64,000 bases of DNA from a virus. Lineage: Duplodnaviria; Caudoviricetes. Below, in pieces: positions 1 to 64,000 of this stretch; within the stretch, counting starts at the first letter, position 1, and the number at the start of each line of letters is the position of its first letter. The notes beneath the pieces are model-generated. The model searched no databases. It saw only the letters and a list, made by a program, of their open reading frames with translations, and was not told where the DNA came from. The position numbers and the translations under genes were made by a program. The DNA is taken from IMG/VR virus record IMGVR_UViG_3300029258_002326, positions 32,001 to 96,000 of that record; one strand, 5' to 3'.

Positions 1-1
1 G

Positions 2-3000
2 CGACGGTCGAATCATTATCGTAGAAGGGAAGGCGCAGGGGTCGCTATACGGAGAGAGAGAGAGGGCTCGGTTTCTTGCTACATGGGAGCACTGCAAGGC
101 GTGCGGGTTCGACATGATTATATCATTCAACCATGCAAGGGACCCCGATCTGTCTCTCGGTCCATTTGTGACACAGGAATTTGTGGAGATGGTGAAACAG
201 GGGTTTGTTCCCATGTCACTGCTTTCGGACAATCGTGCCACTGGGGTTGCGGCAAGGCGAACGGGCTTTGGGCATCACGGGAAAAGAGTAGCTGGAGGAG
301 ACAGAAAGTATCTGTTCAGCACTGTGTCTCCGGACGGGGTGATCGTCAATTGCAGGACAAGGAACAGCCTGCGTGTAGCCGATCATCTTTGCTCTCAGAG
401 CGGGGTTGTTTCTGTTGTAGGCGAAGACAAGATGAGTGCTATTTATCACAAGGTGAATGGAGAGGGGCGCCAGACGGTTGCAGACTTCATGGTTACTCGC
501 AGCGACGGACATATTATTTTTGTGAATGTAGAGAGCAACACGTTTGCAGAGAGCAAGGGCCTCTGTCATCGTATGAATGCAATGTGGGACCATTGCAGGG
601 CTGTCGGTTGCAGTTTCATGATGGTATTTGCCGATGCGTCCGTGGATCCAAATGTGTGGGAGGGTCCGTTTGTCACGGATGCGTTTGTCGAGCGCGTCAT
701 GGGCACAGGGGTGATTCGACAAGGATTAATGGCCGATGCCAGAGTTCCTGCGTTGACGGTGGCGTCTCCGAGCGGGAGCACGATCCATTGCGCGACAGAG
801 AAGGAGATGAGGCTGGCGGAGTGCCTATGTCAGCAAGAGGGCGTGGAGTCCATTTCCTCAACAAAGAGGGAGTGCGTGGCGAGGTTCGAGTTCGAGGGGC
901 GGGCGCGAAGGGCTGTGGCGGACTTTATTGTTCTCATGCGGGACGGGAGAGAGGTGGTTGTCTATTCCATACATGGGACAAACGCGAGGAGCGTATCATC
1001 AAGGAGTGCGCTCATGGCTATGTGGGATCACTGCAAAGAGATGGGCATGAGCATGTTGCTAGCCCTCAAGGAAGCGAGGAATCCAGATCTGTCCCTTGGT
1101 CCGTTCGTGACGCAGGAGTTCGTGGATGGGTATATGCGCGGAGATGCCAAGAGGAGTGCGCTCATAGACAAAAGGCCAAAGGGAAGGAGACCATCTCCGT
1201 TGAAGGGCAGGAAACTTGGTCCTCGCAAGAAAATGACGAACTTGAGTTCGCAGGAATCCGCCCCGAAAGAACACATGTCGAAGAAATCCCTGTCGGTCTT
1301 TGCCTCGCGGAAGTAGTGTCCGTTTCTGCCCTGCCCGCTGAACAAACATATTCTCTATGCACGGAGCATCAGACGTTCATCGCTGATGGGTTCGTGGTGC
1401 ATAATACGAACTTCCCGCCGAACCGTAAGAGCCAGCAGATCACTACAGCTATGGGCCAGAAGAAGACAAAGGCTCACTTTGATATTGTGGAGAAGGTCTA
1501 CCGGAACTTGGTCCGGCGAATAAAGTCCAGGTTCCAGGTTGCAGGCGGGGATTTCCCTGGGATGATCATCTTGGCTTCTTCGGCTGCTACCCTGGACAGT
1601 TTCACTGAGCGGAAAATCCGGGAGAGCAGGCTTGATTCCTCTGTCTTCGTCCGAGATCACACTCAGTGGACGGCCAAGCCTGGGTCTAACTTCTGCGGGG
1701 AGAAGTTCTGGGTTCTGTGTTCGGCGTCCTCTATGCGCTCTAGGATAATCGGAGACGATGAAGTGAAGCACTTCACCGACGAGTGGCTGGAGGAGAACGA
1801 TTCTTTTTTGATCGACATTCCGGTTGAGTACAAGTCGGACTTCGAGACAGACATTGAGAATGCACTAAGGGACCTTGCTGGTATATCTACTCAGGCTATA
1901 TCGATTTATATCCAGAGGCCCGACGCGGTGGACGCGTGTGTGAGCGAAGAGATGGAGCATCCGTTTACTGCGTATGAGTGGACATCCGGGCAGGCCGGGG
2001 CGTTCAAGTGGAACATTCTGTGTAACATGTTCGAGCGTCGGCTGCCTGGCGGATACACGGAGACAGCGTGGTCCCCCAAGATTAATCCTTCGAAGATGAG
2101 ATGGTGTCACATTGATACATCTCTCTCGGGGGACTGTACGGGTTTCTGTGTTGGTCATATAGACAAGTGGGTTGAGGTAGTAAGGCGAGACGGGGACGGG
2201 GTTCGTTACACGGACCTGGCACCCTCTTACGTCATTGACGTGATGTTGCGAGTGAACCCACCGGCTGGAGAGCAAATCTACATGCCGGACTTGCGTCGTT
2301 TCATTTACGAACTACAGGCACATGGTTATCAGTTCCTTGGGTTTTCGTCGGACACATACCAGTCGGCGGAGATGCACCAGCAAGTAAAGAGAAGGGGGAT
2401 TTCTACCCATATCATATCGACGGATACGTCCACGGATCCTTACGATGAGCTGAAGATGGCGATGTACGAGAACCGGATTACGTACTATCATTATCAGCCA
2501 TTTATTGAGGAAATCAAAGACTTGGAATATGATCGCAACGTGGGCAAGATCGATCATCAGCAGGCCGGGTGTTTTGTCGGAGAGACGCGGATTCCTCTTC
2601 TGGATGGAAGCTGCCCTATGATCTCAGAGTTGGATGGGGTGGATACGTGGGTGTACTCCTGTACAGAGGGTGGTCGCATTGTTCCGGGCCGAGCAAGGGG
2701 TCGATTAACGAAAGAGGTGACCGAGCTTGTGGATGTGGTTCTGGACAGCGGGGCTGTCGAGAGGTGTACGCATGAGCACCTTTGGATGTTGAGGGACGGG
2801 ACGTACAAGAAGGCATGCGACTTGGATCCTGGCATTGACCGTTTGATGCCGATTGATTTGAATTCTTTTCCGGTTGAGCACAAGGTCAGGCATGTAACTC
2901 CTGTTCGCCTTGATAAGCCGGTGGCTGTGTATGACTTAGAGGTTGAGGAGTATTCCAACTTCTCGCTTTCTTCTGGAGTGTTCGTCCACAACTCCAAAGA

Positions 3001-3223
3001 CGTTAGTGACGCAGTAGCGGGTGTGGTGTATGGTTTGATGAAGACATCGACCAAAATCCCTGCGATTGTGGGCGATAGTAAAAGTGCCGCTGTTGAAAAC
3101 GAATACGACTGGGTCTCACCTATGATCCAGACGGACGGCATAAGCGCCGAAGAGCTAAGGGACATGAAGGACGCGGGAGATACAGACGTGTCGGAGTATG
3201 TCCCTATTGTGTTTGGAGACTGA
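2..3223 (+). CDS. terL: Terminase large subunit, 5' truncated, interrupted by two inteins
   Basis: Frame open from position 2. The extein after 1405 has MIILASS (coupling-motif-like), the RNaseH-like HIDTSLSGDCTG, and after splicing KIDHQQAG|SKDVSDAVAG. It lies directly upstream of the portal gene. Confidence 0.9.
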   Translation, partial: RRSNHYRRREGAGVAIRREREGSVSCYMGALQGVRVRHDYIIQPCKGPRSVSRSICDTGICGDGETGVCSHVTAFGQSCHWGCGKANGLWASREKSSWRRQKVSVQHCVSGRGDRQLQDKEQPACSRSSLLSERGCFCCRRRQDECYLSQGEWRGAPDGCRLHGYSQRRTYYFCECREQHVCREQGPLSSYECNVGPLQGCRLQFHDGICRCVRGSKCVGGSVCHGCVCRARHGHRGDSTRINGRCQSSCVDGGVSEREHDPLRDREGDEAGGVPMSARGRGVHFLNKEGVRGEVRVRGAGAKGCGGLYCSHAGRERGGCLFHTWDKREERIIKECAHGYVGSLQRDGHEHVASPQGSEESRSVPWSVRDAGVRGWVYARRCQEECAHRQKAKGKETISVEGQETWSSQENDELEFAGIRPERTHVEEIPVGLCLAEVVSVSALPAEQTYSLCTEHQTFIADGFVVHNTNFPPNRKSQQITTAMGQKKTKAHFDIVEKVYRNLVRRIKSRFQVAGGDFPGMIILASSAATLDSFTERKIRESRLDSSVFVRDHTQWTAKPGSNFCGEKFWVLCSASSMRSRIIGDDEVKHFTDEWLEENDSFLIDIPVEYKSDFETDIENALRDLAGISTQAISIYIQRPDAVDACVSEEMEHPFTAYEWTSGQAGAFKWNILCNMFERRLPGGYTETAWSPKINPSKMRWCHIDTSLSGDCTGFCVGHIDKWVEVVRRDGDGVRYTDLAPSYVIDVMLRVNPPAGEQIYMPDLRRFIYELQAHGYQFLGFSSDTYQSAEMHQQVKRRGISTHIISTDTSTDPYDELKMAMYENRITYYHYQPFIEEIKDLEYDRNVGKIDHQQAGCFVGETRIPLLDGSCPMISELDGVDTWVYSCTEGGRIVPGRARGRLTKEVTELVDVVLDSGAVERCTHEHLWMLRDGTYKKACDLDPGIDRLMPIDLNSFPVEHKVRHVTPVRLDKPVAVYDLEVEEYSNFSLSSGVFVHNSKDVSDAVAGVVYGLMKTSTKIPAIVGDSKSAAVENEYDWVSPMIQTDGISAEELRDMKDAGDTDVSEYVPIVFGD
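3..1316 (+). CDS. Nested, out-of-frame tandem TnsA-N-like PD-(D/E)XK nuclease (putative homing endonuclease), 5' truncated
   Basis: Frame 3 is open from position 3 (DGRIIIVEGK...WEHCKACGF). It has three related domains (VADFxV..DG...WDHC...GPFVT) and a basic C-terminus (SPLKGRK). Two repeat copies differ only at synonymous sites in this frame. Confidence 0.75.
   Translation, partial: DGRIIIVEGKAQGSLYGERERARFLATWEHCKACGFDMIISFNHARDPDLSLGPFVTQEFVEMVKQGFVPMSLLSDNRATGVAARRTGFGHHGKRVAGGDRKYLFSTVSPDGVIVNCRTRNSLRVADHLCSQSGVVSVVGEDKMSAIYHKVNGEGRQTVADFMVTRSDGHIIFVNVESNTFAESKGLCHRMNAMWDHCRAVGCSFMMVFADASVDPNVWEGPFVTDAFVERVMGTGVIRQGLMADARVPALTVASPSGSTIHCATEKEMRLAECLCQQEGVESISSTKRECVARFEFEGRARRAVADFIVLMRDGREVVVYSIHGTNARSVSSRSALMAMWDHCKEMGMSMLLALKEARNPDLSLGPFVTQEFVDGYMRGDAKRSALIDKRPKGRRPSPLKGRKLGPRKKMTNLSSQESAPKEHMSKKSLSVFASRK
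1237..1250 (+). repeat. Dispersed palindromic motif, copy 1
   Basis: CGAACTTGAGTTCG, inside the intein/nested ORF. Confidence 0.9.
2570..2992 (+). mobile_element. Terminase intein 2, 141-aa mini-intein
   Basis: G|CFVGETRIPLLDG ... CTHEH (block B) ... VYDLEVEEYSNFSLSSGVFVHN|S, with no endonuclease domain. Confidence 0.93.
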
Positions 3224-3224
3224 T

Positions 3225-6071
3225 ATGGGATTTACCGAACTAGTCAAAGGGCTCTTCAAGAGGGACAGGGATGTCCAGGCAGCAGCTATTGCCAAGGGTA
3301 CGGCGATTGCTACCAACGTCTCTGTTGACAGTATGGATCCGAGTAGCGGGACAGAGGGCGTCAATGCCCTTCAGAGCCAGCTAGCCATCGAGCAAGATCT
3401 GATTTCTCGTTACATAGATTACGAGAATATGGACGACTATGTTGAAACCAGCGCAGCTCTAACGGTGTTCGCGGATGACTCTACTATTCCAGATACCCTC
3501 CATAGGAAGACCGTGTGGGCTACGTCGGAGGATCGGCTCGTTCGCGATCTTCTGAACGACATGCTTCACAGGATGATCCGTATCGAGGAGGACGCCTGGG
3601 TCACAGTTAGGAGCTTGGCAAAGTACGGGAACTTGTACGGGGAGGTTCTGACCACAAAGGGCGGGGTAATAGGTATCAACTGGCTTCCCGCACCGTCGAT
3701 ACGTAGAATAATAAACAGCAAAGGCGTCCTTCTTGGGTTCATCCAAGATGTGTCTGGGCAGTTCAACTACGATGCGGGGGCGCTTGTAGAGGCTCTAGAG
3801 GCTGGCAAGAAGCCCATTCCTGAAAACGAGAACAACTCTGGGATTACCTTCTTCTACCCTTGGGAGATGGTCCATTGGCGGCTGCGCTCCAAGCGGCTTC
3901 GCTCTCCTTACGGGTACGGTGTTCTAGACAGTTCACGGTGGATCTGGAAGCGTCTCCAGTTGATGGAGGACACAGCCCTGGTTCAAAAGCTGACAAGGGC
4001 TCCGGGTCGGTATGCGTTCTACGTGGATACCGGAGACTTGCCGCCTAAAGAAGCGGTGGCTCTTGTCCGCAAGGTTAAGAGCGGATTCAAGAAGAAGCGT
4101 CTGATCGATCCGAGCACAGGCCAGCTGGATCTTCGCAATAACCCGCTGTGCCTAGCGGGTGACACGGAAGTTCCTCTCCTTGATGGGAGTAAAAAAACGA
4201 TAGTCGAGATGGCGGAAGCGTTCGACAGGGGCGAGGAGCAGTGGGTTTACGGCGTTGACAGGAAAAATAACAGCAAGATGGTTCCTGGCAAGGTTGTGTG
4301 GGCAGGTCAGACACGTAAAGACGCTGAGCTAGTGCGCGTTACATTAGATAATGGCGAGTCTTTCAGGGTTACTCCTGATCATAAGTGCATATTGAGAAGC
4401 GGAGATCTGAAGGATGCCCAGGACTTGGTTCCTGGCGAATCCTTGATGCCGTTGCGTAGGACAATCTCTTCTTTTGAGAAGGGAGACACGATGGACGGGT
4501 ATGAGAAGGTCTACGATCCGTCCAGCAAGAAATATGTGTATACGCACAGGATGGTTGTGCGGGAACTAGGGATGAAGGAAAAAGGCAAGCTCACTCATCA
4601 CAACGCAGGGAAGCTGAATAACAATCCTAGTTGCCTTGAGAGCATGACATGGAGAGAGCACTCGGAGCATCATTGTAAACTGGGGCAAATGGGCGGTGCT
4701 AAACTCAGAGAGCTTCGCAAGACGGATAAAGCTCTGGATCAAAAGTTACGAGATGCAGCGTCGAGGACGCTTAAAGAGCGTCACGCTGATCCTGAGTGGA
4801 AAAAGAGGAATGCTGAGGCAGTGCGTCGGAGTAACATCGAGCGTGATAGTGGTAGGTACATCCGTGCCTATAACGATTCTGACAAGCATGTAGAAGACAA
4901 CGCGCAGAGAAGCTCCGCCATGAAGGCGTTCTGGACCGATGATGCCAGGTCTGAGTATTCGGAAACTAGGACGATCAGCTACTCGGATGTCTTCATTTCG
5001 GCGCTAGAGGAATTCGTCAGGAGCAACCCTGGGTCGAGCGCAGACGATGTGGCAGACTTCGTGTCTAGCGATTCTGTTGCTCTAGGTCTTCTCAATGAGG
5101 GAAGTTGCCGCGTGATAAAGAAAGCCCATCGTCATTTGCTTTTAAAGGCGTATAGGGCGCATGGCTATTCTAACTTCAGCGAGTTCAAGGAATCTGCGTG
5201 TTCCTACAATCACAAAGTTGTGTCTGTTGAGCGTCTTTCCGAGAGAGAGGACACGTATACGCTGACTGTTGACTCGTGTCACAACTTTGGCCTTTCTTCT
5301 GGGGTTGTAGTTTGCAACTCGCCATCCGAAGATTTTTGGATTCCTACCCGTGGAGGGAAAGATTCCACAAGGATCGAAGTCATCTCTGGGCCAGATGTTC
5401 AGATGATGGACGACGTGGAATACTTCCAAGGCAAGCTGGTTACATCGACGACGGTTCCGAGGCGCTTCATGGGTCTTGGGGATCCTGGTGACTCTACGAA
5501 CATGATGGCGTCCCAGGATGACGTGAGATTTGCCCGTGCCTGTATGAGGCTCCAGCGTGAGTACGTGCAGGGGCTTGAGAAGGTTGCCCGTATACATCTC
5601 GCGGCGTTGAACATCGATCCCGATTCTGTGCCTTGGCAAATCAAGATGACGGTTCCGTCTGCGATCTTCGAGATGCAGCAGATTGAGGTTATGAATGCCC
5701 AAGCTGGGCTGGCGTCTTCGCTGTCTGATTACATGAGCAAGCCTTGGATTCTCCAACGCGTGTTCAACTTCACGAGAGACGATGCCCAGGCTATGATCCA
5801 GGCGAAACGCGATGAGGAGTCCGGGGATGTTGTCCGGGAAGCCGAAGCGCAAGCGAAGGTCATGAAGTTATTCCCCGAGCTTGAGGGCGCACTCGACGAC
5901 AAAGACGGGGGAGGGAAAGAAGAAAGCGTTTCCCCTAAGAAGGCACCTATAGCGGAGAACGAGGACAGGAGGCTTCTTCGCTCCTTGAGCAAGAAGGCTA
6001 ACGCGATTGAGCGTTCTGTCACTCGGATCAATAAAATGTCACGGATCAACGGGTCCGGAAAGAGGAGTTAG
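3225..6071 (+). CDS. Portal protein (T4 gp20-like) with intein
   Basis: Motifs QLMEDTALVQKLTRAPGRYAFYVDTGDLP and the spliced NNPL|SPSEDFWIPTRGG..TRIEVISG match the gp20 family. ATG 3225 follows GGAGA. Confidence 0.93.
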   Translation: MGFTELVKGLFKRDRDVQAAAIAKGTAIATNVSVDSMDPSSGTEGVNALQSQLAIEQDLISRYIDYENMDDYVETSAALTVFADDSTIPDTLHRKTVWATSEDRLVRDLLNDMLHRMIRIEEDAWVTVRSLAKYGNLYGEVLTTKGGVIGINWLPAPSIRRIINSKGVLLGFIQDVSGQFNYDAGALVEALEAGKKPIPENENNSGITFFYPWEMVHWRLRSKRLRSPYGYGVLDSSRWIWKRLQLMEDTALVQKLTRAPGRYAFYVDTGDLPPKEAVALVRKVKSGFKKKRLIDPSTGQLDLRNNPLCLAGDTEVPLLDGSKKTIVEMAEAFDRGEEQWVYGVDRKNNSKMVPGKVVWAGQTRKDAELVRVTLDNGESFRVTPDHKCILRSGDLKDAQDLVPGESLMPLRRTISSFEKGDTMDGYEKVYDPSSKKYVYTHRMVVRELGMKEKGKLTHHNAGKLNNNPSCLESMTWREHSEHHCKLGQMGGAKLRELRKTDKALDQKLRDAASRTLKERHADPEWKKRNAEAVRRSNIERDSGRYIRAYNDSDKHVEDNAQRSSAMKAFWTDDARSEYSETRTISYSDVFISALEEFVRSNPGSSADDVADFVSSDSVALGLLNEGSCRVIKKAHRHLLLKAYRAHGYSNFSEFKESACSYNHKVVSVERLSEREDTYTLTVDSCHNFGLSSGVVVCNSPSEDFWIPTRGGKDSTRIEVISGPDVQMMDDVEYFQGKLVTSTTVPRRFMGLGDPGDSTNMMASQDDVRFARACMRLQREYVQGLEKVARIHLAALNIDPDSVPWQIKMTVPSAIFEMQQIEVMNAQAGLASSLSDYMSKPWILQRVFNFTRDDAQAMIQAKRDEESGDVVREAEAQAKVMKLFPELEGALDDKDGGGKEESVSPKKAPIAENEDRRLLRSLSKKANAIERSVTRINKMSRINGSGKRS
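4149..5318 (+). mobile_element. Portal intein (390 aa) carrying an HNH endonuclease
   Basis: L|CLAGDTEVPLLDG, VTPDH, HNH-type YTHRMV..THHNAGKLNNNPSCL..EHSEHH, ending HNFGLSSGVVVCN|S. Confidence 0.92.
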
Positions 6072-6074
6072 CAA

Positions 6075-6932
6075 ATGCCATTTATCCAAGGATCCAAGCT
6101 GGACAAGTATTACCGTGGCAGCCTAGCGCACCGGAGTCATGCCGTGGACGTGGCTGTAGCGGAGCGATTCGAGGGCAAGAAAGCTCAGGTCATGGTAGTC
6201 CAGGAAGACTCGGCGGTAGTGGTTATGGATAACAGTCCTGTCCTGATCGTTGGTTACGAGATGGACGGGGACATTGCCAAGATCACAAAAGAGTCCATAT
6301 GTAAAGATATACCCGTGATAGAGAGCGGTAACATGGATGCTTTTGTAGCAGGTGAGCTTAGGGACATTGCGAAGAAGATGGCAATGGGCGAGGACGTTTC
6401 ACGAACTCAAGTTCGCGAGCTGGCATCTGTGATGGAGCCGGGCGGGGACTATTGGCTCACTGGCGTTTTGTCCAAAATAGACGAGTCTACTGAGGACTCT
6501 GATTGGTTCAAAATGTACGAGGCCAACCAGGAGAAGGTCCGCACTGCCATGCACGGTAGTATTAGGGCTATCGAGGGGGCGGTCCCGAGTACAAAATACG
6601 CGAGCATTTCCCCTGGAAAGCTCCATGCGTTTGAGGAAGAAATCAGGGAATCCATGGGTGTCATATCGTCCGTTATTCAAGGAATAGTTGACGAATGCGA
6701 CGCGATCATGTTTGATCAAAAGGAAGATGAGTTCTTTGGTGCCACCTGTGAATCGTTGAAAGTTGAAGCGCAAGTCCTCACGGGCTTGCTCGGCAAGGCA
6801 GAAAAGTTGATGCGTTCTGAAGATATGGAGCGCATGTCCGTGGCACATGACAAACTTGCTGGGCGAGCAAAACAAATGGCAGTCGTTGCCGCTTACCTCA
6901 AAAAGCGCAGCGCAAACGAAGTGAGGAGCTAG
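6075..6932 (+). CDS. Hypothetical prohead core/head assembly protein
   Basis: 285-aa ORF with RBS, between portal and protease (position of T4 gp67/68). Confidence 0.55.
   Translation: MPFIQGSKLDKYYRGSLAHRSHAVDVAVAERFEGKKAQVMVVQEDSAVVVMDNSPVLIVGYEMDGDIAKITKESICKDIPVIESGNMDAFVAGELRDIAKKMAMGEDVSRTQVRELASVMEPGGDYWLTGVLSKIDESTEDSDWFKMYEANQEKVRTAMHGSIRAIEGAVPSTKYASISPGKLHAFEEEIRESMGVISSVIQGIVDECDAIMFDQKEDEFFGATCESLKVEAQVLTGLLGKAEKLMRSEDMERMSVAHDKLAGRAKQMAVVAAYLKKRSANEVRS
6402..6415 (-). repeat. Dispersed palindromic motif, copy 2 (reverse)
   Basis: CGAACTCAAGTTCG, within a coding region. Confidence 0.9.
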
Positions 6933-6934
6933 CA

Positions 6935-8002
6935 ATGATCACGCGCAAAGTCAAAAGTCTAGATGAAGATCTTAGGTCACTCGGTCTAATCGCAGAGGGC
7001 GAAGAGGTTAACTCCAGCTTGCTGGGTGAGGAATCCACGGAAGAAGCCGTTGCAGAAGACGACGATGCTGAAGAATCCGTAGAAGAGGCCAAGAAGCCTG
7101 CATGTGAAGGCGACGATTGCCCCAAGGCTGACGACGAAGAAGAGGAAGAGAAGGAAGAAAAAGACGAGGAGAAAGAGGAAGGCGCCAAGGAAGAGGATGT
7201 CGAGGATCTAGAGATCGACATGCTTGACGAGGACGACGCTCTTGACTCTGATAACGTTAATATGGAGATGCTCAATGCTATCTCCGAGCTTCCGATTTCC
7301 GAGATGGACACAGATGACATAGCGGACGTCTTAGAGGCGCTCAAAGAGAAGAATCTCCCAGAAGGTGACGAAGTTCTCGCTGAACGCGCAGAAGAAATCG
7401 TTGACGTTCTGGTTGCAGAGGCCGTAGCCAAAAAGACCCGTAGGTCCAAGGCTGGCTCCATGGCTAAAAAAGCATCCTTCCAGTGTCCTCAAGGCACTCG
7501 CAAGGATCCAAAAGATCCCGGTGGCCGTCGTTGTGTAAAAGCGGCGAAAGCTGCGGGCGGTGCTGGCAAGCTCGCCAAAGAGGGTCGCAAAAAAGCTCGC
7601 TGGTCCAAGAGCGGCGGCGGACAGAAGTCCCAGAAGAAATCTGCTCGCTGGGCAGCACGTCGTGAGGATGTAGAGCTATCCCCATTCGCAGCGGAACTCG
7701 CTGGGTTGCTGGAGAACGACGATATTCAAGTCGAGAGCGTAGTGACTATTCGCGGTGAGATCATTGATCGCATCGGTTCCATCATGGAGATGCTCCACGA
7801 GGAATTCCTGGACGAGAATGTCACATCCGTCATGGAAGGCGTCTATGAAGGCGTCGTTGAGGCTATGGACGAAGGTCGCCTTGACGAGAACACCATGGGC
7901 GAAGACGACTTTATTGCAGAGCTTAAAGCTCCTCTCCAGCTTATCGCTAAGTCTCTCGGTCAAATCGAGCAGAACGAAGGTAGTGAACTGGGAAACGAGT
8001 AG
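6935..8002 (+). CDS. Acidic/basic prohead core (scaffold-like) protein; probable -1 frameshift extension to 8196
   Basis: Very acidic N-half, Lys/Arg-rich centre with a C..C loop, many L/I-x-E sites, and it ends in G GGA AAC GAG TAG. Confidence 0.65.
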   Translation: MITRKVKSLDEDLRSLGLIAEGEEVNSSLLGEESTEEAVAEDDDAEESVEEAKKPACEGDDCPKADDEEEEEKEEKDEEKEEGAKEEDVEDLEIDMLDEDDALDSDNVNMEMLNAISELPISEMDTDDIADVLEALKEKNLPEGDEVLAERAEEIVDVLVAEAVAKKTRRSKAGSMAKKASFQCPQGTRKDPKDPGGRRCVKAAKAAGGAGKLAKEGRKKARWSKSGGGQKSQKKSARWAARREDVELSPFAAELAGLLENDDIQVESVVTIRGEIIDRIGSIMEMLHEEFLDENVTSVMEGVYEGVVEAMDEGRLDENTMGEDDFIAELKAPLQLIAKSLGQIEQNEGSELGNE

Positions 8003-8019
8003 GCCGTCGCAAAGGCGGC
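7990..8019 (+). promoter_or_regulatory. Putative -1 programmed ribosomal frameshift signal
   Basis: In-frame slippery heptamer G GGA AAC (7990-7996), 6-nt spacer, hairpin GCCGTC-GCAAA-GGCGGC (8003-8019). The -1 frame is open to TGA 8194-8196. Confidence 0.7.
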
Positions 8020-8212
8020 AAAGAGAGAAGGACGAAGTATTCGTCTGGTCGCAAGGAGGCAGTAGGTTTTGAGTCACTCAAGAAAAGCGCTCGTCCGGAT
8101 GGGAAGAAAACTGATAGGAAAGTCTCCCCAGAAGCCAAGCGGAGGCTCAAGCGAAACCCTCTTAGAAGAATACTCGCACGTCAGAAGGCGTGGTGAAGAA
8201 ACAGGTGATGGA

Positions 8213-9829
8213 ATGCCCCAGGTGCTAATCGAAGCTAGCCCGGTTCAGATGACTCTCACGGAGTCTAAGAACGGGAAATTTGTTGCTCGTGGTGAGTTCG
8301 GACGCGTAGGTATCCCAACTCAAAATGGTCGCATCTATCGTAAAGAGCTGATGAACAGAGAGATCGGCAGACTTTCGGAGGACATCTCTTCTCGTCGGGT
8401 ACTAGGTGAGCTTGACCATCCATCCGACGGTAAGACTTCGCTAAAGCGGGTTTCTCATGTGATTACCGATCTGACAGTCAACGATGACGGTCTGATTATC
8501 GGAGAGGCAGAGATTCTGGATACCGCAGAGGGTAAGAATCTCAAGGCCCTCATCGCTGCCAATGTTCAGATAGGCGTTTCCTCTCGTGGATTCGGGAGCA
8601 CTCGCCCATCTGACGATCCCAAGGTGGAAGGCGATGTTGTCCAAGATGACTTCGTTCTGAAGACATGGGATTTCGTAGCTGATCCTGCGGTCAAGACAGC
8701 GCTTCCTGAGATCTTCATCGAGGATGTTAACGAGAAAGAGGATGCAGCAGATCTGTTCTTGGCTGAGTTCCCTGAGATTGCAGGGAAGATCCAAGAGGAC
8801 GCCAGGGTGAAGGCCCAGGCAGAGATCGACGCTACTGCCAAGGAAGAACTCCGCAGGGAAATGGCGGAGGGATTCGAGCAGCGTTTAGCGGATGCAATCA
8901 CTGGTGTGCGTGCGGATCTCACTGAGTCCATCCGTGAAGAGTTCCAGTCCGATCCAGAGGTAGGCGGGGCGAAAGGCGTCCTGGCTGCTATCTCTGAGAT
9001 GGTGTCTGCGTACAACTCGGTTCCAGACGAGGACGCTGTACGCGATTCTCTCCGAGCTTCCGAGCTAGAGGTATCCGAGGCAAGGCAGCAAGCCAAGGAT
9101 GCCGAGAAAGCGGCGCTGAGAGCGCAGTGCGAGCTGGTTATCGAGAGGAACATCGGCGAGCACCCGATGCGTGATGCGTTTAGGAATATCATCGAGGGTG
9201 TAGAATTCACCAGCGTGGATGACGCAGAACGCAAGATTGGCATCATGATCGAGGAAGCCCCTGACCTGAGTGAGGGGTATGTGTCTGATGCAGAGGCGGA
9301 GCTTCGCGAGGAGAACGCCAAGTTAAAAGGTCAAATTTCTCTCCTGTCGGAGAAGACTGATACGTTGAATGATAAATTGTTGAAAGCTGTAGAAGTGGGT
9401 ACGGAGGCCAGCGATCAATTACAGGCGGCGCGAAACGCCTTGGAAGAGTTCGATGGCAAACTTGAGGCTATGACGGAAGAGCGCGACGAAGCATTAGCCG
9501 AGGCGGATAATGCGGAGAAGCGTTCCAGGTTGGAAGCCTACAAGGTCCAAAAGGTTGCTGGATTGTCTAATGGTAGACAGTTGATGAGCGTAATGGAGGG
9601 TGTAACTTCCAAGAGCGCAATTGATACGTTGGTTGAAGAGAGGGGAGTTCAAGGGATCCCAGGAGGAGATCTGGAGGCTATGCGGGCAAGGTTGTCCCGT
9701 GGCCAGGCCATGTCCGAGAGGGAATTGAACGAGTCGCATCAAGCTAAGCCTTCCGCATCTGGTCGTCCACAGGTCGACGAGTTCGGTAACAACATGAGCG
9801 AGATGCAACGCCTAGCCGGTCTGGAGTAA
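8213..9829 (+). CDS. Prohead protease (T4 gp21-like) fused to a coiled-coil scaffold domain
   Basis: NGRIY, LGELDHP, VSHVI, GVSSRGFGS and WDFVADPA motifs followed by an acidic helical region. ATG 8213 follows AGGTGA. Confidence 0.9.
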   Translation: MPQVLIEASPVQMTLTESKNGKFVARGEFGRVGIPTQNGRIYRKELMNREIGRLSEDISSRRVLGELDHPSDGKTSLKRVSHVITDLTVNDDGLIIGEAEILDTAEGKNLKALIAANVQIGVSSRGFGSTRPSDDPKVEGDVVQDDFVLKTWDFVADPAVKTALPEIFIEDVNEKEDAADLFLAEFPEIAGKIQEDARVKAQAEIDATAKEELRREMAEGFEQRLADAITGVRADLTESIREEFQSDPEVGGAKGVLAAISEMVSAYNSVPDEDAVRDSLRASELEVSEARQQAKDAEKAALRAQCELVIERNIGEHPMRDAFRNIIEGVEFTSVDDAERKIGIMIEEAPDLSEGYVSDAEAELREENAKLKGQISLLSEKTDTLNDKLLKAVEVGTEASDQLQAARNALEEFDGKLEAMTEERDEALAEADNAEKRSRLEAYKVQKVAGLSNGRQLMSVMEGVTSKSAIDTLVEERGVQGIPGGDLEAMRARLSRGQAMSERELNESHQAKPSASGRPQVDEFGNNMSEMQRLAGLE

Positions 9830-9858
9830 CTAGAGCGGCCTAACCAACGGAGAAATTG

Positions 9859-11457
9859 ATGGAAGCTAGAGAACTATTCGAGCAAGCCGGAGCCAAGACT
9901 GTTTTTGACGAGTCTTATACTGGTGCATGCGTCCAAAAATGGGGAAAGATGCTTGGCGGCATCGAGGACACCCATCTGAAGAAAAACACCGCTGTCCTTT
10001 TGGAGAATGAGCTTCAACATTTGAAGAGCTTCAATGAGGATACTCTATCCACAAACGCAGGCGCGTTCACGAAATACGTGTTCCCGATCCTGCGCAGGGT
10101 TTTCCCGAATCTGATTGCCAACCAGTTGGTATCGGTTCAGCCCATGACCTCTCCTGTTTCCGGCATCTTCTACTACGAGAAAAAGTACGAAGATCGCAAA
10201 GGAACCAAGATTCCTCAGACACCTATTGCTGATCTTCCGACAGCCATGGGTTACGACGGTGAATTGGCAGCAGGCGACAATCTCAATCAGAACTTCGCGA
10301 AGTATTACAGCTCTGAGTTCGTAGACTACGACGTAGTTTGCACAGACACAGGAACGTCCACAGACGCCCTGACCCAGGCTGGAACCAACTGCCGTGGAGC
10401 AGCATGGTCTCCCATCCGTGACAACGGAACAGTCGGACAGCGCACTTTCTACGTCAAAGCGTACTACCGCTTTGTCGATCCTGATGCTGCATCGGCTCCA
10501 ACCGAAGCCATCGCCACAATGGATGCTTCTGGCAATCTGATCGACAATACTGCCACTGGCAACACCGTTGGAACATTCACCATCGCCACAGGCGCATGGG
10601 CGATTGATCCTGTCGGTTCCGGTGGTACAGCTGCTGGCGCATTGTTCGTCGACAACACCGTCATCTACCTCCAGTATTTCGTGAACTGGGAACTCGTAGG
10701 CCAGACTTCTGGTGCCGAGATTCCTTCGATTGGTCTGGACATCACTCTATCGACCGTTCAAGCCGAGAGTCGTAAGCTCAAAGCTCGTTGGTCCGTAGAA
10801 GCCATGGACGACCTCAAAGCCCTTCACGGCTTGGATGCAGAGACAGAGTTTGTTTCTACGTTCTCCAACGAGGTTCTTCTGGAGACAGACCGCGAGATCA
10901 TCACAGACCTCGTGAACAACGCCGGTCACACCGCTGCTTACACCTACAGCTCGACTGTTCCTGGTGAAGTAGAGAGCATTCGCCAGCTGCTGACTCAAAT
11001 CAGTGCAGTGTCCGCTCGCATTCACAAAACAACCACTCGCGCTCCCGCGAACTTCCTGGTTGTTTCGACTGCGGTCGGTGGACTCCTGGACCAACTCTCG
11101 ACACACGGCGACTTCGCCTCCATCGAGCAGAATATCCAGAGCCCAAGTTACGGTCCTGTGACTGCCAACTTCGGCATCACCAGAATCGGAACTCTGCTTC
11201 GCAAGTATGCGGTCTACCAAGATCCTTACATGGCGGACGGACAGATCCTCGTCGGTCTCAAAGGCAACAGCTTCCTGGACGCTGGTTACGTGTACGCACC
11301 TTACGTGCCACTACAACTGACACCAACCTTCATGGATCCGAACGACTTCACATTCCGTAAGGGTGTCCGCACTCGTTACGCAACTAAGATGTTGCGTCCT
11401 GAGTACTACGGAGTGATCAACGTTTCGGGTCTGCCTTCGGTGACAACTAGTCTCTAA
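9859..11457 (+). CDS. Major capsid protein (T4 gp23-like)
   Basis: RRVFPNLIANQLVSVQPM, ESRKLKARWSVEAMDDLKALHGLDAE, EVLLETDREII, YAPYVPL, GVRTRYA. Confidence 0.96.
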   Translation: MEARELFEQAGAKTVFDESYTGACVQKWGKMLGGIEDTHLKKNTAVLLENELQHLKSFNEDTLSTNAGAFTKYVFPILRRVFPNLIANQLVSVQPMTSPVSGIFYYEKKYEDRKGTKIPQTPIADLPTAMGYDGELAAGDNLNQNFAKYYSSEFVDYDVVCTDTGTSTDALTQAGTNCRGAAWSPIRDNGTVGQRTFYVKAYYRFVDPDAASAPTEAIATMDASGNLIDNTATGNTVGTFTIATGAWAIDPVGSGGTAAGALFVDNTVIYLQYFVNWELVGQTSGAEIPSIGLDITLSTVQAESRKLKARWSVEAMDDLKALHGLDAETEFVSTFSNEVLLETDREIITDLVNNAGHTAAYTYSSTVPGEVESIRQLLTQISAVSARIHKTTTRAPANFLVVSTAVGGLLDQLSTHGDFASIEQNIQSPSYGPVTANFGITRIGTLLRKYAVYQDPYMADGQILVGLKGNSFLDAGYVYAPYVPLQLTPTFMDPNDFTFRKGVRTRYATKMLRPEYYGVINVSGLPSVTTSL

Positions 11458-11489
11458 GGCTTAGCTCACTAGTTTGATCAGAACCCCCA

Positions 11490-11526
11490 GGGCTGGGTCG
11501 GGAAAACCGGCTCGGCCCTTTTTTTT
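11490..11526 (+). terminator. Intrinsic terminator after the capsid gene
   Basis: GGGCTGGGTCGG-GAAAA-CCGGCTCGGCCC followed by T8. Confidence 0.9.
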
Positions 11527-11540
11527 GAAGGAGATTTTTC

Positions 11541-11966
11541 ATGTCTAAAAAATATATGCTCGCAGGATTCCAGACCAAGCCATGTACCCATCACGGGGTT
11601 AAGCATGTGGCAGCCGAAGGAAATGCTCCTGCACGCAAGATATTTGTCGATGTAGCGTTCAAACCGGGCAAGATTACGGAGACGGATCTTGACATGAGCG
11701 CAATCGTGGAGGCCGGGTATATTACCGAGGTGCTGATTGCCAAACCGCCAGTCAAGGCGCCGGAGAAAAAAATTGTTGCTCCCGAAGTGCCGCAGGGTGA
11801 CAATGAGAAGCAAGATGAGCCTATAAAAGTCGAGATCGGCGATATGGAGGCGACCATAGATCCTGGTAAAGACGGTGAGCTTGGCACGAAAGACGATGTC
11901 GTAGAGGTCAAGCCGAAGCCCAAGAAGTCCAAAAGGAGGAGCAAGTTATCCTCTCTGAAGAACTAG
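11541..11966 (+). CDS. Hypothetical protein
   Basis: 141-aa ORF with AAGGAG RBS; contains PGKDGELGTKDD. Confidence 0.6.
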   Translation: MSKKYMLAGFQTKPCTHHGVKHVAAEGNAPARKIFVDVAFKPGKITETDLDMSAIVEAGYITEVLIAKPPVKAPEKKIVAPEVPQGDNEKQDEPIKVEIGDMEATIDPGKDGELGTKDDVVEVKPKPKKSKRRSKLSSLKN

Positions 11967-12128
11967 GAATGACAAGGTCGATGAACCTTTCTGTGGAAAA
12001 GGCCAGCACAAGCATTGAAGCAGAGGGGTTCGTGGGTCTTCTTCTTGATAAGTGTCTGAATATTACCCGTTTACAGAGTTCATGGTTGGCGAACCGTCAG
12101 CCTGTCTCAACATGGATGAGGTTTTGAA

Positions 12129-12776
12129 ATGAGTATTCTGAATGAGATGCTAGAGATGGCTGGGGTTTCCGATGCCGATCTTCCTGAGTCCAATGGTTCC
12201 AGCGAGGAATTAGCCGAGGCAATGTCCAGGGTCAAGCATACACATGATCCGGGCAGGCAGAATCTTGTGGTTACTCACCCACAGGATGTTTTCAGGGCTG
12301 TCTTATCTCCGCTTGGTGCTTCGCCCATGCCTATGGCTGGTTACTCAGCATCAGCTCCGGTGGACTCTCCTAATGCGATTCAGATAAGGGCAGCCCTAGA
12401 GGAGCGGGGATACAAGAACCATTATCCTGTTCTTGTTCTTTATGCGCTTAGCCCGGCGACCAACAAAGAGAGCAGGATTGCATCGTTTGAATTCGGCAAC
12501 AAGGTTCTCTACAGTGATTTAGGGGGCAGGCATAGCGCCTGGACCGTTGAAGGCGATCCATCTTTTGAACATGTCGGCAAGGCCGAAGCTGCCATTAATG
12601 TTGTAGTTTCAAAAGCCTCTAAGTTCATCAAAAATTATGTCAAAGCGGCTCAGAAGGTTCCAAAGAGCCCTGTTGGAGGAGAGTCTATCGACAGGGCATT
12701 GCAGATAAACAAGGAATTGGGTTTAAGGATACCTGAGGCAAAACTCAAGAAGCTCTTTCACGTACTGGGCAAGTAA
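12129..12776 (+). CDS. Hypothetical, possibly an internal head protein
   Basis: Acidic leader MSILNEMLE...LPE..LAE followed by a basic body. Confidence 0.5.
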   Translation: MSILNEMLEMAGVSDADLPESNGSSEELAEAMSRVKHTHDPGRQNLVVTHPQDVFRAVLSPLGASPMPMAGYSASAPVDSPNAIQIRAALEERGYKNHYPVLVLYALSPATNKESRIASFEFGNKVLYSDLGGRHSAWTVEGDPSFEHVGKAEAAINVVVSKASKFIKNYVKAAQKVPKSPVGGESIDRALQINKELGLRIPEAKLKKLFHVLGK

Positions 12777-12809
12777 TCTCAGATCGCTTCAATTGGAAGG
12801 AAAATCAGT

Positions 12810-13484
12810 ATGGCACTGGAACACGAGATGAGAATGAAAAACGTTGTCCCTGTTGGAGAGCTTTCAACAGGTGACTCGGTTGTTGTCCGGACTCGAATGG
12901 GCAAAGAAGTCATGTCGGGGTCTGTCCGGACGGTGACTCCTTTCGGTATCATCATGGCGGAGAGCAGCGGGGGAACTAGCTTCTTCCGGAGTTCTCTCTA
13001 TCTGTTCGCGTCTGAGAAGGCGGAGGAAGAGGTAGAGAATGCCCTCGATTCTCGTGTTCAGGCCAAGCTGGATGCAATGAGTGAGGCGGGGGATCCTACT
13101 GCCTCGGATACCGGGGGAGCAAAGAAGATGTCCTCCAGTATAGCCAAGAAGGACAAAGAGGACGAAGAGGACAAGGAAGACGAAGAAGACGAAGAGTCCA
13201 AGGACGATAAAGAAGACGACAAGAAAGACGACAAGAAGGGTAAGAAGGATGGGGACAGCGATTCTGTCGATCCGGAAGACCTTCCGTCGGATATAAAAAG
13301 CTCCATTTCGTCGGCTGGCGAGTTCAGCGACGCTGAGGCTAACGAAGTTCTGTCTGACATAAACGACATAGCTATCAAGACGTTGAAGCGGAATGGCATT
13401 CTCGAAAAGGACGTTCTCCGCGTGGCTCAGGCTATCAGCGATGCTGTTGACAAGGTCTTGGCAGGAGAAGTTTCGAAGGAGTAG
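12810..13484 (+). CDS. Hypothetical protein with a D/E/K low-complexity linker
   Basis: ORF with AAGGA RBS, coupled to the neck gene. Confidence 0.55.
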   Translation: MALEHEMRMKNVVPVGELSTGDSVVVRTRMGKEVMSGSVRTVTPFGIIMAESSGGTSFFRSSLYLFASEKAEEEVENALDSRVQAKLDAMSEAGDPTASDTGGAKKMSSSIAKKDKEDEEDKEDEEDEESKDDKEDDKKDDKKGKKDGDSDSVDPEDLPSDIKSSISSAGEFSDAEANEVLSDINDIAIKTLKRNGILEKDVLRVAQAISDAVDKVLAGEVSKE

Positions 13485-13487
13485 CCA

Positions 13488-14207
13488 ATGCGTTTCAACG
13501 AGGCTCAAATAAAAGAGTGGATCCAGCGGCGGCTAGGCTTAGGGACAGTAAAGGTCGAGCTGACTGCGGAGCATCTCAACGACGCCATAACCGACGCTAA
13601 AGTATGGTGGCAGTCCTGGGTTGGCCAGGGCAAAGGGACCCTGTTTACGCTGACCGGGGCTACCGAGTACGATGTGGATACGATTGCGGACGATGTTGAC
13701 TCAGTGGTTGATGTTGCATTTGAGGTGTCTGGTCATTCGCTGACTGATTATTTCAAGTGGGCGGATGTAGAGGTGAACCCATATCAGTGGATTTACGGCG
13801 GCGGCGGTGGTGGATACTCGGCACTTCTTCAGTACACTCAATACAGGGAGATGGCCAAGCAGATTGCAGGTGCTGAGCAGGATTGGGTTTTCGAGCGAGC
13901 AAGAAGAGTGTTGGTCCTGACTCCGCAGCCAGATGCGGGGACCACGATACTTGTGAATTACATCTCTCGGAATGTGGATCTCACGTACCTAGAGAACCAT
14001 GAGATGTACATTTTCAGGAAATATGCCCTGGCTCAAGCGATGAAGACTTTGGCTACTATCCGGATGAAATACTCTGGGAAGCCTTCGGCGACCGGGGAGT
14101 TCACGATGGATGGAGATGCTCTCTATGCGAATGGAGAGGCTCTAGAGCAAGACACCGAGGAGAAGGCCAGGTTGCTTCAGGCGCCAGTCGGCTTCTTCGC
14201 AGAATAA
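13488..14207 (+). CDS. Neck/head-tail adaptor (T4 gp13-like)
   Basis: IKEWIQRRLG..VKVELT.EHL.DAI N-terminus and IRMKYSG..G.FTMDGDAL..PVGFF C-terminus. Confidence 0.8.
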   Translation: MRFNEAQIKEWIQRRLGLGTVKVELTAEHLNDAITDAKVWWQSWVGQGKGTLFTLTGATEYDVDTIADDVDSVVDVAFEVSGHSLTDYFKWADVEVNPYQWIYGGGGGGYSALLQYTQYREMAKQIAGAEQDWVFERARRVLVLTPQPDAGTTILVNYISRNVDLTYLENHEMYIFRKYALAQAMKTLATIRMKYSGKPSATGEFTMDGDALYANGEALEQDTEEKARLLQAPVGFFAE

Positions 14208-14210
14208 TTT

Positions 14211-14226
14211 GCGAACTTGAGTTCGC
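14211..14226 (+). repeat. Dispersed palindromic motif, copy 3
   Basis: GCGAACTTGAGTTCGC, intergenic. Confidence 0.92.
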
Positions 14227-14237
14227 GGGAGAAAGAA

Positions 14238-15614
14238 ATGTACCACGACATCAAGAAGCTGAAAGAGATGCACGAGGACGTCCTGGAGATCCTCAGCGAG
14301 GACGACAAGGCCAAGCTCGGGTATAGGAAGTTGGACGAGAGCGCCGTTGTTGATCAGATTCATCAAATCGACGAGTCTGACATAGCAATATCCGGTAACC
14401 TGGTTCCCCTCATGCGCATGCAAGACCGCAAGGACATCAAGCCTGCGCAGGGCAAAGAGAGCGATGCAGAGATTTACTTCACATTTGAAGACCTCTCCGA
14501 CGCGCAGGAGCTGTATGACTTCGTGTTGGACACAGGGATGTTGGAAGCCGGTGAAGTCAGATTGACCATGGAGTCGGGGCAGAACTCTGTCCATTTTGCT
14601 CCACATGTGATCTGGACCAAGCCGGACGTTTTCCAGGCCGTACTCATGGCGTATGACGAGTACGTTACCGAGGATAGCGACGAAGCAGTAGACAACTTGA
14701 CTGAGGCCGTAATGGTTGCCTTAGACGAGAAGTACAAGGTTTCTGGAGCACCCAAGAAGCGCAAAAAGGGCAACCCGTTCCACGACAAAGAGGGGAAACT
14801 TTCTGGTCCAAAGGAGATCGACAAAGCGGACGGTGGATCCTTTTCCTCTGGCAAGACCAAGCTCAAGTTCACGAAGGCAAAGAAGGCCAAAAGTGGTGAC
14901 ATGGTAGCGAACTTTGCGTCTACCAAGCGTCCCTGTGGAAGAACTGCTCGCGAAAAAGGTAAAGACATTCGCTGCTGGGACGGTTCAAAAGGCGCAGGGG
15001 CCGCTATGGCCAAGGTCCTAAAGAAGAAGCTCAGGAAAGAGGACATCTCTGACGATGAACTCCGCACATTCATCGAGGCACTGGACTATCTTGACCGCAG
15101 CGTTGCCATGATGGAGGCAGAGCGCGGAGAGGAAAGAGGAGAGACACCCCCTTTTCAAAGTAAAGACATCGACTTAAGAGAGGCTCAGAAGGCCGACCCT
15201 GCATTGGCCATGCCCGACGACGAGAAGAAGGCAAAGCCAGGGGCTTTCAAGATTAGCCAGAAGGCGATCAAGCTGTTCAAGTCTGGCATTCCCGAGTGGA
15301 CACTGGACAAGGCGCTGTTTACAAAGGTCAACAAGGTCATAGACGAGATAGGCTGGGATGATTGGAACAAGGTGTTTGGTACGGAAGATCGTGCCGAGGC
15401 CCAGGATGTTATTGCTCGCTCGCCTAAGAGGGCATTTCAGAAGTTCATGCGAAACATTCACAGGCATTCCCCCATGCTTGGTAAGTATATCCGGGCGGTT
15501 CCCTCGAACGCTTCGATTATCTTTTACATAGCTGTGTCGAAAATCTCCGGGGTTGACATGGCAGACATCATTCTGAAGAAATATTTCCTTACCAAAGACG
15601 AGACAGAAAAGTAA
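14238..15614 (+). CDS. Hypothetical multi-segment virion protein
   Basis: ATG 14238 follows GGAGA. Alternating acidic/basic segments, GNPFHDKEGKLS motif, repeated L/I-x-E sites. Confidence 0.55.
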   Translation: MYHDIKKLKEMHEDVLEILSEDDKAKLGYRKLDESAVVDQIHQIDESDIAISGNLVPLMRMQDRKDIKPAQGKESDAEIYFTFEDLSDAQELYDFVLDTGMLEAGEVRLTMESGQNSVHFAPHVIWTKPDVFQAVLMAYDEYVTEDSDEAVDNLTEAVMVALDEKYKVSGAPKKRKKGNPFHDKEGKLSGPKEIDKADGGSFSSGKTKLKFTKAKKAKSGDMVANFASTKRPCGRTAREKGKDIRCWDGSKGAGAAMAKVLKKKLRKEDISDDELRTFIEALDYLDRSVAMMEAERGEERGETPPFQSKDIDLREAQKADPALAMPDDEKKAKPGAFKISQKAIKLFKSGIPEWTLDKALFTKVNKVIDEIGWDDWNKVFGTEDRAEAQDVIARSPKRAFQKFMRNIHRHSPMLGKYIRAVPSNASIIFYIAVSKISGVDMADIILKKYFLTKDETEK

Positions 15615-15635
15615 GTCTCTCAGAAGGGTCTAACC

Positions 15636-16190
15636 ATGGCTCGTGTCTACTACGACGAAGACGCTACGTATTTGCGTAGCCTTGAGGAGGAGCGGATCGA
15701 GCTATCAGGGCCGACCTGCGAATACTTCTCACTGAACAGGGGACAGAACGTCGACGCTCTTTACGGGGAGCCGACCAATGATCCCCTGTACGGTGGGTCT
15801 TCGCCTCCTGGGACTCCATCTAGGAGCGAGGACGCGTGGAACTTTTACCCTGACGCGGAGGCAGAGATACCGGAGCCTGATATTACCTTCCCGTGCGCTA
15901 TGGAGTTCGTCGAATCTGACGGGCGGACTCCTTCTGTTCGGGAGGGTGGTTTCGTTGCTGAGTTCGACGGCATCGTATCCATATCCAGGAACCACTGGGA
16001 GTGTGCCTACGAGGGGACCACCGTGGAGGGGCGTCTACCCAAAGAAGGTGACGTGATTTATGTGTTTGATGAGTGGTGGGATGTTGTTAGATCGGGAACT
16101 AGCGGTAATGTGTTAGACTCGACGACGTACGTGGGATTCAGGCTAGAAGTGAAGAAAAGAACTCAGTTTACGCCTGATAAGAAGGACTGA
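15636..16190 (+). CDS. Neck/head closure protein (T4 gp14-like)
   Basis: E.IELSG..C.Y......DALYGE, PKEGDVIY; synteny with the gp13-like gene. Confidence 0.7.
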   Translation: MARVYYDEDATYLRSLEEERIELSGPTCEYFSLNRGQNVDALYGEPTNDPLYGGSSPPGTPSRSEDAWNFYPDAEAEIPEPDITFPCAMEFVESDGRTPSVREGGFVAEFDGIVSISRNHWECAYEGTTVEGRLPKEGDVIYVFDEWWDVVRSGTSGNVLDSTTYVGFRLEVKKRTQFTPDKKD

Positions 16191-16192
16191 CG

Positions 16193-16573
16193 ATGATTGA
16201 TGCTGATAGCGCAAACAAAGCTGTTAAAAACGGACTGGTTGCAATGTGCGCTTGGTGCGAGAGGCTATGGGAATCGTACGACAAAACAGGGTCGTTATCG
16301 TGCCGGGAGGACTGCGGCGGACCGGCGTCTAGCCGTGGGTTTCCTCGGTACAAGGGTCCTTGGAGGCAGGGGCGAGCACGCTTCTGCTTTAGGTGCGGGG
16401 GAGAGGCCACCGCAATGGTCGAGTTCAGGGAGCGAGACGGCGAGCGCCACATGATCGGGATATGCGAAGAGCATATGGATGAGCTGAAAAGGATCGTGGG
16501 CAGTCAAAAGGGTGTAATTGTTAAGGAGAAGAGAATCAGCATAATGGATCTCTTTGATTCAGAGGCAACATGA
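16193..16573 (+). CDS. Cys-rich putative zinc-binding protein
   Basis: CAWC, CREDC, CFRC, CEEH. Confidence 0.55.
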   Translation: MIDADSANKAVKNGLVAMCAWCERLWESYDKTGSLSCREDCGGPASSRGFPRYKGPWRQGRARFCFRCGGEATAMVEFRERDGERHMIGICEEHMDELKRIVGSQKGVIVKEKRISIMDLFDSEAT

Positions 16574-18156
16574 CCAAGATTGCTCGGTTCGGAACAGGCG
16601 CAAGCGGTGGCGTTTATATAAACGACATTGAGCCAAACGGAGGAGGGAACGTCGGGGGCAAGGTCTTTGTGACCGGCTCCAATGACAACATCCTTGAGTC
16701 CTGCGTTGCCGATGATCCGAATTTGAGAGTTTACGTTGTTGCCTTGATCGGCGTGAGCAACCTAAGACCAGCTGTTTCTGTGAACGGAGTGTCCGTAGGC
16801 AACTGGGATTATGATGCGTACGAGACAGATAATCGGGTGCTGTTCAGGGGATACGCGGACATCGTTCTGAGTGGGACGGTTGTCACGGCTACCCATGAGG
16901 ACGGGGTGACAGATTCGTGCATAGTGGAAGCGGACCCTCGTCCTGTTATTTCATCTGCTGAATTCGTGGGCGTGTATCCGACTGGTCCGACGGGCGTTGT
17001 TCAGACACAGGTGAAGGACGGGGATACGTTCTCCGTCTCTGTGGCCACTGACATCGATTTTGACAGGGTTGAGTTCGAGGACAGTGGAGCGCTTAGGTCT
17101 GGGACGCAGGCGGTCACACAGGGGGTCTCAGCGACCGTGGACGCGACGATAGATGCAACAGGGACCAGTACGCAGTCCTTGGGCGGTCGCGTGCGCGTGA
17201 GTACACCCTCTGGCTCGTGGAGCGAGTGGTTCAATATTACGAACACCGTGGACTGCAATGACACTGTTCCGAGCGTGTCGTTTGGGCTGAAGACGTATCC
17301 GGCTGGGCAGAGTGCACTGAAGAACAGCGAGTCGGCTACTGTGGTGAATACCATCTCCGGATGGAGCGCTTCTGTGGACGAGGTTACGTATTCGACTCCT
17401 GGGCAGCTCGCGATAGTGAACGACACAGTGTACGAGAGTCCTAAGTCGGTAAGCCGGGCGAGCGGATCGTACAATGTTACCGTGGATAATCTCAGTATTC
17501 TGGCTACCAGGATCGCGAATGGGGCGCAGGATACGAGCAGTACAGTCATAAAGATCGCCAACGTTCTGCCCGTGATAGATGTCTCGATAGTGGGAGCGAC
17601 TAGGATGAGGACGGGCGGCAACGATGGGACACCTGTCCAGTCTTACCAAATCCTCATTGAGTCCTCTCAGGATCTGATTTCGGCGCCCTTGCTTTCCAAG
17701 GCTGTTGCCGATGACAACGCGTTTGGTATGTTCTCCGGATCCGGCGACACATGGACGGCCACGTATGAGGCCGACGATGACAACCCGGTGGGTTCTTTTG
17801 CCTGGAATACACTGTCGGCTACGAACCTATCAGGGATGACTCAGACGACGATTGCGAGCGGTGTGAACTATGAAGTTGGCGGGTTCGTGTCTCGGACGAT
17901 TGCGATACCTGGAAGCGTCGACAATGGGGAGATAAATGTAAGGATTACAGAGTGGACATCGAAGATTGTCTTCTCGTGGACGTCTGATGCGACAGTAATC
18001 ACAAAGGGAACAATCGGAGATACTACACAATACATACAGGACACATGGACCATTGATGCGCTGGACACGTATCCGACAAGGATCTTGATACAGGACACGT
18101 CTGCTGCGCTTTCATCGACCGACGTAAGTTACGTTACGCTTGAAGAGGAAGAGTGA
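16570..18156 (+). CDS. Beta-rich structural protein, paralogous to the C-terminal ~520 aa of ORF 57140-59791
   Basis: Direct alignment from VYINDIxPNGGGNVG through to the C-terminal LEE/IEE. Confidence 0.7.
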   Translation: MTKIARFGTGASGGVYINDIEPNGGGNVGGKVFVTGSNDNILESCVADDPNLRVYVVALIGVSNLRPAVSVNGVSVGNWDYDAYETDNRVLFRGYADIVLSGTVVTATHEDGVTDSCIVEADPRPVISSAEFVGVYPTGPTGVVQTQVKDGDTFSVSVATDIDFDRVEFEDSGALRSGTQAVTQGVSATVDATIDATGTSTQSLGGRVRVSTPSGSWSEWFNITNTVDCNDTVPSVSFGLKTYPAGQSALKNSESATVVNTISGWSASVDEVTYSTPGQLAIVNDTVYESPKSVSRASGSYNVTVDNLSILATRIANGAQDTSSTVIKIANVLPVIDVSIVGATRMRTGGNDGTPVQSYQILIESSQDLISAPLLSKAVADDNAFGMFSGSGDTWTATYEADDDNPVGSFAWNTLSATNLSGMTQTTIASGVNYEVGGFVSRTIAIPGSVDNGEINVRITEWTSKIVFSWTSDATVITKGTIGDTTQYIQDTWTIDALDTYPTRILIQDTSAALSSTDVSYVTLEEEE

Positions 18157-18159
18157 TCC

Positions 18160-18813
18160 TTGGCGACGATTGAGGGAAATGCGTTTGAGATTCAAAGACG
18201 TTCGGTTATGTACAACCAGAACACGTCGATGTCTGCTGCCCAGGGCGGCGGAACTCTCGGATACAACGGAGATCCCAACCTAGTACCAGTCCCTCCTCTT
18301 GGAACTTCAGGGGAGCAGTTAATCTACAACTGTGCGATGGGGTCGGCGTATCAGCATTCAGACGGCACGATATACGACAAGACAGAGCGGCCAAATACGT
18401 GGGTGGTACGCATACAGGCTGGTGAGCCGAGTCTTACCGGGTACGTGGACGTGGCTTGTCTAACGACGGACGTTGTTGGGTCTCCGGTGTCGATACGGGA
18501 GGCTCCGATTAATGGGAAGTGGAGGGTCCAGACAGCGGATCCTACTGATTTCACGAAGATGCCGTCTTTAGGGGTGTTAATCTCTAAATCTACCCCTACG
18601 GTCGGCGTGGCAAAAATACTTGGTGTGTGTGATGTATTCACAGGTCTTACGCCTGGCGTTAATTACATGGTTGGAACAAGCGGGGGCCTTTTAGAAGAGG
18701 TTCCGATTTCGTCTCCGACCGGAGTGTTCTGGGGCCAACATCTCGGTGTGGCAGTAAGCGAGAGCATTTTGATGCTAGGAGGAAATGTGAATATGATTGG
18801 ATATAGTGTATGA
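18160..18813 (+). CDS. Putative capsid decoration/fibre-anchor protein
   Basis: N-terminus paralogous to ORF 59816; C-terminal domain G.PV..AD...GV..GLTPG..Y..G..G.L..GVA resembles capsid cement domains. Confidence 0.55.
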   Translation: MATIEGNAFEIQRRSVMYNQNTSMSAAQGGGTLGYNGDPNLVPVPPLGTSGEQLIYNCAMGSAYQHSDGTIYDKTERPNTWVVRIQAGEPSLTGYVDVACLTTDVVGSPVSIREAPINGKWRVQTADPTDFTKMPSLGVLISKSTPTVGVAKILGVCDVFTGLTPGVNYMVGTSGGLLEEVPISSPTGVFWGQHLGVAVSESILMLGGNVNMIGYSV

Positions 18814-18856
18814 TTAATGAAAGTTGAAAGAGATGACTGATGAAGGAGATGGAACG

Positions 18857-19363
18857 ATGAGCAAGGGTAAGAACAAAGAGGAAATGGTAAAGGCGGGAAA
18901 AGTTGAGGATCTGAGAGTCTTCAAGTTGATGTATTTAGAGAAGAGCGTTAGCGAGACGAAGCTCATGGCGGAGCTGAAAAGGCGTGCCTTTAATGACCAG
19001 ATTGAGCAGCTTAAGATCGAGAGACAGTCTCAGGCGAAGGGGTTCGAGCTTCGCGCAAAAGCCTTAGCCGATGAGATTCTTCAGATTCGTAAGATGTTCG
19101 AGGAAGAGTACGAGATTAGCCTAGCGGAGTGGGGGTATGACGACGCAACAGGAGTGCTAGTTCCTCTTAGCCATGAGGTCCTTGAGAGGATCCATTCTCA
19201 GAGAGCGTTGCAGAAGGATATTGATGTTGAGAAATCTGAGGAGAAAAAGAAGAGAGTGAGAAAGAAACGGAAGCTCAAGCTACCGGTGGGCGATTCTGCT
19301 CCAGCCGAAGTCGAGAGCAAAGAAGGCGAACAGAAGCCTCCGACTGCTACAGCGGAGGCTTAG
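18857..19363 (+). CDS. Hypothetical coiled-coil protein (possible fibre chaperone)
   Basis: ATG follows AAGGAG; charged helical sequence. Confidence 0.5.
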   Translation: MSKGKNKEEMVKAGKVEDLRVFKLMYLEKSVSETKLMAELKRRAFNDQIEQLKIERQSQAKGFELRAKALADEILQIRKMFEEEYEISLAEWGYDDATGVLVPLSHEVLERIHSQRALQKDIDVEKSEEKKKRVRKKRKLKLPVGDSAPAEVESKEGEQKPPTATAEA

Positions 19364-19394
19364 TTCGGCGCTAGAAGCGTCAGGAGGTTAGGCT

Positions 19395-21248
19395 ATGGCT
19401 ACTAGGAAGTTCCTTTATGGTGGTGCTAACGGATACCCGCGTGAAGCGGATCCAGCGGACGACATTCAACTAGGTGGACTGGAGATGTCTGGCGGCATCG
19501 ACATGAACACCAACAAAGTCACTGAGCTGGCTGCTGCTACAGCTTCTGGTGATGCGCTCTCTTTTGGACAGTCTGGCGCTGAGCTAAGCGGGCTGTCTAT
19601 CACGACTTCAGCTCTTGACATGAACTCGCAGCAGATTACCAATCTAGCTGATGGTACTGTCAGTCATCACGCGGTCAATCTTTCTCAAATGGAAGATGCG
19701 ATCACATTGGGTAGAACTTGGAAAGAGTTTCTTCTTTATTCCCGTCAGCTAAACAATGCACAAGGTGTATTGGGAGCTTCGGCATTGTACATGTCGGCTA
19801 ATCCGGTAGCTGGCGATACAATCACAATCACGAACGGGACAGTAACCAGAACGTACGGCGCGACTTCTGGTGGCGATGCTCAGTACACAATTGGTGCAAC
19901 TCCAGCCGACACGATGGCAAATCTTGCAGCAGCAATCGAAGCTGACGGGTCTGCATGGGTGTCGAATTTCGACACTGATCTGGACGCAATCAACTCCGCT
20001 GGTGTTGTTGTTATTATGGAGTCGACTACAAGCGCTGGTGATTCTGAGGTTTATGGTACGTGGGCAACGCCTGCCAGCATTCAGCTTGTTGATTTCACGG
20101 ATGAGACCGACTACACGAAGAAGACTTCGTCGAATCTTCCTGGGTCTGCTCCTGGCGCTACAAACTTCGGTATTCGCAGGACACAAGCAAACCTCATCGC
20201 TGGTGAGGTTCACTATGTAGAGAATAACGACAGGTTGTACGGTTGGGATGACGATGCCGACGAGTGGAATGCTCTGTCTGGTAGCGTTTCTATCCCTGAT
20301 GCGACTGCTGCATCTGGTGGTGGGATTAAGGGTAAAATCACAGTAGACAGTGATTTTGGTCTTGCCGTAAATACCGGTATCTTGACTATAGATCTCGCAT
20401 CCAACAGAGGTCTTGGTTTTAGTTCTGGTGAACTTGAAGTCGTAGAGAATACCGCCGCAGGTATCGAAGTCACATCTTCTGGTATCGGGATTGACCTCGC
20501 AGCATCTACTCCAGCTCTGTCATTCGATGGCAGTGGTGATCTGCAAGTAGACGTTGATACCACAGCTGGTATCGAGAAGACAGCCAATGGTGTTGCGATT
20601 GACCTCGCGGCAACCACTCCTGCTCTTGGATTTGACGGATCAGGTGATCTCGAAGTCACTGTCGTGTCGACAGGCGGCGTAGAGAAAGCGGCTGGTGGGC
20701 TCCAAATCAAAATTGACGATACGCCAGACACCTTGGACGTTGATGGCGACGGCCTTAAAGTTGTCGGTGTTCCTTCGTTGTTCAAAGTTGGTGGCACTGC
20801 TGTCAGTGCGAACGTTACTGCCCCTAACCTCGACACCTTGACAGGTGGCGGTGTTACCACGCTGCATAGTCATGCTGGTTCCGACGAGGCGACTCGTGTA
20901 GAGAACGCTTTCACAGCAGGCGAGAACGTCACGATTGGTGATCCAGTTTATCTGGATGCAACCAACAACCAAGTGGCCAAAGCAGATGCTGGCGACGACA
21001 GCAAGTACGAGACAATTGGTGTTGCCAAAGCGACCATCAGTTCCGGCAATCCAGTCGAAGTTATTACTCTAGGACCAGCTAATGTGCTTACGGGTGCGAC
21101 TGCTGGAGCGAGGTATTACCTCGATGATACTGGCGGAATGACAACTACTATTCCAACTGGCCAGAAATGGGTTGTTGTTATAGGGTTTGCTGTTGACGCC
21201 GATACGCTGTTTGTGATGCCAAGGGTACTCCACAAGCAATTCGCGTAG
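19395..21248 (+). CDS. Head fibre/decoration protein with beta-spiral-like repeats
   Basis: IDLAAxTPALxFDGSGDL and GIExTxxGxxI repeats, a C-terminal capsid-cement-like domain, GGAGG RBS and its own terminator. Confidence 0.65.
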   Translation: MATRKFLYGGANGYPREADPADDIQLGGLEMSGGIDMNTNKVTELAAATASGDALSFGQSGAELSGLSITTSALDMNSQQITNLADGTVSHHAVNLSQMEDAITLGRTWKEFLLYSRQLNNAQGVLGASALYMSANPVAGDTITITNGTVTRTYGATSGGDAQYTIGATPADTMANLAAAIEADGSAWVSNFDTDLDAINSAGVVVIMESTTSAGDSEVYGTWATPASIQLVDFTDETDYTKKTSSNLPGSAPGATNFGIRRTQANLIAGEVHYVENNDRLYGWDDDADEWNALSGSVSIPDATAASGGGIKGKITVDSDFGLAVNTGILTIDLASNRGLGFSSGELEVVENTAAGIEVTSSGIGIDLAASTPALSFDGSGDLQVDVDTTAGIEKTANGVAIDLAATTPALGFDGSGDLEVTVVSTGGVEKAAGGLQIKIDDTPDTLDVDGDGLKVVGVPSLFKVGGTAVSANVTAPNLDTLTGGGVTTLHSHAGSDEATRVENAFTAGENVTIGDPVYLDATNNQVAKADAGDDSKYETIGVAKATISSGNPVEVITLGPANVLTGATAGARYYLDDTGGMTTTIPTGQKWVVVIGFAVDADTLFVMPRVLHKQFA

Positions 21249-21264
21249 TTCTAGTGTTGTTCTT

Positions 21265-21294
21265 GTCTGGGGGTCATCGGCCCCCAGGCTTTTT
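21265..21294 (+). terminator. Intrinsic terminator
   Basis: GTCTGGGGGTC-ATC-GGCCCCCAGGC followed by TTTTT. Confidence 0.85.
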
Positions 21295-21314
21295 CTTCTT
21301 TGAGAGGTCTTCGT

Positions 21315-22667
21315 ATGGCGTTAGACAGGGTCAGAGTACTGAAGATCGAGAATCCGTCGACTGGTGGCACGCAGACTGACATTTACCAGACAATGATACG
21401 TCCAGAAGAGGACGCGATTGATGTTCGCGGCGTAGTCATTCAAAATGACACGTCAAACGATGAGACGGTTCTGGTTTCAAGAGATGCGTCAGACAACATG
21501 ACGTTTCAAGACGGACAAGTTGCAGGTGTAAAGACTTTGGACGACCTGCTCTCGGCAGGCGGTGATGACGACGATCAAGTGAAGGACAATGTTCCCGTTG
21601 GGGAGACATTCATTGTTAAGGAAGAGCATCAGCATATTACCTATGATGAGTTTACCGTTGCCGGAGAATATTTGGTAAACGGTGAAGCAGTTGTACTGGG
21701 AGGGTATGAAGAAGGTGGAGGGCTTGCAGAACACGCACTTGGTGGGATGTACCACACGGAGTCTACTCTAGCGCAGTTGAACGCTCTAGTTTCCGACGCA
21801 ACCTTGGACACTTCGTCTGCCAGTAGGACGCCGAATGCGCACTCAAGTTCCCATGAGAATGGCAATTCTGATGAAATAAGTGTAGCTGGGTTATCGGGAA
21901 CGCTTGCAGATGATCAACCTCCTGTCGCGCACGCGCTGGGTGGTTCGAAGCATACGTCGGCAACCCTGGCGCAATTGAATGCACTTGTTTCGGATGCAAC
22001 TTTGGACACTTCGTCTGCTAGCAGAACACCGAGTTCGCATGCCAGTTCCCATCAGGCTGCCGGTGGAGACGCAATTAAATTAGATGATTTGGCGAGTCCT
22101 GACGACAACACGGATTTGAATGCCACAACATCTGCGCATGGGCTCTTGCTCAAGCTAGGCGGCGGAATAAGTAATTTTTTGCGAGCGGATGGGACGTGGG
22201 CACCGCCTACTGCAACACCATCGTTTACTGTGTTTAGTGGTTATGACAGCGCTGGAGGGACGGCCATTGCAGCTACGTGGATTGATGTGCCTCTTGATAC
22301 GGAGAATAAAAAAACAAATGGATTTACTCACTCTACGGTGACTAGTCCGGCAGAAGTGACTATCGATGCAACGGGCACGTATAGGATTGATGTTCAAGTT
22401 TCATCTTACATTACGTCAGGAAATGATCGAAGCGAGACAACGATTAGAGTTCTTGTCGACAGTGGAAGCGGTTTTTCTGAAATAGATGGGACTAGGGCAA
22501 TTATCTATAATCGCATAGACCCTGAAGGGGGAGGGACGGCTTCTGTTTCACTCATTAAGGATTTTACTGAGGATGATATTATCAAGGTGCAAGCGATTAG
22601 GAGTGGTGGGACAAGTACCATCAATCTGTTAGCTGATGGCTCAAGGGTTGTTATAGAAAAAAGGTGA
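21315..22667 (+). CDS. Fibre protein with His-motif repeats and a C1q/BclA-like C-terminal domain
   Basis: HxxSH repeats, duplicated TLAQLNALVSDATLDTSSASRTP, C-terminal VTIDATGTYRIDVQV...DIIKVQ. Confidence 0.65.
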   Translation: MALDRVRVLKIENPSTGGTQTDIYQTMIRPEEDAIDVRGVVIQNDTSNDETVLVSRDASDNMTFQDGQVAGVKTLDDLLSAGGDDDDQVKDNVPVGETFIVKEEHQHITYDEFTVAGEYLVNGEAVVLGGYEEGGGLAEHALGGMYHTESTLAQLNALVSDATLDTSSASRTPNAHSSSHENGNSDEISVAGLSGTLADDQPPVAHALGGSKHTSATLAQLNALVSDATLDTSSASRTPSSHASSHQAAGGDAIKLDDLASPDDNTDLNATTSAHGLLLKLGGGISNFLRADGTWAPPTATPSFTVFSGYDSAGGTAIAATWIDVPLDTENKKTNGFTHSTVTSPAEVTIDATGTYRIDVQVSSYITSGNDRSETTIRVLVDSGSGFSEIDGTRAIIYNRIDPEGGGTASVSLIKDFTEDDIIKVQAIRSGGTSTINLLADGSRVVIEKR

Positions 22668-22671
22668 GCTG

Positions 22672-24531
22672 ATGGGACGATTAGTTTTTGAGCATCAAGA
22701 CACGCAAGACTCTCCTGCATCTGGAGCGACGGCTATTTATGTCAAGACAGATGGCGCAGTGTACAAAAAAGACTCGGATGGGAATGAGTCAGGCATAGCG
22801 GAAGCATCTGCTCCTCTCGCTCACGTTGAAACGCACCTTGTTGGTGGAGATGACGCGTTGCCTGAGTCATCGGCGTCTGTGCCTGGCCTGTTGTGTTGTT
22901 CTGACAAAACGAAATTGGACACTGTCGCAGCCAATGCTGATGTCACAGCGTCTAATGCTCCGAAGGCCCACGCTGCTAGTCATGTGTCCGGATCTAGCGA
23001 TGCAATCAAGCTCGATGACTTAGCAGCACCGGACGACAACACCGACTTGGACGCCTCTACTTCGAAGCATGGTTTGTTGAAAAAACTCGGAGGCGGAACG
23101 AGCAACTTTTTGCGAGCTGATGGGACATGGGCGGCCCCTCCTGGCGGTGGAGGTGAGAATGACAAGGTTGGAGTCGACTCGGGTGCAACTGCTGGTTACT
23201 TGGGTGCAGCATCTAATGATGGCGTACTGCGTGTCGGTTCGCAGCTTAGCTATGTAGATGGGGGAGACCACGTTACGCTGGATGTAGCTGAGGCTAATAT
23301 CAAACTGGACGATCTTGGAGCCCCAGATGATAACACTGATCTGAATGCCTCTACTTCTAAGCACGGTTTGCTTCCCAAATTAGGGGGTGGAACGTCGAAT
23401 TTTTTGCGAGCGGATGGGACGTGGGCACCGCCTGCTGGAGGGAGCAGTGGGCCATCTGAGCTTGTATATGACCGCGTTCGAGGAGAAAGCTGGACCCCCA
23501 CATGGGCACAGCTTGATTCTGCTGGGGATATGATAGTTGTAAATTCTAGGCTTATTTCGGATAACTTTGTAGGCAATGCGACGGTGGCGCAGATTAATGC
23601 AATGTCTCCTGTGCAAAACCAAGCTTATGTAGTGACTGATTCAGGAACGATCGGATTCAACAGTGTGACACCAGGTGCTGTTGTTGTGTACATGGGCATT
23701 TTTTGGATAATGGCGACTAGTGGGGTTGAAGGCTATGTTGAGTCAGGGGCTAGGCTGAGACTCTCCACAACCATAGCACTGGTAAGCCCCTACACAGATG
23801 GCACGGACGATGGGAAGTTTATGTCTTTTGATGGGACCAGCTTAACTGGTTCAGAGGCCACAGAAGACATCACAATCTCGTTGCCTTACTCTGGTGATTT
23901 AGAAGACTCTGACCGTTACCGTGGACCTATTGTTGTTCAGCGATTGGGATATGCGTCTTCGACAGAGGGCAAAATAATTGTACGCCCAGCCTCTCCTTAT
24001 GTATTCAGGGATGGCTTGGACGCTGTGCATTTGTTGCGAGACTATGAATCGGTGTCTCTAATTGCATCTCCAGAACTTGGCTGGAGCAGGACCACTAAGC
24101 TGGAGAACGTGTTTCAGGCGATCAGAGCTGCTACGTGGGCGCATACAAATTTTCAAACGGCGGCTGGGATCCCGTGGGACACTACTGCGGAGGCTGGATC
24201 TACTGAGATCATGGAGATAGACAGTACCAACACGAACAGGATAAACATCCTGCACAGTGGATGGTACGAGATAAGTACGTTTGCACAGGTGAATTCAACA
24301 ATTGTTGGTCTTGCATATACGGTTGACTCTTATTTAAGGGTGAATGGGACGACCGAGCTTACAGAAAGCAGGGTCCAGATTGTGAACTGGGAGGATGAGA
24401 ACATGTATACGTCTCATTCGTCGTATGTGGCATTTCTTGGTTCTAATACATATATAGAACTTATGTTTTGGAATTCGCAATTGGCTGGTAGCATTGATCA
24501 TGCAAGAATGACGCTGAGGAGCCTTTATTAG
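22672..24531 (+). CDS. Fibre protein with a C1q-like C-terminal domain
   Basis: Two IKLDDLxxPDDNTDLxASTSKHGLL..NFLRADGTW repeats; paralogous to ORF 24543. Confidence 0.65.
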   Translation: MGRLVFEHQDTQDSPASGATAIYVKTDGAVYKKDSDGNESGIAEASAPLAHVETHLVGGDDALPESSASVPGLLCCSDKTKLDTVAANADVTASNAPKAHAASHVSGSSDAIKLDDLAAPDDNTDLDASTSKHGLLKKLGGGTSNFLRADGTWAAPPGGGGENDKVGVDSGATAGYLGAASNDGVLRVGSQLSYVDGGDHVTLDVAEANIKLDDLGAPDDNTDLNASTSKHGLLPKLGGGTSNFLRADGTWAPPAGGSSGPSELVYDRVRGESWTPTWAQLDSAGDMIVVNSRLISDNFVGNATVAQINAMSPVQNQAYVVTDSGTIGFNSVTPGAVVVYMGIFWIMATSGVEGYVESGARLRLSTTIALVSPYTDGTDDGKFMSFDGTSLTGSEATEDITISLPYSGDLEDSDRYRGPIVVQRLGYASSTEGKIIVRPASPYVFRDGLDAVHLLRDYESVSLIASPELGWSRTTKLENVFQAIRAATWAHTNFQTAAGIPWDTTAEAGSTEIMEIDSTNTNRINILHSGWYEISTFAQVNSTIVGLAYTVDSYLRVNGTTELTESRVQIVNWEDENMYTSHSSYVAFLGSNTYIELMFWNSQLAGSIDHARMTLRSLY

Positions 24532-24542
24532 GAGGGTCTACG

Positions 24543-26099
24543 ATGGGCAGAATAACTGTAAAAGAAGAGAATACGCAGACCACTCCGCCGACTGGTTACA
24601 ACAAGCTTTATCCCAAAGAGGACAGTAAGTGGTATTTCAAGAATGACGCTGGGACTGAGACAGCACTTGTGACTGGTGACCATGCTGCAACGCACAAGGG
24701 TGGTGGATCCGATGAAATTGACGCTGTTACGACTGGCGTCAATGGCTTGATGTCTAGCGCTGATAAAACTAAGCTGAACGGCATCGCAACTGGTGCTGAC
24801 GTGACAGCATCAAATGCTCCGCAGGCGCATAAGGCGTCCCATGAAAACGGCAGCGGAGACGAGATAAGCGTTGCTGGATTGAGCGGGGTCTTGGCCGATG
24901 AACAGGACGCAGGTGCTATTAAGGGTTTCGATGTAGTTCTGACAGATCCAGCACGGCGTCATCCGATCGTGTATGACGAGGTAAATAACGAATGGGTCAA
25001 TGAGTCTTTGTACGCTGTTGCGTATGGAACGGTAATAATTGCAGATTGGTCCCCTAGTTGGGACGACATGAAAGAGTTCTACAAGTTTATTCCTGTCAAC
25101 ACTAAACCAGCCGTAACTTCGCACGTAGGTAACGGGACTGTTTCCTATTTGAATGGAATAACGGGAGTAACAGGTGACACGTACACTGTAACCGATGCTG
25201 GTACTTTAACTGCTGGTTCTCTGGCAGTTACGTCTGGCCATGTTGTCATGTGGTACATTGCGCAATGGATCAGCATTATGCCGCCAACAGATGTTGGGAA
25301 TGTTGTTGGCGGATTGATGGTCCAGCTGTCTACGACAACTGCTCTGATTAGCCCTTACACAGACGGGACCGACGATGGGAAGCTGATTGGTTTTCAGAAC
25401 GACGGGCTCGTTGGAGTGGAAACCAGTCAAGACATTACTATAACGCTGCCAGACCCTGCTGGTCTTCCGTATAATGATGGGTCACTTAAGGGGATGTTTT
25501 ACGTCGGCAAGCTGAGTGACGGAGGTTCAGTTACTGTTGTTTGTGATGGCGTTGAGGGCAAGTACTTGGATGGGCTTGAAAGCGTTCTACTGACTCAACA
25601 AATGCAGCAAACGACGCTTGCTGTTTCAAATGCTTCGTTGGCTAAGATTTGGATGCGTATTTCGGCTTTGCCCGATTATTTGCAAGTTCGACGGGCAGCT
25701 ACGTGGGCAGCTACAAACTTTTCATCGCCCACTGGGTTGCCGTGGGACACAATAGACGAAGCTGGGAACCCGGATGTTTCAGAATGGGACACGCCTACAA
25801 ATACATCCAGGATTTATGCTCGATACAAAAAGAACTACCAAATTGGTGGAACAATAAATATCGACACAACGGGCGGTTCAACTTGGATTTTTGAGTGCTG
25901 GTTGAGAAAAAACGGAACAACAGAGGTTCCTGGTTCGAGGGTGAGGACAGGCAACTACCAGGGCGAGGACATGGCCGTTTCTTTGTTTGGTATCGAGGTT
26001 TTGTTGGAGGTTGACGATTACATTGAGTGGATGTGTGAACACACGAGTTTGACTGGCCAGGTTTATAGCGCGACTCTAACCATGTCGACGGTTTACTAG
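24543..26099 (+). CDS. Fibre protein with a C1q-like C-terminal domain
   Basis: Shares LSTTxALxSPYTDGTDDGK and RAATWAxTNF with the upstream ORF. Confidence 0.65.
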   Translation: MGRITVKEENTQTTPPTGYNKLYPKEDSKWYFKNDAGTETALVTGDHAATHKGGGSDEIDAVTTGVNGLMSSADKTKLNGIATGADVTASNAPQAHKASHENGSGDEISVAGLSGVLADEQDAGAIKGFDVVLTDPARRHPIVYDEVNNEWVNESLYAVAYGTVIIADWSPSWDDMKEFYKFIPVNTKPAVTSHVGNGTVSYLNGITGVTGDTYTVTDAGTLTAGSLAVTSGHVVMWYIAQWISIMPPTDVGNVVGGLMVQLSTTTALISPYTDGTDDGKLIGFQNDGLVGVETSQDITITLPDPAGLPYNDGSLKGMFYVGKLSDGGSVTVVCDGVEGKYLDGLESVLLTQQMQQTTLAVSNASLAKIWMRISALPDYLQVRRAATWAATNFSSPTGLPWDTIDEAGNPDVSEWDTPTNTSRIYARYKKNYQIGGTINIDTTGGSTWIFECWLRKNGTTEVPGSRVRTGNYQGEDMAVSLFGIEVLLEVDDYIEWMCEHTSLTGQVYSATLTMSTVY

Positions 26100-26108
26100 G
26101 AGGCACGA

Positions 26109-26594
26109 ATGAGTATGAAACAAATCATGGGGCTTCCTGGTAAGCCGGATCAAGGTTATCTGAAGTTCTTACATGATCGGTCCAGCGTGATGGCTGGATT
26201 GTCATGGATAGACATCTCTTATCATCCAGGGGAAAACTGGATAAAAATATGGTACGGCGAGGAACTGACAGGGGCACAGGAGGCTGAGCTTGAAGCCTTG
26301 GTCTCTGCATGCCAGATCTCAAGCAAGTTCAAGCTACAGGAGGGTGAGGAGTATTTTGAGCACAAGGCGGGGAATAAGCGCGGATCGAAACACCGATCTC
26401 GCGTTAAGTTTAGGAGTGCTTTTGCGTCTGAGCCGACTATAGAGATTTTTAATGCAGAGCTAACCGGACTTGCAAATATGGAGCTTGTAAAGACAACTCT
26501 TAATGGGTTTAATTTTTTAGTTGAAGCTAATGGCTCTCGCAAGGGAGACGCCATCACAACGATGCAATTTCAATGGAGAGCGTGGACGACATGA
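26109..26594 (+). CDS. Hypothetical structural protein
   Basis: GGAGG RBS; C-terminal VKFRSAFASEPTI...TTLNGF..QWRA resembles fibre C-terminal beta domains. Confidence 0.5.
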   Translation: MSMKQIMGLPGKPDQGYLKFLHDRSSVMAGLSWIDISYHPGENWIKIWYGEELTGAQEAELEALVSACQISSKFKLQEGEEYFEHKAGNKRGSKHRSRVKFRSAFASEPTIEIFNAELTGLANMELVKTTLNGFNFLVEANGSRKGDAITTMQFQWRAWTT

Positions 26595-27184
26595 GCTTGA
26601 GTTTTGGAACACAGAAAAACGGGTTGTCAGTTGAGTGCATTCAAGACTCGATTGGCGTGCATGATTTTGCAGATGAGGGTTCTTGGATTAACGGTACGGC
26701 TGACAGTTCGTGGGTTCTAGACCCATCCGATGAAAATGCGCCATCTGATTACAAGGACAAAGTCGTCAAGATTACTGGCATGCAACTTGATCTTGCAGAA
26801 GATGTTGATATGCCTTCGGGTTCTGAGCTTTTGGTGGAGTTTTACGGGTATATTCCGCAAGACGGCTACACAACGGAAATGAAGCTAAAGACAGTCACGT
26901 ACGCGACTATGAAAGATTGGATTTCACGAGCGCACACGAAGACGCCTGTGAAAAACGAGTCAGGTGCAGTTGGTGACTACACTCAGTATGATATTTCGTT
27001 TCCGATACCGCCAACGTTTTGGTCAACAAAAGGGCTTGACGCTGCTGGCGGTCTGAAGCTTACGAAGATGGTGATTCGAATTGCAGACAACGCTCCATAC
27101 AAAAAGAAGTCGAATGTGGCAGAGAACGCAACAATCGCGAAGCCTCGTTATTTTGTTGAGATCTACGAGGATCCAGATCTATGA
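26591..27184 (+). CDS. Hypothetical protein
   Basis: ATGA-coupled ORF in the operon. Confidence 0.5.
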   Translation: MSLSFGTQKNGLSVECIQDSIGVHDFADEGSWINGTADSSWVLDPSDENAPSDYKDKVVKITGMQLDLAEDVDMPSGSELLVEFYGYIPQDGYTTEMKLKTVTYATMKDWISRAHTKTPVKNESGAVGDYTQYDISFPIPPTFWSTKGLDAAGGLKLTKMVIRIADNAPYKKKSNVAENATIAKPRYFVEIYEDPDL

Positions 27185-27714
27185 GTAATAGAGTCTTGAT
27201 AGTTCTGGCAAGGTCCAACTCTTGGTATGCGCCATTGATTCGCGCTGTCACTGATACTTGGTTCAATCATGTTTTTGTGGTGTACCAGGACAAGGGTTTT
27301 GAGGAGTGGATGGCGCTGGACATTCTAGAGGATGGCCCGGTTATTCTTCCGGTGGATCGGGCAATGAAGCGTTACCAGCGGATCGAATGCTGGGAGTACA
27401 AGGGAGATCTGTGGGAAGGCATACGTCTATCAGGAGGGGACCTTGGCGGAGGGTACGACTGGCTCGGACTATTTACTTCGATCATCAAGCTGCTGCTTTT
27501 CAAGATTCTACGTATCAAGAGGCTTAAGCCTATTCATTGGGCCTCTAGGTATATGTGCTTTGAGTGGGTGTTGACAGTGATGAAACGGGCAGGGGTTCCC
27601 GGAGGGGAGAACCTGGATCCGGTGATAGTCCCTCCTGCTCAGTTTTGCAATTTCGTGGAAAGGCACGGCGACTTTTTGAAGGTCAACCCTCCGAAGGACG
27701 TGTGGGACAACTAG
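27181..27714 (+). CDS. Permuted papain-like (YiiX/NlpC-P60-related) enzyme
   Basis: WFNHVFV (His) ... GYDW ... YMCFEWV (Cys) in the permuted order. Confidence 0.7.
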   Translation: MSNRVLIVLARSNSWYAPLIRAVTDTWFNHVFVVYQDKGFEEWMALDILEDGPVILPVDRAMKRYQRIECWEYKGDLWEGIRLSGGDLGGGYDWLGLFTSIIKLLLFKILRIKRLKPIHWASRYMCFEWVLTVMKRAGVPGGENLDPVIVPPAQFCNFVERHGDFLKVNPPKDVWDN

Positions 27715-27820
27715 CACGTCTGGGTGGTGGTGCGTCCGCTGCTCAAGTTGAATAACTAGAGGGCGGGTTAGATATATGCAATAATGTTCCTGGGTATGAC
27801 ACCGCCTACGGAGGCAAATA

Positions 27821-28291
27821 GTGGTAAAATTACAGAATGTGTCCCAGGTGGAACTTCAGGTCGTCGCCCAAGAGTTAGATGGGACCCCTAAGACGAATAT
27901 AACGACAGCCTTTGTTCGGGTTTACCATATAGTATCAGGCGTTGAGACAGAGGTCCTGGCCTCGACGGCGCTGGCTCAGGTAGGGACGAGCAGTACGTTT
28001 CGGTATACCTGGGCAACCACGGTGTCTCCGGGAACGTATTTCGCTGAATACACGCTAACCGATGTGAACTCGAAGCAGAGCACCACGGTTGAAGACGTGG
28101 ATGTTTTGGATTTGGCGGTCAAGGCAGACATCGATACCATTCGGATTATCGAGTCTGGGCGCTGGCGCATATTGAATAATCAGATGGTTTTTTATGCAGA
28201 GGATGGATTGACACCTTTCATGACTTTCGATCTGTTCGACGAGAACGGGCTCCCGTCATCCATAGATGTCTCTGAGAGGAGACCTGTTTGA
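27821..28291 (+). CDS. Hypothetical structural protein (Ig-like N-part)
   Basis: GTG start after GGAGG; GRWRI..NQMVFY.EDG.T motif. Confidence 0.55.
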   Translation: MVKLQNVSQVELQVVAQELDGTPKTNITTAFVRVYHIVSGVETEVLASTALAQVGTSSTFRYTWATTVSPGTYFAEYTLTDVNSKQSTTVEDVDVLDLAVKADIDTIRIIESGRWRILNNQMVFYAEDGLTPFMTFDLFDENGLPSSIDVSERRPV

Positions 28292-28755
28292 ACAAACTGG
28301 TCACCAGAGGGCTTGGGCCAGGCCATCTACTGATCACTGGCGGATTTAACGTAGGCAGATTCCTTGATGAGCTTGTGGAGATTCTCCGCATGACATCAAA
28401 GATTGCGACGTCCATGGGTCTTACATCCAAGGTCGTCACGTCCATGGATCTTGTGTCCAGGACGTTGTCATCTATGGGGATCACGTCGGGTGTTACAGCG
28501 TCCATGGATCTTGTGTCGAAGGTAACGGAATCCATGGATCTGGTGTCCAGGGCGCTGTTGTCCATGGATCTGTCGTCTAAAGTCACAACGTCCATGGGGA
28601 TTGTGTCCAAGACGTTATCGTCCATGGAGCTTTCATCTAAGACATTGTCGTCCATGGATCTTTCATCTAAAGTTGCAACATCTATGGAACTAGTGTCCAA
28701 AGTAGTGGCAGCCGTGACCGGAACATCGAAAGTGGACCTAGAGGGAGAAGAATAA
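28288..28755 (+). CDS. Protein with about 11 tandem 10-aa repeats
   Basis: SM(D/G/E)LxSKxxx repeats; TC(C/T)ATGG recurs every 30 nt from 28411 to 28681. Confidence 0.65.
   Translation: MNKLVTRGLGPGHLLITGGFNVGRFLDELVEILRMTSKIATSMGLTSKVVTSMDLVSRTLSSMGITSGVTASMDLVSKVTESMDLVSRALLSMDLSSKVTTSMGIVSKTLSSMELSSKTLSSMDLSSKVATSMELVSKVVAAVTGTSKVDLEGEE
28411..28710 (+). repeat. 30-bp coding tandem repeat (10 copies)
   Basis: Units start at 28411, 28441 ... 28681. Confidence 0.9.
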
Positions 28756-29063
28756 TGACCTGTAGCACTCCATGTGATTGTCCAGGAAAGTACTATGTCG
28801 GAGACATCGGGACTATTATCATTATCGATGTTTGCAGCGATATAACTACGGCTACCCTCATGGCGTTGGACGTAACCAAACCGGACGGAACCACCGATAG
28901 GTGGGTGGGCTCTCTTTCTGGGTCAACGAGTATTCAGTACGTGGTTGACGTGGATGACTTCGACCAGGCGGGAGAGTATCGAGTTCAGTCTTATATTGAG
29001 ATGCCGAACTGGAGTGGGCACGGGGACACTACCCAGTTCACAGTTAGCGAAGTGTATCAGTAA
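28755..29063 (+). CDS. Small BppU-N-like Ig-fold structural protein
   Basis: GDIGT..., KPDGT..W, IQY....DFDQAGEY.VQ motifs. Confidence 0.6.
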   Translation: MTCSTPCDCPGKYYVGDIGTIIIIDVCSDITTATLMALDVTKPDGTTDRWVGSLSGSTSIQYVVDVDDFDQAGEYRVQSYIEMPNWSGHGDTTQFTVSEVYQ

Positions 29064-29959
29064 TGAGCGAGAAGACTCTCAGGTATAGGCCGCCAAGGCT
29101 TTCCACAGAGTCTCCTGTGCCTGCGATCTTTATGACCCGCAAGCACATCAAGATGTACAACGAGATGGTTAGCGATGCGCTGGACAGGGCTGACTGGGGG
29201 ATGATGCTGTTCCTATTGGAAGTAGCGAATATCGTGAGGAGCAAGGTTCAGCAACTGGCGCCAGATCTTCTTGTTGGAAAAGAAAAGGTTTCATACGCGG
29301 ATGATCTTCGCATTGCCCTTCTCCATGTCGAGAAGAGCAACGTAGCCGTTGCGATATATCTCGATTCCAGGTCGTTCAAGGTAAGCGAGAAGGACGTGGA
29401 TAAACTCGCTTTGTTTTTTCAGCCCAAACATGGGTCGCCGGAGTGGGTTGACGTGCTGAGGCACTATGGTCCTTGGCCGTCCGACATGCTCCCGTTTTAT
29501 GTTCCAGAGGGAAAGGCGCGGATTATCTCGCGCCGTGCTCGCGAGGATGAGATTGGAGCACTGAAGAGACGGATACTGAAGCAGCGTAAAGCCATACAGA
29601 AGGCACTGAGGGCGACCAAGGCTCCGAGCTATGAAATCCAAGAAGACGGTTACAACGCTACGTCTGGGAATGCCGTCGGGATTGTGGCTAGAGAAGACAT
29701 GGGGTACAATGTGCTCAGGGCAGAGTTTGGGTACGACGGGGAGTCGCAAAATGCTCACTGGAGACCTGCTCTGAGGGCATTGGATGACGAAATCCCTGGC
29801 CTAATGAGAAAGTATATCGAGTATGTTGAAACCGGCAGAGAAAGCTCATTTAACATACCCAGTGAAGTGCTGGAGATGACCAGTGCTGAATACAGAAAGG
29901 GCGATGCGTTTGCGAGAGCGCTTGCGCCGTATGCACCCACGGGGAAAGTTGGAGGATGA
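29063..29959 (+). CDS. Putative neck/tail-completion protein
   Basis: EFG...HWRPAL motif; lies upstream of the tail terminator and sheath. Confidence 0.45.
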   Translation: MSEKTLRYRPPRLSTESPVPAIFMTRKHIKMYNEMVSDALDRADWGMMLFLLEVANIVRSKVQQLAPDLLVGKEKVSYADDLRIALLHVEKSNVAVAIYLDSRSFKVSEKDVDKLALFFQPKHGSPEWVDVLRHYGPWPSDMLPFYVPEGKARIISRRAREDEIGALKRRILKQRKAIQKALRATKAPSYEIQEDGYNATSGNAVGIVAREDMGYNVLRAEFGYDGESQNAHWRPALRALDDEIPGLMRKYIEYVETGRESSFNIPSEVLEMTSAEYRKGDAFARALAPYAPTGKVGG

Positions 29960-29960
29960 C

Positions 29961-30134
29961 ATGGAAGATAAGCTGAAGGAACTAAACGTAACGTTGAAGG
30001 ATGTAGAGAACAACCTGATGAGTCGAAAGATTGAGCGCCAGGATGCGACGATCGACGACGCGTTGGAGATTATCAATATGGCCCAGGAAGCTGGAGCCAT
30101 CGAAGTAGACGATTGCGCAGCGTGCGGAGACTGA
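29961..30134 (+). CDS. Small hypothetical protein
   Basis: ATG 29961 after GGAGG; 57 aa, ends with CxxC. Confidence 0.5.
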   Translation: MEDKLKELNVTLKDVENNLMSRKIERQDATIDDALEIINMAQEAGAIEVDDCAACGD

Positions 30135-30138
30135 ACTC

Positions 30139-30154
30139 GCGAACTTGAGTTCGC
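30139..30154 (+). repeat. Dispersed palindromic motif, copy 4
   Basis: GCGAACTTGAGTTCGC, intergenic. Confidence 0.92.
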
Positions 30155-30166
30155 AAGGGGCAGCAA

Positions 30167-30865
30167 ATGACAGTAATCGGAACAGCGGATATTCGAGACT
30201 GGGATGAAGGGTGTATGCAGACTCTCGGCGCCGAGATCACGACATATGTTGTGGACGGCGATACCCGGAATATTTACGCGTGCGATGTTCCGGGACTTGA
30301 CTCTGGCTTCCCTGCCATAGATGGAAAAGTTCCGTGTCAATTTGTTGAGCCAGAGGGAGTGTATCAGCCGTACAGGGTTCCGTGTTTCCAGTTTAGGCGT
30401 TCTGATATGACTCCGGCGTTTGATCGCCACCCTTGGTATCAATGGGTTGCAAGAGGCCCTTCGAAGACAGCCAGGAAGGTCACTCTTGAAGACGGGACAG
30501 AGGGTTATACTGAGTATGAGAACCAATGGCGGGGTACTCCGTTTGACATATCTTACGAGTGCAGCGTCATTGCGAGGCGACAGCAGGACTCAACCCTTAT
30601 GCTGACATATGCGCTTAGGCACTTTCTTCCGCCGAGCTTCATTTTCAAAATAATTGACAGTCTAGGGGACGTGCGGGAATATGATGCTGTAGATGTGTCT
30701 ATTACGAACGCTTCGGAGCTTGTCGATATTGCGGACAGAGTTGTTGCCTGGTCGGTGTCCTTTGTTGTTCGTGGCGAGGTTGATCTACATGACTCGCGTG
30801 AATTCCCGGCCATGTTGGAACCGAGGATTACGTATGAGCAATTCGTGATAGGCGAGGAGGATTAG
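30167..30865 (+). CDS. Tail terminator/sheath stabiliser (gp15-like)
   Basis: PFDISYECSVIARRQQD...WSVSFVVRGEVD; position before the sheath. Confidence 0.6.
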   Translation: MTVIGTADIRDWDEGCMQTLGAEITTYVVDGDTRNIYACDVPGLDSGFPAIDGKVPCQFVEPEGVYQPYRVPCFQFRRSDMTPAFDRHPWYQWVARGPSKTARKVTLEDGTEGYTEYENQWRGTPFDISYECSVIARRQQDSTLMLTYALRHFLPPSFIFKIIDSLGDVREYDAVDVSITNASELVDIADRVVAWSVSFVVRGEVDLHDSREFPAMLEPRITYEQFVIGEED

Positions 30866-30867
30866 AA

Positions 30868-31305
30868 ATGCCGTGGTTTTACTATTCAGGAACTGTTTCG
30901 AGATCTATCCCTGTAAAAAAAGGTTTGAGCGTTGCGGTGCGGCCACATTCGAGGGTTGAGATTTTCGATGCTCAGGCTCGCGAAGTGCAGAGTTTGATCA
31001 AAAAAGGGCAGCTGAAGAGGACCGGCAAGCCCGCAGGCGTTGAGAGCACAATTAACGCTGAGACAGTGACAGGAAAAGACATTGAGAGTGTGACTCCTCG
31101 CTCGGCTATCGCTGATAGCTTTGCGGAAAAAGGAATCTCCACTGGTCCTGACAAGCCCCCTAAGAAGCTCAAGGGGGCTCCCGAGATGACATCTGCTGAA
31201 GTAGGATTAGCTGAGGGTGACAAGCCCGTGGTTGACGAGTTGAAAAGCGTTGAGAGCAAAAAAGAAAAACAAGGCAAAGGAAAAAGCAAAAAACGCGATG
31301 CGTAG
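30868..31305 (+). CDS. Hypothetical protein
   Basis: GGAGG RBS; ORF before the sheath. Confidence 0.5.
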   Translation: MPWFYYSGTVSRSIPVKKGLSVAVRPHSRVEIFDAQAREVQSLIKKGQLKRTGKPAGVESTINAETVTGKDIESVTPRSAIADSFAEKGISTGPDKPPKKLKGAPEMTSAEVGLAEGDKPVVDELKSVESKKEKQGKGKSKKRDA

Positions 31306-31333
31306 GCGCTAAACTCGGCAAACGGAGCTAAAA

Positions 31334-34195
31334 ATGACAGATTACACGTACCCAGGGGTATATGTGCAGGAGCAGTCGAGCGGTCCAGGACCGATCACTG
31401 GCGTCTCCACATCGAACTTAGGATTGCTCGGTTGGACTAACAAGGGTCCAATCGACGAGCCTACACTGTGCACCAGCTTCTCTGATTTCAAGACGAAGTT
31501 CGGGACATTTACCGAAGACGGCCTAACGCCAACAATGGCGTATGCGTTCTTCCAAAACGGTGGGCAGCGTGCGTACGTCGTGCGTGCGGCTCCGTCCGAT
31601 GCTGACGAGGCATACTACGACTACGAGTACACGATTCCCTCCGGGAGCGAAGAGGATCTTGGAAACACAGTCGAGGCGAGTGGCATTTACGAGCTTCAAC
31701 TTGCACATCCCCCGGTTACGCCGGGTTCGGTGACGATTACCTTCGAGGGTACTCTCACCAATATCTTTACTGACCCAGGTTCGGACGGAGTGCTTGTCGC
31801 TTCTGGAACTGGCGCTGGCGGATCGGGATCTATCGATTACACCACTGGCGAAGTCAACATTACGCTGACCAACCCTGCTCAGTTCACAGGTAGCTCCTAT
31901 CACATTGAGGCCGTGTACACTTATCGCGTGTTCCGCTTCCAGATGAAATGGCCTGGGGCTGCGGGGAATTATTACCGCGTAAGGATCACTCCTGGGTCTG
32001 ATGACTACCAGGTGTCTGGACAGGCTGAGTGGACTCGGTTCAACGTGTTTGTTGACGAGGATATTGATGCCGGGGCAACTGGCATTTCCTCATGGGTGGT
32101 GGATGAGCAGTTTACCGACTTGGTATTCGACGATCCATCCGATCCGAACTACGTAGCCACGATTTTGAATGCTGATTACAATGGCTCGGATTTCTTCGAG
32201 GTCATTGGATACGGCAACGAAATGAACCCGACTGAGCTGGCTGGTGTTGCCACGACAGCAGAGGATTTCTCTGCGACTATGGTACACAGTGACGACTCTT
32301 CGGTTGTCACTCCTGACCACTACAACACGAAGTGGAAGGGTTGGACTTACGACCTAGCGAACGGAGCATATCCTGCGACGTTCACCGCCAGCTTCACATT
32401 TGAAGAGGGTGGGCCTCTCATGGCCAGAAGCGTTGCAGCGGCAGCTACTGCTACTGTAGTGGGTCCAGATGTCTTCGATACGACATTGCTACCCATCACC
32501 GCTGGGACGGTTCGCATTAGCGCCAAGCTGACAGGTGACGGATTCGTAGACATCGTGGACGACGGAGCCGGTAACCTCACAGAGGCAAAGACATCCACAG
32601 CCGTGGGTACAATCGATTACACAACCGGTGCCATTGCTGATACGGGTGCTGTAGCTAACCAACTCAACGTTGGCGGTGTTGGTCTTGCTGACACATTCGC
32701 AGTTGGCTCTGACATCCGCTGGTGCAGTGGGACTCAGATCGGAACCGGAGCAGCTGGTCCTGCGGCTGCGGCGGCTATCGTATCTCCTGGGACGGCTTCT
32801 GCTCCTGCGGCAATCACACCTGGCAGCGTTCGCATCTCTGCTACTCTGACTGGCGACGGAACGGTATCCATCGTTGATGACGGAGCGGGAAGTCTCTCTG
32901 AGTCGCTGACGAGCACTGTGGTTGGATCAATCGACTACACAACCGGAATCATCTCCGACACTGGCGCTACAGCGAATCAGCTGGACGTAGGCGGTGTTGG
33001 TCTTGCTGACACGTTCGTAGCGGGTTCTGCGATTTACTTGGAATGCCAGTACGCAGCCGTGGTCGACGTTTCTGATGATGGAGACGGATACCTCTCGCTG
33101 GCTACCACGCAGGCGACTGGTTATCCTCAGAAGTTCGTTCTTGATTCCAACGGGACCAACGAGATCGATTACACGACTGGCAACTTTACGTTGACCTGGT
33201 CGGTGAGTGGGAATCCTGCTCTCAGCATTTCCTCGGCGGTCACTCAGGTAGCCACGTACTATACATACCCAAGCACAAGCATTGAAGGGGAGATGGCGCT
33301 GGGAAGCAACGGATCTGCGATGACGTCTTCGGACATCGTTGGAGCGTCCTTGGCTTCTGACCAGAAGGGCCTCTGGGCGTTTGGCAAGGTTGATGAGTTG
33401 ATGCAGTTAGTTGCATCCGACTTCCAGACCGATGTCACTGTTGCCGACGCGCTAATCACCTATGCAGAATTGACACAGGACAAGTTCGTTATCCTGACAG
33501 TTCCTGCTGGACTGACTCCGCAAGAAGCTCTCACTTGGAAGAAATTCCAGTTGAACAAGTACACCTCCTACGCTGCTTTATACTACCCGCACATCAAGAT
33601 CATCGATCCTGTGACGGATGTAGCGACAGACGTTCCTTGTGGTGGTCACGTAGCAGGCGTCTATGCGCGTACTGATACAGTCCGCAACGTAGGCAAGGCT
33701 CCTGCGGGCACCGACGACGGTCGTCTTAACTGGGCAATCGGCCTAGAGCAGGATCTAACTCCTGAGCAAGTCGGAACGGTATATCCGAACCGAATCAACT
33801 GCTTGGTTCAATGGCCGCACACTGGTCGATGCGTATGGGGTGCTCGCACTCTAGACATCGCAGGCGGAGAATGGCCGTACATCCAGGGTCGTCGTTTGTT
33901 CATGTTCCTGAAGAAGTCCGTGTTCAACGCGACTCATGGTCATGTGTTCAAAAACAACGGACCTCAGCTGTGGTCTGCCATCAGAACTCAGGTTTCCAGC
34001 TTCATGACAGGTTTGTTCCAGGCCGGTTATTTCGCGGGAACCACTCCGGACGAGTCGTTCTTCGTAGTATGCGACCGAACGAACAATCCTCAGAACACCG
34101 TGGATCAGGGCATTGTATTCTGTGACGTTGGTGCAGCTACCAACAAACCAGCAGAATATTTGGTATTTAGATTTTCCCAAAGAAGCCTAGCATAA
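31334..34195 (+). CDS. Contractile tail sheath protein with inserted repeated domains
   Basis: YPGVYVQE, KGPIDEP, FFQNGG.RAYVVR, YAALYYP, GVYARTD..RNVGKAPAG, WGARTL, KPAEYLVFR. Confidence 0.96.
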   Translation: MTDYTYPGVYVQEQSSGPGPITGVSTSNLGLLGWTNKGPIDEPTLCTSFSDFKTKFGTFTEDGLTPTMAYAFFQNGGQRAYVVRAAPSDADEAYYDYEYTIPSGSEEDLGNTVEASGIYELQLAHPPVTPGSVTITFEGTLTNIFTDPGSDGVLVASGTGAGGSGSIDYTTGEVNITLTNPAQFTGSSYHIEAVYTYRVFRFQMKWPGAAGNYYRVRITPGSDDYQVSGQAEWTRFNVFVDEDIDAGATGISSWVVDEQFTDLVFDDPSDPNYVATILNADYNGSDFFEVIGYGNEMNPTELAGVATTAEDFSATMVHSDDSSVVTPDHYNTKWKGWTYDLANGAYPATFTASFTFEEGGPLMARSVAAAATATVVGPDVFDTTLLPITAGTVRISAKLTGDGFVDIVDDGAGNLTEAKTSTAVGTIDYTTGAIADTGAVANQLNVGGVGLADTFAVGSDIRWCSGTQIGTGAAGPAAAAAIVSPGTASAPAAITPGSVRISATLTGDGTVSIVDDGAGSLSESLTSTVVGSIDYTTGIISDTGATANQLDVGGVGLADTFVAGSAIYLECQYAAVVDVSDDGDGYLSLATTQATGYPQKFVLDSNGTNEIDYTTGNFTLTWSVSGNPALSISSAVTQVATYYTYPSTSIEGEMALGSNGSAMTSSDIVGASLASDQKGLWAFGKVDELMQLVASDFQTDVTVADALITYAELTQDKFVILTVPAGLTPQEALTWKKFQLNKYTSYAALYYPHIKIIDPVTDVATDVPCGGHVAGVYARTDTVRNVGKAPAGTDDGRLNWAIGLEQDLTPEQVGTVYPNRINCLVQWPHTGRCVWGARTLDIAGGEWPYIQGRRLFMFLKKSVFNATHGHVFKNNGPQLWSAIRTQVSSFMTGLFQAGYFAGTTPDESFFVVCDRTNNPQNTVDQGIVFCDVGAATNKPAEYLVFRFSQRSLA

Positions 34196-34285
34196 CCGAG
34201 GATTTTGACTGTGAATTGTTTGACACAGCATTCTGTTTCCAATAGAAGCGCAGCACATGTTGCTGTGAAAGAAATGGAGACTAAT

Positions 34286-35143
34286 ATGGTGTTGTCAAGC
34301 GAGGAGCAGTTGGAAGTTGTTAGGCTGTACGAGGGTGACGATATGACGACGAAGGGCATTGCGAGCAGATTTGGTGTCTCTGATACCACTGTCCGCAATG
34401 TTCTCCGTAGTCATGGGATCACTCCTCACAGGGGGAGTAAGGCGATTTTGCCAGAGGCAGAGGATCGTATGATTTCTCTGTATGAATCTGGCCTCAATGT
34501 CCATGATGTCGCCAAGGGGTGCGGTGTTGTTCCGTCCACGGTTCTGAAGGTTCTGCGTCGCAGAGGGATCGAGCGTCGAGCGAATGTTAAGCGCAAGGTT
34601 CTTTCCGATGAGCAACGTTTGGAGCTTGCTCGTAAATACGCGGACGGATCTACATTTAGCGACTTAGAGAGTGAGTACAAGGTGTCTTGCTCGGTGGTCA
34701 AGAGTTGCTTGGATGAATTCAATGTTGAGCACCGAACCAGTGGCAGGGCCGGGTCGATTGAGTACATGGACACCCTTGGTCAAACGTGGATGTTCAAATC
34801 GACCTGGGAGCATCTTTACGCGCAGTGGCTGGACAAAGGGGGCTTCAGGTGGTCGTATGAGCCGCGCAGTTTCGATCTGAGCGAGCGACGGTGCTACACA
34901 CCAGATTTCTCTGTGGTTGTCGATGGGTCTGTTGAATACCACGAGGTAAAGGGTTGGCTTAATGAAAAGGCAGAGGATCGCATGCGTGAGTTTGTGTCCA
35001 TGTATCCGAGCGAGACGCTTGTTCTCGTTGGGCCTTCTGACATGGCGAGACTAGGATTGGTAGAAGAATGGTATCAGCGGCATTCGATGGCGGATGTCGT
35101 CGATGCTTTTAAGGCGTCCCTGGTAGCGAAGGAGGAGAGATGA
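34286..35143 (+). CDS. Free-standing HTH-repeat + PD-(D/E)XK endonuclease (homing-endonuclease-like)
   Basis: Three HTH-like units (IASRFGVSDTTVRNVL etc.) then FKSTWE..YEP..YTPDF..YHEVKGW. Confidence 0.75.
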   Translation: MVLSSEEQLEVVRLYEGDDMTTKGIASRFGVSDTTVRNVLRSHGITPHRGSKAILPEAEDRMISLYESGLNVHDVAKGCGVVPSTVLKVLRRRGIERRANVKRKVLSDEQRLELARKYADGSTFSDLESEYKVSCSVVKSCLDEFNVEHRTSGRAGSIEYMDTLGQTWMFKSTWEHLYAQWLDKGGFRWSYEPRSFDLSERRCYTPDFSVVVDGSVEYHEVKGWLNEKAEDRMREFVSMYPSETLVLVGPSDMARLGLVEEWYQRHSMADVVDAFKASLVAKEER

Positions 35144-35901
35144 GTACTGAAGTTATCCCAGCTGTGCAGGTGCACGAGGTCATAACCGGCGTGACATTAG
35201 GGGGAGATCCTCCAGATGTAGACGGCACGGACGAGACGCTCTACAGAGGGCGCATCCAGGAATGGCTAGGCGCTTCGCAGGGCGGAGAATTCTCGGCTCC
35301 GGATGGCATAGGGATGCGAGTCTCTCAGGTCTTCTGGAACTTGGATTGTGCCACTGACCCGGATGTCTCCATTTACTTGGTAGACGACGGTGGAATCGAA
35401 TATCTCGTTAGTACGGAGAGTGCTCTTTCGGGGAGCTACATCCAGACAAACGGCGGGATACTCGTTCCTCCTTCGTTCAAGCTCCGGGTTAAGGCGAATG
35501 TGGCGATTGATTCAGCCACATCGGTAGCCTCTGAAGATACAGGGGTTACAGGGGATGGAACGACATCAGATTACAGCGTTCAGCTTGCTAATCGTCCTGT
35601 TACCACGTCGTCTGTTTCACTGGTCGCTGGTTCTGTCACTTTCACCGATAACGGCGCAGGCGTTCTAACGGGTGCAGGCGGCGGCGGCGGAACAGGGACT
35701 ATCAACTATGTGACAGGGGCTGTTGAGATCACGGTGACTACACCTAGTGATTTCAATGGAACGAATGTGATTGCCACGTATGATTATGACAGCGTGGGTC
35801 GTGTGATGGTTTACACGGCGCAGGAATGGGGAACGTTGACAACTTCCTTGTTCGGCCAAATAGGAACACAAGTATTACCACCGGCCATGCAAAGATCGTA
35901 A
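35140..35901 (+). CDS. Hypothetical tail-associated protein
   Basis: Contains the D.G.G.L...GTINYVTG domain also repeated in the sheath. Confidence 0.55.
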   Translation: MSTEVIPAVQVHEVITGVTLGGDPPDVDGTDETLYRGRIQEWLGASQGGEFSAPDGIGMRVSQVFWNLDCATDPDVSIYLVDDGGIEYLVSTESALSGSYIQTNGGILVPPSFKLRVKANVAIDSATSVASEDTGVTGDGTTSDYSVQLANRPVTTSSVSLVAGSVTFTDNGAGVLTGAGGGGGTGTINYVTGAVEITVTTPSDFNGTNVIATYDYDSVGRVMVYTAQEWGTLTTSLFGQIGTQVLPPAMQRS

Positions 35902-35919
35902 GGCTGGAAGGAGAGAGTT

Positions 35920-36444
35920 ATGTCACGAGCAGCAGTCGATGATCTTATGCAAGGATTCCGGTTCCACGTTGTCGCTCAAACGGCAGGCGGAGAGAATCCC
36001 CTTGAGTATGCTCGCCAGGGTGAATACCAGGGCGGTGGGCAAGCCGGTTTCACGTCGGCAACTCTTCCTGAGCTATCGGTAGAGGTCGCTGAGTACAGAG
36101 AAGGCACATTCCAGTGGACTCAGAAGTACGCTGGCGTTCCTACTGTCTCCGACGTCTCCTTGATGCGTGGTGTTGCGAAGCAGGATACTGCATTCTTGGA
36201 CTGGGTAAGAGCCTCAGTTGATGGAGAAGAGTATCGTTGCGACGTAACCATTTACCACTACCAACGCACAGAGATGGGTCAAGCAAGCCAGTCTGAGGTT
36301 GGAGACGACATCCGTCGCGTGGAATGCAAAAACTGTGTTCCTATTCGTGGTAAAGCGGCTGGCGATTTCGATTCAACATCTTCCGAAGTCTCTGTTTCTG
36401 AAGTTGACTTCGCGTTGGAATCTTTCGAGATCAAAACTTCGTAG
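35920..36444 (+). CDS. Tail tube protein (T4 gp19-like family)
   Basis: FRFHV, AGF...LPE...EYREG, KYAG..T.SDVSL.RG, FLDW, DFDSTSSEV. Confidence 0.9.
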   Translation: MSRAAVDDLMQGFRFHVVAQTAGGENPLEYARQGEYQGGGQAGFTSATLPELSVEVAEYREGTFQWTQKYAGVPTVSDVSLMRGVAKQDTAFLDWVRASVDGEEYRCDVTIYHYQRTEMGQASQSEVGDDIRRVECKNCVPIRGKAAGDFDSTSSEVSVSEVDFALESFEIKTS

Positions 36445-36461
36445 AGAGGTGGTGACGCTCA

Positions 36462-38039
36462 ATGGCCAGGAGTCGCACAGAAGATCTGATGTTAACGCAT
36501 CGTTTCTGGCTAATGGACGTCGTCCCTAGCGCTACGTTTCCCTTCCTTGTTTTAGGTACGCCCTTCATGGGTTTCCAGTCGATCACCTCTCCTGAGTACA
36601 CGGCAGAAATGGTCGAGATCAAAGAGTTGAACTCGATGTACAAGAAGTACGGGTACGGGGGAGGCTCGGTCTCCCCTATTACTCTTACTCGTGGCGTGCG
36701 CGGATACGACGAAACAATGTGGAACTGGATGCAGACGGCTATTCGTGGAAATGATATGACGAATCGCCATCTCGTCCTTCTCCATTTCACAAACATGGCC
36801 ATGCCGGTAGGTGGAGATAGCGATCTCCCGTTTGACGCTTGGGAGACCAGGCCGTTTTTGCCGGGCAAGGCATGGCTTCTGTGGGATTGCTTAGATGAGG
36901 ACACTGAGATCCTGACAAGCAAAGGATGGAGGGGAAGCGATGGTGTTAAGGAGGGCGATCTTGTTTACTCGATGAATGTCGAGACGGAGAAGCTGGAAAC
37001 AGTCCCAGTTGATGGGTATGTGAAGCGTAGAAGGGCGCCTGATGATGACATGGTTTCTGTAGCAGGACGACGTTTTAACTTCAGGGTTACGGGTAAACAC
37101 GGGTTCTACCTCAAGCCTTCCAATGGTGGCGCCATGGTTCGGCATCAGGCTGCGGATCTTTTGTCGTTAAAAGGAGAGCACTTGATGCCCGTTGCTTCTC
37201 GCATGTCTAGCGAACACAAGGGTGTCGATTTGACCGACGATGAGCTTCGTTTTGTCGCGTGGTTTGTAACGGATGGTCACCTCAAGGAAGGCCAGAGGCT
37301 GATCATATCCCAAGCCAAAGAATACCGTAACGACATTAGGGATCTTCTGAGTAGGATAGGCTTGCACTTCACGGAGCGGGTTATTGAGCGATCCGTGGAT
37401 GATGGTTCGTATGCGAATGGCAAGCCTCTTCACGAGTTTGGCGTCCCCAAGGGAACGGGGGGCAAGGGCCTGTCCGGGTGGAGTAGGTACAGCGAGTATC
37501 TTGACAAGGATATTTCTGAATTGCTTCACGACATGACCCGTGATCAGTTTATGGTTTTCTGGAAAGAGCTTGTAAAAGGAAATGGCTTCTTCCTGAATGA
37601 AGAAGATGACGATTGGATAAACAATTCTCAGTTGTGGTGTCCCTCCAAGGAGCAGGCTGACGCCCTTGTGTGGATGGCGACGGTGCGCGGAGTAGCGCTT
37701 AGCTGCTATGAGCGGGAGACAGAAAATGGGCATGCTATGTATTGCCTTACGGCACGGGACAAAGAGTGGATAATTGTTCGCCCTGGACGCATGGCGGAAA
37801 GAGAAAAGCCCCTTATCAAAGAGAGGGTTTTTGTAGATGAATTCGTATGGTGCGTATCGAATAGGAATCGCAGTATCGTAACAAGAAGAGGCGGAAAGGT
37901 CGCTATCATGGGTAATTGCCTCCCGACTCGGTACAAGGCGGCGTCAGACTTCGACGCAACCAGTTCGAGCGTCAGTATCTCGGAGCTAGAGATACAACCC
38001 CAAGCGGTCACAGAAATGACCCTGCTGGATCCGACGTAG
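36462..38039 (+). CDS. Second tail-tube-like protein (182 aa after splicing) with intein
   Basis: GFQSITSPE..ITLTRG..MWNW; spliced WLLWD|CLPTRYKAASDFDATSSSVSISEL aligns with ORF 35920. Confidence 0.88.
   Translation: MARSRTEDLMLTHRFWLMDVVPSATFPFLVLGTPFMGFQSITSPEYTAEMVEIKELNSMYKKYGYGGGSVSPITLTRGVRGYDETMWNWMQTAIRGNDMTNRHLVLLHFTNMAMPVGGDSDLPFDAWETRPFLPGKAWLLWDCLDEDTEILTSKGWRGSDGVKEGDLVYSMNVETEKLETVPVDGYVKRRRAPDDDMVSVAGRRFNFRVTGKHGFYLKPSNGGAMVRHQAADLLSLKGEHLMPVASRMSSEHKGVDLTDDELRFVAWFVTDGHLKEGQRLIISQAKEYRNDIRDLLSRIGLHFTERVIERSVDDGSYANGKPLHEFGVPKGTGGKGLSGWSRYSEYLDKDISELLHDMTRDQFMVFWKELVKGNGFFLNEEDDDWINNSQLWCPSKEQADALVWMATVRGVALSCYERETENGHAMYCLTARDKEWIIVRPGRMAEREKPLIKERVFVDEFVWCVSNRNRSIVTRRGGKVAIMGNCLPTRYKAASDFDATSSSVSISELEIQPQAVTEMTLLDPT
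36888..37916 (+). mobile_element. Intein (343 aa) with a LAGLIDADG-type endonuclease in the tail-tube gene
   Basis: D|CLDEDTEILTSKGW, VTGKH, FVAWFVTDGH and WKELVKGNG, ending VWCV...TRRGGKVAIMGN|C. Confidence 0.92.
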
Positions 38040-38081
38040 AAGTGTTGACAAACAACCCTAAAGGGGTTAAAGAACTAGTAC

Positions 38082-38097
38082 ACGAACTTGAGTTCGT
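38082..38097 (+). repeat. Dispersed palindromic motif, copy 5
   Basis: ACGAACTTGAGTTCGT, intergenic. Confidence 0.92.
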
Positions 38098-38111
38098 TAA
38101 GGAGTGTTGAG

Positions 38112-38717
38112 ATGAAACTTCAAGAGATGGTCGAACAGTACATAGTAGAAGGTTCGGAATCGGAGGGTGTCATCAAGGCACTCAGGGACACGGACTACAA
38201 AGACTCGGACGCGTATTTCAAGATGGTCCAGCTTCTCAAGGGGCTCGCTGTAGCAAGCGCCGAGGATGAGAAGGCTGCTGCATTTTTGCGCAAGCTCAGT
38301 GATGCGCTGACGGATGTTGCCAAGAAGGTTCAAGGCAAGGCCGAAGAGTCAGCAGAAGATGGGTCGGGCGAGATTTTGGAGGTTAAGGAGTACGTCTATC
38401 CGAGGACCAGGAAGGACCTAGACGAAAAGACTCCTGCCAATTTCAAGAAAAGAGCCAAGCTGTTCAAGAGCGCGACCAAGCACGTCGAAGCTGCGATGAA
38501 TGATCTTGGGAGTATCCCTCGCTTGGATTTCTATGGCGATCTTGCTCATGTCTGGGGTCAGCTTCGCGATGTTTACTCTACTGATGGTGGAGAGGTCGGG
38601 ATGAAGGCCATGGTAGCTGGGTACGAGAAGGAAGCAAAAAATCCTCCGCTGGATCCATTCGCTGCCAACAAAGCTAAGGGCAAGGCGCTTGTAGACAAAA
38701 TGAAAAAAGCCCACTGA
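38112..38717 (+). CDS. Hypothetical, putative internal head protein
   Basis: AAGGAG RBS; leader MKLQEMVEQYIVE. Confidence 0.55.
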   Translation: MKLQEMVEQYIVEGSESEGVIKALRDTDYKDSDAYFKMVQLLKGLAVASAEDEKAAAFLRKLSDALTDVAKKVQGKAEESAEDGSGEILEVKEYVYPRTRKDLDEKTPANFKKRAKLFKSATKHVEAAMNDLGSIPRLDFYGDLAHVWGQLRDVYSTDGGEVGMKAMVAGYEKEAKNPPLDPFAANKAKGKALVDKMKKAH

Positions 38718-38735
38718 GGCACAAAGGGGTCATCC

Positions 38736-39047
38736 ATGAGAGATCTGATAGAGAAGATAACGAACAAGCACGCTCAGTCCGATGACATATCGGAAGAGAA
38801 GGTACGGGCCAAAGATGTGCGTGTAAGGGAAGACATGTACATTCGTTCGCATGGTAAGCCAAAGGGTGAAGGTCAGTGGATGTTTGGGTTCGGCCCAGGC
38901 GCAGGGAGCAGCAAGGACTACCTGGATTCTTCCAAGAGAGACAAAACTTGGTTTAGATCGCCTTTCGCGAGTTATGGGAAAGCCAAGACCATGGCTAAGA
39001 AACTAGCCGCAAGTCTTGGGTTTACGGAAATCACTACACTGCCCTGA
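38736..39047 (+). CDS. Hypothetical, putative internal head protein
   Basis: Leader MRDLIEKIT...DISE. Confidence 0.55.
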   Translation: MRDLIEKITNKHAQSDDISEEKVRAKDVRVREDMYIRSHGKPKGEGQWMFGFGPGAGSSKDYLDSSKRDKTWFRSPFASYGKAKTMAKKLAASLGFTEITTLP

Positions 39048-39111
39048 TTTGCAAGCGCGGCCTGGCGATGTTCAGGGCTGGCGTCTTTACCGGATGAAAT
39101 GGATGTGAGTT

Positions 39112-40926
39112 ATGAAAGATACAAAAAAATCAATAATGGCAAACGAAGACGCTGGGCCTTGTGGGGTGGAAGAGGCCGCAAGCATGGTCAGCACGGGCGC
39201 ACGCAGGGCTGAGATTATAACCAGGACGCTTGAAGAAGGACTGGCCTTCCTTGATCGTCCTGGATTTGTGGACCGCATCGAAGAGGCCCAGGGCCAAGAG
39301 ATCCCTATCGACGAAGAATCGATGGAGAAAGTTGAGGACATCTTAGGGGCTGACGAATACAGTGAGAGTGAGGTAGCTGACGCTACGATAAGGCTCACGA
39401 AGGCTACTCTCTCGGCTCGTAATTTGTTGAAGCGAAGCGACTACAAAGAAATGTTCCCCCCAAAGGCCCGGAAGATAATAGAGCAAATATACAAGATAGG
39501 TAACGACGTTAATGACGCGGTAGGGTCAATGCGTAATATAGACAAAGCGGTTAAGGTTTTTGCCAAGGCGGTCGATGGCCTTAAGACGGAGTCGGTCGAG
39601 GGAGGATTGTGTATTTCCGAGGCGAAAGCTGCCAAGAAGCCAAAGGTTACTCTTAAGCCTCTCGATGCCAAAGCGGGCGATGACTACGAGAATGTTTTTC
39701 AAGCCGACGACGACAACGAGGAGCTTATACACGAAGCGCTCGCATCGACCTACAAGGCGTATTCTGCGGCTGAGGAGCTAATGAAGTCAGGCGACTATAA
39801 GAAGATGTTCCCTTCGAATGCTCGCTCAGCTTTGGACAAGGTGGTCAAGGCTTTGGACGATCTCTATAAGGGCCTCAAAGACTTTGACGGAATCCACCGG
39901 TTGGTTAGCGCTTTAGCCAAGGCGACCAACCAAGTGCAGCATGAATCAGTTGATGAGGAAAACCTCGAAGAGGCCGCGCTATTACCGAATGAGAAGAAAG
40001 CTGTCGCAGCGTATGCCAAGGCGTATGTTGCGGCTGAGAAGAGCAAAGAGGGCAAGATGTCCAGGGATGCTGTCAAGAAGACAGTTGCCGCCATTAAGAA
40101 AGCGCTAAACAAGGACATCGCAAAAGCTGGCTTTCCAAGTCTCTGGCATTTCAGCAAGTCGTCCGGCGACGGTCCCTTTGTTTTCCGGATCCTCTTTCAT
40201 GCTAACGAAAAGGATAAGGATCCACGCGGTCTCAAAGCGTGGTTGACGTTGAACGGGTTCGTCAATGTCTATCAAACGAACCTGGGCGACGGGGACTACG
40301 AGGTGGGCGCTGTTAAGAATTACGCCGACCGGAAGTTGGGCCTTGCGCTGAACAAGCATTTATTTCCAGAGGGAGATGCGTCCATTGCGAAGGGGTCTGG
40401 CCTGGGATCCGTCATTAATAGAATAAAGAAGGATTACTCTGGTGATCTTTCTGAGGCTGTGTCTAGACCAGAGGAGGCATCGAAGGCTTTCAGGCTAGGC
40501 AGGGAGGCTCGGTTCGGCGGGATGAAAAACACGCCGCTTCATGACGCAAGGTTGATGGGGATGCTGAGGATCCAAGAGGCTGACTGCGAAGTGGATGTCG
40601 TGAAGGAATGGCAGAGTGGGTGGCACAAGGAGAACGGAACAGTTCCACCCGTCTACCCTGATGAGATGCCGCCTGTTGAAAGATCATGGCTAAAAGAAGG
40701 CAAGGGATCGGTCCCGCCTGAAGTGGCGAAGGCGTGGAAGCCTCATCTTAGCCGTGTGAAGCAGAAGGTGAAAGACCATAACAACGGGTACTACTCGATG
40801 TCCGACAAGGAACTCATATCCGATATATGGGACACCGCGAAAGCGGCGGGCTGGAGAGTCGATGAGATCGTAGGTAACCCTCGTGGATCGATTATGGATG
40901 TGGTTGCAATCTGGAACAGTAATTAG
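39112..40926 (+). CDS. Multi-module hypothetical protein with an internal duplication
   Basis: Two ~70-aa repeats (DYKxMFP..AR...AKA...ESV) and modules separated by acidic L/I-x-E linkers. Confidence 0.6.
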   Translation: MKDTKKSIMANEDAGPCGVEEAASMVSTGARRAEIITRTLEEGLAFLDRPGFVDRIEEAQGQEIPIDEESMEKVEDILGADEYSESEVADATIRLTKATLSARNLLKRSDYKEMFPPKARKIIEQIYKIGNDVNDAVGSMRNIDKAVKVFAKAVDGLKTESVEGGLCISEAKAAKKPKVTLKPLDAKAGDDYENVFQADDDNEELIHEALASTYKAYSAAEELMKSGDYKKMFPSNARSALDKVVKALDDLYKGLKDFDGIHRLVSALAKATNQVQHESVDEENLEEAALLPNEKKAVAAYAKAYVAAEKSKEGKMSRDAVKKTVAAIKKALNKDIAKAGFPSLWHFSKSSGDGPFVFRILFHANEKDKDPRGLKAWLTLNGFVNVYQTNLGDGDYEVGAVKNYADRKLGLALNKHLFPEGDASIAKGSGLGSVINRIKKDYSGDLSEAVSRPEEASKAFRLGREARFGGMKNTPLHDARLMGMLRIQEADCEVDVVKEWQSGWHKENGTVPPVYPDEMPPVERSWLKEGKGSVPPEVAKAWKPHLSRVKQKVKDHNNGYYSMSDKELISDIWDTAKAAGWRVDEIVGNPRGSIMDVVAIWNSN

Positions 40927-40988
40927 CGGAGTGTTACCGGTGAGCTTGTAAGCATCTCTTGCAAGTTGAAATCCCCAGGGAGGCGTCA

Positions 40989-41276
40989 ATGGTTTCATCG
41001 AAACTCAAATCAAGGAAGTTGATCATCGGTATATTCGCGGCGATCTGCATTGTTGTTAACGATGCGGTTGGAAAGCCTGTGAGTGACGATGCTGTGTACG
41101 CCGCTCTGGGCGTTCTGTCGGCCTATATCCTTGCGCAGGGAGTTGCGGACCATGGCGTCGCCAGGGGGGCTGTTCCGCCGCCTGTGGCCCACTCAGTTGA
41201 ACCTGAAATGCTAGTCGAAGACGACGATGGGCCAGATATTGACAGAGACGAGGGCCTTATGAGGCTGGAGGAGTAG
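40989..41276 (+). CDS. Putative holin
   Basis: KSRK followed by two hydrophobic segments and YILAQGVAD; acidic tail; near the amidase. Confidence 0.65.
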   Translation: MVSSKLKSRKLIIGIFAAICIVVNDAVGKPVSDDAVYAALGVLSAYILAQGVADHGVARGAVPPPVAHSVEPEMLVEDDDGPDIDRDEGLMRLEE

Positions 41277-41277
41277 T

Positions 41278-41712
41278 ATGCACGAGATAATCGAAAAACT
41301 CGAAGGTTTCGCGGGAGACCAGATTACAGAGCGTTCTCGTGGAGGCGCACGCAAGAAAGATCACGATACAATGATCGGGGCGATTCAGGATTCAGCCGAG
41401 GAGTGGTTTGCTCATGCTGTTAGGATGGTAGCAGCTGCTCTGCCTGGTATGTCCATGGTTAGAAAGGCGTCTGGGGATCTATCCTCTACGTCTGAGGTCA
41501 AGCTATACAAAGATGGTAAGGAGATGGTTCTTGACGCTACTGTGGAAGCAGAGCCGCTTGTAAAGCCTGGGGGCGTAGCAGGGACCAGGTTCACGTTCAC
41601 TCTTGAAGGTGAGAAGCCTAAATCCTTTGAGCTTTCTGCGATGGATTCCTACGACGAGGTCAGCGAAGGCATCGCTAAGTTCGTCAAGTCCAGAGGTTAC
41701 TCCACTAAGTAG
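41278..41712 (+). CDS. Hypothetical, putative internal head protein
   Basis: Leader MHEIIEKLE...QITE. Confidence 0.55.
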   Translation: MHEIIEKLEGFAGDQITERSRGGARKKDHDTMIGAIQDSAEEWFAHAVRMVAAALPGMSMVRKASGDLSSTSEVKLYKDGKEMVLDATVEAEPLVKPGGVAGTRFTFTLEGEKPKSFELSAMDSYDEVSEGIAKFVKSRGYSTK

Positions 41713-41795
41713 CCAGTTTTCCAAACTTCGATTTCAAACAGATTTGTTGTATAAGTAAGATTCAAGGGTCGCAAATCTAATCACGGAGAAAACCA

Positions 41796-42119
41796 ATGAG
41801 AGATATAGTCGAGAGGATAAACGAGCTTCGAGCGCAGGATTCGGATCTCATGGAGAAGGACGACAGTGGCGATCCGCAGGACAAGGCATACGAGATGATT
41901 CAGTCGTATGGCATGGTTGAGAAGACGCTCGGCAAGAAGGTCTCTTTGTTGATGAATAGATTTGAGGATGCCAAGAAGGGAACCGCTCAACTCAAGAAGT
42001 CTGGGGCACATTATCAGACGGCTTCAGAGTATGTGAAAAAGTACCTTCTTCCAGATGCTAAGAAGCTGCAAGACTTCGTGAACGGTGTCGTTAAGGAGCT
42101 GGAAAAGGCGGCGAAGTAA
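41796..42119 (+). CDS. Hypothetical, putative internal head protein
   Basis: Leader MRDIVERIN...DLME. Confidence 0.55.
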   Translation: MRDIVERINELRAQDSDLMEKDDSGDPQDKAYEMIQSYGMVEKTLGKKVSLLMNRFEDAKKGTAQLKKSGAHYQTASEYVKKYLLPDAKKLQDFVNGVVKELEKAAK

Positions 42120-42161
42120 AGCTCGCCTGATTACGAAGGCATTTTTTGACGGGAGCGCAAA

Positions 42162-42644
42162 GTGGAACAGACACCGGAGATTGAAGTTCAAGATCGAGTC
42201 AATGTTCCTGATCAAGTTCGGTCCATGGCGATCTTGTCCCGTGACCTTTTGCTGGAAAAGCGGCTGATCCTTAGATCCTTTGCAAAGTGGACAGCTGTAC
42301 AAGGTCCTAATAACAAGCTCATTTTACATTCGAAGATAGTCAACAACCGACACAAAGAAGTTGGAGAGGTGAGGTTAACGTTCAAGTCTTATCCTGACAT
42401 GGGGGAAGTTCGGATAGTCATCGAGTGGACGAAAAAGATGCTCGGCTTCTGGTACCGCACGATTATCTACGTCCCGTTTGGGGACTATATCGCTGCGTTG
42501 GAGGGGTTTGCTCCTGTGTTGGCGCATATGCGATGGCTCGTGAATCGCAATGTCAGCATAGGGTCTCTGAATCGAACGATGCGTAAGGTGAAGAAGAACA
42601 AATCCCGTGACAAGGCCATGCTCCAAGGAATGAGGCTGATGTGA
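42162..42644 (+). CDS. Hypothetical protein
   Basis: GTG start after GGGAG; coupled to the amidase. Confidence 0.5.
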   Translation: MEQTPEIEVQDRVNVPDQVRSMAILSRDLLLEKRLILRSFAKWTAVQGPNNKLILHSKIVNNRHKEVGEVRLTFKSYPDMGEVRIVIEWTKKMLGFWYRTIIYVPFGDYIAALEGFAPVLAHMRWLVNRNVSIGSLNRTMRKVKKNKSRDKAMLQGMRLM

Positions 42645-43585
42645 TGATAAAGCGTGACGAGCTAAACGAGGCTATAAGATACAACGCTCGAAAGGCTGGT
42701 GATCTGTACGACGTAGCTGCTCTTCCTTGGCCATGGTCATGGGAGGGCTCTGCTTCGGGTTTTGCGTGGGCTGTTGCGCTATTTCAGAGTGAGAACAAGT
42801 TGACTATCGATGGCAAGCTGGGCAAGGGCACGCTGGCCAAGATCAAAGAGGTTCGAAAAGAGAGAGACAACACTCCTCTTGAGAAGCCGACGATTATGCA
42901 GCCATGGAAGTCCAACTGTGTTGTTGTGGACGGCGCGAGGATCCAGATCCCGGATGTGCTTATCGACGCGGGGTTTTCTGCGGCGAATTATCTGGACGAC
43001 GGAGAGCCTCGTTTCAACCGTCGAAACAGAAGGTCTCCGCTTCGGCATTTTGTGTTGCATGAGACGGCGGGGACAACGGCTGAGGGGTGCAAGAGAACGT
43101 TGCTGGCAAAGAAGTACGGAGTTCAGTTGATTCTCGCGCCAAGCGGGGACTTGAGCTGTCACGGAGATCTCGTGAGAGATGTAATGACTCATGGTAACCA
43201 GCTGAACAAGACATCGATTGGTATTGAGGTAGTGAATCCGTATAGCCCTAAGTATTCTAAGCCACCGTGGGGGCCGGATGATGAGATCCCGGCTCAGTGG
43301 TGGACATGGTGTCCAAAAGGCGCACCTAAGCGATATGTGAAGCCGACAGAGGAACAGCTGGTAGTCATTCGAATTCTTGTGCCCTGGTTGTGCAATGTGC
43401 TATCCATTCCATACGTATTCCCGACTGCTGATCTGGGGCCTGGCAAGAGAAAGATCAAGGGCTGGAACGTCAAGCCTCGTGCTGTTCCTGCCTCTGGGGT
43501 GGTTTGCCACAGGGATTATTCAAGCCACGCCGATGGCCGATACATGCTAGAGGACTTGATCGATAGAGCGGGAAAAGGACTGTGA
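42641..43585 (+). CDS. Endolysin: peptidoglycan-binding domain + N-acetylmuramoyl-L-alanine amidase (Amidase_2-type)
   Basis: AVALFQ..KLTIDGKLGKGT, then FVLHET, THG, SIGIEV, VCHRD..HAD. Confidence 0.85.
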   Translation: MMIKRDELNEAIRYNARKAGDLYDVAALPWPWSWEGSASGFAWAVALFQSENKLTIDGKLGKGTLAKIKEVRKERDNTPLEKPTIMQPWKSNCVVVDGARIQIPDVLIDAGFSAANYLDDGEPRFNRRNRRSPLRHFVLHETAGTTAEGCKRTLLAKKYGVQLILAPSGDLSCHGDLVRDVMTHGNQLNKTSIGIEVVNPYSPKYSKPPWGPDDEIPAQWWTWCPKGAPKRYVKPTEEQLVVIRILVPWLCNVLSIPYVFPTADLGPGKRKIKGWNVKPRAVPASGVVCHRDYSSHADGRYMLEDLIDRAGKGL

Positions 43586-43908
43586 TGAAAGATTTAGCGT
43601 CGAAGCTCAACGAATTCATAGAGGTTCCAGAGGGGCAAGCTCGCCTTACCAAGCTGGAAGAGCGTCTTTATCGCTCGCTAAGGACACAGGGAGAGAGGGC
43701 CACAAAGGGTCGCTCTATCTCCAGGTGCGTGTTCGAGTCGCACCCTGGAGAGGAGGGTGCCCGACTGGTTATGATCATGGAGGGCAGGTACTCGGTATCC
43801 GTGGGTAACCAGATAGTCCGGAGATTCGCTGGGATGCCAGAAGTGGGCTCGGTGATTGTCAAGCGAACGGATGCCGGAGCCAAGGTTGTTTTGAGGCTTG
43901 TCGGCTAG
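43585..43908 (+). CDS. Hypothetical protein
   Basis: Coupled ORF; leader MKDLASKLNEFIE. Confidence 0.5.
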   Translation: MKDLASKLNEFIEVPEGQARLTKLEERLYRSLRTQGERATKGRSISRCVFESHPGEEGARLVMIMEGRYSVSVGNQIVRRFAGMPEVGSVIVKRTDAGAKVVLRLVG

Positions 43909-44015
43909 TTAGAGATCTTTTGGCTATGCGCGATGTATAGCAGTTTGCGGCTTTTGAGTGTTCCACGTATTATCAAGATCTAGCGCGTTGTCTTCGACGA
44001 CGAAAGGACGATTGC

Positions 44016-44975
44016 ATGGTTACCACCACCGCGAATATAGCCTCTGTCCCCGGACCTTTTCTTACTGTTAGCCGTTCGATGGGAGGGACGATCTTCGACG
44101 TAGAAAAGATCACAAGCAAGTCCAAGAAAAAGAAGAAGACACCTGTTGAGATCGGGATGATCTCGGTGGACGGCGGGACGATTTCAAGTTCTACGTTTGT
44201 GCTTGAGAGCACTGGTTATGGGTCTGTCATTCTCGAAGGAATCGGCAAGCTCAACATTGACATGTCAAAGGCTGATCGAGTGATCGAAGATAAGATTCGA
44301 GATCTTGCCGAGTACACACTTAGTCGTGGCCGGGAGCTAGACTGGGATGTTGATAAGGAAATCGATAGTTATAAGAGGACAGCGATTAAGAAGGCATGGA
44401 AGATGGCCAGCTCTGTGTCCAGAATGGCGGCCAAGGCCGGTGTTGAGAGTAGCGTCACGTTTTATCCAATGATACTGAAAGACGGGAATAGCTCATTTCT
44501 TGATGTTTATGCCGTTGAGGTGGTGGTTCATGGCGGTGCAAAACCTAGTCACAGCACCCCTTCTTTTACTTATTTCGGTCCTCGTGAAGTCGATGATGTG
44601 TTGGACTTCGGAGACAGGGATTTCTTTAAAAACGATGAGGATGCGGCTGACTACTTTAAGCTGGTGCAGGCGATCAGAGATCCTTCTAGTGTTAAGAAAT
44701 CTGGCAAGGCGGTGACAGTTTACACGGCGCGTCCTGTTAAAGATCGCAGGATATACGACAACGCCAAGGGGGTTCCTACTGGCATCTTTGTCACCACAAG
44801 TGCTGACCGCGCCGAGGGATTTGGCAGGGAGCTTGGAGGGACCGAGGGCCGGGATCTTTGGAAGATCAAGATCAGCGACAAGAATCTAGTTCGAACGCTC
44901 AAGACTGGTCGTGTTTCTGATTATCAGGTGGTGGGCAAAGGCAAAGTTCCAGTTTTGGACATAGAGAGGCTTTAG
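44016..44975 (+). CDS. Hypothetical protein with a possible C-terminal ADP-ribosyltransferase-like fold
   Basis: VTVYTAR...GIFVTTSADRAEGFG...LWKIKI pattern. Confidence 0.45.
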   Translation: MVTTTANIASVPGPFLTVSRSMGGTIFDVEKITSKSKKKKKTPVEIGMISVDGGTISSSTFVLESTGYGSVILEGIGKLNIDMSKADRVIEDKIRDLAEYTLSRGRELDWDVDKEIDSYKRTAIKKAWKMASSVSRMAAKAGVESSVTFYPMILKDGNSSFLDVYAVEVVVHGGAKPSHSTPSFTYFGPREVDDVLDFGDRDFFKNDEDAADYFKLVQAIRDPSSVKKSGKAVTVYTARPVKDRRIYDNAKGVPTGIFVTTSADRAEGFGRELGGTEGRDLWKIKISDKNLVRTLKTGRVSDYQVVGKGKVPVLDIERL

Positions 44976-44977
44976 CA

Positions 44978-45754
44978 ATGAGCGAGTTCCAGTGGACGGG
45001 GTGGAATAGGCAGAAAGAGGATAGGCGTGATCATCTTCTTCTAGCGAGTTTTGGGATCTCGGAAACGACAGCTGTGGCATGGTCTCTGAAGGGATTCGTC
45101 AAGCATGTCCACGACCAGGGGCGAACGAATTCCTGTGTTGCTCATGCGCTGGCCAGTGCAGTAGGCATCATTGAGAGCAAGGCCGGGCTTAGGGACGATC
45201 CTATATCCAGGCGTTTTTTGTATTATTATGCTAGGCGGGTGAACAGCAATGTGATCTCTGACTCTGGCGCTTATATGAGGTCGGCAGCCTCTGCTTTGTT
45301 TAGGTTCGGGGCTCCTCCTGAGAGGTCGTTTAAATGGGATGATGGGCGAATGAATGAGATACCGCCATGGATTTCGCATATGCGTGCACACTCGCGTATG
45401 CACGGTGAGTATGCGTTCATTAAATCCAAGGACGATCGCCTCGTGCGGGAGATAATGTCATCGATTTGCGCGGGCTATCCCGTCGCGTTTGGCACAATGC
45501 TGCATGATAACTTCACGGATCGCGCAGACGGGGGGCTTATCCGCAGGCCAAAGACGGTGACGGGTGGCGGCCATGCGATGCTGATAGTGGGATACAAGAC
45601 TGCGTCCGACGGGGGAGTAGAATTTGATGTGCTGAACAGCTGGGGGAGAGAGTTTGGGGACGAGGGGTTTTGCAGGATGTCCGAGGATTACATGACCTGG
45701 GAGGAGACGAGCGATTTTGTTTCCATAAGAGGTTGGTCGAGGTTGAGAAGATGA
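44978..45754 (+). CDS. Papain-family (C1) cysteine peptidase
   Basis: DQGRTNSCVAHA, GGHAMLIVGY, LNSWG..FGDEG. Confidence 0.92.
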   Translation: MSEFQWTGWNRQKEDRRDHLLLASFGISETTAVAWSLKGFVKHVHDQGRTNSCVAHALASAVGIIESKAGLRDDPISRRFLYYYARRVNSNVISDSGAYMRSAASALFRFGAPPERSFKWDDGRMNEIPPWISHMRAHSRMHGEYAFIKSKDDRLVREIMSSICAGYPVAFGTMLHDNFTDRADGGLIRRPKTVTGGGHAMLIVGYKTASDGGVEFDVLNSWGREFGDEGFCRMSEDYMTWEETSDFVSIRGWSRLRR

Positions 45755-46083
45755 ATGTATTTATCGTTTCTGTGCTAGCGGCCATAGCCGTCTTGTTTCC
45801 GAAGTGCAACGTGGTTCAAGAGACTCGCAATCCCCCTGGACCTAATGTTCCAAGGGATCCTGTGGTCGTCGTGGGGCAGTGCGAGGCGGCGTGCAAGCGC
45901 ATGGCAGAGCTTAAGTGCGAGGGGTGGCAAGGTTCCCCTGGGTATGATGGAGAGTACGGCACAGGGGACGACGTGGCGTGCGTAGAGGTATGTGGGAGCA
46001 TAGACATTAACCCTGAGTCTGACTTGAATACAAAATGTGTCGCTGCTGCTAAATCTTGTCGTGATGTTGGCGGGTGTTATTAG
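45751..46083 (+). CDS. Secreted/membrane-anchored Cys-rich small protein
   Basis: ATGA-coupled to the peptidase; hydrophobic signal, then CEAAC..C, CVEVC, C...SC...C. Confidence 0.65.
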   Translation: MNVFIVSVLAAIAVLFPKCNVVQETRNPPGPNVPRDPVVVVGQCEAACKRMAELKCEGWQGSPGYDGEYGTGDDVACVEVCGSIDINPESDLNTKCVAAAKSCRDVGGCY

Positions 46084-46085
46084 TT

Positions 46086-46101
46086 GCGAACTTGAGTTCG
46101 C
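46086..46101 (+). repeat. Dispersed palindromic motif, copy 6
   Basis: GCGAACTTGAGTTCGC, between convergent genes. Confidence 0.92.
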
Positions 46102-46111
46102 GAGAAAAGAT

Positions 46112-46152
46112 GTCGGCATAGAACGGAGGTTCAGGGGCCATTCTATGCCGAC
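46112..46152. terminator. 12-bp inverted repeat between convergent genes; probable terminator (U-tract on the - strand)
   Basis: GTCGGCATAGAA (46112-46123) / TTCTATGCCGAC (46141-46152), flanked by A-rich runs. Confidence 0.6.
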
Positions 46153-46238
46153 GAGAAGAAAAGGGGGGACACACTTGATATTATCTAGGGGCTAGTTGTT
46201 GTCAAGCCGGAAAGGGGAGATGGGTTCAAGGAGGGGAG

Positions 46239-46574
46239 CTATACGGGGGAGACTTTGGACATATGGGTACGGACAAGGACAACGTCTTCGTCGTCATTAT
46301 TTTGTTTGATGGTCAGTTCTATGAATGTGTCTCTGGGTGTTTTTTCGACGCTTGTGATTTCCAGGACCTCGCCTTTTATGGTTTTGTTCTTTCGATTAAC
46401 AGAGACGGTGTCTCCTATCTCTACGATCATGTTCTTGCCTATCGACTCAAAAGCTGTGACGGCGATAACGTTCTCTCCTATAGCTCGCAGGGCGTCGGAT
46501 AGTCTTTCGAACTCAAATGTATCAGCGTGGGTTTCTAAATCCTTGGTGGTCCATGAAATGCTCCAGCGTTTCAT
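46239..46574 (-). CDS. Hypothetical protein
   Basis: ATG 46574 after GGAGG, overlapping the upstream stop. Confidence 0.55.
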   Translation of the reverse strand: MKRWSISWTTKDLETHADTFEFERLSDALRAIGENVIAVTAFESIGKNMIVEIGDTVSVNRKNKTIKGEVLEITSVEKTPRDTFIELTIKQNNDDEDVVLVRTHMSKVSPV

Positions 46575-46813
46575 TCGTCCTCCATAGCTGCGCACCCAAC
46601 TCGATGCACGGCTTTTTTGATTTCGTCCATTATCCATAGTTGATCAATGTCGCCTCCACTAATGTACACGGGGTAGATGCTGTCTCCAAATGTTATGGAT
46701 ACAGTGAAGAATTCACATGAGGATGAGGTTGCCAGCTCGGCTTCTATGGCGTTGAGGACATCGCTAGCCATATGAGCCTTGTCGTGTGGGATTTTGAATT
46801 CTACGGAAATCAT
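46571..46813 (-). CDS. Hypothetical protein
   Basis: First ORF after the sigma70-like promoter; AAGG RBS. Confidence 0.55.
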   Translation of the reverse strand: MISVEFKIPHDKAHMASDVLNAIEAELATSSSCEFFTVSITFGDSIYPVYISGGDIDQLWIMDEIKKAVHRVGCAAMEDE

Positions 46814-46835
46814 GCTCAGCCTTTCTTGAGGACAG

Positions 46836-46864
46836 AAAATAACCTGTTAAAGACGTTTTGTCAA
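46836..46864 (-). promoter_or_regulatory. sigma70-type promoter
   Basis: TTGACA-N17-TATTTT on the - strand, 22 nt upstream of ATG 46813. Confidence 0.7.
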
Positions 46865-46952
46865 CAAACCTGCAAGGGGGGGACTAAATTGTGTTCCGTT
46901 TGTATAGGTGATACGGTTCATCTGTGCGGAGGAGTCTGTAAACCCCCCTCAA

Positions 46953-46997
46953 GGGCGGCGGCCAACATTCCTGTTGGTTCCGTCGCCTGTTTTTTTT
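46953..46997 (+). terminator. Intrinsic terminator
   Basis: GGGCGGCGG-CCAACA-TTCC-TGTTGG-TT-CCGTCGCCT then G and T8. Confidence 0.75.
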
Positions 46998-47099
46998 ATT
47001 GTGTGCCAGCGCGTCACTAAGTAGAATCTACTCATTGGCATCCTCCCTTTCCCTTGGGTCAGGGGTTCTCTAAAGAGGCATAACGCCCAATGAGGCTGA

Positions 47100-47297
47100 A
47101 TGAGGTTGAATGTTGAAATCAAGGGCGTCGTATACGAGGAGTTTACTCGGTACTGTGCCTCGGAGGGAAGATCCCTTAGCGACGTAGTTAGATCGCTGGT
47201 TATCGGTTGGAATGCAGACAAGCGGTCAGAGGAAATGCTAAAAATGCAGTCGTTACAAATGGCTGAGTTGAAAAATTCGGAGGAAAGATCGAGATGA
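47100..47297 (+). CDS. Ribbon-helix-helix-like small DNA-binding protein
   Basis: RLNVEI..VYEEFTRYCASEGRSLSDVVRSLV pattern. Confidence 0.7.
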   Translation: MRLNVEIKGVVYEEFTRYCASEGRSLSDVVRSLVIGWNADKRSEEMLKMQSLQMAELKNSEERSR

Positions 47298-48163
47298 CAG
47301 ATTCCAAGATTGAGGTTGTTGGTAGCAAGGTTGACGAGGCGCCAGTTGACGCTGAAAACACCGTCGTTGATGTTGGAAAGACCAAGGGACACGCTCTGGA
47401 TGCTGGCCCAGGAACGATCACTGTAGATCTTCCGTGCGGGTGTATCCACGGAGAAGACCTGCACAGGACGATCACGTTCAAAGAGATGACCGGCAAAGAG
47501 GAGGATCTTCTCGGTGGGACAGGGGATCTGGTCGAGCGATTGAGTCAGGTCATTATCAACTGTACGCTTCGGGTGGGCTCCATTGATGACCGTAAAGTCA
47601 TCTCCAACATGGTGGCTCAGATGTCTTCCTCGGATCGCCTGATCTCGCTTATCGCGATCCGCAGGCTTTCTCTAGGTGATCACTACGACGTTTCGATCAC
47701 TTGCCCGAAGGAGTCATGCGGAACCAAGAGTCGATTCACTCTGGATATTTCAGGGCTAGAGATTTCTCCTATGCCTAATCCAATGGTTCGGACGATGAGC
47801 CAGGAGATGTGTACAGGTGCTGTGTACACGTGGCATGTTATGGTTGCGAAGGACGAGTCCTGGTTACAGGGAATGAAGCGTTCTCTCCGAAACGAGAGCC
47901 CGTTCACAATGGCTATGTTGTCCCGTATCGACAAGGTTGATGACGTCGTTATCGACAGAAACACTCCTCGCGGGACCAAGCAGGCTATTGAGTTTTTACA
48001 GGATCGTCCGTCTCGTGAGCGGAATCAGTTCCGTGAGGTGTATCCCCAGATGGAGGGGAGTGTCGATACAGATGTAGAATTCACGTGCCCGGCTTGCCAG
48101 GCTCAGTGGGAATCTGAGTTAAACGTTGGCAATCCGTCTTTTTTCTTCCCGTCGGTCAAGTAG
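47294..48163 (+). CDS. Tail/baseplate-hub assembly chaperone (T4 gp26-like); -1 frameshift product extends to 48339
   Basis: LP.G, EMTGKEEDLL, DR..LIAIRRLSLG..Y..CP..CG, CPAC, ending FFFP; upstream of the tape measure. Confidence 0.8.
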   Translation: MTDSKIEVVGSKVDEAPVDAENTVVDVGKTKGHALDAGPGTITVDLPCGCIHGEDLHRTITFKEMTGKEEDLLGGTGDLVERLSQVIINCTLRVGSIDDRKVISNMVAQMSSSDRLISLIAIRRLSLGDHYDVSITCPKESCGTKSRFTLDISGLEISPMPNPMVRTMSQEMCTGAVYTWHVMVAKDESWLQGMKRSLRNESPFTMAMLSRIDKVDDVVIDRNTPRGTKQAIEFLQDRPSRERNQFREVYPQMEGSVDTDVEFTCPACQAQWESELNVGNPSFFFPSVK

Positions 48164-48339
48164 ACGTTCTCGAAAGCGAGATCTTCTTCCTGATCGAGAT
48201 TCAAGGTTATGGGTACTCTGACGCAATGTCGATACCCTGGAGCAGAAGGAAGAGATTCGTTGAAAAAATGCAAGAGAACATTCGCAGACAGCAAGCCTCG
48301 ACTGGATCGGCGGGCGGAAGACCGAGACGCAGGCGATAA
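48139..48339 (+). CDS. -1 frameshift extension of the tail chaperone (lambda G/GT-type)
   Basis: Slippery T TTT TTC at 48139-48145; the -1 frame reads LPVGQVDVLESEIFFLIEIQGYGYSDAMSIPWSRRKRFVEKMQE...RRRR to TAA 48337-48339. Confidence 0.8.
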   Translation, partial: FFLPVGQVDVLESEIFFLIEIQGYGYSDAMSIPWSRRKRFVEKMQENIRRQQASTGSAGGRPRRRR

Positions 48340-48353
48340 CGAACTCAAGTTCG
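48340..48353 (-). repeat. Dispersed palindromic motif, copy 7 (reverse)
   Basis: CGAACTCAAGTTCG, immediately after the frameshift-product stop. Confidence 0.9.
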
Positions 48354-48365
48354 CAGGGGGACTGA

Positions 48366-51300
48366 ATGGCTGATTTCCTCGGAGCATCATTTGGTTTTGG
48401 CGCAATGGACGTCGGGTTTAAGGCCGCCATGTCCTCGGCTATCAAGTCCGTGGGCGAGATTAGCAAGGGCATAAATGGCCAGCTGAAAGACGGCAAGAAG
48501 CTCAGCAGGATGTGGCAGGGCGTCAAGTCGAGCGTTGATTCATTCAATATCGCCTCTATTGCCTCGAACATGAACGAGCTAAACGGGAACACAGGCAACC
48601 TGTCGAATAGTCTTGAATCGATGGGAGTGTCGATGGCCCAGGCTGCGAAGCCGATCATCGCCGGTATGGATTTGACGTCCAAAGAGGCTCGCAAGATGAC
48701 TGGCCGGGTCACGGGCATGGCGATAGGTCTCAACGTCGGAGCCGAACAAGTGGCCGAGACGCTGAGGGCGATCCACAGTGCCGGTGGGCCTGCGAAGGCA
48801 GCGATTGATGCGATGGCCATGTCTGAGCGGGATTGGGTCAAGGTCACTACCACTACGGGCGTGACCATGCAGGACTTCTCTGCTGTGCTTGGCGATATGA
48901 CTGCCAGTTGGGGCGCGTCTCCGAAGCAAGCGGCTGCCATGATCGACAATATAATGGCCATTGGGAAGCAAGCTGGAATCGGGGAACACGGTATTAAGGG
49001 CATGAAGGGTCAGCTTGATGCGTTGGACGACATCTTCGAGGGGATGCCTCCTGGCATTGCTCGGACAGCGGATGAGGTCCAGAGTCTCATGGAGTCGACC
49101 TATAAATTATCTGGTGTCTTCAGGACAATGGGTGACACGCAGGAAGATGCGACTGCGCGGGGGCAAGACACAGCCAAGATGTTCGCAGAGCAGGCGACGC
49201 TGATTGAAACTCTCTATGCAGTTGGCGGGGATCAAAACCTGGATGAGTCTCCTCTTTTTAGATTCCTTACCCAGCTAGGGATAGGGACGGAGGAGGCGAA
49301 AAGTATCATCATTGACGGGTCCAAAGATGTTGTAGGTGGAGTGTCGAGGATCAATGACGTCTTCGCCAAAATGGGAGGGGACTCTTCTCCACAGGTTGGG
49401 GCTGCCCTTGGTGAGCTATCCAAAGCCATGGGGGCAAGCGCTAGCGGTCTAGGATTTTTGGCTTCGAGCACAACGGTGGGCAGAGACAGACTGAAGGAGA
49501 TGGCCGAAATGACGGTCAGGGGAGAAGGTGCTCTTAGGAGATACGGCAAGTCTGCTCATAGTTCAGGTAGGACATTGCAGGAGAGCATGGACCTTGCGCG
49601 AGAAGGGTTCGAGACACAGTTCCGTGCGATAGGAAGAGCGGATGTGCGCGGCTTCGCCAAGAAGCAGATGAAAGCGTACAAGAGCATGGGCAAGGAACTT
49701 AAACAGCTGGGCGGGGATCCTGTCTGGGGTGGGTTTATCAAGAAGATGTCCATCATGCATCAGATGGGCGCCAAGGGCGTGTTCGAGAGTTTTGCTGATG
49801 ATCTTGATGTGTCCTCTCAGAGAGCAAGAGAGCTAAGTGTCGGTTTCGAGCTTGCGATGAACACGGCCAAACAGCTGTCGTCTGAGTTTGCTCCTGTTAT
49901 GGAGATAATGGGCATGCTCGGGCCTGCGGGCGGCCTTGCCATAGCTGGCGGTATCGCCTCTTATTTCGTGCTTAGTGAGTCTGATCGCAAGGAGATATTC
50001 GGATCGTTCTATCCGGTTATTGATAAAATCGGCAATGCCATAAAGGATCTGTGGAACAAGATTCCATGGGACAAGATAAAGATTGGCTTTGAAGCGGTGA
50101 TGGACAAGATCTCTCTCTATTTTGCGAGGCTATTCGAGCGCATAATGGGCAAGGATTTTGCTGAGAAATTTGGTTTGACGAAGTCCATAAAAGCGATGGA
50201 GAGGGAGCAGGCGGTTAAAACCCAGGCGGATCGCATTAGGAAGGAAGACGCGGCTAAGGCTGCCAGGGGTACTGTGTTTGGTGGTCAGTCGGTTCCGTTG
50301 GCAGACTGGGAGAGGAAGTCTGATTTTGAGATAGGCAAAGAAGCTGAGAAGACGATTCGTATCGGGGAGATGAGGGAGGATGTCAAGAAATACAGTGCGA
50401 GGACGTCGTCTCGTGATTTCGCAAGGAGTGCGGCTGAAGCTGCGGCCAAGGCCAAGGGTGCCAGCGCAGACGAACAGAGAGCGCAGGGGCAGCTGGAAGT
50501 TGACAGGATGATGCTGCTTGAAGAAGCTCAGTCTATCCTCAAGGATACGAGCGGTATGAATATAATTCCCTGGGTAAGGGAGTTCAGGGCGGGTCGGGCA
50601 GTTACCCAGGCTGAGAACATCGGCGGCATGGGGGATCTGTCAAGAAGTACGCAGAAGGAGACGGAGAAGCGCCTTGCCAGCGAAGGGGAGGCAAGGCGGG
50701 CTCACTTTAGAAGAAAAAAAGATCCTGCTGAGGCGGTTCCGGGTATTGCGGACGAGCTGGCGGACTCGGTGGACACTGAGGCGTTACAAGAGAAAGCTAA
50801 GGTTGGCGGGACGGCTGTTCTAGGCTCGTGGGGTGCAGGTGTAAAAGAGGGAACGCCTGATGCTCTCACGGAAATATATGGGGCAATGGGGATACTCGCC
50901 AAGCCATTTGGTGGGTCCTTGCCAGAGGATGGCCCGCTCAAGGACGGCGAGCGGTCATTTAACGGTGGTCGTTCTGTCATGGAATCATTTGCCAACGGCA
51001 TGTATGAGGCCAAGGACTTTGTTGCCGACACGGTTGCGATGGTCCTTGATGATGCTGTTATAGGGACGCTCGATACATACGCAACGAAGATGGAAGAGCT
51101 TGCTGCTGGCAAGTCGCTTCTCAAGGGCGTCGCCAGGAAAATGGTCCAGGACATGGGCGGAGACGTCAAAATGGGCTCGGTAGAAATCGACGGTGTGAAT
51201 CTGGACGCAGAGCAAACGTTTGAAGCGGCGATGAGTCTTCCTGGGCTCGCGAGTGTGGTTGCGGCCATTGCGTCGGACGGTCACAAGACGCGAGTTGTTT

Positions 51301-51395
51301 TGAAGAAAATACAAGAGGACACAAGCGGCATATTGGCGATGGGCAATGCCTCTCCTGGTGCAGGGTCATCGGCAGGGCAGCCGACTTTGGAATAA
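48366..51395 (+). CDS. Tape measure protein
   Basis: 1009-aa Ala/Gly/Met-rich helical ORF between the chaperone and baseplate genes. Confidence 0.85.
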   Translation: MADFLGASFGFGAMDVGFKAAMSSAIKSVGEISKGINGQLKDGKKLSRMWQGVKSSVDSFNIASIASNMNELNGNTGNLSNSLESMGVSMAQAAKPIIAGMDLTSKEARKMTGRVTGMAIGLNVGAEQVAETLRAIHSAGGPAKAAIDAMAMSERDWVKVTTTTGVTMQDFSAVLGDMTASWGASPKQAAAMIDNIMAIGKQAGIGEHGIKGMKGQLDALDDIFEGMPPGIARTADEVQSLMESTYKLSGVFRTMGDTQEDATARGQDTAKMFAEQATLIETLYAVGGDQNLDESPLFRFLTQLGIGTEEAKSIIIDGSKDVVGGVSRINDVFAKMGGDSSPQVGAALGELSKAMGASASGLGFLASSTTVGRDRLKEMAEMTVRGEGALRRYGKSAHSSGRTLQESMDLAREGFETQFRAIGRADVRGFAKKQMKAYKSMGKELKQLGGDPVWGGFIKKMSIMHQMGAKGVFESFADDLDVSSQRARELSVGFELAMNTAKQLSSEFAPVMEIMGMLGPAGGLAIAGGIASYFVLSESDRKEIFGSFYPVIDKIGNAIKDLWNKIPWDKIKIGFEAVMDKISLYFARLFERIMGKDFAEKFGLTKSIKAMEREQAVKTQADRIRKEDAAKAARGTVFGGQSVPLADWERKSDFEIGKEAEKTIRIGEMREDVKKYSARTSSRDFARSAAEAAAKAKGASADEQRAQGQLEVDRMMLLEEAQSILKDTSGMNIIPWVREFRAGRAVTQAENIGGMGDLSRSTQKETEKRLASEGEARRAHFRRKKDPAEAVPGIADELADSVDTEALQEKAKVGGTAVLGSWGAGVKEGTPDALTEIYGAMGILAKPFGGSLPEDGPLKDGERSFNGGRSVMESFANGMYEAKDFVADTVAMVLDDAVIGTLDTYATKMEELAAGKSLLKGVARKMVQDMGGDVKMGSVEIDGVNLDAEQTFEAAMSLPGLASVVAAIASDGHKTRVVLKKIQEDTSGILAMGNASPGAGSSAGQPTLE

Positions 51396-51409
51396 CAGGC
51401 GGGTAAAAA

Positions 51410-51793
51410 ATGGCAATGAAAAGTGATCCTAGTCCTAGAGAGAAGATACTGAGGTCGAGCTACGGATCTCCGATGCAGTTCATGAAAGAGGAGTTGATAC
51501 CCGATGAGGAGACTTCGGCTCTTGTTAGGTTTCGTGGTCCTTTTATTATGCCTGATTGGCAGGACGTGGAAGAGAACGAGTTCGAGTACGTAGTCCAGGA
51601 GAGCTGGAAGCGGCTCGATTCCATCGCCCATGAGGTCTACGGGGATGTTCACATGATGTGGGTTATCGCGGCTCGGAACCACATGGATCTTCCGAGCGCC
51701 CAGGTCTACAAGGGACAGAAGTTGAAGCTGCCTAACCGGGCGTGGGTCGAGAGTAAGCTGCTGCCACAGGGTCGAACTCTCAGGAGCAACTAA
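51410..51793 (+). CDS. Baseplate LysM-like protein (gpX/gp53-like)
   Basis: RLDSIAHEVYGD..MWVIAARN..GQKLKLP. Confidence 0.8.
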   Translation: MAMKSDPSPREKILRSSYGSPMQFMKEELIPDEETSALVRFRGPFIMPDWQDVEENEFEYVVQESWKRLDSIAHEVYGDVHMMWVIAARNHMDLPSAQVYKGQKLKLPNRAWVESKLLPQGRTLRSN

Positions 51794-53134
51794 ATGAGCT
51801 TGTACACGGATCCAGTTGCGCAGGTGATCATTACCGATCATCATACCGGGCAGGAGTGGAAGCTGACCTACCCTGAATTGCCGTACTTGACAGCCGGGAC
51901 TATAAATTACGACAAGGCCAAGATGTCAGGGTTCACGTTCAGCGTTGACATGCCATACGAGAAGGGGCTTGAGCTGCTTAGTCCTCCAAGCCCATTCCAG
52001 CATAACAATATTGTCAAAATGCGCTTTGGGTATCCTACCCAGGGAGCGAGCGGGTGGACACCTTGGGCGGGCGGATTCATCAAGAGCGATGGAGTTAACC
52101 TTACCGCTGACGCCAACGGAATCGCAGGGACTGTGTCTGTCCAGGGGGTTGCTGAGAGCTACGGGTATGACGTTGACGAGGAGAAGCTGAAGGCGGCGGG
52201 CCAGAGTTATCTCAAAATACTAGAGCTATGCGCTGAAGGCATGGGGATGACTTTGAACGCCAGCTTGGACACGGTCATAGCTCTCACAGAGCAGGAGACG
52301 GTAGTAAAGGGGTTGACCAAGGCTGCTTCTGAGAAGGCGTTTCCTTCGCGATTTCTTAGGCTTTCATACGTTGAGATCGTCAAGAAAATGTGCACTGAGC
52401 AGGACTTAACGTTCCTGATAGCTCCCTCTGAGAATGATGAACTGGGAAGAACGCTGCATGTTGGTTCGGAGGCTGACTTCATTCGTGGAGAGCTGGTCAG
52501 TGGAGACGGGGCAACCAGCGACAAGAGGACATACGCTATTCGTGAGGGTATCGATGAGACGAAGTCTGTGTACCCGTGTCTCACTTGGGCGCCGGAAGGC
52601 GGGAACATGGGTCTGTGGTTGGCTTCGGCTCCAGACCCTGTGGCTCGCGGAGCCCAGATGGGTACCCTCAACACGGAGACAGGACAGGTTTCTGTGGAGC
52701 TGGTCAAGCCCAAGGATCTGGAGACCCCTATCTTCGGTGTCACCCCAGGCGGAGATCCCAAGGACGATGTTGCAGAGGGTATCAAGAATGACGAATCTCG
52801 CCCTGATGGATCGGCGGTCACTCAAACAAGTGTCCCGGTCGACAAGGGAGGGGAGGCTCGCGCTAGCAGAGAGCTAAAGAGGAGACAGAAGCAGGGCAAC
52901 CCAACGCAAAACGGAGTGATTACCAGTATTGGGATTCCTCACGAGAGGCCGGGGCATCTCTGCTCCCTTCGTGGAGCTGGCCATATCTACGACGGTCCTT
53001 ATATGATCGACGCAATGACTCACACGTATGCTCCTGGCTCATGGGACATGTCTCTTACTGTGCGCAGGGACGGTGTTGTTGCGAAGAGCGGGGATCAAGA
53101 AGAGTCGATTGGCGGACAGATGGAGGACAAGTAA
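51794..53134 (+). CDS. Baseplate hub protein (gp27/gpD-like)
   Basis: MRFGY, GIP..RPG..L.G.G..YDGPY.I..MTH; synteny. Confidence 0.75.
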   Translation: MSLYTDPVAQVIITDHHTGQEWKLTYPELPYLTAGTINYDKAKMSGFTFSVDMPYEKGLELLSPPSPFQHNNIVKMRFGYPTQGASGWTPWAGGFIKSDGVNLTADANGIAGTVSVQGVAESYGYDVDEEKLKAAGQSYLKILELCAEGMGMTLNASLDTVIALTEQETVVKGLTKAASEKAFPSRFLRLSYVEIVKKMCTEQDLTFLIAPSENDELGRTLHVGSEADFIRGELVSGDGATSDKRTYAIREGIDETKSVYPCLTWAPEGGNMGLWLASAPDPVARGAQMGTLNTETGQVSVELVKPKDLETPIFGVTPGGDPKDDVAEGIKNDESRPDGSAVTQTSVPVDKGGEARASRELKRRQKQGNPTQNGVITSIGIPHERPGHLCSLRGAGHIYDGPYMIDAMTHTYAPGSWDMSLTVRRDGVVAKSGDQEESIGGQMEDK

Positions 53135-54120
53135 TGCCATTTTTAGGCAATAAGGGCTTCGGCTCCAAGGAGATGGTAACGAATCCGATTGGGTGGCTCA
53201 GGGGTGTTTTGTCTGATGCTACCCGTGGTCTAGAGTGGTTTGCTGGGCGTTATTACGGGGTTTACGAGGGACAGGTAATAGATAACCAGGACCCCGAAGA
53301 TCGCGGGCGTGTGCGAGCGTTGTGTCCTGTTATTAAGCTCAACAAGAAAGAGGATGTCAGCGGTGACTTTTGGGCGCTTCCCACGATGCCAGGGTTAGGG
53401 GTAGATCCCGACTCCAAGCAGATGTCCGGGCTCTTTAACCCACCCGATGTGGGGATGAATGTTTGGATAATGTTCCGGCATGGGAACCCGGAGTACCCTG
53501 TTTACATGGGCGGGTGGATGACGGCCAACAAGGCGTCGGATACATTCGATAGCGAGAATACCTACAAGCGCGGGTTTAGAACACGAGCTGGGCACTTCCT
53601 TCGCATGGATGACGACCCCGAGAACTTGGGGATCTTAATCTCGAAGGGCGACGGGGATGGGACACCTACTGCCATGTATCTGAGTATGGATGCAACGGGC
53701 GGGTGTACTCTGACCAATGAAAACGGCTCGACGTTATTCATGAATGGGGAGAAGCCAGAGACATCGATAATGACGGCCAATGAGAGCGGAGAGGTCACGG
53801 CGATGCTCATGCTAGGGGACGACAAGATTACCCTGGCTACTAAGTCCGGAGGCGCGATAGGAATTGACGGCAAGGACACGACGATTACCGGCGACAACAT
53901 GGTGGCTGATATGTCCAAGGAGTTTGTTGCAAATGCAGGGGCGGTGAAGCTGGGTAAAAATGCAACTGAGCCAGCGGTTCGAGGCATGAAGTTCATGCAG
54001 TGGAGTCTGATTCATCAGCACACTATAACGACTCCTACGCCTGGATCTCCCACGGCTACAGGTGCGACCCCTCCTCCCATGATGTACAACGAGCTGAGTC
54101 CTAACGTTTTCATAGGGTAG
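53134..54120 (+). CDS. Baseplate spike (gp5/gpV/VgrG-like, OB-fold)
   Basis: YYGVYEGQVIDNQDPEDRGRV, PDVG..VWIMF..G.PEYPVYMG, C-terminal HQH. Confidence 0.88.
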   Translation: MPFLGNKGFGSKEMVTNPIGWLRGVLSDATRGLEWFAGRYYGVYEGQVIDNQDPEDRGRVRALCPVIKLNKKEDVSGDFWALPTMPGLGVDPDSKQMSGLFNPPDVGMNVWIMFRHGNPEYPVYMGGWMTANKASDTFDSENTYKRGFRTRAGHFLRMDDDPENLGILISKGDGDGTPTAMYLSMDATGGCTLTNENGSTLFMNGEKPETSIMTANESGEVTAMLMLGDDKITLATKSGGAIGIDGKDTTITGDNMVADMSKEFVANAGAVKLGKNATEPAVRGMKFMQWSLIHQHTITTPTPGSPTATGATPPPMMYNELSPNVFIG

Positions 54121-54124
54121 ATGG

Positions 54125-54379
54125 ATGACACTGTGCAAAATACCATCTCTGCCCTCGATTATTCCGGCGATTCCGATTCCATCGGTTCCGTTCGGGCTCC
54201 CTCCGATTCCGAGTCTCCCTTCGATGCCTGATCTTCCGTCGGTCCCGATCCCTGGGTTGCCGTCTCTGAGCCTTCCTTCGTTATCTTTGGCGATCCCGGT
54301 TCCATCGATCCCATTTGGGCTCCCTCCGGTTCCAAAAATCCCGGACATTCCGGACTTGCCGTCGTGTCCGCTGGACTAA
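54125..54379 (+). CDS. Proline-rich small protein
   Basis: 84 aa of P-x-(I/L)-P repeats with one Cys near each end. Confidence 0.55.
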   Translation: MTLCKIPSLPSIIPAIPIPSVPFGLPPIPSLPSMPDLPSVPIPGLPSLSLPSLSLAIPVPSIPFGLPPVPKIPDIPDLPSCPLD

Positions 54380-54389
54380 CACAAACAGT

Positions 54390-54407
54390 GACGAACTTGA
54401 GTTCGTC
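54390..54407 (+). repeat. Dispersed palindromic motif, copy 8
   Basis: GACGAACTTGAGTTCGTC, intergenic. Confidence 0.92.
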
Positions 54408-54422
54408 GGGTAAGGTAAGACG

Positions 54423-54851
54423 ATGCCGATAGCTAACCAACCACCCCCTGTTTCAAGCTCATCCACGAGGATGTCGCTCGCGTTTCCATTCCAGGCCGGG
54501 CCTACATCTTTTCCTGCTATGTCAGATCCAAACATGACGACATTCCACAGGATTGTTTCATTGATAATGACGGGGCCAGGGGAGAGGGTAATGCAGCCTG
54601 ATCTTTTTGTGGATCTTCAGGAATTCATGTTTGAGAATTTGACGCCAATCGTTGCAGCCAGGATAGCTTCATCGGTCTCCAGGGCGATAGGCATCTGGAT
54701 TCCAGAGGCGAAGGTGGAGAATGTCACTGCCGAGATCAAGGACACGAATGACAAGACGCAGTCTACGATCCTCATAGGCATAGACTACGTAGAGGCGAAC
54801 CAGTCTGTATCAGTCCAGGTTCCGTTAACCGTTGGTATCACTACCCCGTAG
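54423..54851 (+). CDS. Baseplate wedge/sheath initiator (gp25-like)
   Basis: LAFPF, TGPGERVMQP, FENL, AI..WIP. Confidence 0.85.
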   Translation: MPIANQPPPVSSSSTRMSLAFPFQAGPTSFPAMSDPNMTTFHRIVSLIMTGPGERVMQPDLFVDLQEFMFENLTPIVAARIASSVSRAIGIWIPEAKVENVTAEIKDTNDKTQSTILIGIDYVEANQSVSVQVPLTVGITTP

Positions 54852-54860
54852 GAGTTAGTT

Positions 54861-57125
54861 ATGACGACTGATCCATATAATCCACTTGTTCAAGATCTTG
54901 TTCCGCTGAACAAGGTGAAGTATGCGGCTCGTGATTACCCTAGTATTTTCGACTCGTTGCTGCGGCGTATCAAGATTGAATACGGAGACGTGTACAATGA
55001 TTACGCGACCACCACTCAAGGGATTATGTTCCTGGAGCTGATGGCGTTCGCCGCGCAGGAGATCCAGTGGTATCTCGACAGAACTGCGAGTGATTGCTTC
55101 CTGGGGACGGCTAGGACTCGTTCCGCTGTTGCTCGGCTGGTTAGCCAGATTGGGTACAAGATGCGACCGGCAGCGGCGTCTAGCACGACGTTGACGCTCA
55201 CATTCCCGGATGGGACGACTGGCCCATTTACGATGCCTGCGAGGTGGAGGTTTCAAGGGCCAGACGGTCTCGTGTTTGAGAGTTATGCGGAGTTCTCTCA
55301 GCCTACGGCGCTCGGTGCCGGTGCAGAGATCGAGATCCCGGTGCGCCAGGGTCAAACGAGGCTTCTGTCGTACACTGGGGACGGAACGAAGAACCAAAGC
55401 TACCGCATGACTAATGCCGATACTGAAAAGTACGTGGCTAACGGTGCTGTGGATGTATGGGTTGACGGGGCTCTTTGGACAGAGAACGAATTCCTAGAGT
55501 ACGAGAAGACCAATCAGTACGAGGTTGCCTATAACTACGACCCGCCTATCGTCCAATTTGGCGACGGGATTGCTGGGAATGTCCCTCCAGATACTTCGGA
55601 CGTCAAAATACGGTTTATTATCATCGATGGAGAGAAGGGGAACGTAAAGTCGGGGACCATAGCCTCCTCTATTGATACGCTCATTGTCGGTGGTTCGGCT
55701 GTCACGTTCACGGTGAATAACGAAGTCGGATCTACAGGTGGAACTGAGCCAGAAACTGCGGACAGTGCCCGCAAAATTGCTCCGTTCTCGTTCGCTGCTC
55801 GTGGTGCGGCGATTACAGAGACTGACTATGAGGCTCTTGCGAACAGTTACACCGATTCAACCTACGGTTCAGTTGCTAAGTCTTATGCGTACAACCCTCG
55901 CGGTCCACATGAGGATGCGGAGTTCAACGGTCTTATCGAGGACGTAAAAGAGGATCTGACTGACAACACCGTTAGCATGACGGCCAAGGAGACAGCGGCG
56001 GCAACCACAGCGGCGGAGATTTCGACCCCGATAGCCGGGTTAGAAACCGATGCGACCAATGCTGAGTCGATACGCGCAGACTTGGTTTCCCAGATAGGCA
56101 CAGCGAAGACTCAGTGCACTACCGCATCGTCGAGTTCAACCAGTTCAGAGTCCAGCTCTGCGTTGGCCGGAACTAACTGTGACGATGCCACGACGCTGAT
56201 AAACAGTGTAATTGCATACGTGGAGGCGGTAGGGGCAGCTGCTCCAACGTGGACCTCATCTCATGTTACGGAGATAACGGACAATCTGAATTCCGCTCTT
56301 AGTTCTATTGCTTCGGCCAGTAGCAACTCTACGAACGCCAGGACGGCGTCTGGAGCGGCGGCTTCGGCACTTGGTACTGCGATCAATGATTACCTAGCTC
56401 CTGCGCTGGACAGCGTGGAGAACGCGGCTCCTGTGTCTCCTGCGTTCACCCTGCCGACGATCATTGCGTCCATGACCTCGAATACTGCGTCCATAGAGAC
56501 TTCTGTCGAGGGAACGGGCGGGCTCCAGGATCAGCTTTCGACCATGGAGGGGGAGGCGTCCGCGCTCGACACATCTGTGAATTTGGTCCTTACGGATATG
56601 CACGACAGGATCGGGAGGCTGTTCTCGGACGACTGCCAGAGCAACTACGTCCAAGTTCCTATCCTTGGATTGGATGTGGACGGCAACTACTCTGCTCCTT
56701 CGGTCGGTTTGATGGTCGGGCTCCAGTCCCATTTGAACAGCATCAAGGAAGTTACTCAGAATGTTGAGGTGATAGACGGAAGCGCATCGCTGGTTCCTGT
56801 CGACATTGAGATGACTCTTGTCGTCAATAAGGACGCCTACAAAGAGGCGGAGGTTGTATCCGATGTCGTGGCGACGATCCTGGGGATGCTCAAGGGCCGG
56901 GATTTCAATTCCCCCTTGTACCTGTCTGATCTGTACAAAAACGTCAGGATCACATCTGACGGAATAACGAGGGTAAACATTGAAATAACAGGTCCGATTG
57001 TCTCTCCTTCCGTGTTTGACACAGAGGGCAACGTCGTGCCTGGAGAGAACAAAATCATCAACTACGGATCGCTAATAATCAGAGATGAAGATGGTATCGT
57101 TCTGTATCCCGCTTCACCTGCTTAA
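54861..57125 (+). CDS. Baseplate wedge protein (gp6/J-like) with a helical insertion
   Basis: RDY.SI, LELMAF, FL.TA..R, IGYK, QFGDGIAG..P, GGTEPET, AITETDYEAL. Confidence 0.9.
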   Translation: MTTDPYNPLVQDLVPLNKVKYAARDYPSIFDSLLRRIKIEYGDVYNDYATTTQGIMFLELMAFAAQEIQWYLDRTASDCFLGTARTRSAVARLVSQIGYKMRPAAASSTTLTLTFPDGTTGPFTMPARWRFQGPDGLVFESYAEFSQPTALGAGAEIEIPVRQGQTRLLSYTGDGTKNQSYRMTNADTEKYVANGAVDVWVDGALWTENEFLEYEKTNQYEVAYNYDPPIVQFGDGIAGNVPPDTSDVKIRFIIIDGEKGNVKSGTIASSIDTLIVGGSAVTFTVNNEVGSTGGTEPETADSARKIAPFSFAARGAAITETDYEALANSYTDSTYGSVAKSYAYNPRGPHEDAEFNGLIEDVKEDLTDNTVSMTAKETAAATTAAEISTPIAGLETDATNAESIRADLVSQIGTAKTQCTTASSSSTSSESSSALAGTNCDDATTLINSVIAYVEAVGAAAPTWTSSHVTEITDNLNSALSSIASASSNSTNARTASGAAASALGTAINDYLAPALDSVENAAPVSPAFTLPTIIASMTSNTASIETSVEGTGGLQDQLSTMEGEASALDTSVNLVLTDMHDRIGRLFSDDCQSNYVQVPILGLDVDGNYSAPSVGLMVGLQSHLNSIKEVTQNVEVIDGSASLVPVDIEMTLVVNKDAYKEAEVVSDVVATILGMLKGRDFNSPLYLSDLYKNVRITSDGITRVNIEITGPIVSPSVFDTEGNVVPGENKIINYGSLIIRDEDGIVLYPASPA

Positions 57126-57139
57126 TAGGAGAGTTCCAC

Positions 57140-59791
57140 ATGTCGAATGAAGAGACTCCTAGATTCCGATGGCCCTTTCCTGCGTGGAACGCTGACTGGC
57201 AGAAGTGGCAGGATGTATTTGAAGACCTGATTACCAATGTCGATGCAGCAATGTTCTCTGCGGTGGACGGAACTCGTCTGATTTTTAAATCCATTCCGAA
57301 CGCTGAGATCGTCGCGAACGGCCCCGGTTACGACATGGTAATGGATGGCCCTCTGGTGATGCAGTCGAGGGCTCACGGTGTTGAGGTCACGGTACCTGCG
57401 GGCACATACTCTCTGGAGACGTTGGCCGTTGCGGCTCTCACGTCTACTCCGGGGGCGGTGGGTGCCCAGTCTATAGAGTGGGAGATGTTGGAGGGGGGGA
57501 TCAGTTCATCTCCGGACATACTTCCTTTGGGCTATGTGGACGATAGCTACAACATAACCTGGTGGAATGGCGCCCGACTAGTTGCAGGAGCGGGTAATCT
57601 GCCCTTGTTCGGATCGGCGGCTGGAAGCGGCGGGACTCCTGGCGGATCAGACGGCCAGATACAATACAACAACGGCGGGGTGTTCGGCGGCGCGTCGGAG
57701 TTCACATACAACGATTCCACGGACAAGGTTGGGCTTCGTAATACGGCTCCATTTTTTGACATTGATGTGGTTAATCCTGCGAGCGCGGGTGCATCGGTTG
57801 GGGTCCGGACATATCACGACTCTGCAAGTCCTGGTTTGCTGTGCGTAAGATCTCGCGGAACTGCGGCGGCGCGAACGGCTGTTCAGAGTGGGGATATACT
57901 AGGCTCTCTCAACTTCATGGGGTTTCATGGCTCGTCTGATTTCAGCGTCCACAATCCTGTGGCTATCATGGCCGAGGCGGTCGAGAACTTTACCGCAGGA
58001 GCTGGGGGTACAGACCTCGCTCTGTTCACGTGTCCTGTTGGAGGAACGATAGCTACAAGGAGGGTCACTGTCACAGCCGAAGGCGACCTGGACATGTATT
58101 CAGGCGCTATCAGCGTTCAGTCTTACAATGGGACAGCTATTGCCGGTGCGATCGAATGGGACGGGAGCAACTTCCGAGGGTACGACGGTGCAAGTTGGGT
58201 GAATTTAGACAGTGCTGGAGGCGGCGGAGACGGAGAAGTCTACATAAACGACATCGTTCCGAACGGAGGCGGGAACGTGGGAACGAAGGTTTATACGACC
58301 GGTTCCGACGATAAAATTCTTGAGTCTTGTGTGTCGGACGATTCCAGTTTGAGGGTGTACGTTATCGCCCTGATAGGGCCGAGCAATCTCAGGCCGTCTG
58401 TTACCGTTAATGGCACGGCTGTGGGCAACTGGGACTACACTGCGTATCAAGACGACAACCGGGTTCTGTTCCGTGGGTACGCGGACATCACCTTAGTGGG
58501 GACAACCGTGACTGCTACTCATGAGGATGGATCAACTGCTTCGTGCACGGTGGCCGAGGACGTTAAGCCTGTTATCAGCACATTAGTGTTTGCGAATGGC
58601 TACCCTGGATCTCAAACCGAGCTTAAAGCCGGTGATGAATTCGACATAAGCGTCACAGCTGATCTGGCGTTTGTGGAGGTCGAAGTAGAGGACTCCGGAG
58701 CGTGCGATTCGCAGAGTGAGGTGGTTGCTTCAACCACGAATACGACGATCACTTCGGTTATAGCTGATCGAGGGACGACGAACGTAGCCAGGCCCGCACG
58801 CGTGAGGGTTAAGAAGTCCACGGGGACTTGGAGCGACTGGGTCTACACGAATGCAGGTGGGTCTGTTGACGGAATAAATCTGGTCAACTGCAACAACTTG
58901 TATCCTTCCGTGGAGGCCATGACGCAGGTGTCGATCACGTATCCCGCTACGCAAGAAGCGATCAAGGATTCGGAGACGGTGTCTGTTCATTGTACCTGTA
59001 GTGACTACGACACGATTGCTTACTCTTCACCGAACAGCGATTTGAGCATTCCTAGTTCAACCACTTACGTGGAGGACAAGACAGGGATCTCCAGGATCGC
59101 CGGAAGTTACAATCTGACCACTACGAACTACAGGGTGTCCTGTAATCGAGCAGCCAACGACGCTGATACAGTGGAAGACTTGGTTGTCTATGTTGCTCAC
59201 GTTGCGGCTACTGTAACCATGAGTGAGGCGTCAAGGCTGCGTACAGGTGGTACAAATGGAACCACAACTCAGGGCCATACCATAACCTTGACAGCCAATC
59301 AGGAGCTTCGGATAGCACCTACGATTGCCGCTCCAAGTGCTAATGGTGGAACGTGGGATGGATTGTTCACCGGGGGTCCTCTCGTTTGGACGAGGACATT
59401 GCAGTGTCACGATACGGACGACACTCCTGGAACTTACACATACCAGGCTTTGAGCGCATACAATTTGGCGAACATCGAGACGACTTCTTACACGGGGGAC
59501 TCGAACTACGTGATCGGTGGATTCGTGAGTAGAGTGATCGCGCTGGCGGCGTTTGCGAACGAGGCCACGTTTACGGCCAAGGTTGCTGATTATGCAAAAT
59601 GCACGTTGACGTGGACTGTTAAGTCGTTGCCCAACAAGCGGGCGTTCAATACGACTACGACGCCGGATGCTAACAGTTGGTGTCTAGCTGGGACACTTGG
59701 GGTATCGCCGACTACGGCCAGGATCTTGGACACGGCAGCGGCCAGTTCTTCATCCGATGAGACATCCCTAACAATTGAAGAGACCATCTAG
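57140..59791 (+). CDS. Tail fibre/baseplate-attached structural protein
   Basis: TPRFRWPFP N-terminus, PGGSDGQIQYN, RSRGT...VQSGD.LG; C-half paralogous to ORF 16570. Confidence 0.75.
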   Translation: MSNEETPRFRWPFPAWNADWQKWQDVFEDLITNVDAAMFSAVDGTRLIFKSIPNAEIVANGPGYDMVMDGPLVMQSRAHGVEVTVPAGTYSLETLAVAALTSTPGAVGAQSIEWEMLEGGISSSPDILPLGYVDDSYNITWWNGARLVAGAGNLPLFGSAAGSGGTPGGSDGQIQYNNGGVFGGASEFTYNDSTDKVGLRNTAPFFDIDVVNPASAGASVGVRTYHDSASPGLLCVRSRGTAAARTAVQSGDILGSLNFMGFHGSSDFSVHNPVAIMAEAVENFTAGAGGTDLALFTCPVGGTIATRRVTVTAEGDLDMYSGAISVQSYNGTAIAGAIEWDGSNFRGYDGASWVNLDSAGGGGDGEVYINDIVPNGGGNVGTKVYTTGSDDKILESCVSDDSSLRVYVIALIGPSNLRPSVTVNGTAVGNWDYTAYQDDNRVLFRGYADITLVGTTVTATHEDGSTASCTVAEDVKPVISTLVFANGYPGSQTELKAGDEFDISVTADLAFVEVEVEDSGACDSQSEVVASTTNTTITSVIADRGTTNVARPARVRVKKSTGTWSDWVYTNAGGSVDGINLVNCNNLYPSVEAMTQVSITYPATQEAIKDSETVSVHCTCSDYDTIAYSSPNSDLSIPSSTTYVEDKTGISRIAGSYNLTTTNYRVSCNRAANDADTVEDLVVYVAHVAATVTMSEASRLRTGGTNGTTTQGHTITLTANQELRIAPTIAAPSANGGTWDGLFTGGPLVWTRTLQCHDTDDTPGTYTYQALSAYNLANIETTSYTGDSNYVIGGFVSRVIALAAFANEATFTAKVADYAKCTLTWTVKSLPNKRAFNTTTTPDANSWCLAGTLGVSPTTARILDTAAASSSSDETSLTIEETI

Positions 59792-59815
59792 GTAGATTAA
59801 CGCGGAGGAAATCTC

Positions 59816-62800
59816 ATGGCCGATGCCAGTTCGAACCAGTTTGAGATCGAAAGAAGACAAATAACCTGGAGCCCATTAACAACATTGAATGATGGGATTA
59901 CCGCGCTAACGTGGGACGCAGATCCGAATACGGTGGTTCCCGGCAACAGCGATGGTGAGGATTGGTTGTACGGCCTCCCTATAGGGCATCTCTATAAGCA
60001 GTCTGACGCGACGCTGTGGTGGAAGACTGGATCGCCGAATACGTGGCAGCAGGTTGGGGTTGGGGATGTCACAGGGGATGAGATTATATCCTCCGATGTC
60101 ACCTACTATGTAGACGGGACTGATGGAGACGACGCTGACGACGGGCTTTCATGGGGCAACGCCTGGAAGACTCTTTCTAGATTATGCACGAGGGATGCAA
60201 ATCATATCCCACGCATTCTGGCTGCGGATGTAGTGGTCAACGTCAAGAACACCACGTACTCGATTGGAACCGAGTATCATCTTCTCGCGGACTCGTTTGT
60301 GGGCGCTGGCGGTTCTCTTACTATTGTTGGGGAGCTTACCGAGGTGGAGGCTGATCTTATCCCGACGGGCTGGGATAATACGACATCTTCGGCGACCTTT
60401 GCGACCTACGTAGATGCGTCGGCTGAGTCATGGACAACAGATGAGCACCGAGGGCATTTTCTTGAATTTACCACTGGTCACACGTCTGGTGTTTACTACC
60501 CAATTACACGAAACACAGCGACTCGACTTGAGTGTGTGAATCTTCCGGTTCTTTCAGGGACGGACAGGTTTAGGATTGTTTCGATGCCTAAGCTCAGGGC
60601 AGCTCAAGTGTCTACTCCGGGGACGTTGCTTGAGTATACTGCTCCCCATTTTGGCGCTGCGTTCGTGACCGAGAATTGCACGGCGCCGATCGTGTTCAAG
60701 CATTTGGACATGTGGGAAGTCGATGACGCCTATGGTTTCATCATGGGTTCAAGGGCGTATTTTGCCTCTGACAAACTGAATCCAATTGCGGGATATTCAA
60801 CAGTCCAGAACGAGGTCAGAGAAGTAAACCAAACTCCAGGGTATTGCATTGAATGTAATATGCCTCCTGGGTTCACCAATACGGATAACTGGCAGTTCAT
60901 TCGGTGCAATTTCAATATCGACAATTGGAACTCGATCAATGTTCGTGCGGGTTGTTCCGACATCAATGTTTTAGGCTGCATCTTTGACGGGGACTTGGCG
61001 GATGGCTGGGGTATTTACGTCTACGACGATGTATCCCTTGTTGTCAGTGCTACGAGGTTCAAGGATCAGACCCATGGGATCATCTCGGCGGGTCGATGTT
61101 CTGTTCGAGTCTTTTACGCCACTTATTTCGAGAACGTTACGAACGCAATAGCTCCCATGGGGTCCCTGATCGATATGTCGGCGTTGCAAGATGTCGGCTC
61201 AGGGGTCCGGTTCAAAAATGTTACTAATGCAGTGAACCTCGTTGGCAATACGCTTCTGGTGACGTCCGATGGAGATTTCGGGGCGATAACTGACACGGTG
61301 ACCAACGAGATCGTGTTGGCGAATGATCCGTCTGTGATCACTGCTGATTTCGCCGATGTTGTTGCAGAACAGAGGATCTCGAACGCTGCGAGTGGATCGG
61401 CTGTAATCTACGTAGACAGTTCAGATTATGTACCAAAGGGTAAATCTGAGTACGACAACACATCCTCTGGCCTGACTGCTACGAACTACCAGGACGCTAT
61501 TGACGAGATAGACACCACGGTAACTGGGGCGACGTTAAATGCGGACACTTCCTTGGCCGGTAATGGGTACTTCCTGGATGAGGACAATATGGCCTCTGAC
61601 GATGCCACGAAAGTCGCATCGCAGCAGTCCATCGTAGCGTATGTTGGCTCTGTGGTTGCTAGTGCCAAGGCATACAAGGGCGGGTATAACGCGGATACGA
61701 ATACTCCTGACCTGGATGTCTCCCCTAGTTCATCGATTGAAATCGGAGATGTGTACGACGTAACTGTTGCCGGAACCTTCTTTACGATTGATGTCGAGAT
61801 TGGCGACATGCTTACCGCAAAGCAGGATGCTCCGACCACGGCAGCGCACTGGGTGATCACGCAGGCTAATTTGTCTGCTGCGAGTATCAAGACGCAGTAC
61901 GAGTCCAACTCTGACACGAACGCATACACGGACGCCGAGAAAACCAAGGTCGGCCACATTTCGGTAACCCAGGCTGTTGACCTCGACGCTATCGAAACAG
62001 CGGTCGGTCTCAACACGGCTAAAGTCACGAATGCGACCCATACGGGGGACGTAACCGGTGATGGAGCGCTGACCATTGCTGCGGGCGCAGTCGACATTGC
62101 GATGCTGAGCGCATCCGGAACTCCAGGCGCAACCACATTCCTGCGTGGTGACAACACGTGGTCCGTTCCAGCCGGGGCCGGTGATGTTTCCAAGGTCGGG
62201 ACTCCTGTAGATAATCAAGTTGGCGTATGGACCGGGGACGGAACCATTGAAGGGGACACTGATCTCACGTTCGATGGTAGTAACCTAAGTGTCGGTGGAA
62301 ATATTGTTGTTGGCGGTACGGTAGACGGGATCGATATTGGAACCGATGTGGCTGCCAATACGTTGAAAGTCACAAACGCTACGCATACAGGTGATGTGAC
62401 CGGGGACGGTGCGCTCACTATAGCTGCCGACGCTGTTACTTACGCGAAGATGCAGAACGTTGTAGCGGATGAGAGAATCCTGGGTAACGTCGCAGGGGCA
62501 GGTGAGCCGGTTGTTGAATTAACAGCGACCCAGGTCAGGGCTATGATCAATGTGGCGGATGGTGCCACAGCGGTAACGGTCAGCGACATTGCTTACAACG
62601 CTACGAGCTGGAATGCCAATACCGATGCTGCGTCCAAGAATGCGATCCGGGACAAGATCGAGATAATGGATACGGCCATCGGGCTCAATACCGCTAAAAC
62701 TACCAACGCGACTCACACGGGAGACGCGACTGGTTCTGGGGCTCTAACGCTGGCTAACGCTGCCATTACTGGCAAGGGCACCGTCACAGCGGACGGTGCT

Positions 62801-64000
62801 GATTACGTGTTATTGAGCGACACAAGTGACAGTGGAAACCTAAAGAAAGCGCTCGTGAGTGACCTTGGGGGCAGTGGGGATGTAACCAAGGTCGGAACGC
62901 CAGCAAATAATCAGATTGGTGTTTGGACCGGTGACGGGACTATCGAAGGCGACGCTGACTTTGTCTGGGATGGGACAAATGAAGCCTTGGGGATCGGGAC
63001 CTCTAATCCAGCAGCATCTCTTTTCATTTCGAGAGAGGACGCGAATGCGTCTGATATTATCCTCCAGAACACAAACAACACTGGAGAACACGGCAGCCTT
63101 TCCTTCTCTCGTGGAAGGGGCACAGAGGCGTCTCCCCTGGCAGTGGAAACCGGGGACAACCTTGGCGTTATAAGTTGGGCAGGCGTCGAAGCAGATGGCA
63201 CGGGGAACCGGAAAGGGTCCGCTTACATCTACGGTGTTGCAGAGGGTGACTGGAGCACAAATATCCGCCCAACATACCTGTCGTTCCGCACGTCCTCTTC
63301 GACCGTTAGCGATCTCGGGGTTGAGAGACTCAGGATCACGGGAAACGGACGAGTATCGACTGGGAACACGGCATCTCCTGATGTTGATCCTGGCGGACTG
63401 ACATTGCAGCAAGGGACAGGGGATCTGAAGATTCTGACCCTTAAAAGCTCGGACGTTTCGCATCCGTTCACGGGATCCGAAGAGGCCGATACGTATGGAT
63501 CGTTCAATAAGTGGAACGGGACGCTGGGTGGCGTCCAGCTTACAGGTTGTGCCTCTACAGGAAACGAAGTAGGGGTGAACTTAAGTTCGCGAGTTCAGAC
63601 CCCTTCGACAACTACAACTACCTCCTCTCGCGGTGGCGTTCATCTAATGTCTCGCAAGTCCGACGGCGGTACTGGTTCGGCGACCATGGGGAATACGGAT
63701 AACGTGTTCTCTGTTGCCAAGGGAACAGCAGCTGGCTCGACTACGCTGATCATCCAAGGCTCTGGAGACATTTATCAGACAGCGGGAGGACACAAACTCT
63801 CTAGTTGGGTAAATACCAATGTTGCAGGAGCTATCGAATGGGACGGTAGTAATTTCCGTGGGTACGACGGCGCAAGCTGGGTCAACCTGGACAATACAGG
63901 GACAGGGAGCGGAGACGTCACCAAGGTTGGAACACCCGTAAATAACCAGGTGGGCGTCTGGACCGGTGACGGAACTATCGAAGGCGACGCTAATCTGTAT
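59816..64000 (+). CDS. Long tail fibre/spike protein, 3' truncated (absent from the ORF track)
   Basis: ATG 59816 after GGAGG. Contains YYVDGTDGDDADDGLSWGNAWKTL (beta-helix cap), YDNTSSGLTATNYQDAIDE, and three GDVxKVGTPxxNQxGVWTGDGTIEGD repeats. Spot-checked translation shows no stop. Confidence 0.8.
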   Translation, partial: MADASSNQFEIERRQITWSPLTTLNDGITALTWDADPNTVVPGNSDGEDWLYGLPIGHLYKQSDATLWWKTGSPNTWQQVGVGDVTGDEIISSDVTYYVDGTDGDDADDGLSWGNAWKTLSRLCTRDANHIPRILAADVVVNVKNTTYSIGTEYHLLADSFVGAGGSLTIVGELTEVEADLIPTGWDNTTSSATFATYVDASAESWTTDEHRGHFLEFTTGHTSGVYYPITRNTATRLECVNLPVLSGTDRFRIVSMPKLRAAQVSTPGTLLEYTAPHFGAAFVTENCTAPIVFKHLDMWEVDDAYGFIMGSRAYFASDKLNPIAGYSTVQNEVREVNQTPGYCIECNMPPGFTNTDNWQFIRCNFNIDNWNSINVRAGCSDINVLGCIFDGDLADGWGIYVYDDVSLVVSATRFKDQTHGIISAGRCSVRVFYATYFENVTNAIAPMGSLIDMSALQDVGSGVRFKNVTNAVNLVGNTLLVTSDGDFGAITDTVTNEIVLANDPSVITADFADVVAEQRISNAASGSAVIYVDSSDYVPKGKSEYDNTSSGLTATNYQDAIDEIDTTVTGATLNADTSLAGNGYFLDEDNMASDDATKVASQQSIVAYVGSVVASAKAYKGGYNADTNTPDLDVSPSSSIEIGDVYDVTVAGTFFTIDVEIGDMLTAKQDAPTTAAHWVITQANLSAASIKTQYESNSDTNAYTDAEKTKVGHISVTQAVDLDAIETAVGLNTAKVTNATHTGDVTGDGALTIAAGAVDIAMLSASGTPGATTFLRGDNTWSVPAGAGDVSKVGTPVDNQVGVWTGDGTIEGDTDLTFDGSNLSVGGNIVVGGTVDGIDIGTDVAANTLKVTNATHTGDVTGDGALTIAADAVTYAKMQNVVADERILGNVAGAGEPVVELTATQVRAMINVADGATAVTVSDIAYNATSWNANTDAASKNAIRDKIEIMDTAIGLNTAKTTNATHTGDATGSGALTLANAAITGKGTVTADGADYVLLSDTSDSGNLKKALVSDLGGSGDVTKVGTPANNQIGVWTGDGTIEGDADFVWDGTNEALGIGTSNPAASLFISREDANASDIILQNTNNTGEHGSLSFSRGRGTEASPLAVETGDNLGVISWAGVEADGTGNRKGSAYIYGVAEGDWSTNIRPTYLSFRTSSSTVSDLGVERLRITGNGRVSTGNTASPDVDPGGLTLQQGTGDLKILTLKSSDVSHPFTGSEEADTYGSFNKWNGTLGGVQLTGCASTGNEVGVNLSSRVQTPSTTTTTSSRGGVHLMSRKSDGGTGSATMGNTDNVFSVAKGTAAGSTTLIIQGSGDIYQTAGGHKLSSWVNTNVAGAIEWDGSNFRGYDGASWVNLDNTGTGSGDVTKVGTPVNNQVGVWTGDGTIEGDANLY

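Follow-up and report, generated by a model that had tools for sequence, protein, structure and literature searches.

The window analysed here comprises 64,000 nucleotides of an uncultured phage (Duplodnaviria; Caudoviricetes; positions 32,001 to 96,000 of IMG/VR record IMGVR_UViG_3300029258_002326) and opens inside the gene for a terminase large subunit. The terminase ORF occupies window positions 1..3223 on the plus strand and, in the whole contig, genome positions 28681-35220, where the terminase frame runs without a stop for 2180 codons and carries three inteins. In a tblastn search of GenBank phages, window positions 1403-2560 aligned with large terminase subunits of phages, with identities of about 30-33%. 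Megablast of window 1-6000 and tblastn with the nuclease part described below gave zero matches among GenBank phages.

The beginning of the window (1..1405, plus strand) belongs to intein 2, which as a whole covers genome 30577-33405 (window -1423..1405) and 943 codons. It is placed directly after ...VGLDE, starts with Cys (CLILEAGL) and ends in ...GFVVHN, followed by Thr, the +1 residue of the C-extein (TNFPP...; Thr codon at 1406..1408, plus strand). The nucleophile of class 1 inteins is present as Cys1 at genome 30577, and Cys follows DE in all eight loci compared in this work. Block B of the intein N-terminal domain carries the motif (T/S)xxH, which reads SRKHPVLV in intein 2 and SREHP, SLEHP, SPDHP, SLTHP or SYEHP in its relatives. 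Cys1, CLILEAGL and SRKH all lie in the terminase frame and not in the nuclease frame, and this frame (window frame 2) has no stop through block A and the N-extein. The C-terminal His-Asn followed by Thr (VVHN/T, here at window 1405/1406) is likewise found in 8/8 loci. Taken alone, intein 2 matched the Pfam family Intein_splicing (PF14890) with 23.1 bits, under the gathering cutoff of 35.8 (E 7.1e-5, residues 19-943, profile positions 10-155); the whole terminase reached 88.7 bits against the same family, a score driven by intein 1. The third intein of the gene is a mini-intein of 141 codons (CFVGETRIP...SSGVFVHN/S) at window 2570..2992 on the plus strand.

The N- and C-terminal splicing domains of intein 2 are separated, in the intein frame, by a linker of 781 codons, whose window part is 1..1240 on the plus strand. 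The linker is rich in G (14.5%), R (13.3%), E (11.4%) and C (6.4%), with only 16.5% hydrophobic residues, and it is kept stop-free, yet shows no conservation as a protein. It is followed by the C-terminal splicing domain (ELEFAGIRPERTHVEEIPVGLCLAEVVSVSALPAEQTYSLCTEHQTFIADGFVVHN) at window 1241..1405 on the plus strand, and the same block is found in the mini-intein of the related locus L091.

A nested ORF inside intein 2

As a sequence-only reading of this DNA had described, both frame 2 (2..3223) and frame 3 (3..1316) of the window are open, and frame 1 contains many stops. In the whole contig the doubly open stretch is longer still, with the +1 frame extending over 874 codons from stop to stop (genome 30692-33313). 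Nested in this +1 frame is an ORF of 805 codons plus TAG on the plus strand (genome 30899-33316, window -1101..1316), the window part of which (1..1316) is read from base 3. A GGAGG stands 6 nt ahead of its ATG, and (G)GAGG is found 6-7 nt ahead of the ATG in 8/8 loci. The nested ORF starts 107 codons past Cys1 and ends 30 codons short of the terminal Asn, and occupies exactly the canonical endonuclease slot of an intein. A homologue, P0003, which is 74% identical and has one nuclease domain, shares its start and end points. On the plus strand ahead of the nested ORF no promoter-like site was detected in L001:2400-7600, which fits translation from the terminase mRNA and proves nothing; no RNA run carrying the stretch was listed. 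Terminator-like matches inside the ORFs were recorded in the same scan.

The nested protein is composed of NUMOD3 DNA-binding repeats and three TnsA-like PD-(D/E)XK domains. The repeats, about ten in number, lie upstream of the window and were recognized by Pfam NUMOD3 (PF07460) with E 4.1e-44 and 148.6 bits, against a gathering cutoff of 20.4, in 5 stretches; the protein also matches PHROG 314 and 655, 'homing endonuclease'. Three tandem TnsA-N-like domains had been proposed from the window letters, and three is the number in all, but the first of them is cut by the window start. This domain, D1, covers window -216..206, so that its C-terminal part is 1..206, and it is followed by the nuclease-like, degenerate domains D2 (282..710) and D3 (726..1148), all on the plus strand.

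The AF2 model of D1 (pLDDT 93.1, pTM 0.87) found its best Foldseek matches in TnsA (1t0f_A, E 6.0e-5, TMq 0.63; 1f1z_A, E 8.7e-5, TMq 0.64), and its closest folds are those of TnsA, Hjc and Cas4-like PD-(D/E)XK proteins. D1 is thus predicted to adopt a restriction-endonuclease-like fold. Neither endonuclease VII nor a Vsr structure was among the Foldseek matches listed for D1. At the level of sequence, Pfam Tn7_TnsA-like_N (PF08722) scored 19.4 bits (E 0.0016), under its gathering cutoff of 26.5, and a profile search of PDB sequences returned nothing significant (TnsA, E 1.5). In a model of all three domains, D2 takes the same fold as D1; the pTM of this model is 0.41, and the packing between the domains carries no confidence.

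Among the three copies in this phage, D1 alone keeps E47, D67, E81 and K83, which by their position are putative catalytic residues. The same E47-D67-E81-K83 set is present in 7/7 aligned loci, in each case in the first domain or the only one (L085 being represented by nested ORF P0008). The E-D-ExK residues are lost in D2, where ExK has become N-V-E, in D3, where GED has become STK and ExK has become Y-S-I, and in the second domain of L088. Assignment to the Vsr-like or EDxHD type, the latter named in a 2025 preprint (Gosselin et al.), was considered and rejected, since the GED(K/R/Q)M motif of this element lacks a following His-Asp (Vsr residues as given in the relevant passage of PMC2677866).

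Relatives and alleles at the insertion site

Relatives were found by a scan of viral contigs with the nuclease-domain alignment A2. The two-frame layout recurs in 7/7 IMG/VR relatives, and the nested ORF is intact in 8/8 loci. The viral-contig scan with the raw 437-residue window translation gave zero relatives. A metagenome scan with alignment A1 was dominated by NUMOD3 patterns; it left 80 kept loci (L002-L081), none of them with the nuclease domain at E <= 0.01. The nuclease family as a whole yielded 12 matches among 1.84 billion representatives. One family member, P0012, is possibly free-standing.

At the insertion site, 13 of the 15 related terminase loci are intein-free, reading ...(G/C/M/I)(L/C)DE/TNFPP... 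without interruption, and one of the 15 (L091) carries a 180-residue mini-intein at the same site; loci bearing the homing endonuclease (HEN) were found with the nuclease and empty loci with the extein, so that these proportions represent no survey. Mapping the HEN label to the tree of exteins takes 5 changes, at least 4 of these being forced by well-supported branches, and equally few changes were obtained in 71 of 500 label shuffles. Empty and mini alleles are interleaved on this tree, as a homing cycle would predict. The similarity of the nucleases also tracks the relatedness of the exteins (pairs L085/L086, L083/L088 and L001/L082), so the patchiness could reflect vertical descent with losses and not ongoing homing.

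Selection and stop avoidance in the two frames

A repeated peptide of the nested frame, PDLSLGPFVTQEFV, is encoded at window 144-185 and again at 1083-1124 by copies that differ in 8 of 14 codons, all eight at the third position; in the intein frame the same two repeats read PRSVSRSICDTGIC and SRSVPWSVRDAGVR. This pair, which the sequence-only reading had already offered as a sign of protein-level selection on frame 3, proved exact. Substitutions are concentrated on nested codon position 3 in 28/28 locus pairs. Between loci, the nested frame retains 41-73% amino-acid identity, compared with 12-51% for the intein frame. The predominance of change at nested position 3 indicates purifying selection on the nested ORF. 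Within the last ~55-60 codons, from about window 1241, selection hands over to the intein frame; in an alignment of 9 loci anchored at the intein end, variability across 1241..1405 is highest at intein codon position 3, and the last part of the nested ORF (1241-1316) is carried as a passenger on the C-terminal splicing domain that it overlaps. Frame 2 had been read as meaningful from about 1270; the return of intein-frame selection at ~1241 moves this boundary upstream.

Over the 805 nested codons the intein frame contains 0 stops and the third frame 40. Synonymous permutation within the gene gave an expectation of 42.9 +/- 4.7 stops (minimum 25 in 5000), and resampling by genome codon usage one of 54.5 +/- 6.1; in the long ORFs of this genome the median of such stops is 5.6 per 100 codons (125 listed, nested ORF included). 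At junctions where a preceding NNT codon would create a stop, NNT was found at 0/269, compared with 154/535 (28.8%) at other junctions. The absence of intein-frame stops thus goes far beyond chance expectation. Taken together, the eight loci have 0 intein-frame stops against a summed expectation of 127.9, with 159 in the third frame, and pooled at-risk junctions carry NNT at 0/919 versus 511/2262 elsewhere; in L085 and L086 stop avoidance is by itself not significant, some shuffles likewise reaching 0 stops. Judged from these comparisons, purifying selection acts on the protein that the nuclease frame encodes, and the intein frame across the linker is kept stop-free only, as had been suspected of frame 2.

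Alternative explanations

The contig derives from a metagenome, and one sensible protein could be obtained only by two frame switches, near window -1101 and within 1241-1316. An endonuclease that is truly in frame and was displaced by two compensating sequencing or assembly indels would have this appearance, but contigs of runs X1 (47,976 nt) and X4 (45,212 nt), which belong to two studies and either of which is possibly the source of this DNA, span L001:4400-7600 with 0 differences and 0 gaps. Indels would moreover leave the ~43-54 expected stops in the wrong frame, and they do not explain the recurrence of the layout in 7/7 divergent relatives; we regard such an artefact as next to impossible. 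Programmed frameshifting by +1 at the end of the N-domain, with a return at the C-domain, would produce a conventional intein-endonuclease fusion, and in this genome the +1 frame is indeed open for 69 codons upstream of the nested ATG. This mechanism is nevertheless very improbable: it supplies no reason for an intein frame whose open overlap with the nested ORF spans 216-805 codons across the 8 loci, L085 and L086 have a +1-frame stop one codon ahead of the nested ATG, and the conserved feature is the Shine-Dalgarno/ATG pair, with no common slippery motif in the 22 nt upstream.

NUMOD3 endonucleases are characteristic of group I introns in phages, and an intron with its own NUMOD3 endonuclease could be imagined in place of an intein. 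The association is also touched upon in a passage on GIY-YIG/NUMOD enzymes (PMC2677866). We give this reading practically no weight, as a search of L001:2600-9300 against Rfam stayed without a match at E up to 1, no stop interrupts the host frame, the flanks display the intein hallmarks Cys1, SxxH, HN and Thr+1, and the same site in L091 is filled by the 180-residue mini-intein. It is unlikely, too, that the element is a vertically inherited intein whose nested protein is past homing and is either decaying or recruited for another phage function. The tracking of extein relatedness by nuclease similarity, the loss of the catalytic residues from 2/3 domains here and from the second domain of L088, and the rarity of the family would all agree with such a relic. 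They are set against a nested ORF that is intact in every locus and evolves under purifying selection, the retention of the putative catalytic residues in one domain of every aligned locus, and the interleaving of empty and mini alleles that a homing cycle predicts.

Proposed explanation and significance

Intein 2 is, in our assessment, very probably an intein of the non-canonical kind, with its homing endonuclease encoded by a distinct gene that is overprinted in the +1 frame. According to this model, the terminase precursor would be translated uninterrupted through intein 2, giving an intein with an N-domain of ~107 residues, a hydrophilic, non-conserved linker of 781 residues and a C-domain of ~55 residues, which would then excise itself by splicing and ligate ...GLDE to TNFPP.... 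Splicing is expected to proceed despite the length of the linker, which may hamper it. On the same mRNA, fresh initiation at the Shine-Dalgarno/ATG within the final codons of the intein N-domain would give rise to the 805-residue protein with its NUMOD3 repeats, one TnsA-like domain that is putatively intact in its catalytic residues and two degenerate copies. The nested protein is most likely a homing nuclease, and its target would be the GLDE/TNFPP site of terminase alleles that lack the intein; repair of the cut would copy the intein in. The idea of the intein as a neutral shelter for an overprinted nuclease, put forward in the sequence-only reading, is supported. That reading had named two observations that would speak against it, an intein N-domain in frame 3 together with an indel error near 1260-1316, or frame-2 stops ahead of block A, and neither was obtained; the nested ORF also has a start signal of its own, and the layout recurs in relatives. 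On this idea the nuclease would be translated independently and the linker spliced out.

More tentatively, and with some doubt on our side, the nested proteins might constitute a new family of homing endonucleases that lives almost only overprinted in a terminase intein and that, in this phage, has perhaps become a single-chain three-domain enzyme. To our knowledge, 805 codons would rank among the longest selected same-strand two-frame overlaps in a phage. A family that is almost always overprinted would explain why gene callers have rarely reported it. The chain of one putatively catalytic and two degenerate domains may be analogous to the evolution of monomeric LAGLIDADG enzymes from homodimeric ones.

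The eight divergent loci, the mini and empty alleles and the visible switch of the selected frame make up a clean comparative case of a recently recognised intein type, in which an endonuclease gene of free-standing type sits out of frame within a mini-intein, and the pattern of alleles and selection supports the view of intein origin in which the splicing domain comes first and the endonuclease invades later. The few homing endonucleases that are associated with inteins would gain a likely new nuclease family, which could bring new DNA specificity. Gene callers that forbid long overlaps miss such genes and report a junk linker within a 2180-residue "terminase". The system may also serve as a test bed for the unstructured insert that an intein tolerates and for internal initiation inside a translated ORF.

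Comparison with known systems

Inteins with out-of-frame homing endonucleases have already been described, in preprints of 2025-2026 (Gosselin et al. 2025; bioRxiv 10.64898/2026.09.14.751524), the second of which cites a precedent of 1998 (Gorbalenya 1998). The element described here resembles type D of Gosselin et al. 2025, in which, according to the main text, a same-strand out-of-frame HEN ORF lies between the splicing blocks and the intein frame is uninterrupted. The hosts named there include the terminase large subunit, as in this phage, and its authors suggest the invasion of an intein by a free-standing HEN. The nuclease type is different, being endonuclease VII-like in that main text and NUMOD3 plus TnsA-like PD-(D/E)XK here, and so is the phage lineage, which in our case consists of uncultured sediment and seawater phages with the distant terminase noted above (~30-33% identity to GenBank phages). 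Neither NUMOD nor TnsA occurs in the main text of Gosselin et al. 2025, the supplementary tables of which may list related elements, and literature searches on overlapping or out-of-frame homing endonucleases of inteins, on terminase, and on NUMOD3 and TnsA showed no NUMOD3/TnsA-like intein endonuclease.

The cyanobacterial dnaX intein, with a LAGLIDADG endonuclease in a +2 ORF (Phillips, DeSimone and Gogarten, bioRxiv 10.64898/2026.09.14.751524), is close in several respects. As that preprint describes it, it too combines an overlapping-frame endonuclease with a Shine-Dalgarno sequence, purifying selection in the endonuclease frame with relaxed selection in the intein frame, and the coexistence of mini-intein and empty alleles. 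It differs in its cellular host, its LAGLIDADG nuclease and its frame offset, whereas in this phage the overlap is 805 codons long and there are three copies of the nuclease domain.

In the fractured genes of Dassa et al. 2009 (PMC2677866), the halves of a split intein flank a HEN that is free-standing and of GIY-YIG or Vsr-like type. Shared with the present locus are a free-standing-type HEN with its own start at the endonuclease position of the intein, a 3' end of this HEN that runs into the sequence coding for the downstream part of the intein, and phage terminase as one of the hosts. In those cases host gene and intein are divided between two ORFs, while here the frame is open and encodes one precursor; the active site of the Vsr-like HEN, as given there, has a histidine, in contrast to the canonical E-D-ExK found here. 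A similarly stop-free host frame is known from the ShiLan domain, an insertion in a phage methylase (Arsenault et al. 2025, PMC11855218): there, too, the insertion encodes an endonuclease in a different frame. Unlike the present element, it has no splicing domains and its nuclease is of the HNH type.

Structurally, D1 is best matched by TnsA, the endonuclease of Tn7 (1f1z, 1t0f), which also shares the order of its acidic and Lys residues; the identity of D1 to TnsA is 12-15%, it lacks both the C-terminal domain of TnsA and a transposon context, and it is fused to NUMOD3 repeats. In comparison with the earlier descriptions of this rare layout, what is probably new here is the nuclease type, and the two-frame overlap is unusually long.

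Organization of the terminase gene and its inteins

The window corresponds to bases 32001-96000 of a single contig of 157,265 bases with 51.6% G+C (genome coordinates refer to this contig, negative window coordinates to its part upstream of the window). Frames 2 (2..3223) and 3 (3..1316) of the window are both open, as stated in the sequence-only reading that had proposed a nuclease overprinted in a terminase intein, and stops are numerous in frame 1. Frame 3 is ordinary-looking protein text; frame 2 reads as Gly/Arg/Cys-rich text up to just before ...FIADGFVVHN/TNFPP. That reading depended on frame 2 staying open upstream, and it does, past Cys1 of the intein: the terminase frame runs for 2180 codons without a stop (genome 28681-35220) and contains three inteins. 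Intein 1 (genome 29026-30258, window -2974..-1742) interrupts the P-loop (GIGVGK/C ... VIVHN/T), and its LAGLIDADG domain (Pfam LAGLIDADG_3, 49.7 bits) is of the conventional kind, read in frame with the intein; the same P-loop site is also occupied in the relatives L084, L086 and L087. Intein 2 (genome 30577-33405, window -1423..1405; 943 codons) follows ...VGLDE, and intein 3 (window 2570-2992) is a mini-intein of 141 codons. The portal gene (window 3198-6071, plus strand; Pfam Portal_T4, 193.2 bits) also has an intein (Intein_splicing, 60.1 bits, residues 325-707, CLAGDTEV...GVVVCN/S), the inserted domain of which is in frame and reads by eye as His-rich HNH-like text, so that the terminase and portal packaging genes hold four inteins in total.

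The endonuclease of inteins normally sits between the splicing parts. Within intein 2, the +1 frame (frame 3 of the window) is open for 874 codons from stop to stop in the whole contig, and the start and ribosome-binding site sought by the sequence-only reading were located: GGAGG stands 6 nt ahead of an ATG (genome 30899, window -1101), and it is at this ATG that sensible +1-frame protein begins. The nested ORF ends with TAG at window 1314-1316 and comprises 805 codons. It starts 107 codons past Cys1 and ends 30 codons short of the terminal Asn, and therefore occupies the usual endonuclease place of an intein, but in the +1 frame.

Reliability of the two open frames and avoidance of stops

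An indel artefact as the source of the two open frames, a possibility raised along with the original observation, is excluded. The segment L001:4400-7600 of the terminase region is complete in five sequencing runs from four studies of sediment and seawater, and the contigs of runs X1 (47,976 nt) and X4 (45,212 nt), either of which is possibly the source DNA, cover it in full with neither a difference nor a gap; low-depth pieces from X7 and X8 likewise do not differ from it. Such an artefact would also leave the missing intein-frame stops unexplained. A further contig (L104), which may not be independent, shows 100% identity across 10,000 bases; its record is labelled as an uncultured Dehalococcoidales MAG, which could reflect the binning of a phage contig with bacterial sequence or could point to the host.

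Over the 805 nested codons the intein frame contains 0 stops, against 42.9 +/- 4.7 expected under within-gene synonymous codon permutation (minimum 25 in 5000) and 54.5 +/- 6.1 on resampling by genome codon usage; the third frame has 40. The suggestions that frame 2 is kept free of stops and that stop-making junctions are common elsewhere in the genome were both borne out, the median among the long ORFs (125 listed, nested ORF included) being 5.6 such stops in every 100 codons. In the nested ORF of this genome, NNT codons occur at 0 of the 269 junctions where they would give rise to a stop, versus 154 of the remaining 535.

Scanning IMG/VR with the nuclease-domain alignment yielded seven loci (L082-L088), in all of which an intein at the identical terminase site (...DE/C ... 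VVHN/T) contains a nuclease ORF in its +1 frame, 216-477 codons long counted from the ATG. In their terminase frame 1063-2010 codons pass without a stop, and the third frame is open there for only 0-95. Summed over the eight loci, the intein frame has 0 stops versus 127.9 expected by permutation, and the third frame 159; taken singly, the lack of stops is not significant in L085 and L086 (2.9 and 4.6 expected, some shuffles reaching 0). A Shine-Dalgarno (SD) motif, (G)GAGG, precedes the nested ATG by 6-7 nt in 8/8 loci, its letters falling in intein-frame codons for Met-Glu in this phage and Trp-Arg in five relatives.

Selection on the two frames

Nested position 3 was the most differing nucleotide site in 28/28 locus pairs (0.40-0.75 differences per site versus 0.19-0.50 at positions 1 and 2), and in amino acids the loci were 41-73% identical when read in the nested frame, against 12-51% in the intein frame. 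This pattern argues for protein-level selection on the nuclease frame, as anticipated for frame 3, and for none on the intein frame of the linker. The peptide PDLSLGPFVTQEFV, repeated at 144-185 and 1083-1124, likewise differs at 8 of 14 codons, all at frame-3 third positions, and the frame-2 peptides do change. When nine loci were aligned backwards from the last intein codon, intein position 3 became the most variable over the last ~55-60 codons, which puts the C-terminal splicing domain between about window positions 1241 and 1405. Judged by this shift, the last ~25 nested-ORF codons are a passenger overlapping that domain, an overlap that accounts for the odd yet conserved C-terminal tails of the nuclease family. 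The linker of 781 residues is hydrophilic (G 14.5%, R 13.3%, E 11.4%, C 6.4%), with 16.5% hydrophobic residues versus 32.0% in an extein segment.

The nested protein and its homologues

The nested protein contains NUMOD3 repeats (Pfam E 4.1e-44, 148.6 bits, 5 stretches) and matches Tn7_TnsA-like_N at 19.4 bits, under the Pfam threshold of 26.5. PHROGs assigned it to the 'homing endonuclease' families 314 and 655 via the NUMOD3 part, and weakly to family 15427 ('endonuclease') over the nuclease domain. The sequence profile of the first domain (D1) had no significant match in the PDB. Its structural model (17-row alignment; pLDDT 93.1, pTM 0.87) matched TnsA best (1t0f_A, E 6.0e-5, TMq 0.63; 1f1z_A, E 8.7e-5, TMq 0.64), followed by Cas4-like, Hjc and other PD-(D/E)XK proteins. 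The predicted catalytic residues E47, D67, E81 and K83 are kept in D1, in the first or only domain of six aligned relative loci and in P0008, the nested ORF of L085. The three tandem TnsA-like domains of the sequence-only reading hold as far as the fold is concerned, D1, D2 and D3 folding alike in a three-domain model (pLDDT 82.8) that does not place them confidently relative to one another (pTM 0.41), but the predicted catalytic residues are lost in D2 (N-V-E) and D3 (Y-S-I, GED gone), as in the second domain of L088. In the latter locus (L088:7512-8945) two nuclease domains are present, the second degenerate (T47, G67, E-V-E); thus, tandem duplication with active-site loss is seen in 2/8 loci. 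L088 has a further intein in its C-terminal extein (SISGD/CVTADT...).

The nuclease domain is very rare, with 12 matches in 1.84 billion representatives of the protein databases. The homologue P0003 (74% identical) has one nuclease domain only and shares the first (MPVKGQ) and last (SLSVFASRK) residues of the nested protein. P0012 (237 aa), known as protein only, is without NUMOD3 repeats, no longer has D48, D67 or the ExK motif, and bears a C-terminal extension of ~70 residues unlike the intein-overlap tails; it may represent a free-standing or otherwise placed form of the family. Among GenBank phages nothing close to this phage was found; the terminases of Vibrio, Gordonia and other phages share about 30-33% identity with its own.

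Alleles at the insertion site

The C-extein query retrieved 15 related terminase loci (58-73% identical), 13 of them uninterrupted at ...DE/TNFPP...; the empty loci include identical copies (L089/L090/L102, L094/L095/L096 and L097/L103), and L098 duplicates the contig of L086. At L091 the site is occupied by a mini-intein of 180 residues, whose N and C domains are as in the full inteins and whose linker is short. In this mini-intein (L091:5464-6003) GGAGG is kept at the place of the SD of the homing endonuclease (HEN) type, with no start codon or nuclease after it, and may faintly hint at deletion of a nested gene. On an extein tree of 22 rows (L098 left out as a duplicate; the long L088 branch reflects another intein within the segment used), the HEN label requires five changes, at least four of them forced by well-supported branches, and L086 (HEN) is sister to L100 (empty) with support 100/97. 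This patchy distribution appears in keeping with a homing cycle, although shuffled labels gave as few changes in 71/500 shuffles, and the HEN-bearing and other loci were gathered with different queries. Since nuclease similarity tracks extein relatedness, vertical descent with repeated loss is also a possible account. A second, related phage is present in the same runs over L001:4400-4527 (genome 30400-30527; 23 differences in 128 terminase bases, flanking extein about 82% identical) at depths of 11.8 (X4), 21 (X7) and 12.3 (X8), and its loose end exactly matches the intein-free L089/L090/L102, these 30 letters ending before the insertion site.

Proposed mechanism and alternative explanations

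The observation was hence confirmed and extended, and its interpretation is supported. Dual translation of one terminase mRNA, with nuclease-driven homing, would best explain these data. Ribosomes from the terminase start would produce a precursor in which intein 2, composed of N-domain, long disordered linker and C-domain, splices itself out; ribosomes entering at the internal SD/ATG would produce the NUMOD3/TnsA-like nuclease, whose cleavage of empty alleles at the GLDE/TNFPP site would lead to copying of the intein into them. We infer translation, splicing, cleavage and homing from sequence-level facts.

Double frameshifting into and out of the nested frame is unlikely: it gives no reason for stop avoidance, the conserved feature is the SD/ATG, and in L085 and L086 a +1-frame stop one codon 5' of the ATG leaves almost no room for frameshift entry. 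A group I intron is likewise unlikely, there being no Rfam match, and the host frame is open with intein hallmarks present. That the nuclease is a relic or has been domesticated we regard as rather improbable.

Comparison with known systems

An intein with an out-of-frame HEN is of a kind already described. The cases in the preprint of Gosselin et al. (2025) include a frame-3 HEN of endonuclease VII-like type, and terminase is one of the host proteins; the authors propose that a free-standing HEN invaded an intein. A 2026 preprint (bioRxiv 10.64898/2026.09.14.751524), which cites Gorbalenya 1998, presents an out-of-frame LAGLIDADG gene in a cyanobacterial dnaX intein with the same between-frame selection contrast as reported here, and in PMC11855218 (2025) a methylase insertion free of stops is described as hiding an HNH. 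In the split-gene counterpart of Dassa et al. 2009 (PMC2677866) the HENs are free-standing and GIY-YIG or Vsr-like, and overlaps of 6-69 bp with the downstream intein part occur. The present nuclease, in which NUMOD3 is joined to a TnsA-like domain whose E-D-ExK site is canonical, differs from the endonuclease VII-like, LAGLIDADG and His-dependent Vsr-like enzymes of these accounts. Neither NUMOD nor TnsA occurs in the main text of the 2025 and 2026 preprints, and no relevant paper came from a literature search that combined NUMOD3, TnsA and homing endonuclease. The nested nuclease probably represents a new endonuclease family. The present case also differs from the earlier ones in its phage lineage (uncultured phages of sediment and seawater), in a triplicated nuclease-like domain with one intact and two degenerate copies, and in a two-frame overlap of 805 codons. 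For specialists it provides a striking and well-replicated case of a concept that is itself no longer new.
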